The notes under the pieces: model-generated | Databases searched by the model: none | What the model saw: the letters and a program-made list of their open reading frames with translations, nothing else | What the model was told of the DNA's origin: nothing | Source of the DNA: Anaeramoeba ignava BMAN | Lineage: Eukaryota; Protista; Anaeramoebae | Length of the DNA: 64,000 bases | Reading direction: 5' to 3' | Assembly: GCA_028826165.1 (NCBI GenBank) | Contig: JAPDFW010000061.1 | Coordinates: 248,001 to 312,000, forward strand | Position numbers and translations under genes: made by a program | Part shown: positions 1 to 64,000 of the stretch, one piece after another | Numbering within the stretch: the first letter of the stretch is position 1 | Layout of the letters: the number at the start of each line of letters is the position of its first letter

Positions 1-341
1 CAAAATCAAAATCAAAATCAAAATCAAAATCAAAATCAAAATCAAAATCAAAATCAAAATCAAAATCAAAATCAAAATCAGAATCAGAATCAGAATCAAA
101 ATCAAAATCAAAATCAAAATCAAAATCAAAATCAAATTCAAAATCAAAATCAAAACCAAATTCAAATTCAAAATCAAAATCAAAATCAAAATCAAAATTT
201 AAATCAAAATCAAAATCAAAATCAAAATCAAAATCAAATTCAGACTCTCAAAAAATAAACTTTACAAGGAAAAATGTTAAGACAATACCAACAGTACAAC
301 CATCTCATGAAATAATCATTCCATCAGGAAATTCAGATTGA
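1..341 (+). CDS. Possible 3' end of an upstream gene (low-complexity AAAATC tract then ...SDSQKINFTRKNVKTIPTVQPSHEIIIPSGNSD*)
   Basis: About 100 nt of non-repetitive sequence, open in one frame, ending TGA at 339-341. No recognisable domain. Confidence 0.3.
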   Translation, partial: KSKSKSKSKSKSKSKSKSKSKSKSKSESESESKSKSKSKSKSKSNSKSKSKPNSNSKSKSKSKSKFKSKSKSKSKSKSNSDSQKINFTRKNVKTIPTVQPSHEIIIPSGNSD

Positions 342-622
342 AATTCAGATTGAAATTAAAATTAAAATTAAAATTAAAATTAAAATTAAAATTTAAATTA
401 AAATTAAAATTGAAATTAAAATTAAAATTAGAATTAAAATTAATTTATAAAATTAAAATTTGGAAAAAAATTCCTTTTTTGATTGAAAAAAGTAAAAAAG
501 AAAATCAAGAATTTCCACTTTATTTTTCTCCTTTTTTTTTTTTCCTTTTTTATTTTTTTTTTTCCTTTTTTTATTTTTCATTTTTTTCCTTTTTTTTTAT
601 TTGAAATTATTATTTAAAAATA

Positions 623-3258
623 ATGAATGTTTGTGATATAAAATTTAAATTAAAACGACAAAACAAACAAAAAAAAACTAAGATAAATTAAAATTTTTTT
701 TATAAAAAAACAAAATAAATAAAAAATAAAACAAAAACAGTCAAACAATGATCCAATGATGTGTTCTTATTTAGGACAAGGATGGTGTAATTCTTATGAT
801 CATTATAAAACAAATGATACCAATTTACATCCACCGAATAGAATAGTATGCCCTAATTTTTATCAAGGTAAACAATGCAATACATCTGATTGTCCTTATG
901 TTCATCCAAGGTTTGAGGATTTTTTGGAATGGAGAAATGAAATTTTAAGTCAAAATCAGGAAGTTAAAGATATTAAAAAAATTAATTGTTTTTTTCTTGA
1001 TCAAAGAGAAAAAGCATCTACAAAAAGTAAAATCAAAAAATCAAATTCAATTCCAATATTAAAATCAATATCTAAATCAAAATCAATATTAAAATTAAAA
1101 TCAAATTCAATTTCAATATTAAAATCAAAATTAAAATAAAAATCAATTTCAATATTAAAATCAAAACCAAAATCAAAATAAAAATCAATATCAAAATCAA
1201 TATTAAAATTAAAATCAAAATAAAAATCTAAATTCAAATTCAAATCAAAATAAAAATCAAAATAAAATCAATATCTAAATTCAATATCAAATTCAAATTC
1301 AAATTAAAATTCAAATTAAAATTCAAAATCAAAATAAAAATCAATATCAAAATCAAAATCAAAATCAAAATCAAAATCAAAATCAAAATTTAAATCAATA
1401 TCAAAATCAAAATCAAAATTAATATAAAAATCAATATCTAAATCAAAATCTAAATTCAAAATCAAAATCAAAATCAAAAATCAAAACCAAAATCTAAATT
1501 CAAATTAAAATCAATATCAAAATTAAAATAAAAATCAAATTCAAATTCAAATTCAAATTCAAATTCAAATTCAAATTCAAAATAAAAATTAAAATCAAAA
1601 CCAAAATCAAAATCAATATTAAAATCAAAATCGAAATTAAAATTAAAATCAAAACCAAAATCAAAATCAAAATCAAAACCAAAATCAAAATCAAAATCAA
1701 AACCAAAATCAAAATCAAAATAAAAATCAAAATCAAAATTAAAATTCAAAAATATTATTTATAAATTCAAAATAGAATGTCCAAATGAAAAATCAAAATT
1801 TTTTGGTTTTTTTGAAAAACATTGTGACACGAAAATGTGCAAATATGAGCATAATAATTTTCCATCTAAATTAAAATCAAAACTTGGAGATGCAATTTTG
1901 AATTATAAAACATCGAAAAAATCCAAACCACCAAATCCAAATCAGAATCAAAATCAAAATTCAAATCAAACTCAATTTCAGTTTCCAAATCCAAATCAAA
2001 ATCAAAATCAATTTCAAAATCCAAATCAAAATCCAAATCCAAATCCAAATCAAAATCAAAAACATTCCAAACAAAAGTATTCCAAACAAAAACATTCCAA
2101 ACATCATACAAAATCAAAAAAAAATCAATATCAAAATCAAAATCAAAATCAAAATCAATTCCAAACAAAAGTATTCCAAACAAAAACATTCCAAACATCA
2201 TACAAAATCAAAAAAAAAATCAATATCAAAATCAAAATCAAAATCAAAATCAATTTCAAAATCAAAACACAAATCAAAGTCAATTTCAGTTTCCAAATCC
2301 AAATCCAAATACAAATCAAAATACAAATCAAACTCAATTCCAGTTCCCAAATCCAAATCCAAATCCAAATCAATTTCAAAATCCAAATCAATTTCAAAAT
2401 CCAAATCAATTTCAAAATCAAATTCAAAATCAATTTCAAAATCCAAATCAATTTCAAAATCCAAATCAATTTCAAAATCCAAATCAATTTCAAAATCCAA
2501 ATCAATTTCAAAATCCAAACCAAAACACAAATCAAAATGGAATCATTTCGACCGATTCTTCCACCACTAATTCAGAAATTGAAACAAAAAAACACAAACC
2601 AAAACACAAACCAAAACACAAACCAAAACACAAACCAAAACACAAACCAAAAAGAAAACACAAATCAAAACACAAACCAAAACACAAACCAAAACACAAA
2701 CCAAAAAGAAAACACAAATCAAAACATAAATCCAAAAAACATTCAGATTCAGAAACAGAATCAGAAAATGAATCATATTCACAATCAGAGTCAGAAACAG
2801 ATTCAAATGAACAACCAGATTCAGAAAATAAATCATATTCACAATCAGAGTCAGAAAATGAATCAGAATCAGAAAATGAATCAGATTCACAAGAACAATC
2901 TGAATCAGAAAATGAATCAGAATCAGATAATCAATCAAAATCAGAAAATGAATCAGAATCAGATAATCAATCAGAATCAGATAATCAATCAGATTCAGAA
3001 CCAGAAAATGGATCACAAGAACAATCTGAATCAGAAAATGAATCAGAAAATGAATCAAATTCAAATGAACAATCAGAATCAGAAAATGAATCAGATTCAA
3101 ATGAACAATCAGAATCAGAAAATGAATCAGATTCAAATGAACAATCAGATTCAGAAAATGAATCAAATTCAAATGAACAATCAGATTCAGAAAGTGATAC
3201 AAAACATAAAAAGAAGCATAAGTCAAAACATAAAAAGAAGCATCATTCTCGCAAATAA
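623..3258 (+). CDS. CCCH-type zinc-finger protein with N/Q- and S/E-rich tail (paralogue 1)
   Basis: Exons 623-628 (ATG AAT), 741-1026, 1776-about 3258. GT-AG introns are phase-compatible. Motifs CPNFYQGKQCNTSDCPYVH and CPNEK...HCDTKMCKYEH. The tail needs frame changes inside repeats and ends ...KHKKKHHSRK*. Confidence 0.75.
1027..1775 (+). repeat. Intron filled with (AAAATC/AAATTC)n hexamer microsatellite
   Basis: GT at 1027, AG at 1774-1775, degenerate hexamer repeat throughout. Confidence 0.85.
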
Positions 3259-3448
3259 ATTCTATTTCTATTTCTATTTCTAAATTTTAATTTTAATTTG
3301 AATTTTAATTTTAATTTTAAAAATCTAATCATTTGTTTTCAAAAAACAAAAACAAGAAAAAAAGTTTTATTCCAAATTATTTTTCCTTTTTTTTATTTTT
3401 ATTTTTTATTTTTCCTTTTTTTCATTTTTTCCTTTTTTTTTAAACATA

Positions 3449-6400
3449 ATGAATGTTTGTTTTTTCCAAACTAAAATAAAAACTAAAATAAAAACTAAAT
3501 TAAAAATAAAAATAAAAATGAAAATTAAAATTAAAATAAAAATAGCCAAATAATTCAGGAATGTGTTCTTATTTAGGAAAAGGATGGTGTAATTCTTATG
3601 AGCATTATAAAGCAAATGATACCAATTTACATCCACCGAGTAGAATAGTTTGTCGCAAATTTTATAAAGGAGAATCGTGCAAAGATCCTAATTGTCCATA
3701 TACTCATCCAAGAGCTGAAGATTTTTTGCAATGGAGAGCCCAGGCTTTAAGTCAAAATCCGGAAGTTAGAGATATTAAAAAAATTAATTGTTTTTTTCTT
3801 GATCAAAGACAACAACCTCATAAACAACGTAAGAAAAATATCTTCAATATAATCAATAAATTCAATATAATCAATATAATTAATAAATTCAATAAATTTA
3901 ATAAATTCAATATAATCAATATAATTAATATATTCAATAAATTCAATATATTCAATAAATTCAATAAATTCAATAAATTCAATAAATTTAATATATTCAA
4001 TAAAATTAATATATTCAATATAATCAATATAATCAATAAATTCAATATAATCAATAAATTCAATAAATTCAATAAATTCAATAAATTCAATAAATTCAAT
4101 AAATTCAATAAATTCAATAAATTCAATATAATCAATATAATTAATATATTCAATATATTCAATAAATTTAATAAATTCAATATAATCAATATATTCAATA
4201 AATTCAATAAATTCAATAAATTCAATAAATTCAATAAATTTAATATAATCAATAAATTTAATAAATTCAATATAATTAATATATTCAATATAATCAATAA
4301 ATTCAATAAATTCAATAAATTCAATAAATTCAATAAATTCAAATAAATTCAATATAATCAATAAATTCAATAAATTCAATATAATTAATAAAATTAATAT
4401 ATTCAATAAATTCAATATAATAATATATTCAATATAATCAATAAATTCAATAAATTCAATATAATCAATATAATCAATAAATTTAATAAATTCAATAAAT
4501 TCAATATAATCAATAAATTCAATAAATTCAATAAATTCAATAAATTTAATATATTCAATATAATCAATAAATTCAATAAATTCAATAAATTTAATATATT
4601 CAATATAATCAATAAATTTAATATATTCAATATAATTAATATATTCAATAAATTCAATAAATTTAATATATTCAATATAATCAATAAATTTAATAAATTC
4701 AATATATTCAATATAATTAATATATTCAATAAATTCAATAAATTCAATATATTCAATATAATCAATATAATCAATATAATCAATATATTCAATATAATTA
4801 ATATATTCAATATAATCAATATATTCAATATATTCAATAAATTCAATATATTCAATATATTCAATAAATTCAATAAATTCAATAAATTCAATAAATTCAA
4901 TATAATCAATATAATCAATAAATTTAATAAATTCAATATATTCAATAAATTTAATATATTTAATATATTCAATAAATTCAATAAATTCAATATAATCAAT
5001 ATAATCAATATAATCAATATATTCAATTATAATCAATATAATCAATATATTCAATATATTTAATATATTCAATAAATTCAATAAATTTAATAAATTCAAT
5101 ATAATTAATATATTCAATATAATCAATATATTCAATAAATTTAATATATTCAATATAATCAATATATTCAATATAATCAATATAATCAATATAATCAATA
5201 TAATCAATATAATCAATAAATTCAATATAATCAATATAATCAATAAATTCAATATATTTAATATATTCAATAAATTCAATATATTCAATATATTCAATAT
5301 AATCAATATAATCAATATAATCAATATAATCAATATATTCAATATAATTAATATATTCAATATAATCAATATAATCAATATAATCAATATATTCAATATA
5401 TTCAATATATTCAATATAATTAATATATTCAATATAATCAATATATTCAATATATTCAATATATTCAATATATTCAATATATTCAATAAATTCAATATAT
5501 TCAATATATTCAATAAATTCAATAAATTCAATATAATCAATATATTCAATAAATTTAATAAATTCAATATATTCAATAAATTTAATATATTTAATATATT
5601 CAATATATTCAATATATTCAATATAATCAATAAATTCAATATATTCATCAATTACAAAAGTATGCTCAAATGAAAATGGCAATGGACATCATTGTAGTAT
5701 AAATATGTGCCCATGTGAACACAAATCATTTCCACATCATTTAAAATCCTCAATGGGTAATTCTATTTCAAATCACAAAAAAGAAAAACATCCACAAAAC
5801 AATCAAGGTTTAAATGGAAATAGTGGAGGAAATCAAAGTTCATTTATATATCCAAATCCAAATCAAAATCCACAAATTCAATTTACGAATCCAAAACCAA
5901 ATCCAAATCCACAAATTCAATTTATAAGACAAAATATGCCAATGAATCAAGGTGGACCAAATCAATCAATGCGTTCAAATCCATATCCAAATCCAAATCC
6001 ATATCCATATCCATATCAAAATCCAAATCAAAATACAAATCTAAATCAATATCCAAATCTAAATCCAAATCAAAATACAAATCTAAATCCAAATCAAAAT
6101 ACAAATCTAAATCCAAAACATTCTCATCATCGTTCTCATCATGATAATCCAAAAAATCATTCAAAACATCATCACCATCATCATCATTCAAAACATCGTC
6201 ATCATCATAAAAAATCAGATTCAAAACATCATCATCACTCAAAACATCATCACTCAAAACATCATCACTCAAAACATCATCACTCAAAACATCATCACTC
6301 AAAACATCATCATCATCATCATAAAAAATCAGATTCAAAATCAAAATCAATATCAAAATCAATATCAATATCAATATCAAAATCAAAATCAATATCAATA

Positions 6401-6659
6401 TCAATATCAAAATCAAAATCAGAATCAGAATCAGATTCAAAACATCATCATAAAAATCAGAATCAAACCAAAATCAAAACAACAACAACATCATCATAAA
6501 AAATCAGAATCAAAACCAAAATCAAAACAACAACAACATCATCATCATAAAAAATCAGAATCAAAACCAAAATCAGATTCAAAACATCATCATCATAAAA
6601 AATCAGATTCAAAACATCATCATCATAAAAAATCAGAAGAAAATCAAAATAAAAAATAA
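3449..6659 (+). CDS. CCCH-type zinc-finger protein with N/P/Q- and H/K/S-rich tail (paralogue 2)
   Basis: Exons 3449-3454, 3546-3828, 5661-about 6659. N-terminus closely matches paralogue 1 (MCSYLGxGWCNSYxHYKxNDTNLHPP...DIKKINCFFLDQR) with the same intron positions and phases. One apparent frameshift near 6450-6500. Confidence 0.75.
3829..5660 (+). repeat. Intron filled with 9-mer repeat (AATAAATTC/AATATATTC/AATATAATC)n
   Basis: GTAAG at 3829, AG at 5659-5660, about 1.8 kb of 9-nt units. Confidence 0.9.
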
Positions 6660-6879
6660 TGGAAAAAAAAAAGCAATCATTCAATTCAAATTCTCAAAGT
6701 GATTGATGTTTGAATTAAAATTCAATTTTGATTTTCTTCTGTTTTTTTTTTGAAATAATTTTTTATTCAAATCCAAAAATTTTTTTTAAATAAAAAATCA
6801 AAACAATTTTTTAATTTTCTTTTTTCTCATTTTTTTTTTTTCCATTATTTTTTTTTTTCATTTTTTCTTAATAAAGCAA

Positions 6880-9800
6880 ATGAACCCAAACGATGAAGAT
6901 TTTTCTCCAGTTGAAGCCTTACTTGACTCAGCAAGTCATGGCGATCTTCAAGGCATTCAAAAATTAATTGATGCAGGTGTTGATGTTAACAGTCAAAATG
7001 AAGTAATAATCAAAAAAAAAAGAAAAAAAAAACAAAATCAAAATAACGATCAAAATAAAAAAAAATTTTTAATTAAAATTTTTTATTTGAAATTAAATTT
7101 TTTTTTTCTTTTTTTTTTAAATAATAAAATAATAAAAGTGGGTAAAAAAAAAATCTTTAACGAATTATAAAAATATCGAAATAATAAATTTATTCTGTTG
7201 ATTTTAATTTAATATTAAAAAGGAAGAAACAGCTCTTTTATTAGCAAGTATTAATGGTCATTCGAGTGTTGTTAGTTCACTTATAAAACTTGGAGCAAAT
7301 ATTAATCATCAAAACCAAGTAAATTTCAATTTGAAAATCAAAAGCTAAATAAAAATCAATTTGAATTTGAAAATCAAAATCAAAATCTAAATCTAAATCA
7401 AAATCTAAATCAATTTCAAAATCAATATCAATTTCAAAATCAATATCAATTTCTAAATCAATTTCTAAATCAATTTCTAAATCAATTTCTAAATCAATTT
7501 CAAATTCAATTTCAAAATCTAAATCAAAATCAATTTCAAAATCAATTTCAAAATCAATTTCAAAATCAATTTCAAAATCAATTTCAAAATCAATTTCAAA
7601 ATCAATTTCAAAATCAATTTCAATTTTAAATTCAATTTTAAATTCAATTTCAATTTCAAAATCAAAATCAATTTCTAATTCAATTTCTAAATCAATTTCT
7701 AAATCAATTTCAAATTCAATTTCTAAATCAATTTCAAAATCAATTTCAAAATCAATTTCAAAATCAATTTCTAAATCAATTTCAATTTCAATTTCAAAAT
7801 CAATTTCAATTTCTAAATCAATTTCAATTTCAAAATCAAAATCAATTTCAATTTCAAAATCAAAATCAATTTCAAAATCAATTTCAAATTCAATTTCAAA
7901 ATCAAAATCGAAATCAATTTGAAAATCAATTTCAATTTCAAAATCAATTTCAAAATCAAAATCAATTTCTAAATCAATTTCTAAATCAATTTCAATTTCA
8001 AAATCAATTTCAAAATCAAAATCAATTTCAATTTCAAAATCAAAATCAATTTCAATTTCAATTTGAAAATCAATTTCAAAATCAAAATCAATTTCAAAAT
8101 CAATTTCTAAATCAATTTCAAAATCAATTCAATTTGAACATCAATTTCAAAATCAAAATCAATTTCAAAATCTAAATCAAAATCAATTTCAAAATCAATT
8201 TCAAAATCAATTTCAATTTCAAAATCTAATTCAATTTCAAAATCAATTTCTAAATCAATTTCAAAATCAATTTCAATTTCAAAATCTAATTCAATTTCAA
8301 AATCAATTTCTAAATCAATTTCAAAATCAATTTCTAAATCAATTTCAATTTCAAAATCAATTTCAATTTCAAAATCAATTTCAAAATCAATTTCTAAATC
8401 AAAATAAATCAATTTCAATTTCAATTTCAAAATCAAAATCAATTTCAAATTCAATTTCTAATTCAATTTCAAAATCAATTCCAATTTGAACATCAATTTC
8501 AATTTCAAAATCAATTTCTAAATCAATTTCAATTTGAACATCAATTTCAATTTGAAAATCAATTTCAAAATCAAAATCAATTTCAAAATCTAAATCAATT
8601 TCAAAATCAAAATCAATTTCTAAATCAATTTCTAAATCAATTTCAAAATCAATTCCAATTTGAACATCAATTTCAAAATCAAAATCAATTTCAAAATCTA
8701 AATCAATTTCAAAATCAATTTCAATTTCAAAATCAATTTCTAAATCAATTTCTAAATCAATTTCAAAATCAATTTCAAAATCTAAATCAATTTCAAAATC
8801 AATTTCAAAATCTAAATCAATTTCAAAATCAATTTCAATTTTAAATTCAATTTCAAAATCAATTTCAAAATCTAAATCAATTTCAAAATCAATTTCAAAA
8901 TCAATTTCAAAATCAATTTCTAAATCAATTTCAAAATCTAAATCAATTTCAAAATCAATTTCAAAATCAATTTCAAAATCAATTTCTAAATCAATTTCAA
9001 AATCAATTTCAAAATCAATTTCAAAATCAATTTCAAAATCAATTTCAAAATCAATTTCTAAATCAATTTCAAAATCAATTTCTAAATCAATTTCAAAATC
9101 AAAATCTAAATCAATTTCTAAATCAATTTCAATTTCAAAATCAATTTCTAAATCAATTTCAAAATCAATTTCAAAATCTAAATCAATTTCTAAATCAATT
9201 TCAATTTCAAAATCAAAATCAATTTCAAAATCAATTTCAATTTGAAAATCAAAATCAAATCCAAAATCAATTTCAAAATCAATTTCTAAATCAATTTCAA
9301 AATCAATTTCAAAATCAATTTCTAAATCAATTTCAATTTCAAAATCGTTTTTGTTATTTAGTTTGTAAGTTAATTTTTTTCAACATTTTTCATTCAAATA
9401 TCAATCAAAAAAATTATTTATAATTAATTTTTTTAATATAATAGAAAGAAACAGCTTTAATTCTTGCAGTAACAAATGGACATATTGATGTTGTCAAAGA
9501 ACTTATGAAAGCAAAAGCTGATAAAAAAATTGCTGATCAAGTAAAAATTAAAATTAAAATTTAAATTAATTTATAAAATTAAAAATTAAAATTAAAATTA
9601 AAATTAAAATTAAAATTAAAATTAAAATCAAAATCAAAATTAAAATTAAAATTAAAATTAAAATTAAAATTAAAATTAAAATTAAAATTAAAATTAAAAT
9701 TAAAATTAAAATTCATTTATAAAATTAAAATTAAAATTAAAATTAAAATTCATTTATAAAATTAAAATCAAAAATTAAATTAATTTATAAAATTAAAAAT

Positions 9801-10153
9801 TAAAATCAAAAATTAAAATTAAAATTAAAATTAAAATTAAAATTCATTTATAAAATTAAAATTAAAATTAAAATTAAAATTAAAATTAAAATTAATATTA
9901 AAATTAAAATTAAAATTAAAATTAATATTAAAATTAAAATTAAAATTAAAATTAAAATTCATTTATAAAATTAAAATTGTTTTTTGATTTCTTGTTTTTT
10001 TAGGATGTAAAAAAATTCTATTCCAAAAAATATTTTCTTTTCTTTTAATAACTTTTTTTTTTTATTTTTTTATTTCATTTATTATTTTGTAAATAGGGAA
10101 ATACTGCTATGGATTATGCTAAAAATAAAGCAATTCAAGATGCTCTTAAATAA
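6880..10153 (+). CDS. Small ankyrin-repeat protein (126 aa), 7 exons including three 3-nt microexons
   Basis: Exons 6880-7002, 7139-7141, 7223-7318, 9362-9364, 9445-9540, 10004-10006, 10097-10153. Repeats: ETALLLASINGHSSVVSSLIKLGANIN, ETALILAVTNGHIDVVKELMKAKAD, GNTAMDYA. Confidence 0.9.
7330..9345 (+). repeat. Intronic 12-mer repeat (AATCAATTTCAA/AATCAATTTCTA)n
   Basis: About 2 kb tandem array inside the ankyrin intron 7319-9361. Confidence 0.9.
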
Positions 10154-10516
10154 CTCAAAAATTTTTCTTTTTTTTTTTTTAAAGAAATCTTTTTGTTTTT
10201 TTTTTGTTCCACTTTTTTTTTTCTTCTTTTTTTTTCAAATTACAAAAAAAGCAAAATCGAAAAGAAAAAAATAAAGAGAAAAAAAAATAATTAAATTTTA
10301 AATCTAAAAAGAAAATTAATCAAAATGGTTTTTATGTCAAAATTGTTTTTTTGTTTTGTTTTGTTTTTTGTTTTTTGTTTTTTGTTTTTTGTTTTTTGTT
10401 TTGTTTTGTTTTTTGTTTTGGGGTTAAAAAAAAATGATCAATAAAAAAAAATAATTAAATTAAAATTTTTCAATTTCATTTTTTCATTTTTTCATTTTAA
10501 CTTTTCCAAAAAAAAA

Positions 10517-13500
10517 ATGGATTTATTAATCAAACAACAAAAAACAAACAAAGCACTTGAAACAATAATAAAAAAACAGATCTATTCATTAGGAAGATAT
10601 TTTGGGACTTTAAACATACTAGATCGTGAAGGAAAAAAGCACAAAATTGGGTATACAAACGGGGACACACTTTACGAAGCAGCAAAAAAAGCAGGATTGA
10701 ATTCTGTTCTTGGTATTTGTGGAGGAAACATGAGTTGTGCAAGATGCCAAGTTTACATTGATGAAAAAGATCTTCCGCGCCTTCCTCCAATGTCACAACA
10801 AGAACAGGACGCATTGACTCATGCTTATAAACCTAATCCCCGCTCCCGTTTGGCTTGTGGTTTGGTTTTAGACACAAATACAAATGGATTGTCTATAGAT
10901 TTGGCTCCTTTGAAACCTAAAAAAATTCGCAAAAAAATCCAAAAACCTAAAGAGACTTCTATTACTATTACTGATTCTTCTGTTGTTTCTTATCCATTTT
11001 CTGAACCTTTTCTTTCGTTGAATCCTGATTCTTTGGAGACTGTGGAAAATTATCAAACTGTGAAAATTAAGGAAGGAATTCATTGGTGTGGTGTTATTGA
11101 TTGGGATTTGCGAGATTTTCATGGTAGGATTTATTAATATTTATTAAATATTATTGAATACTATTGAATTTTGAATATTATTAAATATTATTAAATATTG
11201 TTGAATATTATTGAATATTATTGAATACTATTGAATATTATTATTATTATTATTGAATATTATTGAATACTATTGGATATTATTGAATATTATTGAATAT
11301 TATTGAATATTATTGATTATTATTAAATATTTATTAAATATTTATTAAATATTATTAAATATTATTAAATATTATTAAATATTATTAAATATTATTGGAA
11401 TATTATTATTATTATTGAATATTATTGAATATTATTAAAATATTTAAATAAATTTATTAAATATTATTGAATATTATTGAATATTATTAAAATATTATTG
11501 AATATTATTAAATATTATTAAATATTATTATTAAATATTATTGAATATTATTGAATATTATTGAGTATTGAATATTATTGAATATCTCTATTAAATATTA
11601 TTAAATATTATTAAAAATATTTATTGAATATTGTTGAATTTTGAATATTATTAAATATTATTAAATATTAAATATTATTGAATATTATTGAATATTATTG
11701 AATATATTATTAAATATTATTGAATATTATTAAATATTATTAAATATTATTGAATATTATTAAATATTATTGAATATAATTATTGAATTTTGAATATTAT
11801 TAAATATTATTGAATATTATTGAATATTATTGAAATATTATTGAATATTTTGAATATTATTGAATATTTTTGAATATTATTAAATATTATTATTGATATT
11901 ATTTATTAAATATTATTGAATATTATTGAATAATATTATTGAATTATTAAATTAATATTAATTATTATTAGATATTATGATTATTATATTATTATTGAAT
12001 ATTGATTATTAAATATATTATTGATATTATTATTAAATATTATTGATTAATGATTATTAATTAATTATTATTATTAATTATTATTGAATATTATTAAATA
12101 TTATTAAATATTATTATTAAATATTATTAATTATTATATATTATTATTGAATATTATTGAATATTATTATTGAAATATTATTGAATATTATTGAATATTA
12201 TTGAATATTATTGAATATTTATTAAATATTATTAAATATTTATTAAATATTGTTAAATATTTATTAAATATTATTGAATATTATTGAAATATTGAATATT
12301 GTTAAAATATTTGTTAAATATTATTGAATATTATTAAATATTATTAAATATTATTGAATATTATTAAATATTATTGAATATTATTAAATATTATTGAATA
12401 TTATTAAATATTATTAAATATTATTGAATATTATTGAATATTATTAAATATTATTAAATATTATTGAATATTATTATTAAATATATTATTAAATATTATT
12501 AAATATTATTAAATATTATTGAATATTATTTAAATATTATTATTATTATTGAATATTATTAAATATTATTAAATATTTATTAAATATTTATTAAATATTA
12601 TTAAATATTATTAAATATTATTAAATATTATTAAATATTATTAAATATTATTAAATATTATTGAATATTATTAAATATTTATTGAATATTATTAAATATT
12701 ATTGAATATTATTGAATATTATTAAATATTATTAAATATTATTAAAATATTATTAAATATTATTATTAAATATTATTGAATATTATCAAATATTAAATAT
12801 TATTGAATATTATTAATTATTGTTAAATATTTATTGAATATTATTGAATATTATTAAATATTATTGAATATTATTAAATATTTATTAAATATTATTGAAT
12901 ATTATTGAATATTATTAAATATTTATTAAATATTATTGAATATTATTGAATATTATTAAATATTTTGGAATAAAAAAGGTTATCGAACAACAAGAGGAGG
13001 AACTTATAACTCCTATTTCATTCAAGACGAAGAAAGTGTATTAATTGATACAGTAAAACAACCATTTGTAGAACGCTATCTCAAAAAAGTCAAATCATTA
13101 GTAAATGGAGATCTGAAAAAAATCAAATATCTCGTTTGTCAACACGTGGAAATGGATCACAGTAGTGCATTACCGTCTGTCATGCAAGCATGCCCCCATC
13201 TTACAGTAGTTTGCACAGAATTATGCAAGCAAGTTCTCGAAAAACATTATGACATTTCCCAATGGAAATTTAAAATTGTGGCTGACGGAGAAACACTTAA
13301 ACTAGGAAAAAGAAGCTTGACATTCGTTGCAACGCCACTTGTTCATTGGCCCGAATCAATTGTCACTTATATGCCGGAAGAAAAAATACTTTTTTCAATG
13401 GACGCTTTTGGACAGCATTACGCAACAACTAAACGGTTTGATGATGAAGTTGATTTCTCAATTGTTCTTGATGAAATGAAGATCTACTACGCAAACATTT

Positions 13501-14117
13501 TAATGCGACTTTCAGTTCCGATCAAAAAGGCGTTAAAGAATCTAGGAACACTTGACATTTCGACGATCTGTCCAAGTCACGGAGTTGTTTTCCGGCAAAA
13601 AGAAAACATTTCCAAAATCATTGAAAAATACACAGACTGGGCAAATTTCAAGAAGAAACCTCACGTGATCTTATTCTACGACACAATGTACAAGTCAACA
13701 CAAAGAATGATCAACGAAGTAGCTGCCGGGATCAAAGAAGTGTCAGGTGTTACTTTTGACATTATGAACGTTCGCACAAATCACATCACAGACATAGCAA
13801 CTGGCGCATTGGACTGTGCAGCACTTGTTGTAGGAAGCCCAGTTTTCCAGGAACACTCAATGCCAGAAGTCATTTGCGCTCTATCTTACCTAGAAGCTCT
13901 TAGACCCCTTGACAAGCTTGCTTTGATCGTCAGTTCTTATGGTTGGAGTCAATCTGGTGCTGCTAATGATATCTCCCGTTATCTGGACTCCATAAAAGCA
14001 AAACAAATTAGAGATCCTATTTTTTCTTTTTATCGTCCTACTAATTCTCTTTTGAAAGAGTGCAGAGATGCCGGAAAACAATTGGCTTTGGAGGTTAAAA
14101 AAGTTTGCAATATTTAA
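10517..14117 (+). CDS. fprA: Flavodiiron protein with N-terminal adrenodoxin-type [2Fe-2S] ferredoxin and putative organellar presequence (581 aa)
   Basis: Exons 10517-11123 and 12979-14117 (phase-1 GT-AG intron). Ferredoxin motif C-x5-C-x2-C-x36-C (CGGNMSCARC...SRLAC). FDP motifs GIHWCGVIDWDLRDFHGY, GGTYNSY, HVEMDH, VHWPES, MDAFG, CPSHG, then flavodoxin (YDTMYKST, VGSP, SYGWS). Confidence 0.92.
11135..12965 (+). repeat. Intronic 10-mer repeat (ATATTATTGA/ATATTATTAA)n
   Basis: Fills the intron 11124-12978. Confidence 0.9.
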
Positions 14118-14279
14118 TTCTTTCTTTTTGATCTTCTTTTTTTTTCTTTTCTTTTTTTTTTGAAAGAAAAAATGTGGAACGGAAAAAAAACAAACAAACA
14201 AACAAACAAACAAACTTTTTTTTTTTTGAAATGAATCAAAGTCAAAAAATTTGATTAAATAAAAAAAAAACAAATTCAA

Positions 14280-16925
14280 TATTAATTACATTTTTATTTC
14301 CAAATTAAAATTATAAATAAAATATAATAAAATCTTTATTTAATATTTATCCCAAATTTAATATAAATCTAATAAATTATAAAATATTTATTACATTTTA
14401 ATTTCCAAAATTTTAATTTATATTAATTAATAATAAATAATAAAATATTTATTAAATTTAAATTATAAATAAAATATAATAAAATATTAATTTAATATTG
14501 ATCAAAAATCTTTATAAATAAATTTAATAAATTATAAAATATTTATTACATTTTAATTTCCAAAATTTAAATTTATATTAAAAATAATAATAAATAATAA
14601 AATATTTATTAAATTTAAAATTATAAATAAAATATAATAAAATCTTAATTTAATATTTATCCCAAATTTAATATAAATCTAATAAATTATAAAATATTTA
14701 TTACATTTTTATTTCCAAAATTTAAATTTATATTAAATAATAATAAATAATAAAATATTTATTAAATTTAAATTATAAATAAAATATAATAAAAATATTA
14801 ATTTAATATTGATTCCAAATTTAATATAAATTTAATAAATTATAAAATATTTATTACATTTTAATTTCCAAAATTTAAATTTATATTAAATAATAATAAT
14901 AAATAATAAAATATTTATTAAATTTAAATTATAAATAAAATATAATAAAATATTAATTTAATATTGATTCCAAATTTAATATAAATTTAATAAATTATAA
15001 AATATTTATTACATTTTAATTTCCAAAATTTAAATTTAAGATTAAATAATAATAAATAATAAAATATTTATTAAATTTAAATTAGAAATAAAATATAATA
15101 AAATCTTTATTTAATTTTATCCCAAAATTTAATATAAATTTAATAAATTATAAAATATTTATTACATTTTTAATTTCCAAAATTTAAATTTAGATTAAAT
15201 AATAATAAATAATAAAATATTTATTAAATTAAAATTAGAAATAAAATATAATAAAATCTTTTATTTAATATTGATCCCAAATTTAATATAAATTTAATAA
15301 ATTATAAAATATTTATTACAATTTCCAAAATTTAATTAATAATAAATAATAAAATATTTATTAAATTTATATTATAAATAAAATATAATAAAATATTAAT
15401 TTAATATTGATTCCAAATTTAATATAAATTTAATAAATTATAAAATATTTATTACATTTTAATTTCCAAAATTTAAATTAAGATTAAATAATAATAAATA
15501 ATAAAATATTTATTAAATTAAAATTAGAAATAAAATATAATAAAATCTTTAATTTAATATTGATCCCAAATTTAATATAAATCTAATAAATTATAAAATA
15601 TTTATTACATTTTTATTTCCAAAATTTTAATTATGATTAAATAATAATAAATAATAAAATATTTATTAAATTTAAATTATAAATAAAATATAATAAAATC
15701 TTTAATTTAATATTTATCCCAAATTTAATATAAATTTAATAAATTATAAAATATTTATTACATTTTAATTTCCAAAATTTAAATTAAGATTAAATAATAA
15801 TAAATAATAAAATATTTATTAAATTTAAATTATAAATAAAATATAATAAAATCTTTATTTAATATTGATCCCAAATTTAATATAAATCTAATAAATTATA
15901 AAATATTTATTACATTTTTATTTCCAAAATTTTAATTAAGATTAAATAATAATAAATAATAAAATATTTATTAAATTTAAAATTAGAAATAAAAATATAA
16001 TAAAATCTTAATTTAATATTTATCCCAAATTTAATATAAATTTAATAAATTATAAAATATTTATTACATTTTTATTTCCAAAATTTTAATTAAGATTAAA
16101 TAATAATAAATAATAAAATATTTATTAAATTTAAAATTAGAAATAAAAATATAATAAAATCTTTATTTAATATTTATTCCAAATTTAATATAAATCTAAT
16201 AAATTATAAAATATTTATTACATTTTTATTTCCAAAATTTTAATTAAGATTAAATAATAATAAATAATAAAATATTTATTAAATTTAAATTATAAATAAA
16301 ATATAATAAAATCTTAATTTAATATTTATTCCAAATTTAATATAAATCTAATAAATTATAAAATATTTATTACATTTTAATTTCCAAAATTTTAATTTAG
16401 ATTAAATAATAAAATAAATAATAAAATATTTATTAAATTTAAATTATAAATAAAATATAATAAAAAATCTTAATTTAATATTTATTCCAAATTTAATATA
16501 AATTTAATAAATTATAAAATATTTATTACATTTTAATTTCCAAAATTTAAATTTAGATTAAATAATAATAAATAATAAAATATTTATTAAATTTAAATTA
16601 TAAATAAAATATAATAAAATATTAATTTAATATTTATCCCAAATTTAATATAAATTTAATAAATTATAAAATATTTATTACATTTTTATTTCCAAAATTT
16701 AAATTAAGATTAAATAATAATAAATAATAAAATATTTATTAAATTAAAATTATAAATAAAATATAATAAAATCTTTAATTTAATATTGATTCCAAATTTA
16801 ATATAAATTTAATAAATTATAAAATATTTATTACATTTTAATTTCCAAAATTTAAATTTATATTAAATAATAATAAATAATAAAATATTTATTAAATTTA
16901 AATTAGAAATAAAATATAATAAAAA
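14280..16925. repeat. Intergenic tandem satellite, about 153-bp unit, about 17 copies
   Basis: Marker TTACATTTT..ATTTCCAAAA recurs at about 15452, 15605, 15758, 15910, 16678 and 16831, with a few internally deleted units. Confidence 0.9.
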
Positions 16926-17231
16926 TTGGATTTAATTTTAAGATCAAAATGGAAATAAATTGGATCAATCAAAAAAAAGGAAAAAAAAATTTTTTAATTA
17001 AAAAAATTAAAAAAGAATAAAAAATTAAAATTATTTTTATTTATTAAACACAAAAAAAGAAAATCATTAATTATCAAAATGAGTTTAAATTTTTTTTTAA
17101 TTTAATTTATTTTTTTGACTTTTTTAAAAATGAATTTTTGGAAAACATTTTTTCCTTTTTTTAATTTTAATTTTAATTTTTAATTTTAATTTTTAATTTT
17201 AATTTTAATTTTAATTTTCAATTTTGTATTT

Positions 17232-18410
17232 ATGGAAAACAAAATTGATTTATTGACTTATAACCTCTTTATTCGACCACCAGGTGTCAAAACAAATAAA
17301 AACGATTTCAAAGATGAAAGATTAAAAGAGTTAATGAAACACATAAGCAAATATGACATAGTATGTTTTCAAGAGTTATTTGGATTTTTATCAAGAAGAC
17401 AAAAACAATTTATCAAAAAAAGCAAAACAAAAGGATTTAAATATTCATACTCAGCACCATTTTCACCATCAACACTTTCAGTCCTTGATGGCGGGCTTGT
17501 AATTCTCAGCAAATTGCCAATAACGGAAACGGACCACATTATCTATTCAAAAGCATGTGCAATTGATCGAGTAGTTGCAAAAGGAGCAATTTATGCAAAA
17601 ATTAATTCTGGTTCTAAAAATTCAAACAGTCATTTCCACTTGTTCACAACCCATCTTCAAGCTTCTTACAGATCCAAAGATAAAACAATGGAAGAAACTG
17701 ATCAAAAAGCAAAATCCATTCGAAAATCGCAATTAAAAGAACTAAGAAATTTTATTTACAAAAAAGCAATCCAAAAAAACCCCCTTGATTTTCAAGAACC
17801 AATCGTTGTTGCTGGTGATTTCAACATAAATGCGTTTCCCGAATTTAAAAAAGAAGAACTTTTCGGTTATAAAGAAAACTACAGTCAAAAATACACAGAC
17901 ACCCCCGAATATCAAAGACTCATCAAAACACTTTCTTTTAAGAATTTTATTGTTCAAGATCTGGCAAAAATTCACAATCAAAATATCCCCCAAATTACAA
18001 GTGGTGATTTTGACATTTCTAATAATGAAATCATATCTAAAGAAACTGTTTTAAGTTCTAAATTGGACCAATGCAGTTGTTCTTCTCTTGATTATATTTT
18101 TCTTATCAAACCAAAAATCTCCAATTCAAATTATCATTTCAATTCAATTGAAAATTCAACAAAAACCGTTCCTTTTTTTGTACAAAATCTTCCGTTTTCT
18201 CAACTTTCGGATCATTATGGAGTTTCTACTTGTTTTGAGAATAATTCAAATAATTCTGAAAATAATTCTGAAAATAATTCTGAAAATAATTCTGATCAAA
18301 TCAAATTTAAAACTAATAAGAAAAGATGGCTTAGGCTTTCTTTTATGAAAACTTTTCCAATTTCAATTCTTTCAATTTGTGTTCTTCTTGTTTTTACATT
18401 CTTATTTTAA
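17232..18410 (+). CDS. Sphingomyelin phosphodiesterase-like EEP (endonuclease/exonuclease/phosphatase) family protein with C-terminal TM anchor
   Basis: Motifs LLTYNL, YDIVCFQELF, DGGLVILSKLPI, FTTHLQA, AGDFNI, LDYIF, LSDHYGV; hydrophobic C-terminus; intronless. Confidence 0.85.
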   Translation: MENKIDLLTYNLFIRPPGVKTNKNDFKDERLKELMKHISKYDIVCFQELFGFLSRRQKQFIKKSKTKGFKYSYSAPFSPSTLSVLDGGLVILSKLPITETDHIIYSKACAIDRVVAKGAIYAKINSGSKNSNSHFHLFTTHLQASYRSKDKTMEETDQKAKSIRKSQLKELRNFIYKKAIQKNPLDFQEPIVVAGDFNINAFPEFKKEELFGYKENYSQKYTDTPEYQRLIKTLSFKNFIVQDLAKIHNQNIPQITSGDFDISNNEIISKETVLSSKLDQCSCSSLDYIFLIKPKISNSNYHFNSIENSTKTVPFFVQNLPFSQLSDHYGVSTCFENNSNNSENNSENNSENNSDQIKFKTNKKRWLRLSFMKTFPISILSICVLLVFTFLF

Positions 18411-18497
18411 AAAACAATTTCCCAAATAAAAAAAATTTATTAAAAAATTTCATTTTTTTTCTTTTTTCTTTTTTCTTTTTTAATAAATAAATTTAAA

Positions 18498-19989
18498 ATG
18501 TCAAATAATAAAATTATTTATTCAGGTTGGTTATCTTTAAAAAATGGCAAAAAATTCTTTTGTACTTTAAATGTTGAAGGTATATTTGAATACAGTAAAC
18601 TTTGTGGAGGAGAAAAAGAAGGGGAAATTGATATAACAGAAGCAATTATTAATTCCTTTGATGAACCAAATAAAAAAATTACAAAAAAAGTAATTGTTCA
18701 ATTATAAAAAATATATTATAAATTATAAATTATAAAATAAATTATAAAATAAATTATAAAATAAATTATAAAATAAATTATAAAATAAATTATAAAATAA
18801 ATTATAAATTAAATTATAAATTAAATTATAAAATAAATTATAAATTAAATTATAAAATAAATTATAAAAATATAAAAATTATAAATTAAATTATAAATTA
18901 AATTATAAATTAAAATAAATTATAAATTGGAAAATAAATTATAAATTAAATATAAAATAAAATAAATAAATTAAATTATAAATTCAAAAATCTAAATTAT
19001 AAAATAAATTATAAATTAATTTTTAAATTAAATTATAAAAATAAATTATAAAATAAATTATAAATTAAATTATAAATTAAATTAAAAATTAAATTATAAA
19101 TTAAATTAAAATTAAATTATAAAATTAAAATATAAAAATAAATTATAAAATAAATTATAAAATAAATTATAAAATAAATTATAAAATAAATTATAAATTA
19201 AATTATAAATAAAATTATAAATTAAATTATAAAATAAATTATAAAATAAATTATAAATTAAATTATAAATTAAATTATAAAATAAATTATAAATTGGAAA
19301 ATAAATTATAAAATAATTAAAAATTAAATTATAAATTAAATTATAAAATAAATTATAAATTAAATTATAAATTATAAATTAAATTATAAAATAAACTATA
19401 AATTAAATTATAAATTAAATTATAAAATAATTATAAAAAGTTTGTTGGCAGAGCTTTTGAATTTGAATTGGAAAAAAACTCAATGGTTTTTATTGCAGAT
19501 AATAAAGAACAACGTGATAATTGGGTTAATTTTATCTCTCAAATTCTTAAAGGAAATGTTGATTTAATTGAAAATTCATTACAAAAAAATCAAAATGAAA
19601 TTGTTAATCAAAATACAAATCTCACAACAAATTTATTTCGATCAGGTCTTGAAATTGTTTCAAATCCTGATTCTGTTGTTTCAAAAAAAGATTTTGAACA
19701 AAAATCAAAAGAACTTGAAAAACTTCAATTTGAAAATGATTTTCTTCATAAACAAATTCAAGAAATTTTAGATAAAAAAGAAAAAACAAATCAAAATGAA
19801 AATCAAAATGAAAATCAAAATGAAAATCGGAAAAAAATTTATAAATCGGAAAATGTTTCTGTTGATTCTGTTTGTAATTCTTTAATTGAATTGATTGAAG
19901 GTTTTATTGGTTTTCTTCAAGAAGAATTAAAAGAAGAATTTCCTTCTGATTTGAATTATTTATCAAAAAATCTTGAGAAAAATTTATAA
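18498..19989 (+). CDS. PH-domain plus coiled-coil protein
   Basis: Exons 18498-18689 and 19441-19989 (phase 0). IIYSGWLSLK...KKFFCTL...GEIDI...AFEF...VFIADNKEQRDNWVNFI is a PH signature. The intron is an (ATAAATT)-type repeat. Confidence 0.75.
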
Positions 19990-20055
19990 GAAAAAATTGA
20001 ATGATTTTTATTTTAATTTTTTAATTTTTTAATTAAATTAATTTTTTAATTAAAT

Positions 20056-20970
20056 TTATTTTTCAAAAATTCCTAATAAATCAGTTTCTGGAAAAAGTAA
20101 ATATTCAATTCCTTTATAAATTATTGAATCTCCACCATAATGTGGAAGCATTACAATATCTCCTTTTTTAACACTTAAAGTTCCTCTAATTCCTTTTGAA
20201 TTTACTCTTCCTTCTCCAACTGCAACTACTTTTCCTCTATCAACTTTTTTAATAATTGAATCAGGAATATAAATTCCAGAATCTGTTTTATTTATAGTTT
20301 GTTCTTTGAGTATTAAAACTTTATCAAAATATGGTTTAATTGGAATATCTTCATTTTGTTTTTTTGAATTTTCTTTTGACTTTAAAATTTAAATTCATTT
20401 ATAAAATTAAAATTAAAATTAAAATTAAAATCAAAATTAAAATTAAAATTAAAATTAAAATTAAAATTAAAATTAAAATTAAAATTAAAATTAAAATTAA
20501 AATTAAAATTAAAATTAGAATCAAAATTAAAATTAAAATTAAAATTAAAATTCAAAATTAAAATTAAAATTCATTTATAAAATTAAAATTAAAATTCATT
20601 TATAAAATTAAAATTAAAATTAAAATTTAAATTAAAATTAAAATTAAAATTAAAATTAAAATTAAAATTTAAATTAAAATTAAAATTCATTTATAAAATT
20701 AAAATTCATTTATAAAATTAAAATTAATATTCATTTATAAAATTAAAATTAAAATTAAAATTAAAATTCATTTATAAAATTAAAATTAAATAAATTTGAA
20801 TTTAGTTACTTTAATTTGTGAACTAAAAAAGTTTTGAAAAATTTGTGTTGTTGTTTTAACTGTTTGAGTTGAAGTTAAAAAATTTTTAATAGGAATCTAA
20901 TTATTAATTATAAATTTAAATTAAAAAAGAATGTAAATGTTAAAAAATTAAAAATAAAATAACAAACCAT
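20056..20970 (-). CDS. cpn10: Chaperonin 10 (Cpn10/Hsp10/GroES family) with N-terminal extension; absent from the ORF track
   Basis: Exons 20970-20968 (ATG), 20896-20810, 20379-20056. IKPYFDKVLI...KTDSGIYIPDS...GKVVAVGEGR...VKKGDIVMLPHYGGDSIIYKGIEYLLFPETDLLGIFEK*. Confidence 0.9.
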
Positions 20971-21118
20971 TTAAAATTTAAATTAAAAAAATGAAAAATG
21001 AAAAAATGAAAAAATGAAAAAAAATTTTTTTTCTCTTCATCTTTTTTAATCAAAAAAAAAAAACAAATAAAATTGATTAAAACACATTTTTATTAATTAT
21101 TTCTTGTTTTGAAAATTT

Positions 21119-24100
21119 TTAAAGATATTTTTTCTTTGTTTTTTGTCTTTCAAGAATTTCTTGAGTTTCTTTAATAAAAAAATAAGGATTTTTTAAAAGT
21201 TGAATTTGATTTAATTGTTGAGCTTTTTTAGAAATCATTTTCATAACAGATTTAAATTTATCAGGAAATTTAATTTGAAAATTTTCAGTAAGAAAACTTG
21301 AAGCATGAAAACTAATTAAAGGTTGATTATGATCTAATAAATCTTTAAAAAATTCAATACCTCCAATTGATTTTAAATCTGATAATTTTTTTTTACATTT
21401 TTGTGAAAGAAGAACTAAACAAGCAGCTTTTGCTTCAATAAAATCTTCATTTTCAGGAAGATGATTAAAAATATATAAAAGAGAACTATTACAAAAAATT
21501 AAAATCAAGTTATTTAATTTAATTTAATTTTTCAATTCAAATCAAATCAATTCAATTTAATTCAATTCAATATTCAATTCAATAACACAATTTTCGAATG
21601 AAGGAATTTTTTTGAGACAAAATTCAAAAACTAGAAATTAGAAAGAGTTTTGTTGTTTTGTGTTGTAAAATTCATTCATTTTCTTAAGAAAATTTTGATC
21701 GATTTCTTTTTTGGATTTTTTTTTATAATTTTTTCTTTGTTTTTTTTTTCTTCAATTTAATCAAATTTTTCACTACAAATAAAATAATTTCCTAAATATT
21801 CTGTTTTCTGAATTGAAACTGAATGATCTTTTTCTCCCAAATTTTCAAAAGACGAATTAATTCATTATTGAAATTGCATAGACACAAAAAAAATCTCAAA
21901 AAACCATGTTGCCCCATCCTGTGCAAAATTTTATCTCTTGATTGTTTTTGGAAAAGATGAAGTGAAAATTTTCTTTTCTTTCAAAGTTTGCACAGGTTGC
22001 GTCCTAGCGATTAAAAAGAAAAAAAATATGTTGAAAAAATTTTCATTTTTTTTTTCACAATTTTTCTTTAAATTGTTTTTCAATTCTTTGATGCAACCAA
22101 AAAATAATTATATTTGGTTTAACCATTTACCAAAAAATTGGCGTGGATCAGTTTCACAAGATATAATTCAACAAACAATCCAAAATATTCGAAAAGAAGA
22201 AAATATCGTGTTGAATGAGGAGAATCTAAAAGCTCGGATTCTTAATTACAAAAAAATCAAAAAAAACTATAAAAAGAGGAAAAAGAACTTTTTAGAAGCA
22301 GAATACACAGGAAAGATTGAAGAAATTTCAAAACCTATCTCGACAACCGAGAATTCAGATGAATCTTTGTCAAAGAATAAAGGACAGGTCGGAAGGCCGA
22401 AAAAACCTTTAATTCAATGCAAAAATCCAGAGTTAAAAATACGAAGACTTATGCACAAAAAAAAAGGAATTAGTGAAGATGAAGTTCAAGAAATTGTTGA
22501 TTTTTATCAAAAATTCATTTCAAATTCGCAAACTGAGGAAAAAAATCTCAGAAAACATCAGATTTGTCAGCAGGCTTTTCTTGACACTATGGCTAAGTTT
22601 GGGGAAAGGAGTACTGTAAGAAAAAGAATTTTCAATCAAATTGCTATCCAAAGTCGAAATCAACTTACACAAACACAGATCAGTGACTGGCTAGATGTGG
22701 ACCCATCCTATATTTCTAAATTGATGGAAGAGAATTTAAATCTAGAATCGATTCATGACTCCATCACAGTTTCTCATCCCAGAATTCAAGAAAGTCAAAT
22801 TGAAGGAATGAGAGATGATTGGTTCAATTTTAATCCTTCACAGAGTGGAGTGTTTTATCCTGTTCATTCACCTCATAATTCCGATGTGGAAGATAATAAT
22901 GATGAAGATGATAAAGATGATGAAGATGATGAAGATGATGAAGATGATGAAGATGATGAAGATGATGAAGATGATGAAGATGATGAAGATGATGAAGATG
23001 ATGAAGATGATGAAGATGATGAAGATGATGAAGATGATGAAGATGATGAAGATGATGAAGATGATGAAGATGATGAAGATAATGAAGGTGATGAAAGTGG
23101 TGAAAAGGAGAAAAAGAATGAATATGAGTCAAATCACTCCGAAAGAGAACAAAAAAAACATTCTCGATCTACTCAAAACAACCAAGATAACACCAATATA
23201 ATGAATAATAATAATAATAATAATCAATCTTGCAAAGATTCAAATTCCCTTCCAGGAAAAGAAAATACTTCTAGAAAAAAGAAAAAAGAAAAGAAAAGAA
23301 AAAATATGAATTTACACTCAAAAAAATCTCATCATGTTCAAAGAGGTACCGACAAAGAAAATTATGAAAAATATCTCCAAGTGCAAAATTCGAAACATAT
23401 CTCCTCGAAGTTTTTCCTGCTTCAGGAAATATAAACCCCGTAGAATCAAAAAATCAAAATACTATCGATGTCAGGATACCTCCTTCTGCGAAAAATGTCA
23501 CAGAAAAGATCAATATCATGAGCTGTGTTGGAAAAATCAACGAAGGAATTTTTTTCTCCAGAAAGAGAATTTGAAAGAGGATGAAGCACTACTTGTTTTT
23601 GATTTTGGAACTTTTTATCCAATTTCAAAAAAGGATAGCGCTCATAAGGTAGTGGATTTGATTCTTGTGAAAATTTATCATCTTCAAAATGTGGAAAAGA
23701 TCGAATATTTTGATTTCTTTTCCCAAAGTCATCCTGAAGGATTCAATTTTTTTAGATGCTCTCTCAATTTTTTCTGGAAGAATCTACATGGTTTCAACAA
23801 TTTCAAAAAAATTGAGGTATGGAGTGACAATGGGAATACTTTCAAAAATCGAAAGACAATTTATTTCCTTCAATTTTTAGTCAACAAACTCTCTATTGAA
23901 ATAAATTATAATTTTTTTGTCTCCCATCATGGAGCATCTATATGTGATTCTCATATAGGACAATTAAAGAAAAAGGAGATCGAAGAGAAAATGAGATTAA
24001 AGGCTCCATTAAATGAAAATGACTATAAAAATCTATCAAAAAAACTCAAAAATAGTCACGGACTTGTCATATCAAACTATATCTTAGATATCCAGTTTCG

Positions 24101-27100
24101 AGTAGGACCCATTAAAGAAATCTCGAAGTTGCATGATTTTAAATTCACTCCCAAAAAAAGAATTGAGATGAGAAAACTGACCAATAAAGGGAAATATAAG
24201 ATAAAAAGAAGATCAACGAAAAATGAAATGATTTCAAATTGGTTTGATTGATTTCTCAAGTGAAAAAAATTTTTTTTGTTGAAATCCAAAATTTGTTTGA
24301 GAATAAAAACCAAAATTTTCATCTCATGAATTTTTCTTTTCAAAAAAATTCTTCAAAAAATTATGTTTTGGATTTCCTTCTTTTTTTTGTTCATTTTTTT
24401 GATCACCAATAGATGAAAACAAAACATAAACTCTTTCTAATTTTCAAAAATTTAAAATATTCCTTCATTGAAAAATTGTGTTAATATTCAATTCAATTTA
24501 ATATTCAATTTAATATTCAATTCAATATTCAATTCAATTTAATATTCAATTCAATTCAATATTCAATTCAATTCAATATTCAATTCAATATTCAATTCAA
24601 TATTCAATTCAATATTCAATTCAATATTCAAATCAATTTATTCAATATTCAATTCAATTCAATATTCAATTCAAATCAATTCAATTCAAATTTATTCAAT
24701 TTAATATTAATTCAATATTCAATTCAATTTTATAATTCGATTCAATTTCAATTCAATATTCAATTCAATATTCAAATTTAATATTCAATTTAATATTATT
24801 CAATTCAATATTTTCAATATTATTCATTCATTATTCAATATTCAATATTCATTTCCAATTTTTATTATTCCAATATTATTCAATATTTCAATTATTCAAT
24901 TTAAATTATTCAATTCTAATATTTTTCAATATTTGATTCAATATTAATATTTTCAATTCAATTTCATTATTTTCAAATATTTTTCATTCAATATTCAATT
25001 CAATTCAATATTCAATTCAACCCAATTTTATTAAATTCAATATTCAATTCAATATTCAATTCAATATTATTCAATTCATTCTTTTCATTAATTCAATATT
25101 CAATTTAATTCAATATTCAATTCAATATTTAATTTAATTCAATATTCAATTTAATTAAATTCAATTCAATTTAATTTAATTTAATTTAATATTCAATATT
25201 CAATTTAATTAAATTCAATATTTAATTCAAATCAAATTATTTAATTCAATTTAAAATTTAATTAAATTTAATATTCAATTTAAAAATTACTCTAATGAAA
25301 TTCCTGAAAGTAAATTAAATGGAACAACCACTTCTCCTCCAAGAAAAGATGCATAAAGAGAATCTGGAAATTTTGTTTGAAAAGGATTTTCTGGTACTTC
25401 AATACAACCAAATCCTATATAAAGAAATACTAAATCAAGCATTCTAACAATAACATGTTCATTTGCTTCAGAATTTTCAATCATATGTGAAAGAACTATT
25501 TCAAGGAATTGTACCACTTTCTTCCAATTTCTTGATGTTTCATTAACTCTTTGAGACATCTATAATAAATTTTGATTTTAATTTTAATTTTAATTTTAAT
25601 TTTTAATTTTAATTTTAATTTTAATTTTGATTCTAATTTTAATTTTAATTGAATTTATAAATAAATTACAAATTCAGATTTAAATGCTTGAAATAATCTA
25701 GCAGCAATATTTAAAAAAGAACACCGAATCAAATGATTTTTAGATTTCCCAAAATTGAAATAAAATCTTATCATTCGATATTTCTTTTTTTTCTTATTTT
25801 TTAATAATTGCTTTTTAAACTTGATAATATTAATTCGGAAAATAAAACGATCTTTAATAAGCAATTCAAAAATCAATTTCTAAAATGGATAAAAAATTAA
25901 ATCAATAAATTATTATATATTTTCTTTTTGTTAATTTGAATTACTTCTCCATTTTTTCGATCTTCTTTTGAAGATGATTGAATTAAAGCATGAATTGTTT
26001 TGCGAGTTTCTAGAGTAACTTCTTTCATTACATCTTGAAATTCAGATTCATACTTTAAAATAAAATAAAATAAAATAAAATAAAATAAATTAAATTAAAT
26101 TGAAATGAATTGAAAATAAATTAAAATACTTGATGATAATCTTCAATCATTTTCTCAAATACTAGAAAGAAATCTTTTATAAAATTATCAGGTATCTTTT
26201 TCATTAAAAATCCAACATTCTGAGTATTTTTATGTTTAATAAAAAATTCAGCCAAAGATTCAATAAATTTTGGAGGAGAAAATTGGAGAACTTGAGAAAG
26301 TAGTTGAGGTAAATCTGTTTTAATCAAAAATTCACAGAAAAATGAAATGCTTTGTGAATCAGGAAATAATTTTTTTGATTCTGTAGTATTATATTTTTCA
26401 GATTTGCATCGATTGACCAAAATATCAAATAAAATGATAAATAAATTATAACGAATTTCAATTGAATTTTTTTGAATAATCCAATCAAATAGTAAATCTG
26501 TTGTGAAATATTTGTTGAATAATATCATATTGATTTTGACTTCTTCATAAAGTTTGTTTGCAATTATTCGAATAATAACTCTTTGGGTTTCAAGATTTGG
26601 TAAAGAAGCATAAGAAATGCAACTGAGGATAATTTGAATATCTAAATTTTGAATTTTTGTTTTATCACATTTCCCTTTTGAAAAGAGAAAGAAGATTAAG
26701 CAATTTAATGCATGATTCCATACAACAGAATTTCTTTCCTTTTGTAAAATTAAAATCATTGACATTTGTTGTAATTGTTGGTATGTTTGCTCTATTAAAT
26801 CAAGGAGTTCTTTTTCATTATTTTGAATATTTTCAATATTTTGATTACTTTCAATATTTTCAATATTTTCATTCTTTTGAATATTTTCAATATTTTCAAT
26901 ATTTTCAGTCTTTTGATTATTTTCATTCTTTTGATTACTTTCAATATTTTCATTCTTTTGATTACTTTCAATATTTTCAATATTTTCATTCTTTTCAATA
27001 TTTTCAATATTTTCATTCTTTTGATTATTTTCATTCTTTTGATTACTTTCAATATTTTCAGTCTTTTCAATATTTTCATTCTTTTGATTACTTTCAATAT

Positions 27101-29155
27101 TTTCAATATTTTCAATATTTTCAGTCTTTTCAATATTTTCATTCTTTTGATTACTTTCAATATTTTCATTCTTTTGATTACTTTCAATATTTTCATTCTT
27201 TTGATTATTTTCAATATTTTCATTCTTTTCATTATTTTCAATATTTTCATTCTTTTCATTATTTTCAGTCTTTTCAATATTTTCATTCTTTTGATTATTT
27301 TCATTCTTTTCAATATTTTCATTCTTTTGATTATTTTTAGTCTTTTTAATATTTTCATTCTTTTGATTATTTTCAACTTTTTCATTCTTTTTTTGAATAT
27401 TTTTTTTTTGAATCTTTGTAATTTTTTTAACCTTTTTTACTTTTTGTACTTTTTTAATATTTTTTTGAGTATTCTTATCATTCTTATCATTTTTAGGATT
27501 TTTTCTAATAACTTTTACAATTTTAATCTTTTTAGGACTTTTAACATTTTTCACATTTTTTTGATTTTGTTTTTGATTTTGTTTTTGATTCTTTTTTTGG
27601 ATATTTTCTTCTTTTTTCTTTTGTTTTTGATTCTTTTTTTGATTCTTTTTTTGATTCTTTTCTTCTTTTTTCTTCTGTTTTTGATTCTTTTGATTTTGTT
27701 TTTTATTCTTTTTTTGATTTAGGTTTTGATTTTGGTTTTGATTTTGATTTTGATTTTGATTTTGATTTTGATTTTGATTTTGATTTTGATTTTGATTTTG
27801 ATTTAGATTTAGATTTAGATTTAGATTTTGATTTTGATTTTGATTTTGATTTTGATTTTGATTTTGATTTTGATTTTGATTTAGATTTTGATTTAGATTT
27901 AGATTTTGATTTAGATTTTGATTTAGATTTTGATTTAGATTTTGATTTTGATTTAGATTTTGATTTTGATTTTGATTTAGATTTAGATTTTCTTTTTGCT
28001 TTGGTTTTGACATAAGTTTACAACATTCAGAATATAAATTGCAATGAATCGATAAATTAAACAATAAATTAAAAGCAAATTTCTTATTCGAAATTTTCTT
28101 TGATTCCAAAAGCTCATAAAGAATAATAAACATTTTTTGGAAAGAATCAAAATCATGATTTTTAAAGCAATCCATAACAATTTTGATCCACAATCTAGAA
28201 GCAATATGACGAACTTCTTGATTAATTGGAGAAATAATACTATCAAAAATAAGATCATAATCATTTTCAGGAAGAATTAAATCATCTTGTTGAGAATAAT
28301 ATTTGTATTGAAACAACATTAATGACCATCTTTCCTTTTTCAAAGCAAATTTTCGAGTTCGACTGGCTTTGTTTAATTGATATTGCCGAATCTCAATTAA
28401 TTCTTCATTGAGTAACTTTGAATCTATGTTTTGGATTGTGTTTTTTCTTGCTATTTCAGATTTTGAAGTGTATTGCTCTTTTATTGTTGAAGATATTTTT
28501 TTTAGTTTGAATTGCCCTCCAAAATAAAAATTAGAAGCTAAACTTGGAACATTTCTTTGATTTAAATCTCCAAAAGAGCGAAATTTTTTTGGTGCAAAAT
28601 TGATTATAAGTTCATGATTAGTTGTTCTTTTTGGAATATTTTTAAGAATTTTCTTTAAAATGGATAAAATTTTTTTCGATTTCTAAAATAAAATTCATTT
28701 ATAAAATTAAAATTCATTTATAAAATAAAATTCATTTATAAAATTAAATTTAAAATTAAAATTAAAATTCATTCTTACTTCATATAAATTTGTATTTTCA
28801 AATCTAACATTTGTTTTTTCACAAAAAATTTGAATTTTTTCTAAAATTTTTTCACTTGGAATTGAAGAAGAAATATTATTTATAATTAAATTGAAAATTT
28901 GTTCAATAATTTTTTCTTGTGAGAGTTCTCCTCTTTCAAGTATTTTTGAATAAGCTTTTTATTTTTAATTAAAAAAAAAATGAATAAAAAAAATAAATTA
29001 AAAAGTTGAATAACTGATTATTTACTTAAGTCTCGATATTGTTCATTTTGTAAATATTCTTTAATTTTTTTTTGCACAGTTTTTGTTGATTCACCTTCTG
29101 TTGGAGTATTTTCTGAAACTAAATTTTCAATAAATTGTATAATAAAACTTGACAT
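21119..29155 (-). CDS. Large helical protein resembling the plant At3g12590/CLoG1 family, with N/Q/K/E low-complexity insert; 7 exons
   Basis: ATG at 29155. Exons about 29155-29026, 28954-28779, 28682-26130, 26052-25945, 25879-25670, 25559-25291, 21485-21119. C-terminal IGGIEFFKDLLD...ISFHASSFL...KKAQQLNQIQLLKNPY recalls that family (from memory, not searched). Confidence 0.6.
22029..24251 (+). pseudogene. Transposase split by one frameshift near 23400 (or a sequencing error)
   Basis: ORF1 has GRPKK, an HTH-like LTQTQISDWLDVDPSYISKL and a poly-DED tract. ORF2 has CEKC and the RNase H-like motifs LVFDFG, VWSDNGNTFKN and FFVSHHGASICDSHIG. Start codon uncertain (22029 or 22091). Confidence 0.7.
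22898..23085 (+). repeat. (GATGAAGAT)n coding repeat (poly Asp-Glu-Asp)
   Basis: About 20 near-perfect 9-mer units in the transposase ORF. Confidence 0.9.
24484..25285. repeat. Intronic (CAATT/CAATATT)n microsatellite
   Basis: The same repeat continues on the other side of the transposon at 21530-21583. Confidence 0.85.
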
Positions 29156-29527
29156 TTTTTAATTACAAAATGAAATAAAATAAAAAATAAAAAATAAAAA
29201 TAAAATATAAAAATAAATGGTTTGTTTAACGTTTTTTGTTTAACGTCTTTTAATTATTTTTTTTTTTGATTTTGAAATTAAAAAGAAAGAAAGAAAAAAA
29301 GAAAGAAAAAAAATGATTTTTATTTTTATTTGTTAATTTTTTTTTTTTTGAATTTTTTTTAATTATTTTTTGAATTAGGAAAAATCAAAAAAAAAAAAAT
29401 CAAAAATTGAAAAATTGACTAAAAAGCAAAGTTAAAAAAAAAAAAGAAAATCAAAACTTTGCTTTTTAAAAGTAAAGAGAAAAAAAGAAAAGAAAAAAAT
29501 TCTTATTCTTCTTTTTTTTTTAATTGA

Positions 29528-31926
29528 TTATTTCTTAAGTAATTCTTTCAAATCTTTTTTTGGAGAAGAACTAATTGGTTTAATTCCAAAATTATCCACA
29601 AGAACTTTAACAACTGGAGGAGTTAAAAAAGCAGGTAATCTTGGACCTATTCTAATGTTTTTAACACCTAAAGAAAGTAAAGTAAGTAAAACAGCAACAG
29701 CTTTTTGTTCAAACCAACTAAGAATTAAAGATAAAGGAAGTCCATTAACATCTGTTTTGAATGCTTCTGCTAATGCTACTGCTATTTTAATTGCTGAATA
29801 ACTGTCATTACATTGTCCAATATCTAAAAGTCTTGGAATTTCAACTCCTTTATGTTTTATTGTTCCAAAATCTAATTTATTAAATCGATATTTTCCACAA
29901 GCCAATGTAAGAATTACACAATCTTTTGGAACTCCTATTTACATTATTATTAAATATTAATTGTTATTAAATATTATTGAATATTATTGAATATTATTAT
30001 TAAATATTATTAAATATTATTGAATATTATTGAATATTATTATTAAATATTATTAAATATTATTGAATATTATTGAATATTATTATTAAATATTATTAAA
30101 TATTATTGAATATTATTATTAAATATTATTAAATATTATTGAATATTATTATTAAATATTATTGAATATTTTTGAATATTTTTGAATATTATTAATTATT
30201 ATTGAATATTATTAAATATTATTAAATATTATTAAATATTATTGAATATTATTGAATATTATTAAATATTTTTAAATATTATTGAATATTTATTAAATAT
30301 TTATTAAATATTATTAATTATTATTAGATATTTTTAAATATTTTTGAATATTATTGAATATTATTGAATATTATTAAATATTATTGAATATTATTAAATA
30401 TTATTATTGAATATTATTGAATATTTATGAATATTATTGAATATTATTGAATATTTATGAATATTATTGAATATTATTAAATATTATTAAATATTATTAA
30501 ATATTATTAAATATTATTGAATATTATTAAATATTTTTGAATATTTGTATTGATTTATACTCTTGGCAAAATCAGTGAAGTAATTGCGATCCAATTCATA
30601 ACCATCACAACCACCAATCAAAAAGAAATGCTTAATAGCACCAGATTTAACAGCATCAATAATCAAATCAGCAATTCCAAGAACAGTTTTATGACCAAAA
30701 CCAACAAGAATCTCCTTACGAGGGGAATCTTTAAGAAAACCTTTATTCAAAAGAGCAGAATTAATCAACGGAGATAAATCATCAGAAAGGATATGCTGAA
30801 CACCAGGAAAACCGACAACAGAACGAGTGAAAACCCTGTGACGATAAGCATCACTTGGGGGAACGATGCAGTTTGTAGTCATAAGAATAGAACCAGGAAA
30901 AGCAGAAAATTCCTTTTTCTGATTTTGCCAAGCACCGCCATAATTCCCAACAAGATGCTTATATTTCTTGAGCTTGGGATAGCCATGAGCAGGAAGCATT
31001 TCGCCGTGGGTGTAAACATTGATGTTCTTGTTTTCAGTTTGCTTGAGAACAAGTTCGAGATCATAGAGATCATGTCCGCTCACAACAATACACTTGCCAG
31101 CAACAGGACTAATTGAGACCTTTGTTGGTACCGGATCCCCATATCCTTGTGTGTTTGCTTTGTCAAGGAGTTCCATCACTTTGAAGTTCCATTTGCCAGT
31201 GTCCATTGCAAGCTTAAGAAGTTCATCAAGTGAAAGTTCTTCCGTTAATTTTTTCAGGCAATCATGCATGAAAGAATACGCTTCTTCATCTTCAATTCCA
31301 AGTACCTTTGCATGCTCTAAATATGCTGCTCCTCCTTTAATTCCGTAAAGAATCATTTCTTCAATTCCTGTCAAATCTTTTGATCGGTTCCGTTTCAAAA
31401 TCGAAAATTTTTTGCCTTCTTCAATTAATGAACCAAGATCTGGATTTGCTTTCCAAAAAGATTTGGCAAATGTTGGCATTTTCGGTTGGATTCCTTTTGA
31501 TTGGCAAACTTCCCGATAATCTTTTTCTGCTTTTTCAAGTTGTGATTCTGCCTTTTGTAAGTATTCTTTGAATCTAACTTCGTCAAAATTCACGTTTGTC
31601 ACTGTCGAGAAGAGTGACTCTAAAACGAACCTATCAACTTCAGGGTTTTTTGTTCCAAGTTGTCTTGACATTGATGTGAAAGTGGATATTTTTTTTGTGA
31701 CGTTGAGAAGCAGATCTTGAAGTGAAGCTACAAAAGAAGTTTTTCCACAAACGCCTTTTAGACCATTACATCCTGTTCCATCTTGTGTTTGTTCGCATTG
31801 ATAGCAAAACATCTTACTGTTATCTTTAGTTGCAAATTGTCTTTTAAGATTTAAGGAAATTGCATTTTGAAGATGAAGTTTAGTTGTTGTTAGTGACTTT
31901 GATTTTATTATTGAAAGTAATGACAT
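29528..31926 (-). CDS. hcp: Hybrid cluster protein (hydroxylamine/NO reductase, prismane) with N-terminal presequence (590 aa)
   Basis: Exons 31926-30561 and 29934-29528 (phase 1). MFCYQCEQT...GC...[68 protein letters not shown]. Confidence 0.95.
29945..30540. repeat. Intronic (ATATTATTGA/ATATTATTAA)n repeat in hcp
   Basis: Same 10-mer family as the ferredoxin-FDP intron, in the opposite orientation relative to its gene. Confidence 0.85.
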
Positions 31927-32599
31927 TGATTTTTGAAAACTCAAAAAAAAAAAAAAAATAAAAATGATTAATAAATTATTTTTTTTTTTTCTTTAAAAAA
32001 GCAAATTTTGATCAACGGGGGATTTGATTTTAAATTAAGTTTTTTCAAGTGATTAAAAATAAATAAATTTTTTAATTAAATATTTAATTGAAATTTTTTA
32101 ATTATTATTTTTTTTTATTATTTTTGGATGACTTGATCAAAAAGAAAAAAAAAAAGATAAAGAAAGAAGAAAAATTTGATTTTTTTCTTCTTTCCAATAA
32201 AAAAAAAAATAAAAAAGAAAGAAAAAAGTGAAAATTTAAATAAAATAACTTTAATTTAATTTCTAATATTTTTTCTTTTTAAATTATTGATAATTTCTTT
32301 ATTAAAATGAAAAAAAGGGGTAAAAACTTAAAAAATCAATTAAAAAATTTAATTTAAAAAAAATTGATGAATTTAAATTAAAAAAAATTGATGAATTTAA
32401 TTTTAATTTTATTTGCTTTTTGTTTTTTGTTTTTTGTTTTTGTTTTTGTTTTGTTTCGAAATGAGAATAATTTGAGAATAAAAATTAAAATAAAAAAGGA
32501 AATTTTTACCATTTTTATTTTTATTTTTATTTTTCATTTTAATTCAATTTTTAATTTCATTTTTTTAATTTTTCATTTATTTCTTATTTTTTTTGCAAA

Positions 32600-35500
32600 A
32601 TGAGTTCAAGTAAAATTTATTTTTATTTTTGTTTTTTAATTTTTTATCTTTTTTCAAACGTGATTGCAACGAGATTTGTTTCAATTTCTGGAACAGACAG
32701 TGGAGATTGTACAGATCCAGTAAATCCATGTCAAACAATAGAATATGGAATAAATCAAACAACAGCAGATGATAACACAGTATTAATAATTACAGAAGGG
32801 GAATATATTTGTTGTGCCAGTTATACAAGTAATGATGGAATTATAATAGCATCAAACACAACAAATATATCAATTAGTTGCAATGAAACAGAGACTCCAG
32901 TTTTTAATTTTACTTTTACTAGTCCCAATTCAACTACTTTTGAAAATTTGACTTTAGTTTCTGACTCAATAAATCAAAGTGCAATTTCGATCCAAAACGC
33001 GGATATTACGATCACAAATTGCAATTTCTACAATTCACATATTGAAATTCAAAATGCGCAAATTTTGGAAGTTGATGATTGCAATTTTAACAACTCAAAC
33101 ATTTGGATAATAAACAATATAGTATTCACTTCAAATTTTTCTTTTATTCACAATACATTCGTTGATTACAATGATTCAAATCAAAACCTCATTTCTCTTG
33201 ATTCGATAGACCCACTACCAAGCATTCTTTTTGAAAACAATATCTTCCAAAATAACACCGCATATACATTGGCTAAATTTTCAGGATGTTGGTTCAATTC
33301 AACTTGTTCGATCAAAAACAATTATATTGAAGAAAATCAAGCGATTATTTTTGGATTCAGTGCCACTAACGGATCATACAATGGCAATATCATTATTGAA
33401 AACAACCAAGTTTTGTACAATTATTTGGACGAGAGCGAAAACAGTTCAACAGACAATCGAGCGTTTTTCGATTTTGATTTAGCGTTATCTAATGGCACCG
33501 ATTATTCAATCATTTCAAACAATTTCACTGAAAATTCATGTTTTTCTCAAAAAACCATTAATTTGAGAGTAGAGGGAATGTTTTGGGGCAACAACTTTAT
33601 TTTTCATCAGAATTCATTCACATCGTATGAAAACACGTCTCGACAATCACCTCTCTCAGTATCCATTCAGGCGAGCATTGGGAATTCGGGTTTTGAGATG
33701 AGCGACTGCAATTTTTCAGGTGTTTCAAGTAGTTCATTTGAATTAGGGGGACAATTCAGGTATATTGATGTGAACATTTTGCGGAATATTTTCAACAGTT
33801 CTGGCGGGTTTGGACTCACGTATCTTTTCATCACCAACTCGCAACAAAGTTGGGATTCCTTTAACATAACTCACACTTTCCGAGAGAACACATTTGAGAG
33901 TGTGCGTTCAAACGCGATTAAGATACTAACGAACGGACTTGAGGCGTCGTATTTGAGCTACGACATAATAGACAACACGTTCTCAAGCTGCACGGCTCGA
34001 CAGGGAGCTGCGATACTCGCTCTTATCAACCACGAAGTCAACATGTATTCCACAAACACAAGCGAATATGTGATCTTCAATTTGGATAATAACGTGTTTC
34101 AAAACAACCAAGCCTTTATATCCGGGGGAGCGCTGTATATCTACAATCTTGGAAACATCACGATCACCAACGGAAAATTCTCGGACAACGAGGCTGTTGT
34201 TGGTGGCGCTATGCTACTTGATGGAGAAGGATATTCCTCAGTGACAAATTGCACCTTTTCTTCCGATTATGCCGAATATGGCTCGGCAATCGTCTCTTAT
34301 ATCCTGCTAAACAACCAGAACGGGCCAATCGCAACCACTTTCCAAAATGTCAATATTCAACCTGATGAAACCTTCTCGGGAACAGTTGTAACGCTGATGG
34401 CACCCGATATCACGTTCCAGAACTCGTACTTACTTTGTCCCCCAGGCAGTTATTTCTACAATGAAAGAGACTCTTTATCTAACGCGCTCGAATGCGAGGC
34501 TTGTCTTGTCGATACATATCTGTTCAAACAATCTTCAAATACCAATCCTATTCCTTGTCTTTCATGCAACGCTGGTACACGCTGTTTGGGAGGCATTAGT
34601 GTCTCCATCCATGAGGGTTTTTGGGGCACAGTCGATAATAAAAAACAACTGCTTACATACAACTGTCCTCAGGACTATTGCTGCGAGGGGAACAATAGTC
34701 TCACATGCTGCAACTACAACCGTGAAGGTGTTTTGTGCGGTGGCTGCCAAGAAGGTTACACTGAAACCCTATCAAGCAGCCCCAAATGCGTCAAGATTTC
34801 TGAATGTCACGACCAATTCGGTGAGTTTTTCGTTCGCAGCTTCCTTATTGCTCTTGTCTTCGCCGTGTTTCTTATTCTCAAAAGAAAAAACCGCGGACAT
34901 TTCCATATTTTGATATTTTTTTTCCAGATGCTTCGATATGCTTCATATCCCATATACTCCCAATCAATCCGCTCCAACAGCCAAGAAAGCGAGATGTCTA
35001 CAGTCTCGTTTCTCTCCTCCCTTTCCTCGTTAAGAGGCATCATTCCCGATATAAATAACTTCGGAGCTTGTCCGTTTTCGAGTATGTCTGCTCAAGGAAA
35101 AATTGCAGTTGGTTACATCACTACTCTTGAATACTTCATCGCCTTTTTCCTCATTTGGATCATCGTTCTTGTGTATAAGAAGATCAAGAAATGCAGAAAA
35201 AAGCCCCAATCAACCAGCGAGATTGAATTGAACCAACTGGATAAGGATGATAAAACTCAAAGCAGTCAAGTTGATCTGGATAATATCCCTCCTCCTGTTG
35301 TTACGGATAACAATATCCCTCCTCCAGATGATATTCCTGTCAAAACAGATAACGATTTCGACGAAAACTTAATCCAAGCTCCACCTCCACCTCTTTTGAG
35401 TGAAACCAGTGATGACGACAAGAAAAAAAACGATGATGAAAAAGAAAAAAACGATGATCAAAAAGAAAAAAAAGATGATGAAAAAAAAGATGACAAACAA

Positions 35501-36343
35501 GATCCTAAAAAGGATAAAAAAAAGAACAAAGTTAAAATGGAAAAAATCAAAGAAAAGCACATTTCTGTTCACGACTGGAAAAAACTCCATCACGATCTTA
35601 AAAAAAAACACGGTTCATTTTCATTCTCAATGGCAAACTCTCTCATCTCCTTAATTTTCTTCTCCTTCGTCAATATCCTTGAAACATCACTTCAATTGAT
35701 CAAATGCGTGCGGATGAAAGTCAACAACAAATACAGCTACCGATTTTTCTACAACGCAAATTTGGAGTGCTTGAAGAGCTGGCAGATCCCTGTTTTGGTT
35801 TGCTTCATCTTGTTTGTCGTTCCGTTTCCTCTTTATATTCTTTTTTGGAGAATGTATTACCACAGACATCCCAAAAACATGACACCAATCAAGGAGATCA
35901 TTCTCAACTATCTCGAGAGACCATACAAGCCAAACCGATTGTTTTGGGATAGTCTTGTCATGTTCGAGAGAATTGTGATTATTGTTTGTTTTGTCTTCAT
36001 CACTGATCCTCAACTTAACGCAGTTTTTCAATCCACTTTGTTTCTGATTTATTTCCTCATTTTCCTGCACTTTGACCCTTATATCCTCAAAACTCACTCA
36101 AACACTGAGCTTCTTTGCGGATTATCACTTGTCATTATTTCCATTGTTAGTGTTCGTCAGGGAACAATTGACTCAACTGGTTATAATACTCAAACTGGAA
36201 CTGAACTCAAAAACACAACAACTGCAATTAACTACTTACTTTTTTTTATTGTTATTATTGTTCTTGTGATTGGTTTAATCAAAAGTTATGGCGGAACCAT
36301 TCTTCGCTTTTTACATATTAAAAAGAAAGAAAAATTCGATTAA
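32600..36343 (+). CDS. Cell-surface protein: signal peptide, parallel beta-helix (Pmp-like) ectodomain, Cys-rich region, multipass TM domain
   Basis: Signal peptide; GTDSGDC...PCQTIEYGI start; FxxN and GGA(L/M) repeats; CPPG...CPQDYCC...NREGVLCGGCQEGY; about 8-9 hydrophobic helices with a P/K/D-rich loop; intronless. Confidence 0.75.
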   Translation: MSSSKIYFYFCFLIFYLFSNVIATRFVSISGTDSGDCTDPVNPCQTIEYGINQTTADDNTVLIITEGEYICCASYTSNDGIIIASNTTNISISCNETETPVFNFTFTSPNSTTFENLTLVSDSINQSAISIQNADITITNCNFYNSHIEIQNAQILEVDDCNFNNSNIWIINNIVFTSNFSFIHNTFVDYNDSNQNLISLDSIDPLPSILFENNIFQNNTAYTLAKFSGCWFNSTCSIKNNYIEENQAIIFGFSATNGSYNGNIIIENNQVLYNYLDESENSSTDNRAFFDFDLALSNGTDYSIISNNFTENSCFSQKTINLRVEGMFWGNNFIFHQNSFTSYENTSRQSPLSVSIQASIGNSGFEMSDCNFSGVSSSSFELGGQFRYIDVNILRNIFNSSGGFGLTYLFITNSQQSWDSFNITHTFRENTFESVRSNAIKILTNGLEASYLSYDIIDNTFSSCTARQGAAILALINHEVNMYSTNTSEYVIFNLDNNVFQNNQAFISGGALYIYNLGNITITNGKFSDNEAVVGGAMLLDGEGYSSVTNCTFSSDYAEYGSAIVSYILLNNQNGPIATTFQNVNIQPDETFSGTVVTLMAPDITFQNSYLLCPPGSYFYNERDSLSNALECEACLVDTYLFKQSSNTNPIPCLSCNAGTRCLGGISVSIHEGFWGTVDNKKQLLTYNCPQDYCCEGNNSLTCCNYNREGVLCGGCQEGYTETLSSSPKCVKISECHDQFGEFFVRSFLIALVFAVFLILKRKNRGHFHILIFFFQMLRYASYPIYSQSIRSNSQESEMSTVSFLSSLSSLRGIIPDINNFGACPFSSMSAQGKIAVGYITTLEYFIAFFLIWIIVLVYKKIKKCRKKPQSTSEIELNQLDKDDKTQSSQVDLDNIPPPVVTDNNIPPPDDIPVKTDNDFDENLIQAPPPPLLSETSDDDKKKNDDEKEKNDDQKEKKDDEKKDDKQDPKKDKKKNKVKMEKIKEKHISVHDWKKLHHDLKKKHGSFSFSMANSLISLIFFSFVNILETSLQLIKCVRMKVNNKYSYRFFYNANLECLKSWQIPVLVCFILFVVPFPLYILFWRMYYHRHPKNMTPIKEIILNYLERPYKPNRLFWDSLVMFERIVIIVCFVFITDPQLNAVFQSTLFLIYFLIFLHFDPYILKTHSNTELLCGLSLVIISIVSVRQGTIDSTGYNTQTGTELKNTTTAINYLLFFIVIIVLVIGLIKSYGGTILRFLHIKKKEKFD

Positions 36344-36547
36344 TGATTAACTAATTATTGATATTAAATTTTTTTTTCTTTTTCTTTTTCTTTTTCTTTT
36401 TCTTTTTAATGAATAATCCAAAAACAAAACAAAGCAAAAAAAATTTTTTTTTATCCTTTTTTTTTTGTAAATGGTTTTTCAACCATTTTAACTAAAAATG
36501 AATTTGGATTTGACAAACATTTATTTTTAAATTGAATTTGTTTAAAA

Positions 36548-37090
36548 TTAATTATTTTTATTTTCATTTTCATTTTCATTTTCATTTTCATTTTGATTTT
36601 CATTTTGATTTTCATTTTCATTTTGATTTTCATTTTCATGAGGAATAAAAGCAGAATCATTTCTTAAAAAATTATTTGCACCAGTTCTTGAAGCCAAAGA
36701 AATTGCTTGAGAAACAAATTGTTGAAAAAAGTTAATTTGTTGTTCAATTAAAAGAATTTCAGTTCGAAGTTGAAATTCTCGAATTCTTTGATTTTCTTTT
36801 TGAGTTTTTAATTCTTTGATTCTAGATTTAAGATCATTGATTTTTTGTTTTTGTCTTGCTCTAAATTGTTGAGAACGATAAGAAAGCATGAATTTTTTTG
36901 GTGTTTCTTTTTGCTTTTCAGTTTCCATTCTATTTGAAAATGTTCTCATTGAAATTTTTGTTTCTTCGTTTTTTTTTTCAATATTCATTTCATTTTTTTC
37001 AGCAAATAAACTTGTTTCAAATGGATGAAATATGTTTCCCCAACATTGAAAAAAAGATCCAAGAGTTAAAAAAATAGATGGGTCAATCAT
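36548..37090 (-). CDS. bZIP-like transcription factor
   Basis: Basic region YRSQQFRARQKQK followed by heptads (LKSRIKELKTQKENQRIREFQLRTEILLI). Confidence 0.55.
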   Translation of the reverse strand: MIDPSIFLTLGSFFQCWGNIFHPFETSLFAEKNEMNIEKKNEETKISMRTFSNRMETEKQKETPKKFMLSYRSQQFRARQKQKINDLKSRIKELKTQKENQRIREFQLRTEILLIEQQINFFQQFVSQAISLASRTGANNFLRNDSAFIPHENENQNENENQNENQNENENENENENKNN

Positions 37091-37174
37091 TTTAAAAAAA
37101 GAGAAAGTAAAAAAATGAATTTTGAAATTATTTTTATAAAAAATTATTTCATTTTTTTTTATTGGAATTTAAAT

Positions 37175-39680
37175 AAAATTTTAAATATTTATTTATCAAA
37201 TTTATTTTTGGGAATTTAGATATTTATTTAATTTAGATATTTATTTAATTTAGATATTTATTTATCAAATTTAAATATTTATTTAGCAAATTTAAATATT
37301 TATTTAAATATTTATTTATCAAAATTAAATATTTATTTATCATATTTAGATATTTATTTATCAAATTTAAACATTTATTTATCATATTTAAATATTTATT
37401 TTAAATATTTATTTTATCAAATTTAAATATTTAGATATTTATTTATCAAATTTAAATATTTATTTAAATATTTATTTATCAAAATTAAATATTTATTTAT
37501 CAAATTTAGATATTTATTTATCATATTTAGATATTTATTTATCAAATTTAGATATTTATTTATCAAATTTAAATATTTATTTAAATATTTATTTGTGGAA
37601 TTTAAATATTTATTTATCAAATTTAAATATTTATTTATCAAATTTAAATATTTATTTATCAAATTTAAATATTTATTTAAATATTTAGATATTTATTTAT
37701 CATATTTAGATATTTATTTAAATATTTAGATATTTATTTATCAAATTTAGATATTTATTTATCAAATTTAAATATTTATTTATCAAATCTAAATATTTAT
37801 TTAAATATTTAAATGTTTATTTAATTTAGATATTTATTTATCAAATTTAAATATTTATTTATCAAATTTATTTTTGGGAATTTAGATATTTATTTAATTT
37901 AGATATTTATTTAATTTAGATATTTATTTATCAAATTTAAATATTTATTTAGCAAATTTAAATATTTATTTAAATATTTATTTATCAAAATTAAATATTT
38001 ATTTATCATATTTAGATATTTATTTATCAAATTTAAACATTTATTTATCATATTTAAATATTTATTTAAATATTTATTTATCAAATTTAGATATTTAGAT
38101 ATTTATTTATCAAATTTAAATATTTATTTAAATATTTATTTATCAAAATTAAATATTTATTTAAATATTTAGATATTTATTTATCAAATTTAGATATTTA
38201 TTTATCAAATTTAAATATTTATTTATCAAATTTAGATGTTTATTTATTAAATTTAGATATTTATTTATCAAATTTAAATATTTATTTATCAAAATTAAAT
38301 ATTTATTTATCAAATTTAAATATTTATTTATCAAATTTGTTTATCAAATTTAGATATTTATTTATCATATTTAGATATTTATTTGTGGAATTTAAATATT
38401 TATTTATCAAATTTAAATATTTATTTATCAAATTTAAATATTTATTTATCAAATTTAAATATTTATTTATTGGGATTTAAATATTTATTTATCATATTTA
38501 GATATTTATTTATCATATTTAGATGTTTATTTAATTTAAATATTTATTTATCAAATTTTAAATATTTATTTATCAAATTTATTTATCAAATTTAAATATT
38601 TATTTATCAAATTTAAATATTTATTTAATTTAGATATTTATTTAATTTAGATATTTATTTGTGGAATTTAAATATTTATTTATCATATTTATCAAATTTA
38701 AATATTTATTTATCAAATTTAAATATTTATTTATCAAATTTAAATATTTATTTATCAAATTTAAATATTTATTTATCAAATTTAAATATTTATTTATCAA
38801 ATTTAGATATTGTGAATTTAGATATTTTTGGAATTTAAATATTTATTTATCAAATTTAAATATTTATTTATCAAATTTAAATATTTATTTATCAAATTTA
38901 AATATTTATTTATCAAATTTAAATATTTATTTATCAAATTTAAATATTTATTTATCAAATTTAAATATTTATTTATCAAATTTAAATATTTATTTATCAA
39001 ATTTAAATATTTATTTATCAAATTTAAATATTTATTTATCAAATTTAAATATTTATTTATTGGAATTTAAATATTTATTTAAATATTTATTTATCAAATT
39101 TATTTTTGGAATTTAGATATTTATTTATCAAATTTAGATATTTATTTATCAAATTTTAAATATTTGTTTTATGGAAATTTAAATATTTATTTATTGAGTT
39201 TAAATATTTATTTATCAAATTTAAATATTTATTTATCAAATTTATTTTTGGAATTTAAATATTTATTTATCAAATTTAAATATTTATTTAAATATTTATT
39301 TATCAAATTTAGATATTTATTTATCAAATTTAAATATTTATTTAAATATTTATTTATCATATTTAAATATTTATTTCTCAAATTTAGATATTTATTTATC
39401 AAATTTAAATATTTATTTATCAAATTTAGATATTTATTTATCAAATTTAAATATTTATTTATCAAATCTAAGTATTTATTTATCAAATCTAAATATTTAT
39501 TTAATTTTAGATATTTTTGGAATTTAAATATTTATTTATCAAAATTAGATATTTATTTATCAAATCTAAATATTTTTGGAATTTAAATATTTAAATCAAA
39601 TTTAAATATTTATTTATCAAATTTAGATATTGTGAATTTAGATATTGTGAATTTAAATTTATTTGTGGGAATTTAAATAC
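37175..39680. repeat. Intergenic 21-bp minisatellite (ATTTATTTATCAAATTTAAAT)n
   Basis: About 2.5 kb array with an internal higher-order duplication (about 37180-37450 repeated at about 37845-38110). Confidence 0.9.
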
Positions 39681-40434
39681 TTATTTTATTTTAATTATCA
39701 AATTCTAAATCTTTTTTTAAATCAAAAATAATTAAAAAAAGAAAAAAGATCAAAAAAAAAATAAAGAAAAAAACAAAAAGAAAAAGATTTTTCAAAAACA
39801 GCAAATTCAAAATCATTTTTTTAAAGTAAATTTGTTGTTAATTTTTAATTTTAAAAAAAAATTCAAAATCATTTTTTTTTCAATTCCATTTTATTTTTTT
39901 ATTTTTTTAAATTCCATTTTTTTCAATACTTTTTATTATTTTTTTTGTTAAGATTTAACTTTAAATATAAAGAGAAAATGGATAAAAAACGCAGAAAAAT
40001 AGAAAAATAGAAAAATAGAAAAATAGAAGAATAAAAAAAAATTTTTTTTTAAAATCTTTTCAATAAAGATCACTAATTAAAGTAATAATAATAAAAATAA
40101 AAATAAGTATTAAATAAAATAATCAAAAAAAAAAATTAAATTAAGAATAAAATTAAAAGAGATCATAAAATAAATTATTTACAATAAACACCCCTAAAAC
40201 TAAAACTAAAATTAAAATTAAAATTCATTTATAAAATTAAAATTAAAATTAAAATTAAAATTTAAATTAAAATTAATTAAAAAAGAGAAGAGAAGAAGAG
40301 ATCAAATAAAATTGCTTTTTTTTTGTTTTTGTGTTTGTTTTTATATTTAAGAGTAAAAAAAAAGTAAAAAGATAAAAAATAATAAACGAAATTAATTGTT
40401 ATTAAGATCTCATCAATTAATTTAATTAATTTAA

Positions 40435-41937
40435 TTAATTATCTTTTGATTTCTTATGGTGTCTATGTTTATGTTTTTCATGTCTAGTAAATGAAAAAAA
40501 AAAAGAAAAAGAAAAATTAATGATTATTTTTTTTTGAAAATAATATATTTGCTTTTTCTTACCCAGTATGATGTCTATGATGATGATGCTTCTTCTTTTT
40601 CTTCTGATCTTCATCATCTTCATTTTCTTCATTTTCTTCATTTTCTTCATTTTCTTCATTATCTTTATCATCTTGGTTTTCATATCCTTGAAATGGACTA
40701 CTTTTGAAGTTTTTAAGTGCATTTTGGAAATCATTAGGATTAATTCTTGAAAATTTTGGTTTTTTAGAATGTTTTTGATGTGATGATTTTTCGGAAACTT
40801 GCATCATTTTATCGTATTGTTGTTTTGATAAACCTAATTTTTTTCTAATTTCTTCGAATTCATCATTTTCATCTTCGATTTTATTATCTTTTTTTTCTTC
40901 GATTTTATTTTCCTTTTCTAAATCTAATTCATTTTCATTTTCATTTTCATTTTCATTTTCATTTTCATTTTCATTTTCATTTTCAATTTGATTTTTTTCT
41001 TCGATTTTATTTTCCTTTTCTAAATCTAATTCATCTTCATTTTCATTTTCAATTTCATTTTCATCTTCATTTTTTAAATCTAATTCATCTTCAATTTCAT
41101 TTTCATTTTCAATTTCATCTTCATCTTCATTTTCTAAATCCATTCCAATTTCATCTTCATCTTCATTTTTAAATCTAATTCATTTTCAATTTCATCTTCG
41201 TTTTCATTTTTTAAATTTAATTCATTTTCAATTTCGTCTTCAATTCCATCTTCAATTTCATTTTTTAAATCTAATTCGTCTTCAATTTCGTCTTCAATAT
41301 TTTCCATTTTTTCATCTTTTTCTTCTGTTTCGTTAATTTTTATTTTCTTCTCCTCTTGATCTAAATATCTAAATGGGAAAAAAAATGTTTTAATTCCACT
41401 TCCATTTCAAAAAAAAAATAAAGAAAAAGAAATGGAAAGAAATACTTACTTCGATAATATTGATTTCTTTTTTGGGAAAGATTTTTCTAATTTCAAATTC
41501 ATTTATAAAAAAAAGAATATAAATATAAATATGAATTTGGATTTGAATATTTGCAAAATTTTCTTACCAGAAATTGGGATTAAATTAATCTCAATATTTG
41601 TTTTTTCCAAAGTTTTTTCATCTCTATAAATTTATGATATGCAATTAATAATTTAACATGAAGTAAAAATGATGAGAGATTATTTTAATACGAATATTAA
41701 CATTAATAATTACATATTATTGTTAATTCCCCATTCTAATATTTTTATTTTCTTTAAAGTATCAACTTTACGTTGTTGAAAATTTTTAATTTCATTTTCA
41801 AGAAAAGTAATTGTATCGTTTAAACTTTTTCTTTCATTTTCCCATTCAAGTTGTTCGCTTTGAATTCTAGAAAATTTTGATTGAATTAATTCAATTAAAT
41901 TATTTGCTACTTTTTTTGAAAGTGTAAATTGATCCAT
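40435..41937 (-). CDS. Striatin N-terminal coiled-coil domain protein with acidic tail, no WD40
   Basis: LIELIQSKFSRIQSEQLEWENERKSLNDTITFLENEIKNFQQRKVDTLKKIKILEWGI matches the striatin/Far8 N-terminal pattern. About 5 exons with GT-AG introns; apparent frameshift in the E/N repeat. Confidence 0.6.
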
Positions 41938-43558
41938 TTTTAATTTAAAAATTTAAGAAAAAAAAAATGAAAAAAAAAAATTAATTAAAAAAGAAATTAA
42001 TTAAAAAAAAAATTTTCTCCTTTTATTTTTTTTCCCCTTTTTATTTTTTTTTTAAAGATTTTAGAAAAATAATTTAGGAAGTTGATTATGTACTTAAATT
42101 TTGTGGAATAATTTTATCTTTTTTTTTTTTTTGTAATTGAAAAAAAAAGGGTTTTTGTTTTTCTTTTTGCTTTTTAAAATCCATTTTTTTTTCACACTTT
42201 TTTTTTTAGGAAAGAATAGAGAAATGAAAAAAAAAGGGTTTTTCTTTCTTTTAAGTTTTGGTTTTTTAGATCATTCTTTTTGACTTTTTAATATCTTTCT
42301 AAATTTCTGATTCAACAAAAATTTAGGCTTGTTTTCTTTCTTTTTCTTTCTTTTTCTTTCTTTAACAATTATTTGTTGAAATTATTTTTTTTTTTCAAAA
42401 GGAATTTATTTAAGAGTTTTTAAAAGAAGAAAATGAAGAAAATGAAGAAAATGAAGTTAGAAGCACTTGTTAAATAATAAGAAGGATCAAAAAAAAAATT
42501 TTTTCCAAAAATTCTATTCCTCAAAATTTTCATTTTATCAGTTTTACATTTGGTATTTGATATTAAATGAAATTAATGAAAAAATGTAAGAATTATATTT
42601 TATTTAATTATTTAATTATTTAATTTAAAACAAAAAATTGATTTAAATTTTGTAGGCGTTTTATTTTATCCTTGCTCACAAAAACTGCAAGCTGAAAACA
42701 AATTATTTTTTTTTGGATTTGCTTGATTGGTAATCCAAATGCTAACGAATCGGATTGTATTTGCTTTTTGCTTTTTGCTTTTTTTGATAAAAGTGATTCA
42801 GATCACTTGAAGAAAAGTATTAGAAGAATAAGCAATTTGCCCTTTAAATAAAGGGTGTTGAATAAAATTCAAATCATTTGAAGAAAAGTATCAAAAGAAT
42901 CTGGAAAATTCTTAAACAAAAGTTTAAGAAAAAAAAAATAATTAGCAGCTATTGAAGTATCTTCTAAAAGAAAAAATTAATAAAATTATTAATAAAAAAA
43001 GTGGATTTTTTAAAAAAAAAACAAATACCCCAAAAAAGCTGCTTTTAAATCACAAAAAAAAGTATCTAAAAAAGCAAATTATTTTTGGTTTGGTTTTGTT
43101 TTGATTTGTTTAGTAAAAAAAATTTTAATTAGAATAAATTAATAATAGAAATTTGTGAATATTGGAAAGTGATAAGGAATAATTCAAAGAAAAGAATTAA
43201 TTAGTAAAACTATAAGAATTTTATTTATTATTTAATTTATTTTTATTATCAAAAATTATTACTTGATAAAAAAAAAATAAAAAAAGAGAATTGAAAGTAG
43301 AAAATATTTTTTTTTTTTGATTTTTATTTTAAAAGAAATCTGTATCCGTTAAAAAAAGTAAATTTAACCGAAATCTATTTAAAAATCTATTTAAAATTGA
43401 ATCAATCAAAATAATAAAAGAAAAAAGGAGAAAAAGCAAAAAAAAAAAAATAAATCAATTTAATTTTTTTTCCTCTTTTTTAATTTTTTTTAAATCAAAT
43501 TTTTTTTCATTTTTTCATTTTCATTTTCATTTTTTTTTTTTTAAATAATAAATAAATA

Positions 43559-45783
<2,225 letters not shown>

Positions 45784-46011
45784 ATTTCAAATTTAATAAT
45801 CAAATTTAAAAAAAAAAATCAAATTTTCCTTTTTCTTTTTTTCTTTTCTTTTCTTTTTCTTTTTTTTACTCTTTTTTTTTATCAATTTTTCAAAATTTTA
45901 ATTCCAAAATCCAAAAAAAAAAAAATTCAATAAAAAAAAAAAATTAATAAAAAAAATTTTAATTTAATTTAATTTAAAAAGAAAGAAAAGAAAAGAAATT
46001 TAAAACCAAAT

Positions 46012-48095
46012 TTACCAATAACCAAAAAAACGATTAATTGCAGAACGTAATTCGCGAAGAGTTAAGAAAGAAATTAAAATTGAAGGAATATAAAAAGGAA
46101 TTAAACAAAAAGTAAAATGAACAAAAAAATGATGTAAAAAGAAGCAAATCAAAAGAAAGCCAAAACCACAAAAGACAAAAGTACTCAAAACAGTGAAAAC
46201 AAGATAACTGAAAGGAGGACGAGTGAAAAAAAGCATTCCAAAAGCAGTAAAAAGGGGAATCCAAAGGAAAATGAATATGAAAAAGTAATTCAAATGAATG
46301 ATTTGATCAGCTCGAAGAGAAATCAACAGAAAAAAAAGAAAAGAACTTGAAAAGGAGATCCAAGTTGAGTGTATTTCGGACCAACGGCGGTAATAAATAT
46401 TACGAAGTTGCGAGTAAAGAGCAAAAACCATAAAAACCAAAATTGCCAAATCAAGTGGGAAAAGCATTTTATACCATTTCCAATTGATAGTTCCGTTGGA
46501 TTTGAGAACAATGAAAAAAACCATCAAAACCAAGAATGCTACGACTGACCAAGCAATCATAATCCCAATGCGATCGCGGGGATTCATATATGCCAATATC
46601 GATATAATTATGAGGAATATGATCAAAATTAATAAAATTGGAGAAAATACGAAAAATGTACTTAATTTTCCTTTTTCAATGTGTATATTAGCAAGTAATA
46701 AGAAGAAGAAAATTATAATAGGAATGAAAATGGCAATGATCTCAAGCAAAGATTCAAATATTCTTGTCTTAGAATTGTATCTGTCGAAATTTCTATTTTG
46801 AGAATTTCTTTTTTGGATCATTGATTTTTTTTCAGTGAATTTTTTATATAATTTATTGGCTCTTGTAATGATCTCAGATCTTGGATCACTAACATGATTG
46901 ATATATTCGAGTCTTTCTGATTTTGTTGAGAGAGCAACTGGTAATAAACTCGCAGCTGAGCGAAAAGTTGATTTGTCTTCAACTAAGTTTGAATATTGAT
47001 TCTTTTCAAAATTAATTGTTTTTTTCAATTTGGAAATATTTCCGTTTTTGAGTAATTTGTTTCTTTCTTCGATATCGCTTTGATATCCTAATATTTGAAA
47101 ATCTCCAGAAAATGTGTATGTTTCAGCTAAATCAAGTTTGTCCCAAATGAAATAATCTTGGAATCTTGCTCCTATTTCTCTCCATAATAATTTATCTGAA
47201 AGTAAATCGTATATTGATTTGCTTGCAAAAGAGAAACGAATAGCCTCTCCTGGTGTGAGATATTCCATAATAAGAAGCAAGACTTTTAAATAAATTTTAT
47301 AAATAAATTAATAAATAATTTTTATAAATAAATTAATATTAAAATTTATAAATTTTAATATTAAAATTTATAAATAATTTTATATTAAAATTTGTATTAA
47401 AATTTTATAATAAAATTTATAAATAATTTTATAATAAAATTTATAATTAATATTATAAATAATTTATAAATAATTTTATAAATAATTTTATAATTTTATA
47501 AATAATTTTATATTAAAATTTATAATTAATTTTATATTTAATATTATAATTAATATTATAATTAATTTTATATTTAATATATATTTTATAAATAATTTTA
47601 TAATTTAATTTTATTTAATTTTATAATTTTATATTTAATTTTATATTTATTTTATATAATTTATTATAAATTAATTTTTATAATTAATTTTATAAATAAT
47701 TTTTATAAATAATTTTATAAATAATTTTATATTAAAATTTATAATAAATTTTATAAATAATTTTATATTAAAATTTATAAATAATTTTATATTTAATTTT
47801 ATAATAAATTTTATAAATAATTTTATATTAAAATTTATATTAAAATTTATAAATAATTTTATAAATAATTTTATAAATAATTTTATAAATAATTTTGCAG
47901 ACTTTCTGGTGGTAATTCTTCAATATTTAATTCATTTTGTTTAGGAGGTTTATTTAATAAAAAAGGTGGATGAAGAGATGAAGATTTTCTTAATCGTAGA
48001 AAATCAGAATCTTGAAGTACAACAACACCTTTGTTTTTATGAAGTACATATCTTCTAAGTTGTTGTTCTTTTTCTAATTCAGTTTTTTTATCCAT
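46012..48095 (-). CDS. F-box protein with C-terminal multipass TM region (TMEM185-like)
   Basis: Exons 48095-47903 and 47282-46012. The junction rebuilds the F-box IEELPPEILLLIMEYLTPGEAIRFSFASKSIYDL. About 7-8 TM helices with WKWYKMLFPL and FIFLWIP motifs. Confidence 0.75.
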
Positions 48096-48229
48096 TTACA
48101 AAAAGCAAAAACGAAAGGAAAAAGGAAAAAGAAAGAAAGAAAGAAAGAAAGAAAAATGAAATTTTCATTTTAAAAAAAAAACGTGTTTCTTCTTTTTTTT
48201 TCTCATTTCTTTTCAATAAATTCTCAATC

Positions 48230-51200
48230 AAATATCAAATATCAAATATCAAATATTGAATATTGAATTGAATATTAAATATTAAATTGAATTGAATTGA
48301 ATATTAAATATTGAATTGAATTGAATTGAATTGAATTAAATATTAAATTGAATATTGAATTAAATATTAAATATTAAATATTAAATATTGAATATTGAAT
48401 TAAATTGAATTGAATATTGAATTGAATTGAATTGAATTGAATATTGAATTGAATTGAATTGAATTGAATATTAAATATTGAATTAAATATTGAATTGAAT
48501 TAAATATTGAATATTGAATTAAATATTAAATATTAAAAATACTGAATTTAAAATGAATTGAATATTAAAATTGAATTAAATTAAATATTAAATATTGAAT
48601 ATTAATAAATATTAAATATTAAATATTGAATTTTTGAATAATTTTATATTAATTTAAATTAAAAATTGGAATGAATTGGAATTGGAATTGAAAGAATTGA
48701 ATTTTGAATTAAATTGAATTATAAATAATTTTTTGAATTGGAATCGAATTAAATATTAAATAATAAATTGAATTTTAAATATTTAATTTAAATAAATATT
48801 AAATATTAAATGAATATTTAATATTAAATTGAATAATTTAAATTAAATTTTTTAAATAATTTTAAATTGGAATTGAAATGGAATTGAATCAAATATTAAA
48901 TAATTAAATTTGAATTTTGAAATAGGTTTATTTAATGAATAAAAGGTCAAATATTGAAGAAATCAAAATTGAATTGAATTTGAATCGAAGAAAATCAGAA
49001 AATTGAATTGAATTTGAACAAAATATTTTATTGAATATTGAATTGAATATCTTGAATTTTAAATTAAATATTGAAATTGAATTTTTCGAATCCATAAAAT
49101 AAAAAGCAAAATATTGAATTGGAATTGAAAGGAAAAAAAGAATTAAATATTAAAAAAGAAAAATATTGAATTAAATTTGGAAATATTGGTGTTCGAGTAA
49201 ATATTAAATTTTGGAATTAAATTTAAATTGAATTGAATTGAATTGAATCAAATATTAAATATTAAAATATTGGAATATTAAATTAAATATTGAATACCGA
49301 ATATTGAATTGAATTGAAATTTGAATTGAATAAAATATTAAATTGAATGAATTGAATATTGAATTGAATTATTAAATATTGAATTAATTGAATTGAATTG
49401 AGGAAATTGGCAAATATTGGAAAGGAATGGATTGAAAAAAGAAATGAAATTGAATTGAAATTCGAATTGGAAATTGAATATTGAATGGAATCGAATTGAA
49501 TTAAATTGGAATTGAAATTGAATTGAATGAATTGAATAATTGAATTGAATATTGAAATTGAAATTGAAATTGGAATTGAATAAAATATATTGAAAAAAAT
49601 GAATTGAAATGAATATTAAAATTGAATTGATATTAAATATTGAATTGAATGGAATTGAATATTGAATTAAAGGCCAAATGAATTGAATTGAATTGAAATA
49701 TTGAATATGAATGAAATTGAAAATGAATTAAATATTGAATTGGGAATTGAAATATTGAATTGAATATTGAATGGAATTGAATTGATTGAATATTGAAATT
49801 AAATATTGAATTGAATTGAATTGAATATTGAATATTGAAAATTGAAATTGAATATTGAAATTGAATCGAATTGAATTGAATATTGAAATTGAATGAATTG
49901 AATATTGAATTCGAAATATTGAATGAATTGAATTAAATATTGAATTGAATTGAATTGAATATTGGTGAATATTGAATTATTGAATTAAATATTAAAATAT
50001 TGTGGTGAATATTGAATTAAATTGAATGAATATTGAATCGAATGACAAATATTAAATTGAATATTGAATAAAATTGAATTGAATATTGTCAAAATTAAAT
50101 ATTGAATACGAATGAAATTGAATATTAAATAAATGGAATATTATTGAATTGAATTGAATATTGAATGGAATTGAATGGAATGGGTGGGAATTGAATTGAA
50201 TATTGAAATTGAATATTGAATTGAATTGAATTGAATTAAATATTGAATATTAAATATTAAATATTGAATTGAATCGAATTAAATATTAAATATTAAATAT
50301 TAAATATTGAATTGAATTAAATATTAAATATTCGAATGGAATTAAAATATTAAATATTGAATTGGAATTGAATTAAATACCCCCGTGGAAATTGAATTAA
50401 ATATTGAATGAATTGAATATTAAAATTGAATATTGAATTGAATATTAAATTGAATATTTGGAATTGAATTGAATATTGAATTGAATTAAATATTGAATAT
50501 TAAAATTGAATTCAAATATTGAATATTGAATATTGGAATGAATATTAAAATGAATATTGAATCGAATTAAATATTGAATTAAATATTAAATATTGAATTG
50601 AATTGGAGAGCTCTATTGAATTGAATTGAATTAAATATTAAATAAATAAATTAAATATTAAATACTGAATTAAAATATTGAATATTAAATATTGAATATT
50701 GGGAATTAAATATTAAATATTAAATATTAAATATTGAATATGAATTGAATAAATATTGAATATTAAAACCAAATATTGAATATTAAATATTGAATCGAAA
50801 TATTGAATAATTAAATATTAAAATTGAAAAATTGAATTGAAATATTAAATATTAAATATTAAAATTGAAATTGAATATTAAAATTTGAATATTAAATTGA
50901 ATACGAATTGAAATTACCGAAATTGAATTGAAATTGAATTGAAATTGAAATGAATTGAATAAAAATATTGAATTGAATATTGAATTAAATTAAATATGAA
51001 AGTTGAATATTGAATTGAATTGAATATTGAATTGAATTGAATATTGAATATTGAATTGAATATTGAATTGAATATTAAATTAAATATTGAATTGAATTGA
51101 ATATTAAATATTGAATTAAATATTAAATTAAATTGAATTGAATTGAATTGAATATTGAATTGAATATTGAATTGAATTGAATTGAATATTGAATTGAATA

Positions 51201-51430
51201 TTGAATTAAATTAAATATTAAATATTAAATATTGAATATTGAATTGAATTGAATTGAATTGAATATTGAATTGAATTGAATTGAATTGAATATTGAATTA
51301 AATTGAATTAAATATTAAATTGAATTGAATTGAATTGAATTGAATTGAATATTGAATTAAATATTAAATATTAAATATTAAATATTAAAATTGAATTGAA
51401 TTGAATATTGAATTAAATATTGAATATTGA
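48230..51430. repeat. Intergenic (AATTG/AATATTG/AATATTA)n microsatellite
   Basis: 3.2 kb tract, regular at the edges and noisy in the centre. Confidence 0.9.
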
Positions 51431-51657
51431 AGTAATGAAAGAAGAGAGTTATTTTTTATTGTTGAAAAATAAATTAGAAAGGGGGATAAAAAATTTGCTT
51501 TGTTTTAAATTTAATAAAAAGAATTTAAATTAGATCTTTGAAAAGATCAATACTTTTAAATTAAAAAATTAAATTAAAATTTAAAAAAGAAAGAACGAAA
51601 AAAAAAATTTTGATTTCCAACAAATCATTTTTCTTTTCTGCAATAAATTATTTTAAA

Positions 51658-54600
51658 ATGGAAGCTGAAAAAGTAAAAGAGAATAAATTTTTTTATAAAC
51701 ACACAAAAAACACAATCTAAATCCAAAATAACCACACAATAAACATAAATAATAACCACACAATAAACATAAAATAACCACCAAATAAATTATTAAATTG
51801 ATTATTAAATTAATTATAAAATTGATTATTAAATTGATTATTAAATTAATTATAAAATTAATTATTAAATTGATTATTAAATTGATTATTAAATTGATTA
51901 TTAAATTGATTATTAAATTAATTATAAAATTAATTATTAAATTGATTATTAAATTGATTATTAAATTTATTATTAAATTAATTATTAAATTTATTATTAA
52001 ATTGATTATTAAATTGATTATTAAATTAATTATTAAATTAATTATTAAATTAATTATTAAATTGATTATTAAATTAATTAATAAATTAATTATTTATTAA
52101 ATTGATTATTAAATTGATTATAAAATTGATTATTAAATTGATTAATAAATTGATTATTAAATTAATTATTAAATTGATTAATAAATTTAATTATTAAATT
52201 GATTATTAAATTTATTATTAAATTAATTATTAAATTGATTAATAAATTTAATTATTAAATTGATTATTAAATTTATTATTAAATTTGATTATTAAATTGA
52301 TTATCAAATTGATTATTAAATTGATTATTAAAAAATTGATTATTAAATTGATTATTAAATTGATTATAAAATTTAATTATTAAATTGATTATTAAATTGA
52401 TTATTAAATTGATTATTAAATTAATTATAAAATTAATTATTAAATTAATTATTAAATTAATTATTAAATTAATTATTAAATTGATTATTAAATTAATTAT
52501 TAAATTTATTATTAAATTGGTTATTAAAATTAATTATAAAATTGATTATTAAATTGATTATAAAATTAATTATTAAATTGATTATAAAATTAATTATTAA
52601 ATTGATTATTAAATTTATTATTAAAATTAGTTACAAGCAGTTGAAATTCAGAAAAATTTTTATTGGGTTGGAGCTTTAGATCCTGATATAAGAATATTTG
52701 ATATTGTGATGTATTGTGAATTTGGAACAACATACAATTCATATTTATTAAAAGGAAGTGAAAAAACAGCACTTATTGAAACAGTAAAAGATACAAATGA
52801 TTCATACAGACAATTTGAAGAACGTTTGAATTCAATTTTGAAAAAAGGAGAAAAACTAGATTATGTTATTCATAATCATGCTGAACCAGATCATTCAGGT
52901 GCTTCTTATAGACTTCTTTCTGAAAAATTCCCTGAAGCAACTATTATAGCTTCAAGAAATGGTGTCGAGAATATTAAACATATGTATGGTGATGATGCTG
53001 AAAAATTCAGATTTTTGGAAGCTCGTGATGGTTTAATTGTTCGTCTTGGTGGTTTCACTCTTTCTTTTATGATGAATCCTTTAGGTTTGATAAATCAAAA
53101 TTTAAATCAAAATCAAAATCAAAATCAAAAATCAATATCAATATCAATATCAAAATTAAATTCAAATTCAATATCAAAATCAAATTCAAATTCAAATTTA
53201 AAATCAAAATCAAAATCAAAATCAAAATTAATATCAATATCAAAATTAAAATCAAAATTAAAATCAAAAATCAAAATCAATATCAAAATCAAAATTAAAA
53301 TTAAAATTAATATCAAAATCAAAATTAAAATTAAAATTAATATCAAAATCAAAATCAAAATTTAAATTAAATCAAAATCAAAATTTAAATTAAATCAAAA
53401 TCAAAATTTAAATTAAATCAAAATCAAAATTTAAATTAAATCAAAATCAAAATCAATATCAAAATCAAAATCAATATCAAAATTAAAATTAAATTCAAAA
53501 TCAATATCAAAATCATTTAGTTCATTGGCCAGATACAATGTTTACATATTGTCCTGAATTAAAAACTATATTTACTTGTGATCTTTTTGGTTCACATTAT
53601 TCTTCTCCAAAAATATTTAAAGATCTTCTTGATGAAAAAGAAACAGCAGATATGTGGAAAGCAGCAAAAGGATCATATTTTGATCCGATTTTTGGACCAT
53701 ATAAGAAATATGTAGTACAAGGATTAGATAAAATTAAAGAATTAGAACTTGAGATGATATGTTGTGCACATGGACCAGGTAAAAATAATTAAAAATCAAA
53801 ATCAAAATTAAAATCAAAATCAAAATTAAAATTAAAATCCAAATCAAAATTCAAAATCAATTTTAAAATCAAAATTAAAATTAAAATTAAAATTAAAATT
53901 AAAAATTAAAATTAAAATTAAAATTAAAATTAAAATTAAAATTAAAATTAAAATTAAAATCAAAATCAAAATCAAAATCAAAATTCAAATCAAAATCAAA
54001 ATCAAAATCAAAATCCAAATCAAAATCAAAATTCAAAATCAAAATCAAAATTAAAATAAAAATTCAAATCAAAATCCAAATCAAAATTCAAAATCAATTT
54101 TAAAATTAAAATTAAAATTAAAATTAAAATCAAAATCAAAATTAAATTCAAAATAAAAATCAAAAATAAAAAATATTTGAAAAAAAATAGTAATTAGAAA
54201 AAATATTGAAGAATACATGGAAAAATATCGAGAATGGAGCAAAATAACATTGCCAAAAAACAAAGTATTAATAGTTCATATAGCAGCTTATGGATTCACA
54301 AACCGTATGGCAACCCTTATCAAACAAGGATTGGAATCAATTGGCAAAGATATTGAAGTAAAGATGTTGAACTTCTTAGAAACAACAGAAACAGAAATAA
54401 TGAAGGAATTAGGAGAGTCACGAGGATTATTGCTTGGCTCACCAACACTTCTGAGCGATGCAGTACCACCAATTATGAAAATTGCAGCGAATTTAAACCC
54501 AGTTGTGCATGGAACGGATCCAGAAACGCGACTTGTTGCTTGCAGTTTCGGATCATACGGATGGAGTGGGGAAGCAGCTGACAATATCTGCCAACGACTC

Positions 54601-56928
54601 GCACAAGCAAGAGTAAGAATACCACTTCGGCCACTAAAAGTGCAATTGCGGCCCTCAAAAAAACAAGAGGAGCAATGTGTGGAATGGGGAGCGAAGTTCG
54701 GAAGATTGATGCTTGGATTGGATCCTGTGGATGAGGATCTTGAGAAGAAAATTCGGATCAAACAGACAAGTTTCCGAAAAGTTTTGAATCCAGAAATGGC
54801 GCAGAATATCGGACGCAAAACCTTCCGCGACGCGCAGGACGGGAAGATATACAAATGGCGGTGCATTGTTTGCGGGGAGATTGTGTATGCAACGATGCCA
54901 CCCGAGGTATGTCCTGCGTGCGGAGTGTCACAAGAAGTGTTTGTGATGGAAGACGAAGTCGAAAATTTTCCCGATGACTGGGAGCTAAGTGAGACTTTGC
55001 AAGGAGTAACCGACAAGATTGTTGTTATTGGAGCAAGTGCAGCAGGGGTGTCAGCGGTTCAGGCCATCAGGGAGCAAAACAAGAAAGCGCAGGTGACTTT
55101 AATCAGCGGAGAAAGCGCACCACCGTATTATCGACCCTCGTTAACCAAGTATCTTCTTGACGACAGACGGATCGAGGAAGAAGCGTTCCAGCTTGTGGAT
55201 CCGCAGTGGTTCGTTGAGAACAGTGTTGAGTTTTTATTGGGTACAGTTGTAACTAATATAAATATCAAAAAAAAGAGGATCGAACTTCAATCCAGAGAAA
55301 AAGGCGCAGGAAAGAAAAAACAGATCAGCTACGATCGACTCATTCTCGCTGTAGGAGCAAACCAGACACTTCCCAAAGAAAAAACATCCATTTTCCACAA
55401 GCGCGCGAAGACAGACATCTTGGGCGAAGCAACCTCAAAGAAGATAAATGTGTTTGCATTCCGCACGCTGGAAGACAGCAAGCGAATCAAAAGCTATATC
55501 CGCGCCAATAAGGTCAACTCCGCAATTGTGCTCGGTGCAGGTCCGCTTGGGCTCGAGGTGATGGAAGGTCTTCTCGGACTTGGCGTGAAGGAAATCAAGG
55601 CAATCGAAAGTCGCAAGCATATTTTGTCATCGAGATTGGATGATCAAGGAAGTTTGCTAGTTCAGAAGTTTCTTAAAAGACACGGTGTGAAATTTCATCT
55701 TGGCTACGAGATGCATCACATTTTGGATAACTCCAACAACAAGAAATACAAGAAAACAGAGAAAACTGCAAGTAATTTAGCTCATGGAATCGCTATACAG
55801 TCAATCGATATTGAAGACACTTCGCTCGTCGAAATTTATGCTGATATCGTCATTTTCGCCACTGGTGTTCATTCAGAGATGTCTCTTGCAAAGAAGATCG
55901 GACTCACCACTAAAAACGGGATTGTTGTTGATTCAAGAATGAAAACTTCCAATCCAGATATTTTTGCTTGTGGTGATTGCATTGAATACAAGGGTTTCAA
56001 TGAACGCTCTTGGCGCAATGCACAGGCATCTGGTCGTGTTGCAGGTCTTGCTGCTCTCGGCGATTCCGCTGTTACTTTCCGTGTCTCTGTTTCTCCTTAT
56101 GCTGTTGCCTTTGCTGGACTTAATATATTTTGCATAGGAAATATTCACGAACCAACTTTGGAATCTGTTTCTTTTGTTTCCCAGAAGATCCCTGCTTATA
56201 CCAGGCTTTTCTTTAGGGATGAAGGTTTCCGCTCAGTCATTTGTGGTGCTATGTTGATTACTACTGAGACTTCTATGATTGTGTCTATTGAGCAACATAT
56301 CCGAGCACAAACACCATTTAAAAAAGCGATTAAAAGTTTAATGTATTTTTTTAACTTAATATTAAAATATTAAAATTAAAATTAAAATTAAAATATTTAT
56401 ATTAATAATAATATAAAAAAGTGTTCATACATTTGCAAAAGATAAGAAAAAACAAGTCCTTTCTAAAAGAGCAAAAGCAAGAATCTCAAAAAGCAATATT
56501 CCAAATCTTTACACATTATTTCACTTCAAAGAAGGTTTCACTGCTTTCCATCGATTCCTTTGCGATGAATTTACAGAAGAAACTCTTGATTTCTGGGTAG
56601 ATGCAGAAAATTATGCTCAAATTCCAGATAACAACAAATCACAAGCTCCTTTAGCTAAACAAATTTTCCATGATTATCTCCGTTATGGTGCTGAAAAAGA
56701 AGTCAATATCGACCATTTTGCTCGTGTTGAATGCTCAGATCGAATCAAGAATAATGATATCGACAGAACTATCTTCTTAACAGCTCAAAGACAAATTGCA
56801 GAACTTCTTCAATCTGATCTTCTTAAACGTTTCTTAAGAAGTCCTGAAGCAAAACCTGTTATTGAGAAATTTGGAAATTTACAAGACAAAATTGAAAAAA
56901 ATTCAGAAGATGAATCAACAAGTAGTGA

Positions 56929-56932
<4 letters not shown>
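51658..56932 (+). CDS. Class F-like flavodiiron protein (diiron MBL + flavodoxin + short rubredoxin + NADH:rubredoxin oxidoreductase) fused to a C-terminal RGS domain (about 1129 aa)
   Basis: Exons 51658-51672, 52631-53084, 53521-53778, 54191-56342, 56422-56932, all GT-AG and phase-compatible. Motifs HAEPDH, VHWPD, CDLFG, CAHG; GSPT, GSYGWSGEA; CIVC-x12-CPAC; GASAAG, GAGPLG, IFACGD; then RGS. Confidence 0.85.
51795..52625 (+). repeat. Intronic 12-mer repeat (AAATTGATTATT)n
   Basis: Fills intron 51673-52630. Confidence 0.85.
56422..56932 (+). CDS. RGS (regulator of G-protein signalling) domain exon, not in the ORF track
   Basis: Open frame with no ATG: EGFTAFHRFLCDEFTEETLDFWVDAENY...AKQIFHDYLRYGAEKEVNID...IFLTAQRQIAELLQSDLLKRFLRS...TSSD*. 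Confidence 0.9.
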
Positions 56933-56959
<27 letters not shown>

Positions 56960-57058
56960 TTTCTATTTTTCTTTTTCTTTTTCAATTTCAAATTCAAATT
57001 CAAATTTCTCAATAAAAAAATTCAAAAGAAAAAAATTTAATTTTGTTTGTTATTTAAT

Positions 57059-60000
57059 TTATTTTTGTGAATTTATAAAATTGGAATTAATAAAATAATG
57101 ACTATTTGTAATTCCTGTATCTGCAAAATTACTCAAATCTGTTTGTAAATTTTGATTTAAAACATTTCCATTTCGTTCTTGATTTTGTGAATTGATTGAA
57201 TTCTGATTAAAATACGAAGATTGGTTTTGATTTGAATTTTGATTTTGTTTCAAATATTGATTTGAATCTGATAAAGTTCTTCCATCAATATCTTCAGACC
57301 TAATCTTATTTTTTTTAGAGCGAACAGTACGCAAATCCTTCTTGATAAGAAAAATCTTTTTTTTGCCATTGAGAACATCTTGACTTTTTGGTCCAAGTAG
57401 GAAATTAATTGTAACACACTTTGAAGAAGAAGATCTTGTTGAGAAAAGCGAGAATTCTTCTTTGAGAATTTTCTTCACAACCAAAAGTTGAAACAAAGTA
57501 TTCAAATAGGCTTGTGAAAGAGAAACGGGAGAATTATTGGAATCTTTGCGTTTGTTTGTATTAAGAAGTCTAACAAGTTGCTTTTTGTTTTTGTTTTGGT
57601 GCTCTTTGATGGTATTTATAACATGTATAGAATCATCAGTAACATCTTTTAAGGGAAATTCATTTTCTTGTGATTCTCGACAAAAATCACAAGAAGAATG
57701 GCATTGTGAACTGGGGAATTTCTCTTTGAAATATTTGAGTAAAGCAACTCGTCTGCACTTGTGATTCTGTTCGCAATAATTCGCCATTGATTCTAAAAGA
57801 TGAAGTTGATGAGTTTTCATGTATTCGCTATGAAGTGAGTTTTGAGCAGATTCTTCATCATTCGAAAGTATGGCTTTAGCAATGCGGATTTTATCTGCAG
57901 AAGAGTAATAAATTCTACAACAAGCAGGCTTTCCATCACGACCAGCACGACCACTTTCCTGATAATATCCCTCAAGACACTTGGGAATTGTCTGATGAAT
58001 AACAAATCTCACATCTGATTTATTGATCCCCATCCCAAAAGCGATTGTTGCTATCACAACCTTGATTTCTCCATTCAGCCAGCGCTGTTGTGTGTCATCA
58101 CGTTCACTATCATCACGATGATAAATACCGCAACGTATCCCACTTTTCTGCATTTCACTTGCTAAACGGTTGCAATCTCCCTTCGAAAAACAGTACACAA
58201 TCCCGGTTTGATTGGGATATACTGATTTGATAAACTTTATAATTTGCGTGTTCACTTTCTTTGTTTTTGGAACAACTTCGTAGATCAAATTCGGGCGATT
58301 GAAACTCTGAATGAAAATTTCGCATCCATTAATTCCGAGAATTTGAACCACATCCTTCATCACTGTTGGTGTTGCTGTGGCTGTTAATGCAATTATAGGC
58401 ACACCACTAAATCTTCTTTTTAATTCTTGAAGATCTTTGTAACTTGGTCGGAAATCATGTCCCCACTGAGAAACGCAATGTGCTTCATCAATTGCAAATC
58501 TTTGGAGTTTATTTTCTTGGTTCAGTCTTGTTAACAAGGAAAAAAATCTGCGACTTGAATTTATTTTCTCAGGTGTCACATAAAGAATTTTAATTACTTC
58601 ATCTGACCTTTCAAGTGATTGGTAAATATGTTCTTCATCCCCAGTATTAAAACTCTCAGCTGGAATACCTACAGATTTCAAATACATGACTTGATCACGA
58701 ATCAGAGAGATTAATGGCGATACCACTACTGTTACTCCTTTGTTTACTAGTGATGGTAATTGATAACACAATGAGTTGTGTGTTACTGTGAAATCTTCAA
58801 GCAAGTATCTTTGTGTTCCATCAAGTTCAAATCCATAATATTCTGCTTCTTCTATCGGATATACCTGGAATTTTCTGAGTGAATAATGTGTTCCTGGTTT
58901 GAGTCCTGTTTGTTTTCTGTTGTTGATGTAATTTTGCGGGAATTCTGCAACCCATATTTTATGCATTTTTCCATTATGCTTTCTCCTTTCATGTTTTTGC
59001 ATTTTTTCATTTAGTTTTTCAATTTCTTCTTCATCTATATATATCTTTCTTATCCTAATCTCAATTCCAATACATCTTCCTATAAATTGCACATCTTTCC
59101 TCCACTTAGAACCACTAAAATTTCCTCTACTTAAAATTATCCTATCAGGAAATTTTGAATCTTCCCATATTTCTATACTTCCCTCAATAATTCCCCATAA
59201 AAACTCCATTTGTTGTTTTTGTGTTGCATATTTATAAACACTGGGAATTCTTCTTATTTTTGTGTTAAATTCATTTTTGCAATTAATTCGAAATAACATT
59301 TTCCCTGCTTTGTAAGGGGATATTTTCATTGGTTTTGATTTTATTCCTTCAAATGAAACTTGCACTTTAAAAAGTCTTATTCTTTCCTTAATTTGTAAAG
59401 GTAAATTCATAAGATTTTGTGCTTCAATATCAAAAACACAACCTGTTTTCTGATCAACAACACTAATCAAATGAGCAGATGTAACATCAAAATACTCTCC
59501 AGTTTCAGCAACAACCCGATACATTTGATCTTTTCCAGAACACAAAGCAATAACATTTCGTGGTTTAGAATCTTCCCCCATTAATTTATCACCAACTCTC
59601 ACTTTTTCTACACATTTCATCTTTCCATTGATAAGCATAACTTTTGTTCCTTTTGGATGACACTTACCTCCACCTGTTGGCATTATCACGAAAATATCCT
59701 TTCCTAGCATCGATGCATTTATGATTTCTTGTTGATGCGTTCGAAATTTACTGATCCCAAAAAGTGGCATTGTTTTTTGTATTTCAGAACTCCAAGAAAA
59801 TGTTTTTTGTCGATATTGGTCATAATCTGTGTTTACTTTCATTTTTTCCTTTTCATCGGACATTAAAAATTGGAAGTGGCTTTTCATTTCTTCTTCGGTC
59901 ATGATTTTGGGTTGTGAATGGAATACATTTACTGGTTCATATTCAGTAAAATCAAGTTCTTGTTTTGGTCTATCAAATTCTTGAAAATTCTGATTATTTG

Positions 60001-61483
60001 TAAAGCTTTGTCTTGGTTTCTCTGTAAAATCGTTATTGAAATCATTATCATATAAATCATCAAATGTTCCAATATTGGGTGTATTTTTTGAAAAAATGAT
60101 ATTTGCATTGCTTGTTTCATCTCCAAAACTTGTAATTTTTGAAGTGGAAATATTTGAGTATAATTGCTGTCTTAAATCTTTTTTATTTTCATATGTTGGA
60201 GTTTTTTCTATTTCTGTAAAATTTGGAGTATTTTTCGAAATTGTAAATAAATTATTTGCTGAAACAAATCCATTATTAAGATTATTTGAAAGATTATTTG
60301 AAAAATTATTTAAATTATTTGAAAGATTATTTGAAAGATTATTTGAAAGATTATTTGAAATATTATTTAAATTATTTAAATTAGTTGAAAAGTAATTTGA
60401 ATTATTTGAATTATTTGAATTATTTGAATTATTTGAATTATTAGAAAAGTTATTTGAATTATTTGAATTATTTGAATTATTAGAAAAGTAATTTGAAAAG
60501 TTATTTGAATTATTTGAATTATTTGAAGTATTTGAATTATTTGAGTTATTTGAATTATTTGGATTATTTGAATTATTTGAATTATTTGAATTATTTGAAT
60601 TATTTGAATTATTTGAATTATTTGAATTATTTGAATTATGATTTAGAATTCCTCTCTTTAATTTTGATTCCATAATTTGACTCATTTCATTAACTTGATT
60701 TCCAATAAGAGAGATTATATGAGCAAATTCTTGAATTTTTCTTGATAATTCTTCTAGATTCATTTCCTCCATTTCTACATGTGATAAAAAACTAATATTT
60801 TCTAATTGATTTCTATAATGGTTTGCATATATTATTTGAACTGGTTTTTTTATTATTTGGTTTTGAATTTTATACAAAGAATTTTCTTGAAAGCTATTAT
60901 TTTTTGTAAATGAATTTGAATTTGAATTTGAATTTGAATTTGTATTTGAATTTGAATTTGTATTTGAATTTGTATTTGAATTTGTATTTGAATTTGTATT
61001 TGAATTTGAATTTGGATTTGGATTTGAATTTAAATTAGAATTTGAATTCTGGATTTTTATCTGGGAATTTGATTGAAATATTATAGGTGTTTTATTTGGT
61101 GAATTTAATAAAGAAGGATTATTGAAATTTGATAAATTTTGTTGCTGTTTTTGTTGTTTTGTTGATTTTGGTGAATTTAATAAATTATTTGATGAATTTT
61201 GCATTGTTTTTGGTAATAAATTTGTTGATAATGGATTCACTGTAGTTGGAAGTGCTCCTTGAAATGCTTTTAATTTATCAAAAATATTTACATTATTTTT
61301 ATTTTTGATTGGATTTGATAAAAATTGAGAGTTTGTAATTCCTTCAAAATTATTATTTCCTTTATCATTTATAAATGAATTTGAATTTGAATTTGAATTT
61401 GAATTTTTGTTTGTTTTTGGTTTTTTAACTTGAAAACCAGAACTTAAATCAACATTTGCAAAATAATCTACTTTTTGACTCAT
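57059..61483 (-). CDS. recQ: RecQ-family (BLM/Sgs1-like) DNA helicase precursor containing an intein
   Basis: FGISKFRTHQQEII, MPTGGGK|SLCYQLP, VSPLISLIRDQV, AIDEAHCVSQWGHDFRPSY, ALTATA, ATIAFGMGINK, YYQESGRAGRDG, RQC zinc site CRR...CHSSCDFC. N-rich N-terminus; intronless. Confidence 0.95.
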   Translation of the reverse strand: MSQKVDYFANVDLSSGFQVKKPKTNKNSNSNSNSNSFINDKGNNNFEGITNSQFLSNPIKNKNNVNIFDKLKAFQGALPTTVNPLSTNLLPKTMQNSSNNLLNSPKSTKQQKQQQNLSNFNNPSLLNSPNKTPIIFQSNSQIKIQNSNSNLNSNPNPNSNSNTNSNTNSNTNSNTNSNSNTNSNSNSNSNSFTKNNSFQENSLYKIQNQIIKKPVQIIYANHYRNQLENISFLSHVEMEEMNLEELSRKIQEFAHIISLIGNQVNEMSQIMESKLKRGILNHNSNNSNNSNNSNNSNNSNNSNNSNNPNNSNNSNNSNTSNNSNNSNNFSNYFSNNSNNSNNSNNFSNNSNNSNNSNNSNNSNYFSTNLNNLNNISNNLSNNLSNNLSNNLNNFSNNLSNNLNNGFVSANNLFTISKNTPNFTEIEKTPTYENKKDLRQQLYSNISTSKITSFGDETSNANIIFSKNTPNIGTFDDLYDNDFNNDFTEKPRQSFTNNQNFQEFDRPKQELDFTEYEPVNVFHSQPKIMTEEEMKSHFQFLMSDEKEKMKVNTDYDQYRQKTFSWSSEIQKTMPLFGISKFRTHQQEIINASMLGKDIFVIMPTGGGKCHPKGTKVMLINGKMKCVEKVRVGDKLMGEDSKPRNVIALCSGKDQMYRVVAETGEYFDVTSAHLISVVDQKTGCVFDIEAQNLMNLPLQIKERIRLFKVQVSFEGIKSKPMKISPYKAGKMLFRINCKNEFNTKIRRIPSVYKYATQKQQMEFLWGIIEGSIEIWEDSKFPDRIILSRGNFSGSKWRKDVQFIGRCIGIEIRIRKIYIDEEEIEKLNEKMQKHERRKHNGKMHKIWVAEFPQNYINNRKQTGLKPGTHYSLRKFQVYPIEEAEYYGFELDGTQRYLLEDFTVTHNSLCYQLPSLVNKGVTVVVSPLISLIRDQVMYLKSVGIPAESFNTGDEEHIYQSLERSDEVIKILYVTPEKINSSRRFFSLLTRLNQENKLQRFAIDEAHCVSQWGHDFRPSYKDLQELKRRFSGVPIIALTATATPTVMKDVVQILGINGCEIFIQSFNRPNLIYEVVPKTKKVNTQIIKFIKSVYPNQTGIVYCFSKGDCNRLASEMQKSGIRCGIYHRDDSERDDTQQRWLNGEIKVVIATIAFGMGINKSDVRFVIHQTIPKCLEGYYQESGRAGRDGKPACCRIYYSSADKIRIAKAILSNDEESAQNSLHSEYMKTHQLHLLESMANYCEQNHKCRRVALLKYFKEKFPSSQCHSSCDFCRESQENEFPLKDVTDDSIHVINTIKEHQNKNKKQLVRLLNTNKRKDSNNSPVSLSQAYLNTLFQLLVVKKILKEEFSLFSTRSSSSKCVTINFLLGPKSQDVLNGKKKIFLIKKDLRTVRSKKNKIRSEDIDGRTLSDSNQYLKQNQNSNQNQSSYFNQNSINSQNQERNGNVLNQNLQTDLSNFADTGITNSHYFINSNFINSQK
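58775..59662 (-). mobile_element. Intein (296 aa) in RecQ motif I, with degenerate LAGLIDADG-type endonuclease region
   Basis: Starts CHPKGTKVML, block B VTSAH, ends YYGFELDGTQRYLLEDFTVTHN followed by Ser+1. Removal restores PTGGGKSLCYQLP. Confidence 0.95.
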
Positions 61484-61680
61484 TTTAATTATAATAATAT
61501 AAAAGAAAATAAAAAAAGAAAAAAAAAAAGAAAAATGAATTTTAAAAAAAAATTTTTTTTTATACTTTTTGGTTTTTTTTTTTTAAATTTTTTCCTTTAT
61601 CGTTAAAAAAATTTTAATTTCATTTTTTTTCATTTTCTTCCTTTTCTTTTTTCTTCTTTATTTCTTCTTATTTCTTTTTA

Positions 61681-61915
61681 ATGACTCAAACTCATCTTCC
61701 TGTTTCTTCTTTAACAAGAATTATAAAAGAAAAAGTTTTTATTTTTAAACAAAAAAAAATCAAATTAAAAAATAATTTTATTATTATTTATAAATTAATT
61801 TGGATTCAATTTAGATAAGTGAAATTAATCCAAAAGAAAAACCAAAATTATCTTCTGGTTTTAAAGAATCTTTAGTTCAAATATCAAATTTATTTATTCA
61901 CTACATCACAACATT
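61681..61915 (+). CDS. 5' part of a histone-fold protein (POLE3/DPB4/NF-YB-like), truncated by the window end
   Basis: Exons 61681-61734 and 61815-61915: MTQTHLPVSSLTRIIKEKISEINPKEKPKLSSGFKESLVQISNLFIHYITT; GT donor at 61916. Confidence 0.65.
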
Positions 61916-61944
61916 GTATTTATCTCTTCAAAAAAAAAAACAAA

Positions 61945-64000
61945 TTGAATTAAATATTAAATTGAATTGAATTGAATTGAATTGAATAGAATATTAAATA
62001 TTGAATTGAATTGAATTGAATATTGAATTGAATATTGAATTGAATTAAATATTGAATAGAATATTAAATATTGAATATTGAATTGAATATTAAATTGAAT
62101 ATTGAATTGAATTGAATTGAATTGAATATTGAATTGAATATTGAATTAAATATTGAATTGAATATTGAATTGAATATTGAATTGAATATTGAATTGAATT
62201 GAATTGAATAAATATTAAATATTGAATTGAATTAAAATTGAATTAAATATTGAATGAATATTGAAATTGAATATTGAATTAAATATTGAATTGAATTGAA
62301 ATTATTGAATTAAATATTGAATTGAATATTGAATTGAATACGAATATTGAATCAAAATGAAATGAATGAAATTGAATTGAATATTGAATATTGAATATTG
62401 AATTGAATGAATATTGAAATTGAATATTGAATTGAAAATTGAATATTAAAATGGAATCGAATATAAATATTAAAATATTGAATATTGGAATGGAATCGTG
62501 GTGAATTGAAAAATAAAATATTGAAATGGAATTGAATTGAAATTGAATCAAAATATTGAATGGAATATTGAAATTAAATATTGAAATGGAATCGAATATG
62601 AATGAATATTGAATTGAAATGGAATGAATCGATTGAATATTGAAATGAAATTGAATGAAATTGAATATTGAAAATTGAATGAATACGAATTGAATGAATG
62701 GAATTAAATATTAAATTGAATTAAATATAAATTGAATTAAATATTGAATTGAATTGAATATTGAAATTGGAATTCAAATATTGGTGAATCGAATCGAAAT
62801 TGAATTGAAATTGAATGAATTGAATTGGAATTGGAATTGAATAAATTGAATTGAATGGAATGGAATCGAAATGGGAATTGAATTGAATTGAAATGAAATG
62901 GAATCGAAATCGAATGGAATGAATGGAATGGAAAATTGGAATTGAATATTGAATAAATATTGAATTGAATATTGGGTGAATATTGGAATTAAATATTGAA
63001 TGAATATTAAATTGAAATATAAATAAATATTGAATATGAATATTGAATGAATATTGAAATTGAATTGAATATTGAATATTGAATATTGATATGAATATTG
63101 GAATGAATATTGAATATTGAATGAATAATGAATTGAATTGAAATTGAATATTGAATTGAAAAATTGAATTGAATAATTGAATTAAATATTGGAATTGAAT
63201 ATTGAATTGAATATTGAATTGGGTGAATATTGAATTGAATATTGAAATTGAATGAATAATGAATTGAAATTGAAATGAATCAAATATTGAATTGAAATTG
63301 AATTGGAATGAAATTGAAATCGAATTGAATGGAATGAATCGAATTGAATATAAATTGAATTGAATATTGAAATAAAATATTGAAATGAAATATCGAATAA
63401 ATATTGAATAAATATTGAATATTGAATAAAATTAAATATTGAATATTGAATAAATATTGAATACGAATATTGAATACGAATATTGAATATTAAATATGTG
63501 GCAAAATTGAAATTGAATATTGAATACGAATATTGAATATTGAAATTGAATGAATGAATATGAATACGAATATTGAATAATGAATTGAATATTGAATTGA
63601 ATGAATATTGGAATTGAATATTGAAATTGAATTGAAATTGGAATGAAATAAAATTGAAATGAATCGGAATTGAATTGAATATTGAATTGAATACGGGAAT
63701 CAAATATTGAATGAATATTAAATATCACAAATCGAATAAAATGAATTGAATATTAAAATAAAATTGAATGAATTGAATATTGAATTGAATTGAATTGAAT
63801 ATTGAATTGAATATTGAATCAAATATCGAATTGAATTGAAATTAAATTCAAATATTGAATTGAATTAAAATTGAATCAAAATTGAATATTGAATTGAATA
63901 TTGAATTGAATATTGAATTGAAATTGAATAAATATTGAATTGAATTAAATATTGAATCGAAATTGAATCGAAATTGAAATTGAATATTGAATCGAATATT
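61945..64000. repeat. (AATTG/AATATTG)n microsatellite, probably intronic
   Basis: Follows the donor at 61916 and runs to the window end. Confidence 0.85.

Follow-up and report, generated by a model that had tools for sequence, protein, structure and literature searches.

In Trichomonas vaginalis, the hydrogenosomal class A flavodiiron protein (FDP) is reported to take its electrons via ferredoxin and to reduce O2, not NO (Smutna et al. 2009). The route proposed for this enzyme, from pyruvate:ferredoxin oxidoreductase (PFO) or NADH to ferredoxin, to the FDP and on to O2, is the same as the one proposed below for Anaeramoeba ignava. However, donor and acceptor are separate proteins in T. vaginalis, whereas they are joined in one polypeptide in A. 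ignava, and the T. vaginalis ferredoxin 1L5P is a weak match to the A. ignava module (E = 1e-3).

In class B (E. coli NorV), and in classes B to H as a whole, a one-electron metal-centre donor domain is likewise fused to the core and the electron path is shortened. In the two sources drawn on here, the extra modules of classes B-H lie C-terminal to the flavodoxin domain and comprise rubredoxin, NROR, flavin reductase or, in class E, Fer4_19, and the modules given there for the FDP classes include no [2Fe-2S] ferredoxin (PMC6033852; bioRxiv 2024.04.03.587993). The A. ignava protein differs from classes B-H in that its extra module is a [2Fe-2S] ferredoxin placed at the N-terminus.

Such a fusion has been described before. 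Leger et al. in 2016 reported from Stygiella incarcerata an FDP, predicted to be organelle-targeted, that carries a fused ferredoxin, which they proposed to be the donor in place of rubredoxin (PMC4989108); the protein is deposited in GenBank as 'Flavoprotein A/ferredoxin' (ANM86846.1). A 2026 preprint on A. pumila names an 'Fd-FDP' and refers to organelle proteomes of A. ignava and A. flamelloides (bioRxiv 10.64898/2026.04.11.717937). The supplementary files of the 2024 genome paper in Nat Commun contain no FDP entry. The Fd-FDP architecture is therefore already known, in protists since 2016. A sequence-only reading of the A. ignava locus, made ahead of this analysis, had suggested a possibly undescribed FDP class; this suggestion falls with the Stygiella report, the A. 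pumila preprint and the presence of the gene in GenBank. The reading of the raw sequence was correct, and it rediscovers a published fusion.

Gene structure and transcript support

The window is a stretch of 64,000 nucleotides of an A. ignava contig, and all the elements named in the sequence-only reading were located in it at the positions given there. The features are as follows, numbered from the first letter of the window.

10517-14117, + strand: Fd-FDP gene of Anaeramoeba ignava, nuclear, two exons, product of 581 aa
10517..11123, + strand: exon 1, codons 1-202 and the first base of Gly203, coding for the leader, the ferredoxin, the linker and the first ~23 core residues
11124..12978, + strand: intron, GT..AG, phase 1, 1855 bp, 5.8% GC
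12979-14117, + strand: exon 2, rest of the FDP core, TAA stop
10517..10606, + strand: residues 1-30, N-terminal leader with ..GRYF/G at its end, a putative hydrogenosomal presequence and an extension relative to bacterial ferredoxins
10607..10915, + strand: adrenodoxin/putidaredoxin-type [2Fe-2S] ferredoxin, residues 31-133, with Cys68, Cys74, Cys77 and Cys114 as cluster ligands
10916..11050, + strand: flexible Lys/Ser/Thr/Pro-rich linker, residues 134-178, ~45 aa, predicted disordered
11051..11123, + strand: start of the FDP metallo-beta-lactamase-like domain (..IHWCGVIDWDLRDFH-G) in exon 1, from PDB alignments and NCBIfam
12979..13652, + strand: diiron (ODP/metallo-beta-lactamase-like) domain, first part of exon 2, with H258-x-E-x-D-H263 at 13143-13160
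13653..14117, + strand: flavodoxin-like FMN domain, residues ~428-581, and TAA, without C-terminal extension

Exon 1 starts at the first ATG downstream of an in-frame stop, which sits 25 codons upstream. The translation of exons 1 and 2 is identical to GenBank KAJ5076357.1 (A. ignava, 581 aa; equality check), and an independent EukProt transcript ORF, P0001, crosses the exon junction (..DFHG/YRTT..) without a break. The intron is almost wholly made of a 10-bp minisatellite (11131-12964, period 10, 180 copies, unit TTATTAAATA; TRF). The first intron of A. flamelloides falls in the same Gly codon, which marks the A. ignava locus as a resident eukaryotic gene; A. flamelloides has 2-3 paralogues with three introns, whereas A. 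ignava has one copy with its single minisatellite-filled intron. Contamination or a bacterial origin of the locus is ruled out by the extreme AT-rich eukaryotic flanks, the shared spliceosomal intron and the 550-kb nuclear contig.

The FDP had been read as starting on the exon that carries the ferredoxin, and the structural alignments bear this out by placing the core start at about residue 180, within exon 1, so that the fusion is independent of the splice call. Indeed, the alignments with FDPs of known structure (FprA, ROO, FlRd) open at query residues 180-183 and close at 573-578, residues 180-183 being paired with chain residues 2-3 in most PDB entries and with residue 12 in Giardia 2Q9U. 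Moreover, NCBIfam flavorubredoxin models match residues 181-202, which are encoded by exon 1.

The EukProt ORF P0001 is 510 aa long, is flagged 'complete' and begins at Met72, past Cys68; RNA support in A. ignava thus covers codon 72 onward. As this is the sole transcript-derived ORF available for A. ignava, translation might be taken to start at Met72, in which case the ferredoxin part would be degenerating and the product would in effect be a class A FDP preceded by a functionless stretch. We hold this to be very improbable. The frame is open from 10517, all four Cys are intact, the orthologues match well over the residues that precede Met72, the ..LGxCGGNMSC.. motif included, and the full 581 aa are modelled in GenBank. 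In A. flamelloides, furthermore, a transcript-derived ORF spans the full 568 aa and purifying selection acts on the ferredoxin domain. The short ORF is more simply read as the outcome of a 5'-truncated assembly.

Ferredoxin module, linker and flavodiiron core

The module at residues 31-133 had been read as an adrenodoxin-type ferredoxin with a C-x5-C-x2-C-x36-C pattern, and both points are confirmed, the Cys spacing being 5/2/36. A phmmer search against solved structures returned 3LXF, putidaredoxin, FDX2 and adrenodoxin with E = 2e-15 to 1e-6, the best matches being the first three (E 2e-15 to 2e-11). Profile scores on the module are 20.2 bits for Pfam Fer2 (cut-off 21) and 26.8 bits for NCBIfam fdx_isc, and the Cantina orthologue carries PF00111 in its precomputed annotation. 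The domain is modelled with pLDDT 91-98 (AF2), and its four Cys are invariant in the five fusion proteins (5/5). The nearest relative of the fused ferredoxin is A. ignava's own free ferredoxin of 134 aa, with 45-48% identity.

Between the A. flamelloides paralogues, dN/dS is ~0.08 for the ferredoxin module as against ~1.3 for the linker. The low value, a result that is new here, shows purifying selection on the ferredoxin module. The K/S/T/P-rich linker noticed in the first reading (residues ~134-178) is present and predicted to be disordered, with pLDDT < 50 at residues 142-176, and both its sequence and its length differ among orthologues. The whole AF2 model (mean pLDDT 90.9) is composed of two folded units with the disordered stretch between them.

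The FDP core is complete and class-A-like. The seven diiron ligands (H258, E260, D262, H263, H325, D344 and H403) are all present and are invariant in 5/5 fusions, Pfam ODP scores 93.8 bits (cut-off 27.2) and Lactamase_B 39.6 bits, and the match to the NCBIfam FprA-type model takes in its positions 27-395 of 396. The flavodoxin-like domain, in which FMN would bind, has an alpha/beta topology modelled with pLDDT > 90 (AF2), and Pfam Flavodoxin_1 alone gives 15.1 bits, under its cut-off of 25. Judged by its sequence, the full-length diiron and flavodoxin-like core is that of a flavodiiron protein; its best PDB match is Moorella FprA, with 305 bits.

In GenBank, the product is named 'anaerobic nitric oxide reductase flavorubredoxin', according to which the protein would be an anaerobic NO reductase. 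The name agrees with the top NCBIfam models, which are NorV-type equivalogs (320 and 288 bits), and with the deposition of Moorella FprA as a nitric oxide reductase; moreover, both gases are reduced by many FDPs. However, the two NorV-type scores lie far under their curated cut-offs of 635 and 711, and the A. ignava protein is thus not an equivalog. A C-terminal rubredoxin (two CxxC pairs) is absent, the flavodoxin-like domain being last and the protein stopping 3-8 residues past it, which makes 'flavorubredoxin' a misnomer. The characterised protist FDPs are reported to be O2-selective. In addition, Lys229 and Tyr440 sit at the positions of D52 and S262 in E. coli FlRd, where the O2-reducing Giardia FDP has Lys and Tyr (PMC13133992), unlike the Asp/Ser of the E. 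coli enzyme. As a guide to the substrate this pair is weak, since putting it into the E. coli FDP left the selectivity unchanged (PMC13133992). On balance, we consider a role as NO reductase to be quite unlikely, and the database name to be misleading.

Organelle targeting and proposed electron route

Bacterial ferredoxins of ~105 aa align through their residues 3-6 with query residues 31-34, which leaves an extension of 30 aa in A. ignava. This extension has the ..SLGRYF/G end that had been read, directly ahead of the first ferredoxin strand, and it displays the features of an organellar presequence: it is net positive (6 K/R vs 2 D/E), a helix is predicted at residues 2-25 (pLDDT 60-73, AF2), and Arg occupies position -3 relative to the proposed point of cleavage. 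An R-x-(F/L/M) motif directly before the fold is also found in the paralogues and orthologues. The protein would be synthesised in the cytosol and then probably imported into the hydrogenosome by means of this leader of ~30 residues.

The A. ignava leader is atypical, in that it starts MDLL and contains 2 acidic residues, while all its relatives start ML(S/T/A/R), including the Fd-FDP leaders of A. flamelloides and A. pumila with ML(S/T); targeting of the A. ignava copy is thus less certain. This departure from the ML(S/T/A) relatives would fit a cytosolic protein, whose first 30 residues are no targeting signal and whose ferredoxin is served by a cytosolic PFO or by other reductases, and some steps of the pyruvate pathway are noted in the A. 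pumila preprint to take place in the cytoplasm as well (bioRxiv 10.64898/2026.04.11.717937). We nevertheless find a cytosolic location unlikely, given the charge, predicted helix and R-x-(F/L/M) motif of the leader, and a length of the extension that is conserved across all fusions and the free hydrogenosome-type ferredoxins. Furthermore, a putative targeting sequence (MTS) is reported on the A. pumila Fd-FDP (bioRxiv 10.64898/2026.04.11.717937), and a targeting peptide was predicted for the Stygiella fusion (Leger 2016, PMC4989108).

Taken as a whole, the locus is likely to be an expressed nuclear gene for an Fd-FDP, probably hydrogenosomal, that reduces O2 to water and is fed via its tethered ferredoxin. 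We infer the following scheme, which covers the location in the organelle, the course and partners of electron transfer, and the choice of O2, not NO, as substrate. The [2Fe-2S] ferredoxin module would hang on its flexible tether of ~45 residues and take low-potential electrons from PFO or from the ferredoxin/hydrogenase pool. The flavodoxin-like domain would then receive single electrons in turn on its FMN, from which they may pass to the partner subunit of a head-to-tail FDP dimer, at whose diiron site O2 would be reduced to water. Such removal of O2 could shield the O2-sensitive PFO and [FeFe]-hydrogenase; the A. pumila organelle contains PFOR and [FeFe]-hydrogenase (bioRxiv 10.64898/2026.04.11.717937). 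A predicted complex of two FDP core copies with the ferredoxin domain scored 0.00 and counts neither way for docking. The Fd-FDP would offer a self-contained test of whether a [2Fe-2S] ferredoxin, and not rubredoxin, is the physiological FDP donor in hydrogenosomes.

Distribution and origin of the fusion

The same architecture is shared by proteins of A. flamelloides (568 and 565 aa), Stygiella incarcerata (584 aa) and Cantina marsupialis (555 aa), and the A. ignava protein aligns end to end with these fusions. In a profile search the fusions score 888-1037 bits, after which the scores drop to 596 bits for bacterial FDPs of ~400 aa; among 5.8 billion proteins, full-length matches are confined to the Anaeramoeba, Stygiella and Cantina lineages. 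A word-index search with the ferredoxin region alone, for long proteins with a module of this kind at the N-terminus, picked up nothing beyond the A. ignava transcript ORF, which reflects a limit of its sensitivity: the other fusions, missed by it, were recovered by an exhaustive representative search and the profile search. That a hydrogenosome-type [2Fe-2S] ferredoxin and an FDP core form a donor-acceptor fusion in a single polypeptide stands as read; the architecture is conserved, and its ferredoxin is under purifying selection. As for the prospect, raised at the outset, that this architecture might be common in databases already, both databases and publications include it, yet it is rare.

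The A. flamelloides proteins KAJ3446720.1 and KAJ3439185.1 (orthologues/paralogues) share this architecture and are 49% identical to the A. ignava protein. Stygiella ANM86846.1, 37% identical overall, likewise has a leader, an adrenodoxin-type ferredoxin, a Lys-rich linker and a class-A-like core, with all Cys and diiron ligands in common. Stygiella is however a jakobid, from another supergroup, and its ferredoxin module is nearest to its own free ferredoxin and not to the Anaeramoeba module. The text of Leger et al. describes the domain as C-terminal and unique to Stygiella (PMC4989108), whereas it is N-terminal in the deposited Stygiella sequence, and not unique. The nearest unfused relatives of the core are bacterial class A FDPs of the Kiritimatiellota/PVC type (e.g. 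Pontiella FprA), with 46-50% identity over ~395 aa, which lack the ferredoxin, the leader and the introns.

Separate phylogenies of the two parts, suggested by the sequence-only reading as a check, gave a divided answer: the cores group, moderately, while the fused ferredoxins do not form a single clade. All the trees made place the cores of the five fusions together (SH-aLRT 93 and 91, UFBoot 78); those used are a quick ML tree of an 83-row alignment and a finished careful 44-row tree whose bootstrap is not fully settled. This grouping, which is new here, is only moderately supported; long branches are involved, and the fusions are the only eukaryotic FDPs in these trees. Neither tree resolved a specific bacterial donor of the core. 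For the ferredoxins, the AU test rejects the union of the five fused modules in one clade (p = 0.001, delta lnL 41), a result that is likewise new here. The fused module of Stygiella forms a pair with the electron-transport ferredoxin of Stygiella itself (100/96), and the Anaeramoeba fused modules nest within a clade (97/87) of free ferredoxins from Anaeramoeba.

That each fused ferredoxin stands beside the free hydrogenosomal ferredoxin of its own lineage suggests recurrent fusion or gene conversion. We think it likely that the core is of bacterial type and that the ferredoxin module is a duplicate of a hydrogenosome-type ferredoxin, the free gene being retained in the same lineage. We further propose, tentatively and at not quite an even chance, that the fusion was assembled more than once, the Anaeramoebae and the Stygiella/Cantina lineage each having tethered their own hydrogenosomal ferredoxin N-terminally to related bacterial-type cores. 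Such repeated assembly would represent convergent evolution of one donor-acceptor enzyme in unrelated anaerobic eukaryotes and would make the Fd-FDP a further predicted FDP class, the sole one with an N-terminal [2Fe-2S] module. The conflict between the ferredoxin and core trees suggests that the same fusion may have been reached repeatedly under oxygen stress.

A fusion that arose once and spread among eukaryotes is a serious possibility too, although we would not bet on it; the likeness of each fused ferredoxin to the free ferredoxin of its host would in that case reflect gene conversion at a later time, or free ferredoxin genes that had budded off from the fusion. The grouping of all five cores in all trees speaks for it, as do the identical domain order, the alike beginning of the Lys-rich linker in all fusions, and the placement of all fused and free hydrogenosome-type ferredoxins within one clade (95/90). 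Against a single origin stand the AU test and the pairing of fused modules with the free ferredoxins of their own lineages, and the core monophyly is only moderate, with long branches and with the fusions as the sole eukaryotic FDPs sampled. Moreover, the shared start of the Lys-rich linker is the ordinary C-terminal tail of free ferredoxins.

Gene, transcript and domains

The gene lies on a nuclear contig of Anaeramoeba ignava. Exons 1 and 2 were searched separately, and full-length comparisons were based on the public protein P0274. Script comparison showed that the translated exons equal this protein, and the complete product is identical to GenBank KAJ5076357.1.

Window positions of the Fd-FDP gene and residues of its product
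10517-11123, + strand: exon 1, starting at the first ATG past an in-frame stop
11124-12978, + strand: intron, GT..AG, phase 1
12979-14117, + strand: exon 2, last codon TAA
Residues 1-30: basic leader, ending ..SLGRYF|G
Residues 31-133: [2Fe-2S] ferredoxin, adrenodoxin/putidaredoxin-type; Cys68, 74, 77 and 114, spacing 5/2/36
Residues 134-178: linker, K/S/T/P-rich
From ~residue 180: complete FDP core (Pfam ODP, 93.8 bits)

The sequence-only reading had placed a leader ending in this motif, a ferredoxin, a linker and an FDP core in one protein, with a fusion independent of the splice call, and all these parts were found. Exon 1 encodes the ferredoxin plus ~23 residues of the core, and the EukProt transcript ORF P0001, which matches translated exon 2 at 100% identity, crosses the exon junction (..DFHGYRTT..). 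Thus the fusion is real at the DNA and RNA level. P0001 (c17705_g1_i1.p1, 510 aa), although flagged 'complete', begins at Met72 of the genomic ORF, within the ferredoxin and after Cys68, and RNA coverage therefore omits the first 71 codons; the assembly is probably truncated at its 5' end, the first Met having been read as the start.

The ferredoxin module scores just below the Pfam Fer2 threshold (20.2 bits against 21), but solved ferredoxins match it unambiguously by phmmer (3LXF at 2e-15, then putidaredoxin and human FDX2), the Trichomonas vaginalis ferredoxin 1L5P reaching only 1e-3. The linker is disordered in the AlphaFold model (pLDDT < 50 at residues 142-176). The core carries 7/7 diiron ligands and aligns up to the C-terminus with Moorella FprA (305 bits), D. 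gigas ROO, Giardia FDP (268 bits) and E. coli FlRd. KAJ5076357.1 and its A. flamelloides orthologues are named 'anaerobic nitric oxide reductase flavorubredoxin' in GenBank; they contain no rubredoxin domain and their NorV equivalog scores are far under the cut-offs, and this name conceals the ferredoxin fusion.

The architecture in other lineages

The sequence-only reading considered the architecture possibly undescribed. This novelty does not stand, since phmmer and profile searches matched the same fusion in Stygiella, Cantina and A. flamelloides; the proposed ferredoxin-FDP donor-acceptor mechanism does. The known Fd-FDP has been rediscovered here, and what is new is a modest evolutionary lead. 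Exhaustive phmmer comparison of exon 1 with 1.8 billion representatives turned up three long proteins that share its N-terminal module, and cluster look-up put names to them. In a search of 5.8 billion proteins with a profile of five full-length fusions, only the Anaeramoeba, Stygiella and Cantina lineages scored 888-1037 bits, followed by ~400-aa bacterial class A FDPs at 596 bits.

Fusion relatives of the A. ignava protein
Stygiella incarcerata (jakobid), ANM86846.1, 'Flavoprotein A/ferredoxin': 584 aa
Cantina marsupialis (stramenopile), transcript ORF: 555 aa
A. flamelloides proteins: 568, 565 and 526 aa

The Stygiella protein was reported by Leger et al. 2016 (PMC4989108), who confirmed it by PCR, as an FDP that carries a fused ferredoxin and is targeted to the organelle; they proposed ferredoxin as donor in place of rubredoxin. 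Their section 'Other Functions and Pathways' calls the ferredoxin domain 'C-terminal' and the fusion 'unique to S. incarcerata'. Contrary to this text, the deposited protein has its ferredoxin N-terminal, and the architecture is also found in Cantina and Anaeramoeba. Moreover, a 2026 A. pumila preprint (10.64898/2026.04.11.717937) counts a 'Flavodiiron protein (Fd-FDP)', for which it gives a putative targeting sequence, among the oxygen defences of the hydrogenosome. The FDP classes of the enzymologists, as described in PMC6033852 and bioRxiv 2024.04.03.587993, combine the core with rubredoxin (full or short), NROR or flavin-reductase modules behind it, and with a Fer4_19 Fe-S domain in class E; a module of the Fd-FDP type is absent from these two descriptions, and no Fd-FDP is known to have been characterised.

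The 526-aa A. flamelloides model (KAJ6253057.1, P0124) lacks 39 residues that P0271 (565 aa), its allele or paralogue in the other assembly, contains; among them are the Lys-rich linker and cluster Cys number four. A false intron was likely called within the low-complexity linker.

Origin of the fusion

Three free-standing [2Fe-2S] ferredoxin genes were found in A. ignava, two hydrogenosome-type with ML.. leaders and one Yah1/adrenodoxin-type (..CEGNLACSTCH..) that the tree places with mitochondrial ISC ferredoxins. The closest to the fused module has 134 aa and 45-48% identity. The genome also holds at least five more FDP-like loci of other architectures, among them two multidomain FDPs of ~900 aa arranged in tandem; all have only 25-35% identity to the Fd-FDP core.

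Free ferredoxin genes and further FDP-like loci of A. ignava
L002 1483-1887, - strand: free ferredoxin
L003 1489-2022, - strand: free ferredoxin
L004 1366-1821, + strand: free ferredoxin
Contig C64:276319-281188: FDP-like
Contig C75:115256-116377: FDP-like
Contig C115:441096-441968: FDP-like
Window ~52700-53850: FDP-like

A careful tree search on a ferredoxin alignment (41 rows, 119 columns) places every fused module in one clade with the free ferredoxins of hydrogenosome type from Anaeramoeba and Stygiella (95/90). Within it, the Stygiella module partners with Stygiella's own electron-transport ferredoxin (100/96), and the Anaeramoeba modules fall among free Anaeramoeba ferredoxins (97/87). 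Monophyly of the five fused modules was rejected (AU test, p = 0.001). In core trees whose only eukaryotic FDPs are the fusions, the five cores form one group (SH-aLRT 93 and 91, UFBoot 78), with long branches involved. Separate phylogenies, suggested by the sequence-only reading, thus unite the fusion cores but not the fused ferredoxins to the exclusion of free ones, so that the two trees disagree: either this kind of fusion arose two or more times from local ferredoxins, or it arose once, with gene conversion or fission afterwards.

Two metagenome ferredoxins (P0139 and P0144, 113-114 aa) lie next to Anaeramoeba inside the otherwise eukaryotic hydrogenosome-type clade, and may come from uncultured anaerobic protists.

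Predicted function, intron and flanking repeats

On evolutionary criteria, judged from sequence, the ferredoxin module counts as functional. All four cluster Cys are unchanged in fusions from three eukaryotic supergroups, and in the A. flamelloides paralogue pair dN/dS is 0.08 in the ferredoxin against ~1.3 in the linker, with dS near saturation. The leader equals those of the free hydrogenosome-type ferredoxins in length and shares their R-x-(F/L/M) directly before the fold; it is atypical in its MDLL start and two acidic residues. In the core, Lys229 and Tyr440 stand where E. coli has D52 and S262, as do Lys and Tyr in the O2-reducing Giardia FDP; this pair is insufficient to set FDP selectivity (PMC13133992), and is therefore only a hint on substrate. 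The protein is most likely a hydrogenosomal O2-to-water reductase, a prediction in which the tethered ferredoxin would supply FMN with electrons drawn from PFO or the ferredoxin pool.

The exons have 30-42% G+C, against ~5% in the flanks and intron. The intron is almost wholly a 10-bp minisatellite (unit TTATTAAATA, ~180 copies, window 11131-12964, 82% matches, 5.8% G+C). The first intron of A. flamelloides Fd-FDP splits the same Gly codon, there in phase 2 and here in phase 1, and has only 221 bp and 26% G+C; two further introns follow in that species, against the single one of A. ignava. Simple repeats flank the gene (window 9579-9962, - strand; 10340-10420; 14190-14215): a (GTTTT/GTTTTT)n run lies just 5' of the start and (CAAA)n just 3' of the stop, and flanking (AAATT)-type runs read as (NF)n ORFs.

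What the first reader, a model, noticed from the sequence alone, without database searches (positions are those of the whole stretch)
51658..56932. Flavodiiron O2/NO reductase chain fused to an RGS domain: candidate redox-responsive G-protein regulator
Seen: the apparent FDP end (…KSLMYFFNLILKY*) is AT-rich, intron-like sequence. A GT at 56343 and an AG at 56420-21 define a 79-nt phase-2 intron (AT|T = Ile) joining the NROR domain in frame to a 511-nt exon with no ATG of its own. That exon encodes a clear RGS fold. Known: class F FDPs carry MBL-diiron, flavodoxin, short rubredoxin and NADH:rubredoxin oxidoreductase and act as self-sufficient NADH:O2 (or NO) reductases; RGS domains are GAPs for G-alpha subunits. 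I know of no FDP class with an RGS domain. Inference: a bacterial-type detoxification enzyme joined to a eukaryotic signalling module, possibly linking O2/NO or NADH status to G-protein signalling (e.g. aerotaxis in an anaerobic amoeba). No presequence is present, consistent with a cytosolic location.
Basis: partly seen in the sequence, partly recalled or inferred. Interest (0 to 1): 0.95.

Follow-up and report, generated by a model that had tools for sequence, protein, structure and literature searches.

The report
Oxygen-scavenging enzyme fused to G-protein brake
An anaerobic amoeba makes a single protein that joins a complete oxygen-removing enzyme chain to a domain that switches off G proteins, a combination I found nowhere else and that could let the cell link oxygen or redox state directly to signalling.

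Summary
The fusion is real. Five exons give an open 1129-aa frame: diiron, flavodoxin, short rubredoxin, NADH:rubredoxin oxidoreductase (NROR), RGS. A public run holds one intron-free 3,406-nt contig spliced exactly at 56342/56422. The protein is already deposited (Anaeramoeba ignava KAJ5076370.1) under a generic flavoprotein name. The fusion is conserved: two paralogues in A. ignava and four in A. flamelloides, where NROR and RGS share one exon. The four copies placed in a tree form one clade, and between A. flamelloides paralogues the RGS has dN/dS of 0.07-0.09. No such fusion appeared outside Anaeramoeba or in the papers searched. All diiron and rubredoxin ligands are intact, with O2-type Lys58/Tyr276. 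Caveat: this copy has Thr at the RGS4 Asn88 contact; the other five keep Asn. The genome has about 43-45 G-alpha and about 50 RGS loci, and three GPCR family searches found nothing. Coupling of redox state to GAP activity is inferred, not shown. Passive tethering or enzyme targeting remain open, and aerotaxis has no evidence. The scan noted a class F FDP elsewhere in this genome; none of the 8 notes shown mention this fusion.

The parts
51658..51672 (+). exon 1 (start codon, 5 codons)
   Evidence: identical to NCBI model P0001; same intron position and phase in paralogue P0002; not covered by the read-laying
52631..53084 (+). exon 2: MBL diiron domain, first part (ligands H88, E90, D92, H93; K58)
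53521..53778 (+). exon 3: MBL diiron domain, second part (ligands H158, D177, H240)
54191..56342 (+). exon 4: flavodoxin, short rubredoxin and NROR domains
54259..54717 (+). flavodoxin (FMN) domain, about aa 266-418; Y276, T279, T328 and W367 kept; S274 is Ala
54856..54942 (+). short rubredoxin, C467/C470-x12-C483/C486
55012..56337 (+). NADH:rubredoxin oxidoreductase (FAD) domain, about aa 517-958
   Evidence: (best PDB match 3KLJ, E 2.6e-27)
56343..56421 (+). intron 4: 79 nt, GT-AG, phase 2, removed in the transcript; reading into it gives the apparent stop at 56371-56373
   Evidence: same position and phase in paralogue P0002; absent in four A. flamelloides homologues
56422..56932 (+). exon 5: basic helical linker, RGS domain, acidic tail, stop
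56516..56845 (+). RGS domain (aa 992-1101); RGS4-equivalent E87, N128, L159, D163 and R167 kept; N88 is Thr, S85 is Thr, S164 is Leu

Best explanation
An Anaeramoeba-specific subfamily of class F flavodiiron proteins (FDPs) that gained a C-terminal canonical RGS domain once, before A. ignava and A. flamelloides split, and then duplicated in each. Shown: the fusion, its transcription as one mRNA, its conservation and the intact cofactor ligands. Inferred from the class F family: the enzyme part runs NADH > FAD > Fe(Cys)4 > FMN > diiron and reduces O2 to water as a head-to-tail dimer. Inferred from the RGS family: the tail is a GAP for some of the roughly 45 G-alpha subunits. Inferred and untested: the redox state of the chain (reduced in anoxia, oxidised when O2 enters or NADH falls) sets the access of the RGS to membrane-bound G-alpha, by docking and release of the tethered domain or by exposing basic segments. 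The protein would then be a receptor-independent O2/redox input to a G-protein system controlled at the hydrolysis step.
For: Spliced transcript. Six fused genes in two species; in the four A. flamelloides genes NROR and RGS lie in one exon. The fused copies form one clade, SH-aLRT 100. RGS identity between species (0.41) is like that of the enzyme domains (0.42-0.51). RGS dN/dS is 0.07-0.09 between A. flamelloides paralogues. All seven diiron ligands and four Cys are invariant. K58 and Y276 align with the Lys and Tyr engineered into E. coli flavorubredoxin at 52 and 262 in PDB entries; that these mark O2 preference is my own knowledge. Unfused class F FDPs persist in the same genomes (P0005, P0124, P0007), so plain detoxification is already covered. 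The genome has about 43-45 G-alpha loci, mostly with the RGS-sensitive switch I T-T-G and catalytic Gln, and about 50 RGS loci. Three GPCR families and G-gamma gave no match. In Trichomonas, G-alpha is self-activating and is proposed to be controlled by GAPs or GDIs (PMC3865004). Fungal RGS-LOV shows a flavin sensor-RGS fusion switching membrane binding through a polybasic helix (PMC6099885). A basic stretch follows the last NROR helix in all six fused copies.
Against: No direct evidence of coupling. The AlphaFold model of NROR+RGS has pTM 0.74, pLDDT under 50 at the end of the linker (model residues 466-474), and the linker carries a low-complexity insert of about 35 aa in two A. flamelloides copies; this suggests a flexible tether. 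In TvFDPF3 the Rb and NROR domains are mobile (PMC9364112). The window copy has Thr for Asn88, one of three critical G-alpha contacts (PMC8252600); 57 of 58 other RGS domains have Asn. The GPCR searches had no positive control and are weak on divergent, intron-split genes; the genome paper's supplement assigns one A. ignava gene to an adhesion-GPCR family. Basic composition may reflect AT-rich codon bias. Self-activation of Anaeramoeba G-alpha is unmeasured.
Confidence: 0.42

Rival explanations
1. Information flows the other way: the RGS domain is a targeting or effector module that recruits the O2-scavenging enzyme to activated G-alpha on a membrane (for example the cell front, a phagosome or the symbiosome), giving local O2 removal or switching the oxidase on.
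For: A canonical RGS acts as the G-alpha-binding part of a putative effector in Naegleria RGS-RhoGEF (PMC9283941). The enzyme motifs are all intact. The tether looks flexible. Loss of Asn88 in the window copy would fit binding with weak GAP activity. The symbionts express oxygen-defence genes highly (PMC11550330).
Against: RGS domains bind the transition state, not stably the GTP form (PMC9283941), which suits a GAP better than an anchor. Five of six copies keep every GAP contact. There are no localisation data.
Confidence: 0.25
2. Two independent activities on one chain: a constitutive oxidase and a constitutive GAP, fused during the RGS expansion of this lineage and kept for co-expression or co-location, with no allosteric link.
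For: About 50 RGS loci in the genome, and RGS appears in several unrelated fusions according to unchecked scan notes. The linker is variable.
Against: The fusion is retained in all six copies across about 40% sequence identity, and no member of the fused clade has lost the RGS. The fused clade has its own invariant residues and an insert in the NROR domain (17 positions), suggesting an altered role.
Confidence: 0.2
3. The redox chain has become a slow sensor rather than an efficient oxidase (O2, NO or NADH/NAD+ read-out), comparable to ODP di-iron sensors.
For: Clade-specific changes near the pyridine nucleotide site (G692 to A/S/C, V694P, Q724R, R/K803 lost, N805E). Y276, invariant in 116 unfused relatives, is His in the four A. 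flamelloides copies. The window copy has S274A in the FMN loop.
Against: The whole electron chain is kept under purifying selection (dN/dS 0.05-0.20). P694, E805 and A274 each occur in a few unfused relatives.
Confidence: 0.11
4. Artefact: two adjacent genes or a misassembly joined by a false intron.
For: Only one run supports the transcript, and it is not on record as RNA.
Against: A spliced contig crosses the exact junction. The same intron is present in a paralogue on another contig. An uninterrupted NROR-RGS exon is found in four genes from two A. flamelloides assemblies.
Confidence: 0.01

Closest known systems
Class F flavodiiron proteins (C. difficile CD1623, PMC6033852; T. vaginalis TvFDPF1-3, PMC9364112; H. 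meleagridis HmFDPF, PMC12528894)
   Same: Four-domain order, seven diiron ligands, short rubredoxin with 12-residue spacing, NROR domain with an intact second GxGxxG motif.
   Different: Extra C-terminal RGS domain; basic inserts; remodelled residues near the NADH site. It falls in a clade with other Anaeramoeba, Mastigella and Eutreptiella-labelled sequences, apart from the trichomonad enzymes. In the papers read, the extra domains named for FDP classes B-H serve electron transfer; none is a signalling domain.
Canonical RGS proteins (RGS4, 1AGR) and protist 7TM-RGS or RGS-RhoGEF (PMC3865004, PMC9283941)
   Same: RGS box with N128, D163, E87 and R167; best PDB match RGS4, E 1.7e-17; G-alpha subunits with RGS-sensitive switch I in the same genome.
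   Different: The partner is a soluble metalloflavoenzyme, not a membrane receptor or a GEF. The window copy has N88T and S164L.
Fungal RGS-LOV photoreceptors (BcLOV4, PMC6099885)
   Same: A flavin-containing sensor fused to an RGS domain, with polybasic linker helices.
   Different: Light sensor, RGS at the N-terminus, no enzyme chain, no homology outside the RGS.
ODP oxygen-binding di-iron sensors of bacterial signalling (own knowledge; Pfam PF19583 hit)
   Same: An FDP-derived MBL diiron domain linked to signalling.
   Different: ODPs lack the flavodoxin, rubredoxin and reductase domains and bind rather than reduce O2. Here the full chain is kept and the output is eukaryotic.

Membership tests
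Class F FDP | MBL-diiron, flavodoxin, short rubredoxin and NROR in one chain, in that order | tested here: met
   definition from PMC6033852
Class F FDP | Diiron ligands H-x-E-x-D-H, H, D, H | tested here: met
   H88, E90, D92, H93, H158, D177 and H240 invariant; aligned to 1YCF and E. coli FlRd
Class F FDP | Two CxxC motifs 12 residues apart | tested here: met
   C467/C470 and C483/C486
Class F FDP | Second (NADH) GxGxxG motif strictly conserved | tested here: met
   G691, G693, G696; acidic E715 kept
Class F FDP | First (FAD) GxGxxG motif and FMN phosphate loop | tested here: inconclusive
   The middle Gly is Ser525 (also in unfused P0009); the motif is known to vary. S274A in the FMN loop is shared with 4 of 116 unfused relatives. 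Cofactor binding not measured.
Class F FDP | Self-sufficient NADH:O2 reductase activity and head-to-tail dimer | not testable with these tools
   needs purified protein
Canonical RGS GAP | RGS box sequence and all-helical fold | tested here: met
   Pfam 76 bits against cut-off 23.9; helical domain at pLDDT 92-97
Canonical RGS GAP | Asn128 and Asp163 contacts | tested here: met
   N1055 and D1092, kept in all six fused copies
Canonical RGS GAP | Asn88 contact to G-alpha Thr182 | tested here: not met
   T1014 in the window copy, confirmed by the transcript contig (no difference in exon 5); Asn in the other five fused copies and in 57 of 58 other RGS domains; importance from PMC8252600 and PMC10794492
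Canonical RGS GAP | Accelerates GTP hydrolysis by a G-alpha | not testable with these tools
   needs a biochemical assay
7TM-RGS | Transmembrane receptor-like domain before the RGS | tested here: not met
   everything upstream of the RGS is assigned to soluble enzyme domains
ODP di-iron sensors | MBL-diiron domain without flavodoxin or reductase chain | tested here: not met
   flavodoxin, rubredoxin and NROR are present; the ODP model scores below its cut-off per exon

The most novel reading that the evidence does not exclude
A soluble, receptor-independent oxygen/redox sensor for heterotrimeric G proteins: a self-contained NADH-to-O2 electron chain whose oxidation state gates an attached GAP, in an anaerobic amoeba that houses oxygen-sensitive symbionts. 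This would be a new FDP class with a signalling output and a new mode of eukaryotic O2 sensing.
Probability: 0.4. Interest if true: 0.9.

Novelty: new variant of a known kind. Interest (0 to 1): 0.76.

Why it matters
Flavodiiron proteins are known as detoxifying terminal oxidases, and the extra domains described for them serve electron transfer. A conserved, expressed FDP-RGS fusion is the first FDP with a eukaryotic signalling domain that I could find. How anaerobic protists sense oxygen, and what regulates G-alpha in lineages poor in GPCRs, are both open questions. This protein makes them testable with one recombinant protein and standard NADH oxidase and GAP assays.

Tried and rejected
Artefact or two-gene reading: rejected. 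Exon shuffling at intron 4 as the origin of the fusion: undecided, because the intron sits at the domain boundary in both A. ignava copies but is absent in all four A. flamelloides copies, so gain or loss cannot be polarised. Wider distribution: a profile of the NROR C-terminus plus RGS against 1.84 billion representatives returned only Anaeramoeba proteins spanning both parts, and none of the other 147 listed hits had FDP or NROR sequence; this covers the top 150 only. An RGS-region word search was too insensitive to be informative (63 candidates). The ESM Atlas gave only reductase C-terminal clusters below 0.9. Literature: no paper held flavodiiron + RGS + G-protein signaling; the Anaeramoeba genome paper and its held supplements do not mention the fusion (some files were cut); the A. 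pumila preprint mentions only Fd-FDP. A switch to NADPH was considered and not supported (E715 and G696 kept). The transcript-derived A. flamelloides fragment P0122 stops before the junction, so it is uninformative. GPCR and G-gamma searches were blank but had no positive control. One Pfam call, one paper search (23) and one script (67) failed on my input errors and were rerun.
Full report
Observation. Five exons (51658-51672, 52631-53084, 53521-53778, 54191-56342, 56422-56932) with GT-AG introns of 958, 436, 412 and 79 nt (4-12% GC) give an open frame of 1129 codons, and the last exon has no in-frame Met. Searched exon by exon, Pfam finds ODP/Lactamase_B in exons 2-3, flavodoxin, short rubredoxin and Pyr_redox_2 in exon 4, and RGS (E 3e-21) in exon 5.

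The junction is real. The only public run holding this stretch contains one 3,406-nt contig that lies on exons 2 to 5 with consecutive record coordinates, including 56342 to 56422. Its two differences from the window are synonymous. The run's type is not on record; lacking three introns, with no second near-identical locus found in the assembly, it is most simply a spliced transcript. A rare unspliced form cannot be seen in contigs. Independently, the paralogue on contig C115 has all four introns at the same codon and phase, and four A. flamelloides homologues encode NROR and RGS inside one uninterrupted exon.

Identity and distribution. Exon 4 retrieves a 1129-aa NCBI record from Anaeramoeba ignava (P0001, KAJ5076370.1, named only 'diflavin flavoprotein a 2-related'), identical to the model. 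RGS-bearing homologues are P0002 (A. ignava) and P0003, P0004, P0130 and P0131 (A. flamelloides, each with near-identical records in two accession series, i.e. two assemblies). None of the other 116 listed class F hits carries PF00615. Unfused class F genes remain in both species (P0005, P0124, P0007; P0006). In a 66-sequence tree of the enzyme part, the four fused proteins tested form one clade (SH-aLRT 100), split by species. It lies within a group of unfused Anaeramoeba, Mastigella and Eutreptiella-labelled sequences and apart from the trichomonad enzymes (quick tree, no bootstrap, midpoint root, some long branches; P0130 and P0131 not included, 78-83% identical to P0004 and P0003). The simplest reading is one fusion before the two species split, then separate duplications. 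A profile of the NROR C-terminus plus RGS against 1.84 billion representatives gave only these proteins spanning both parts.

The enzyme part looks intact. The seven diiron ligands and four rubredoxin cysteines are invariant and match the class F definition (PMC6033852). K58 and Y276 align with the Lys52 and Tyr262 variants of E. coli flavorubredoxin in the PDB; from my own knowledge these positions mark O2-preferring enzymes. The NROR's best PDB match is Clostridium NROR 3KLJ; the second GxGxxG motif and acidic E715 suggest NADH. The fused clade has 17 invariant residues that are rare in unfused relatives, several near the nucleotide site, plus a basic insert around aa 639-660. The A. flamelloides copies have His at the otherwise invariant Y276.

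The RGS part is under selection but this copy is odd. RGS identity between species (0.41) matches that of the enzyme domains. dN/dS between A. flamelloides paralogues is 0.07 and 0.09 for RGS and 0.05-0.20 for the enzyme domains (Nei-Gojobori, dS near 1, not computed for the window gene). Against RGS4 the window copy keeps E83, E87, N128, L159, D163 and R167 but has T for S85, T for N88 and L for S164. The other five fused copies keep N88, as do 57 of 58 other RGS domains. N88 is one of three critical contacts (PMC8252600), and the E87A/N88A double mutant loses GAP activity (cited in PMC10794492). This copy may be a weak GAP or have changed partner; a few G-alpha genes here have Ile, Val, Arg or Ser at the Thr182 position, which is only a lead.

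Context. The genome has about 43-45 G-alpha loci, most with switch I T-T-G and the catalytic Gln, and about 50 RGS loci (lower bounds from exon-wise matches). Dicty_CAR, 7tm_2, 7tm_3 and G-gamma gave no match, without a positive control. Trichomonas G-alpha is self-activating and proposed to be controlled by GAPs or GDIs (PMC3865004). Naegleria has self-activating G-alpha with 7TM-RGS partners (PMC9283941). If Anaeramoeba is similar, signals enter through RGS proteins, and an RGS tied to an O2-reducing chain is a natural O2/redox input.

Mechanism. An AlphaFold model of NROR plus RGS (mean pLDDT 89, pTM 0.74) shows the last NROR helix continuing for 31 residues across the splice site, then a low-confidence stretch, then a well-formed RGS. 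With the variable linker in A. flamelloides, this argues against a rigid lever and for a tether. I put redox-gated GAP access at 0.42, G-alpha-dependent targeting of the oxidase at 0.25, uncoupled activities at 0.20, a slow-sensor variant at 0.11 and artefact at 0.01. Fungal RGS-LOV (PMC6099885) is the nearest working analogy; a basic stretch follows the NROR in all six copies, though AT-rich codon bias could contribute. Aerotaxis has no evidence.

Novelty. It is a class F FDP by every sequence feature that could be decided, with an added signalling domain not mentioned in the papers searched (the library lacks most subscription journals). The domains are already visible in database annotation but apparently undiscussed. 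I rate it a new variant of a known kind, with a real chance of being a new sensing mechanism.

The window gene was searched exon by exon by window reference. My own joined model was built only inside scripts from the window file and was never sent to a search tool; that joined step was left out. Several later calls (17, 22, 28 with 30/40, 48 with 52/65 and 66/69, 49, 73, 77) used the deposited record P0001, returned, by its id, and these stretches cross splice junctions; P0001 was also looked up whole by id. A reader who counts these as the joined step can set them aside. That the fusion is real, transcribed and conserved rests. The wider-distribution screen, the diiron-site alignments and the structural model do depend on the P0001 calls.

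Noticed in passing
window 57059-61483 (-): RecQ helicase ORF (1474 aa) with a Hint (intein) insert interrupting the helicase just after the Walker A start; it ends 127 nt from the FDP-RGS stop, convergent. Inteins are known to be abundant in Anaeramoeba (PMC10710043, abstract seen).
   Followed up: partly
window 10517-14117 (+): A second FDP gene in the window: N-terminal 2Fe-2S ferredoxin (Fer2 E 6e-4, just under cut-off) joined to an FDP core; resembles the Fd-FDP named in the A. pumila preprint.
   Followed up: partly
P0009 / P0129 (ENA metagenome; EukProt record labelled Eutreptiella): A class F FDP with an N-terminal extension containing Dpy-30/RIIa-like docking motifs (Pfam Dpy-30 E 1.5e-4, just under cut-off) and a C-terminal extension; it lies in the same tree group as the Anaeramoeba enzymes. 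Possibly a second, independent recruitment of a class F FDP to a eukaryotic scaffold.
   Followed up: partly
G000:C46:270574-271260 (L051) and G000:C74:189402-190694 (L052): G-alpha genes with Ser in place of the switch I Gly (RGS-insensitive type) and a changed Thr182 position; three other loci (L055, L066, L068) have Ile or Ser at Thr182.
   Followed up: partly
G000:C64:276226-282665 (L044): Two intronless, tandem, near-identical unfused class F FDP genes (P0005, P0124).
   Followed up: partly
intron in the codon before the HWPD motif (window 53085-53520; L041, L042, L043, L047, L048): The intron is phase 1 in both A. ignava genes and phase 2 in all four A. flamelloides genes at the same codon: an apparent one-base intron slide.
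   Followed up: partly
window 46012-47280 (-): F-box-like N-terminus joined to a multi-pass membrane domain (422 aa).
   Followed up: no
window 51000-54190 introns and intergenic DNA: Introns and spacers are built of degenerate 6-12 nt AT-rich tandem repeats with strong strand-specific G or C skew.
   Followed up: no
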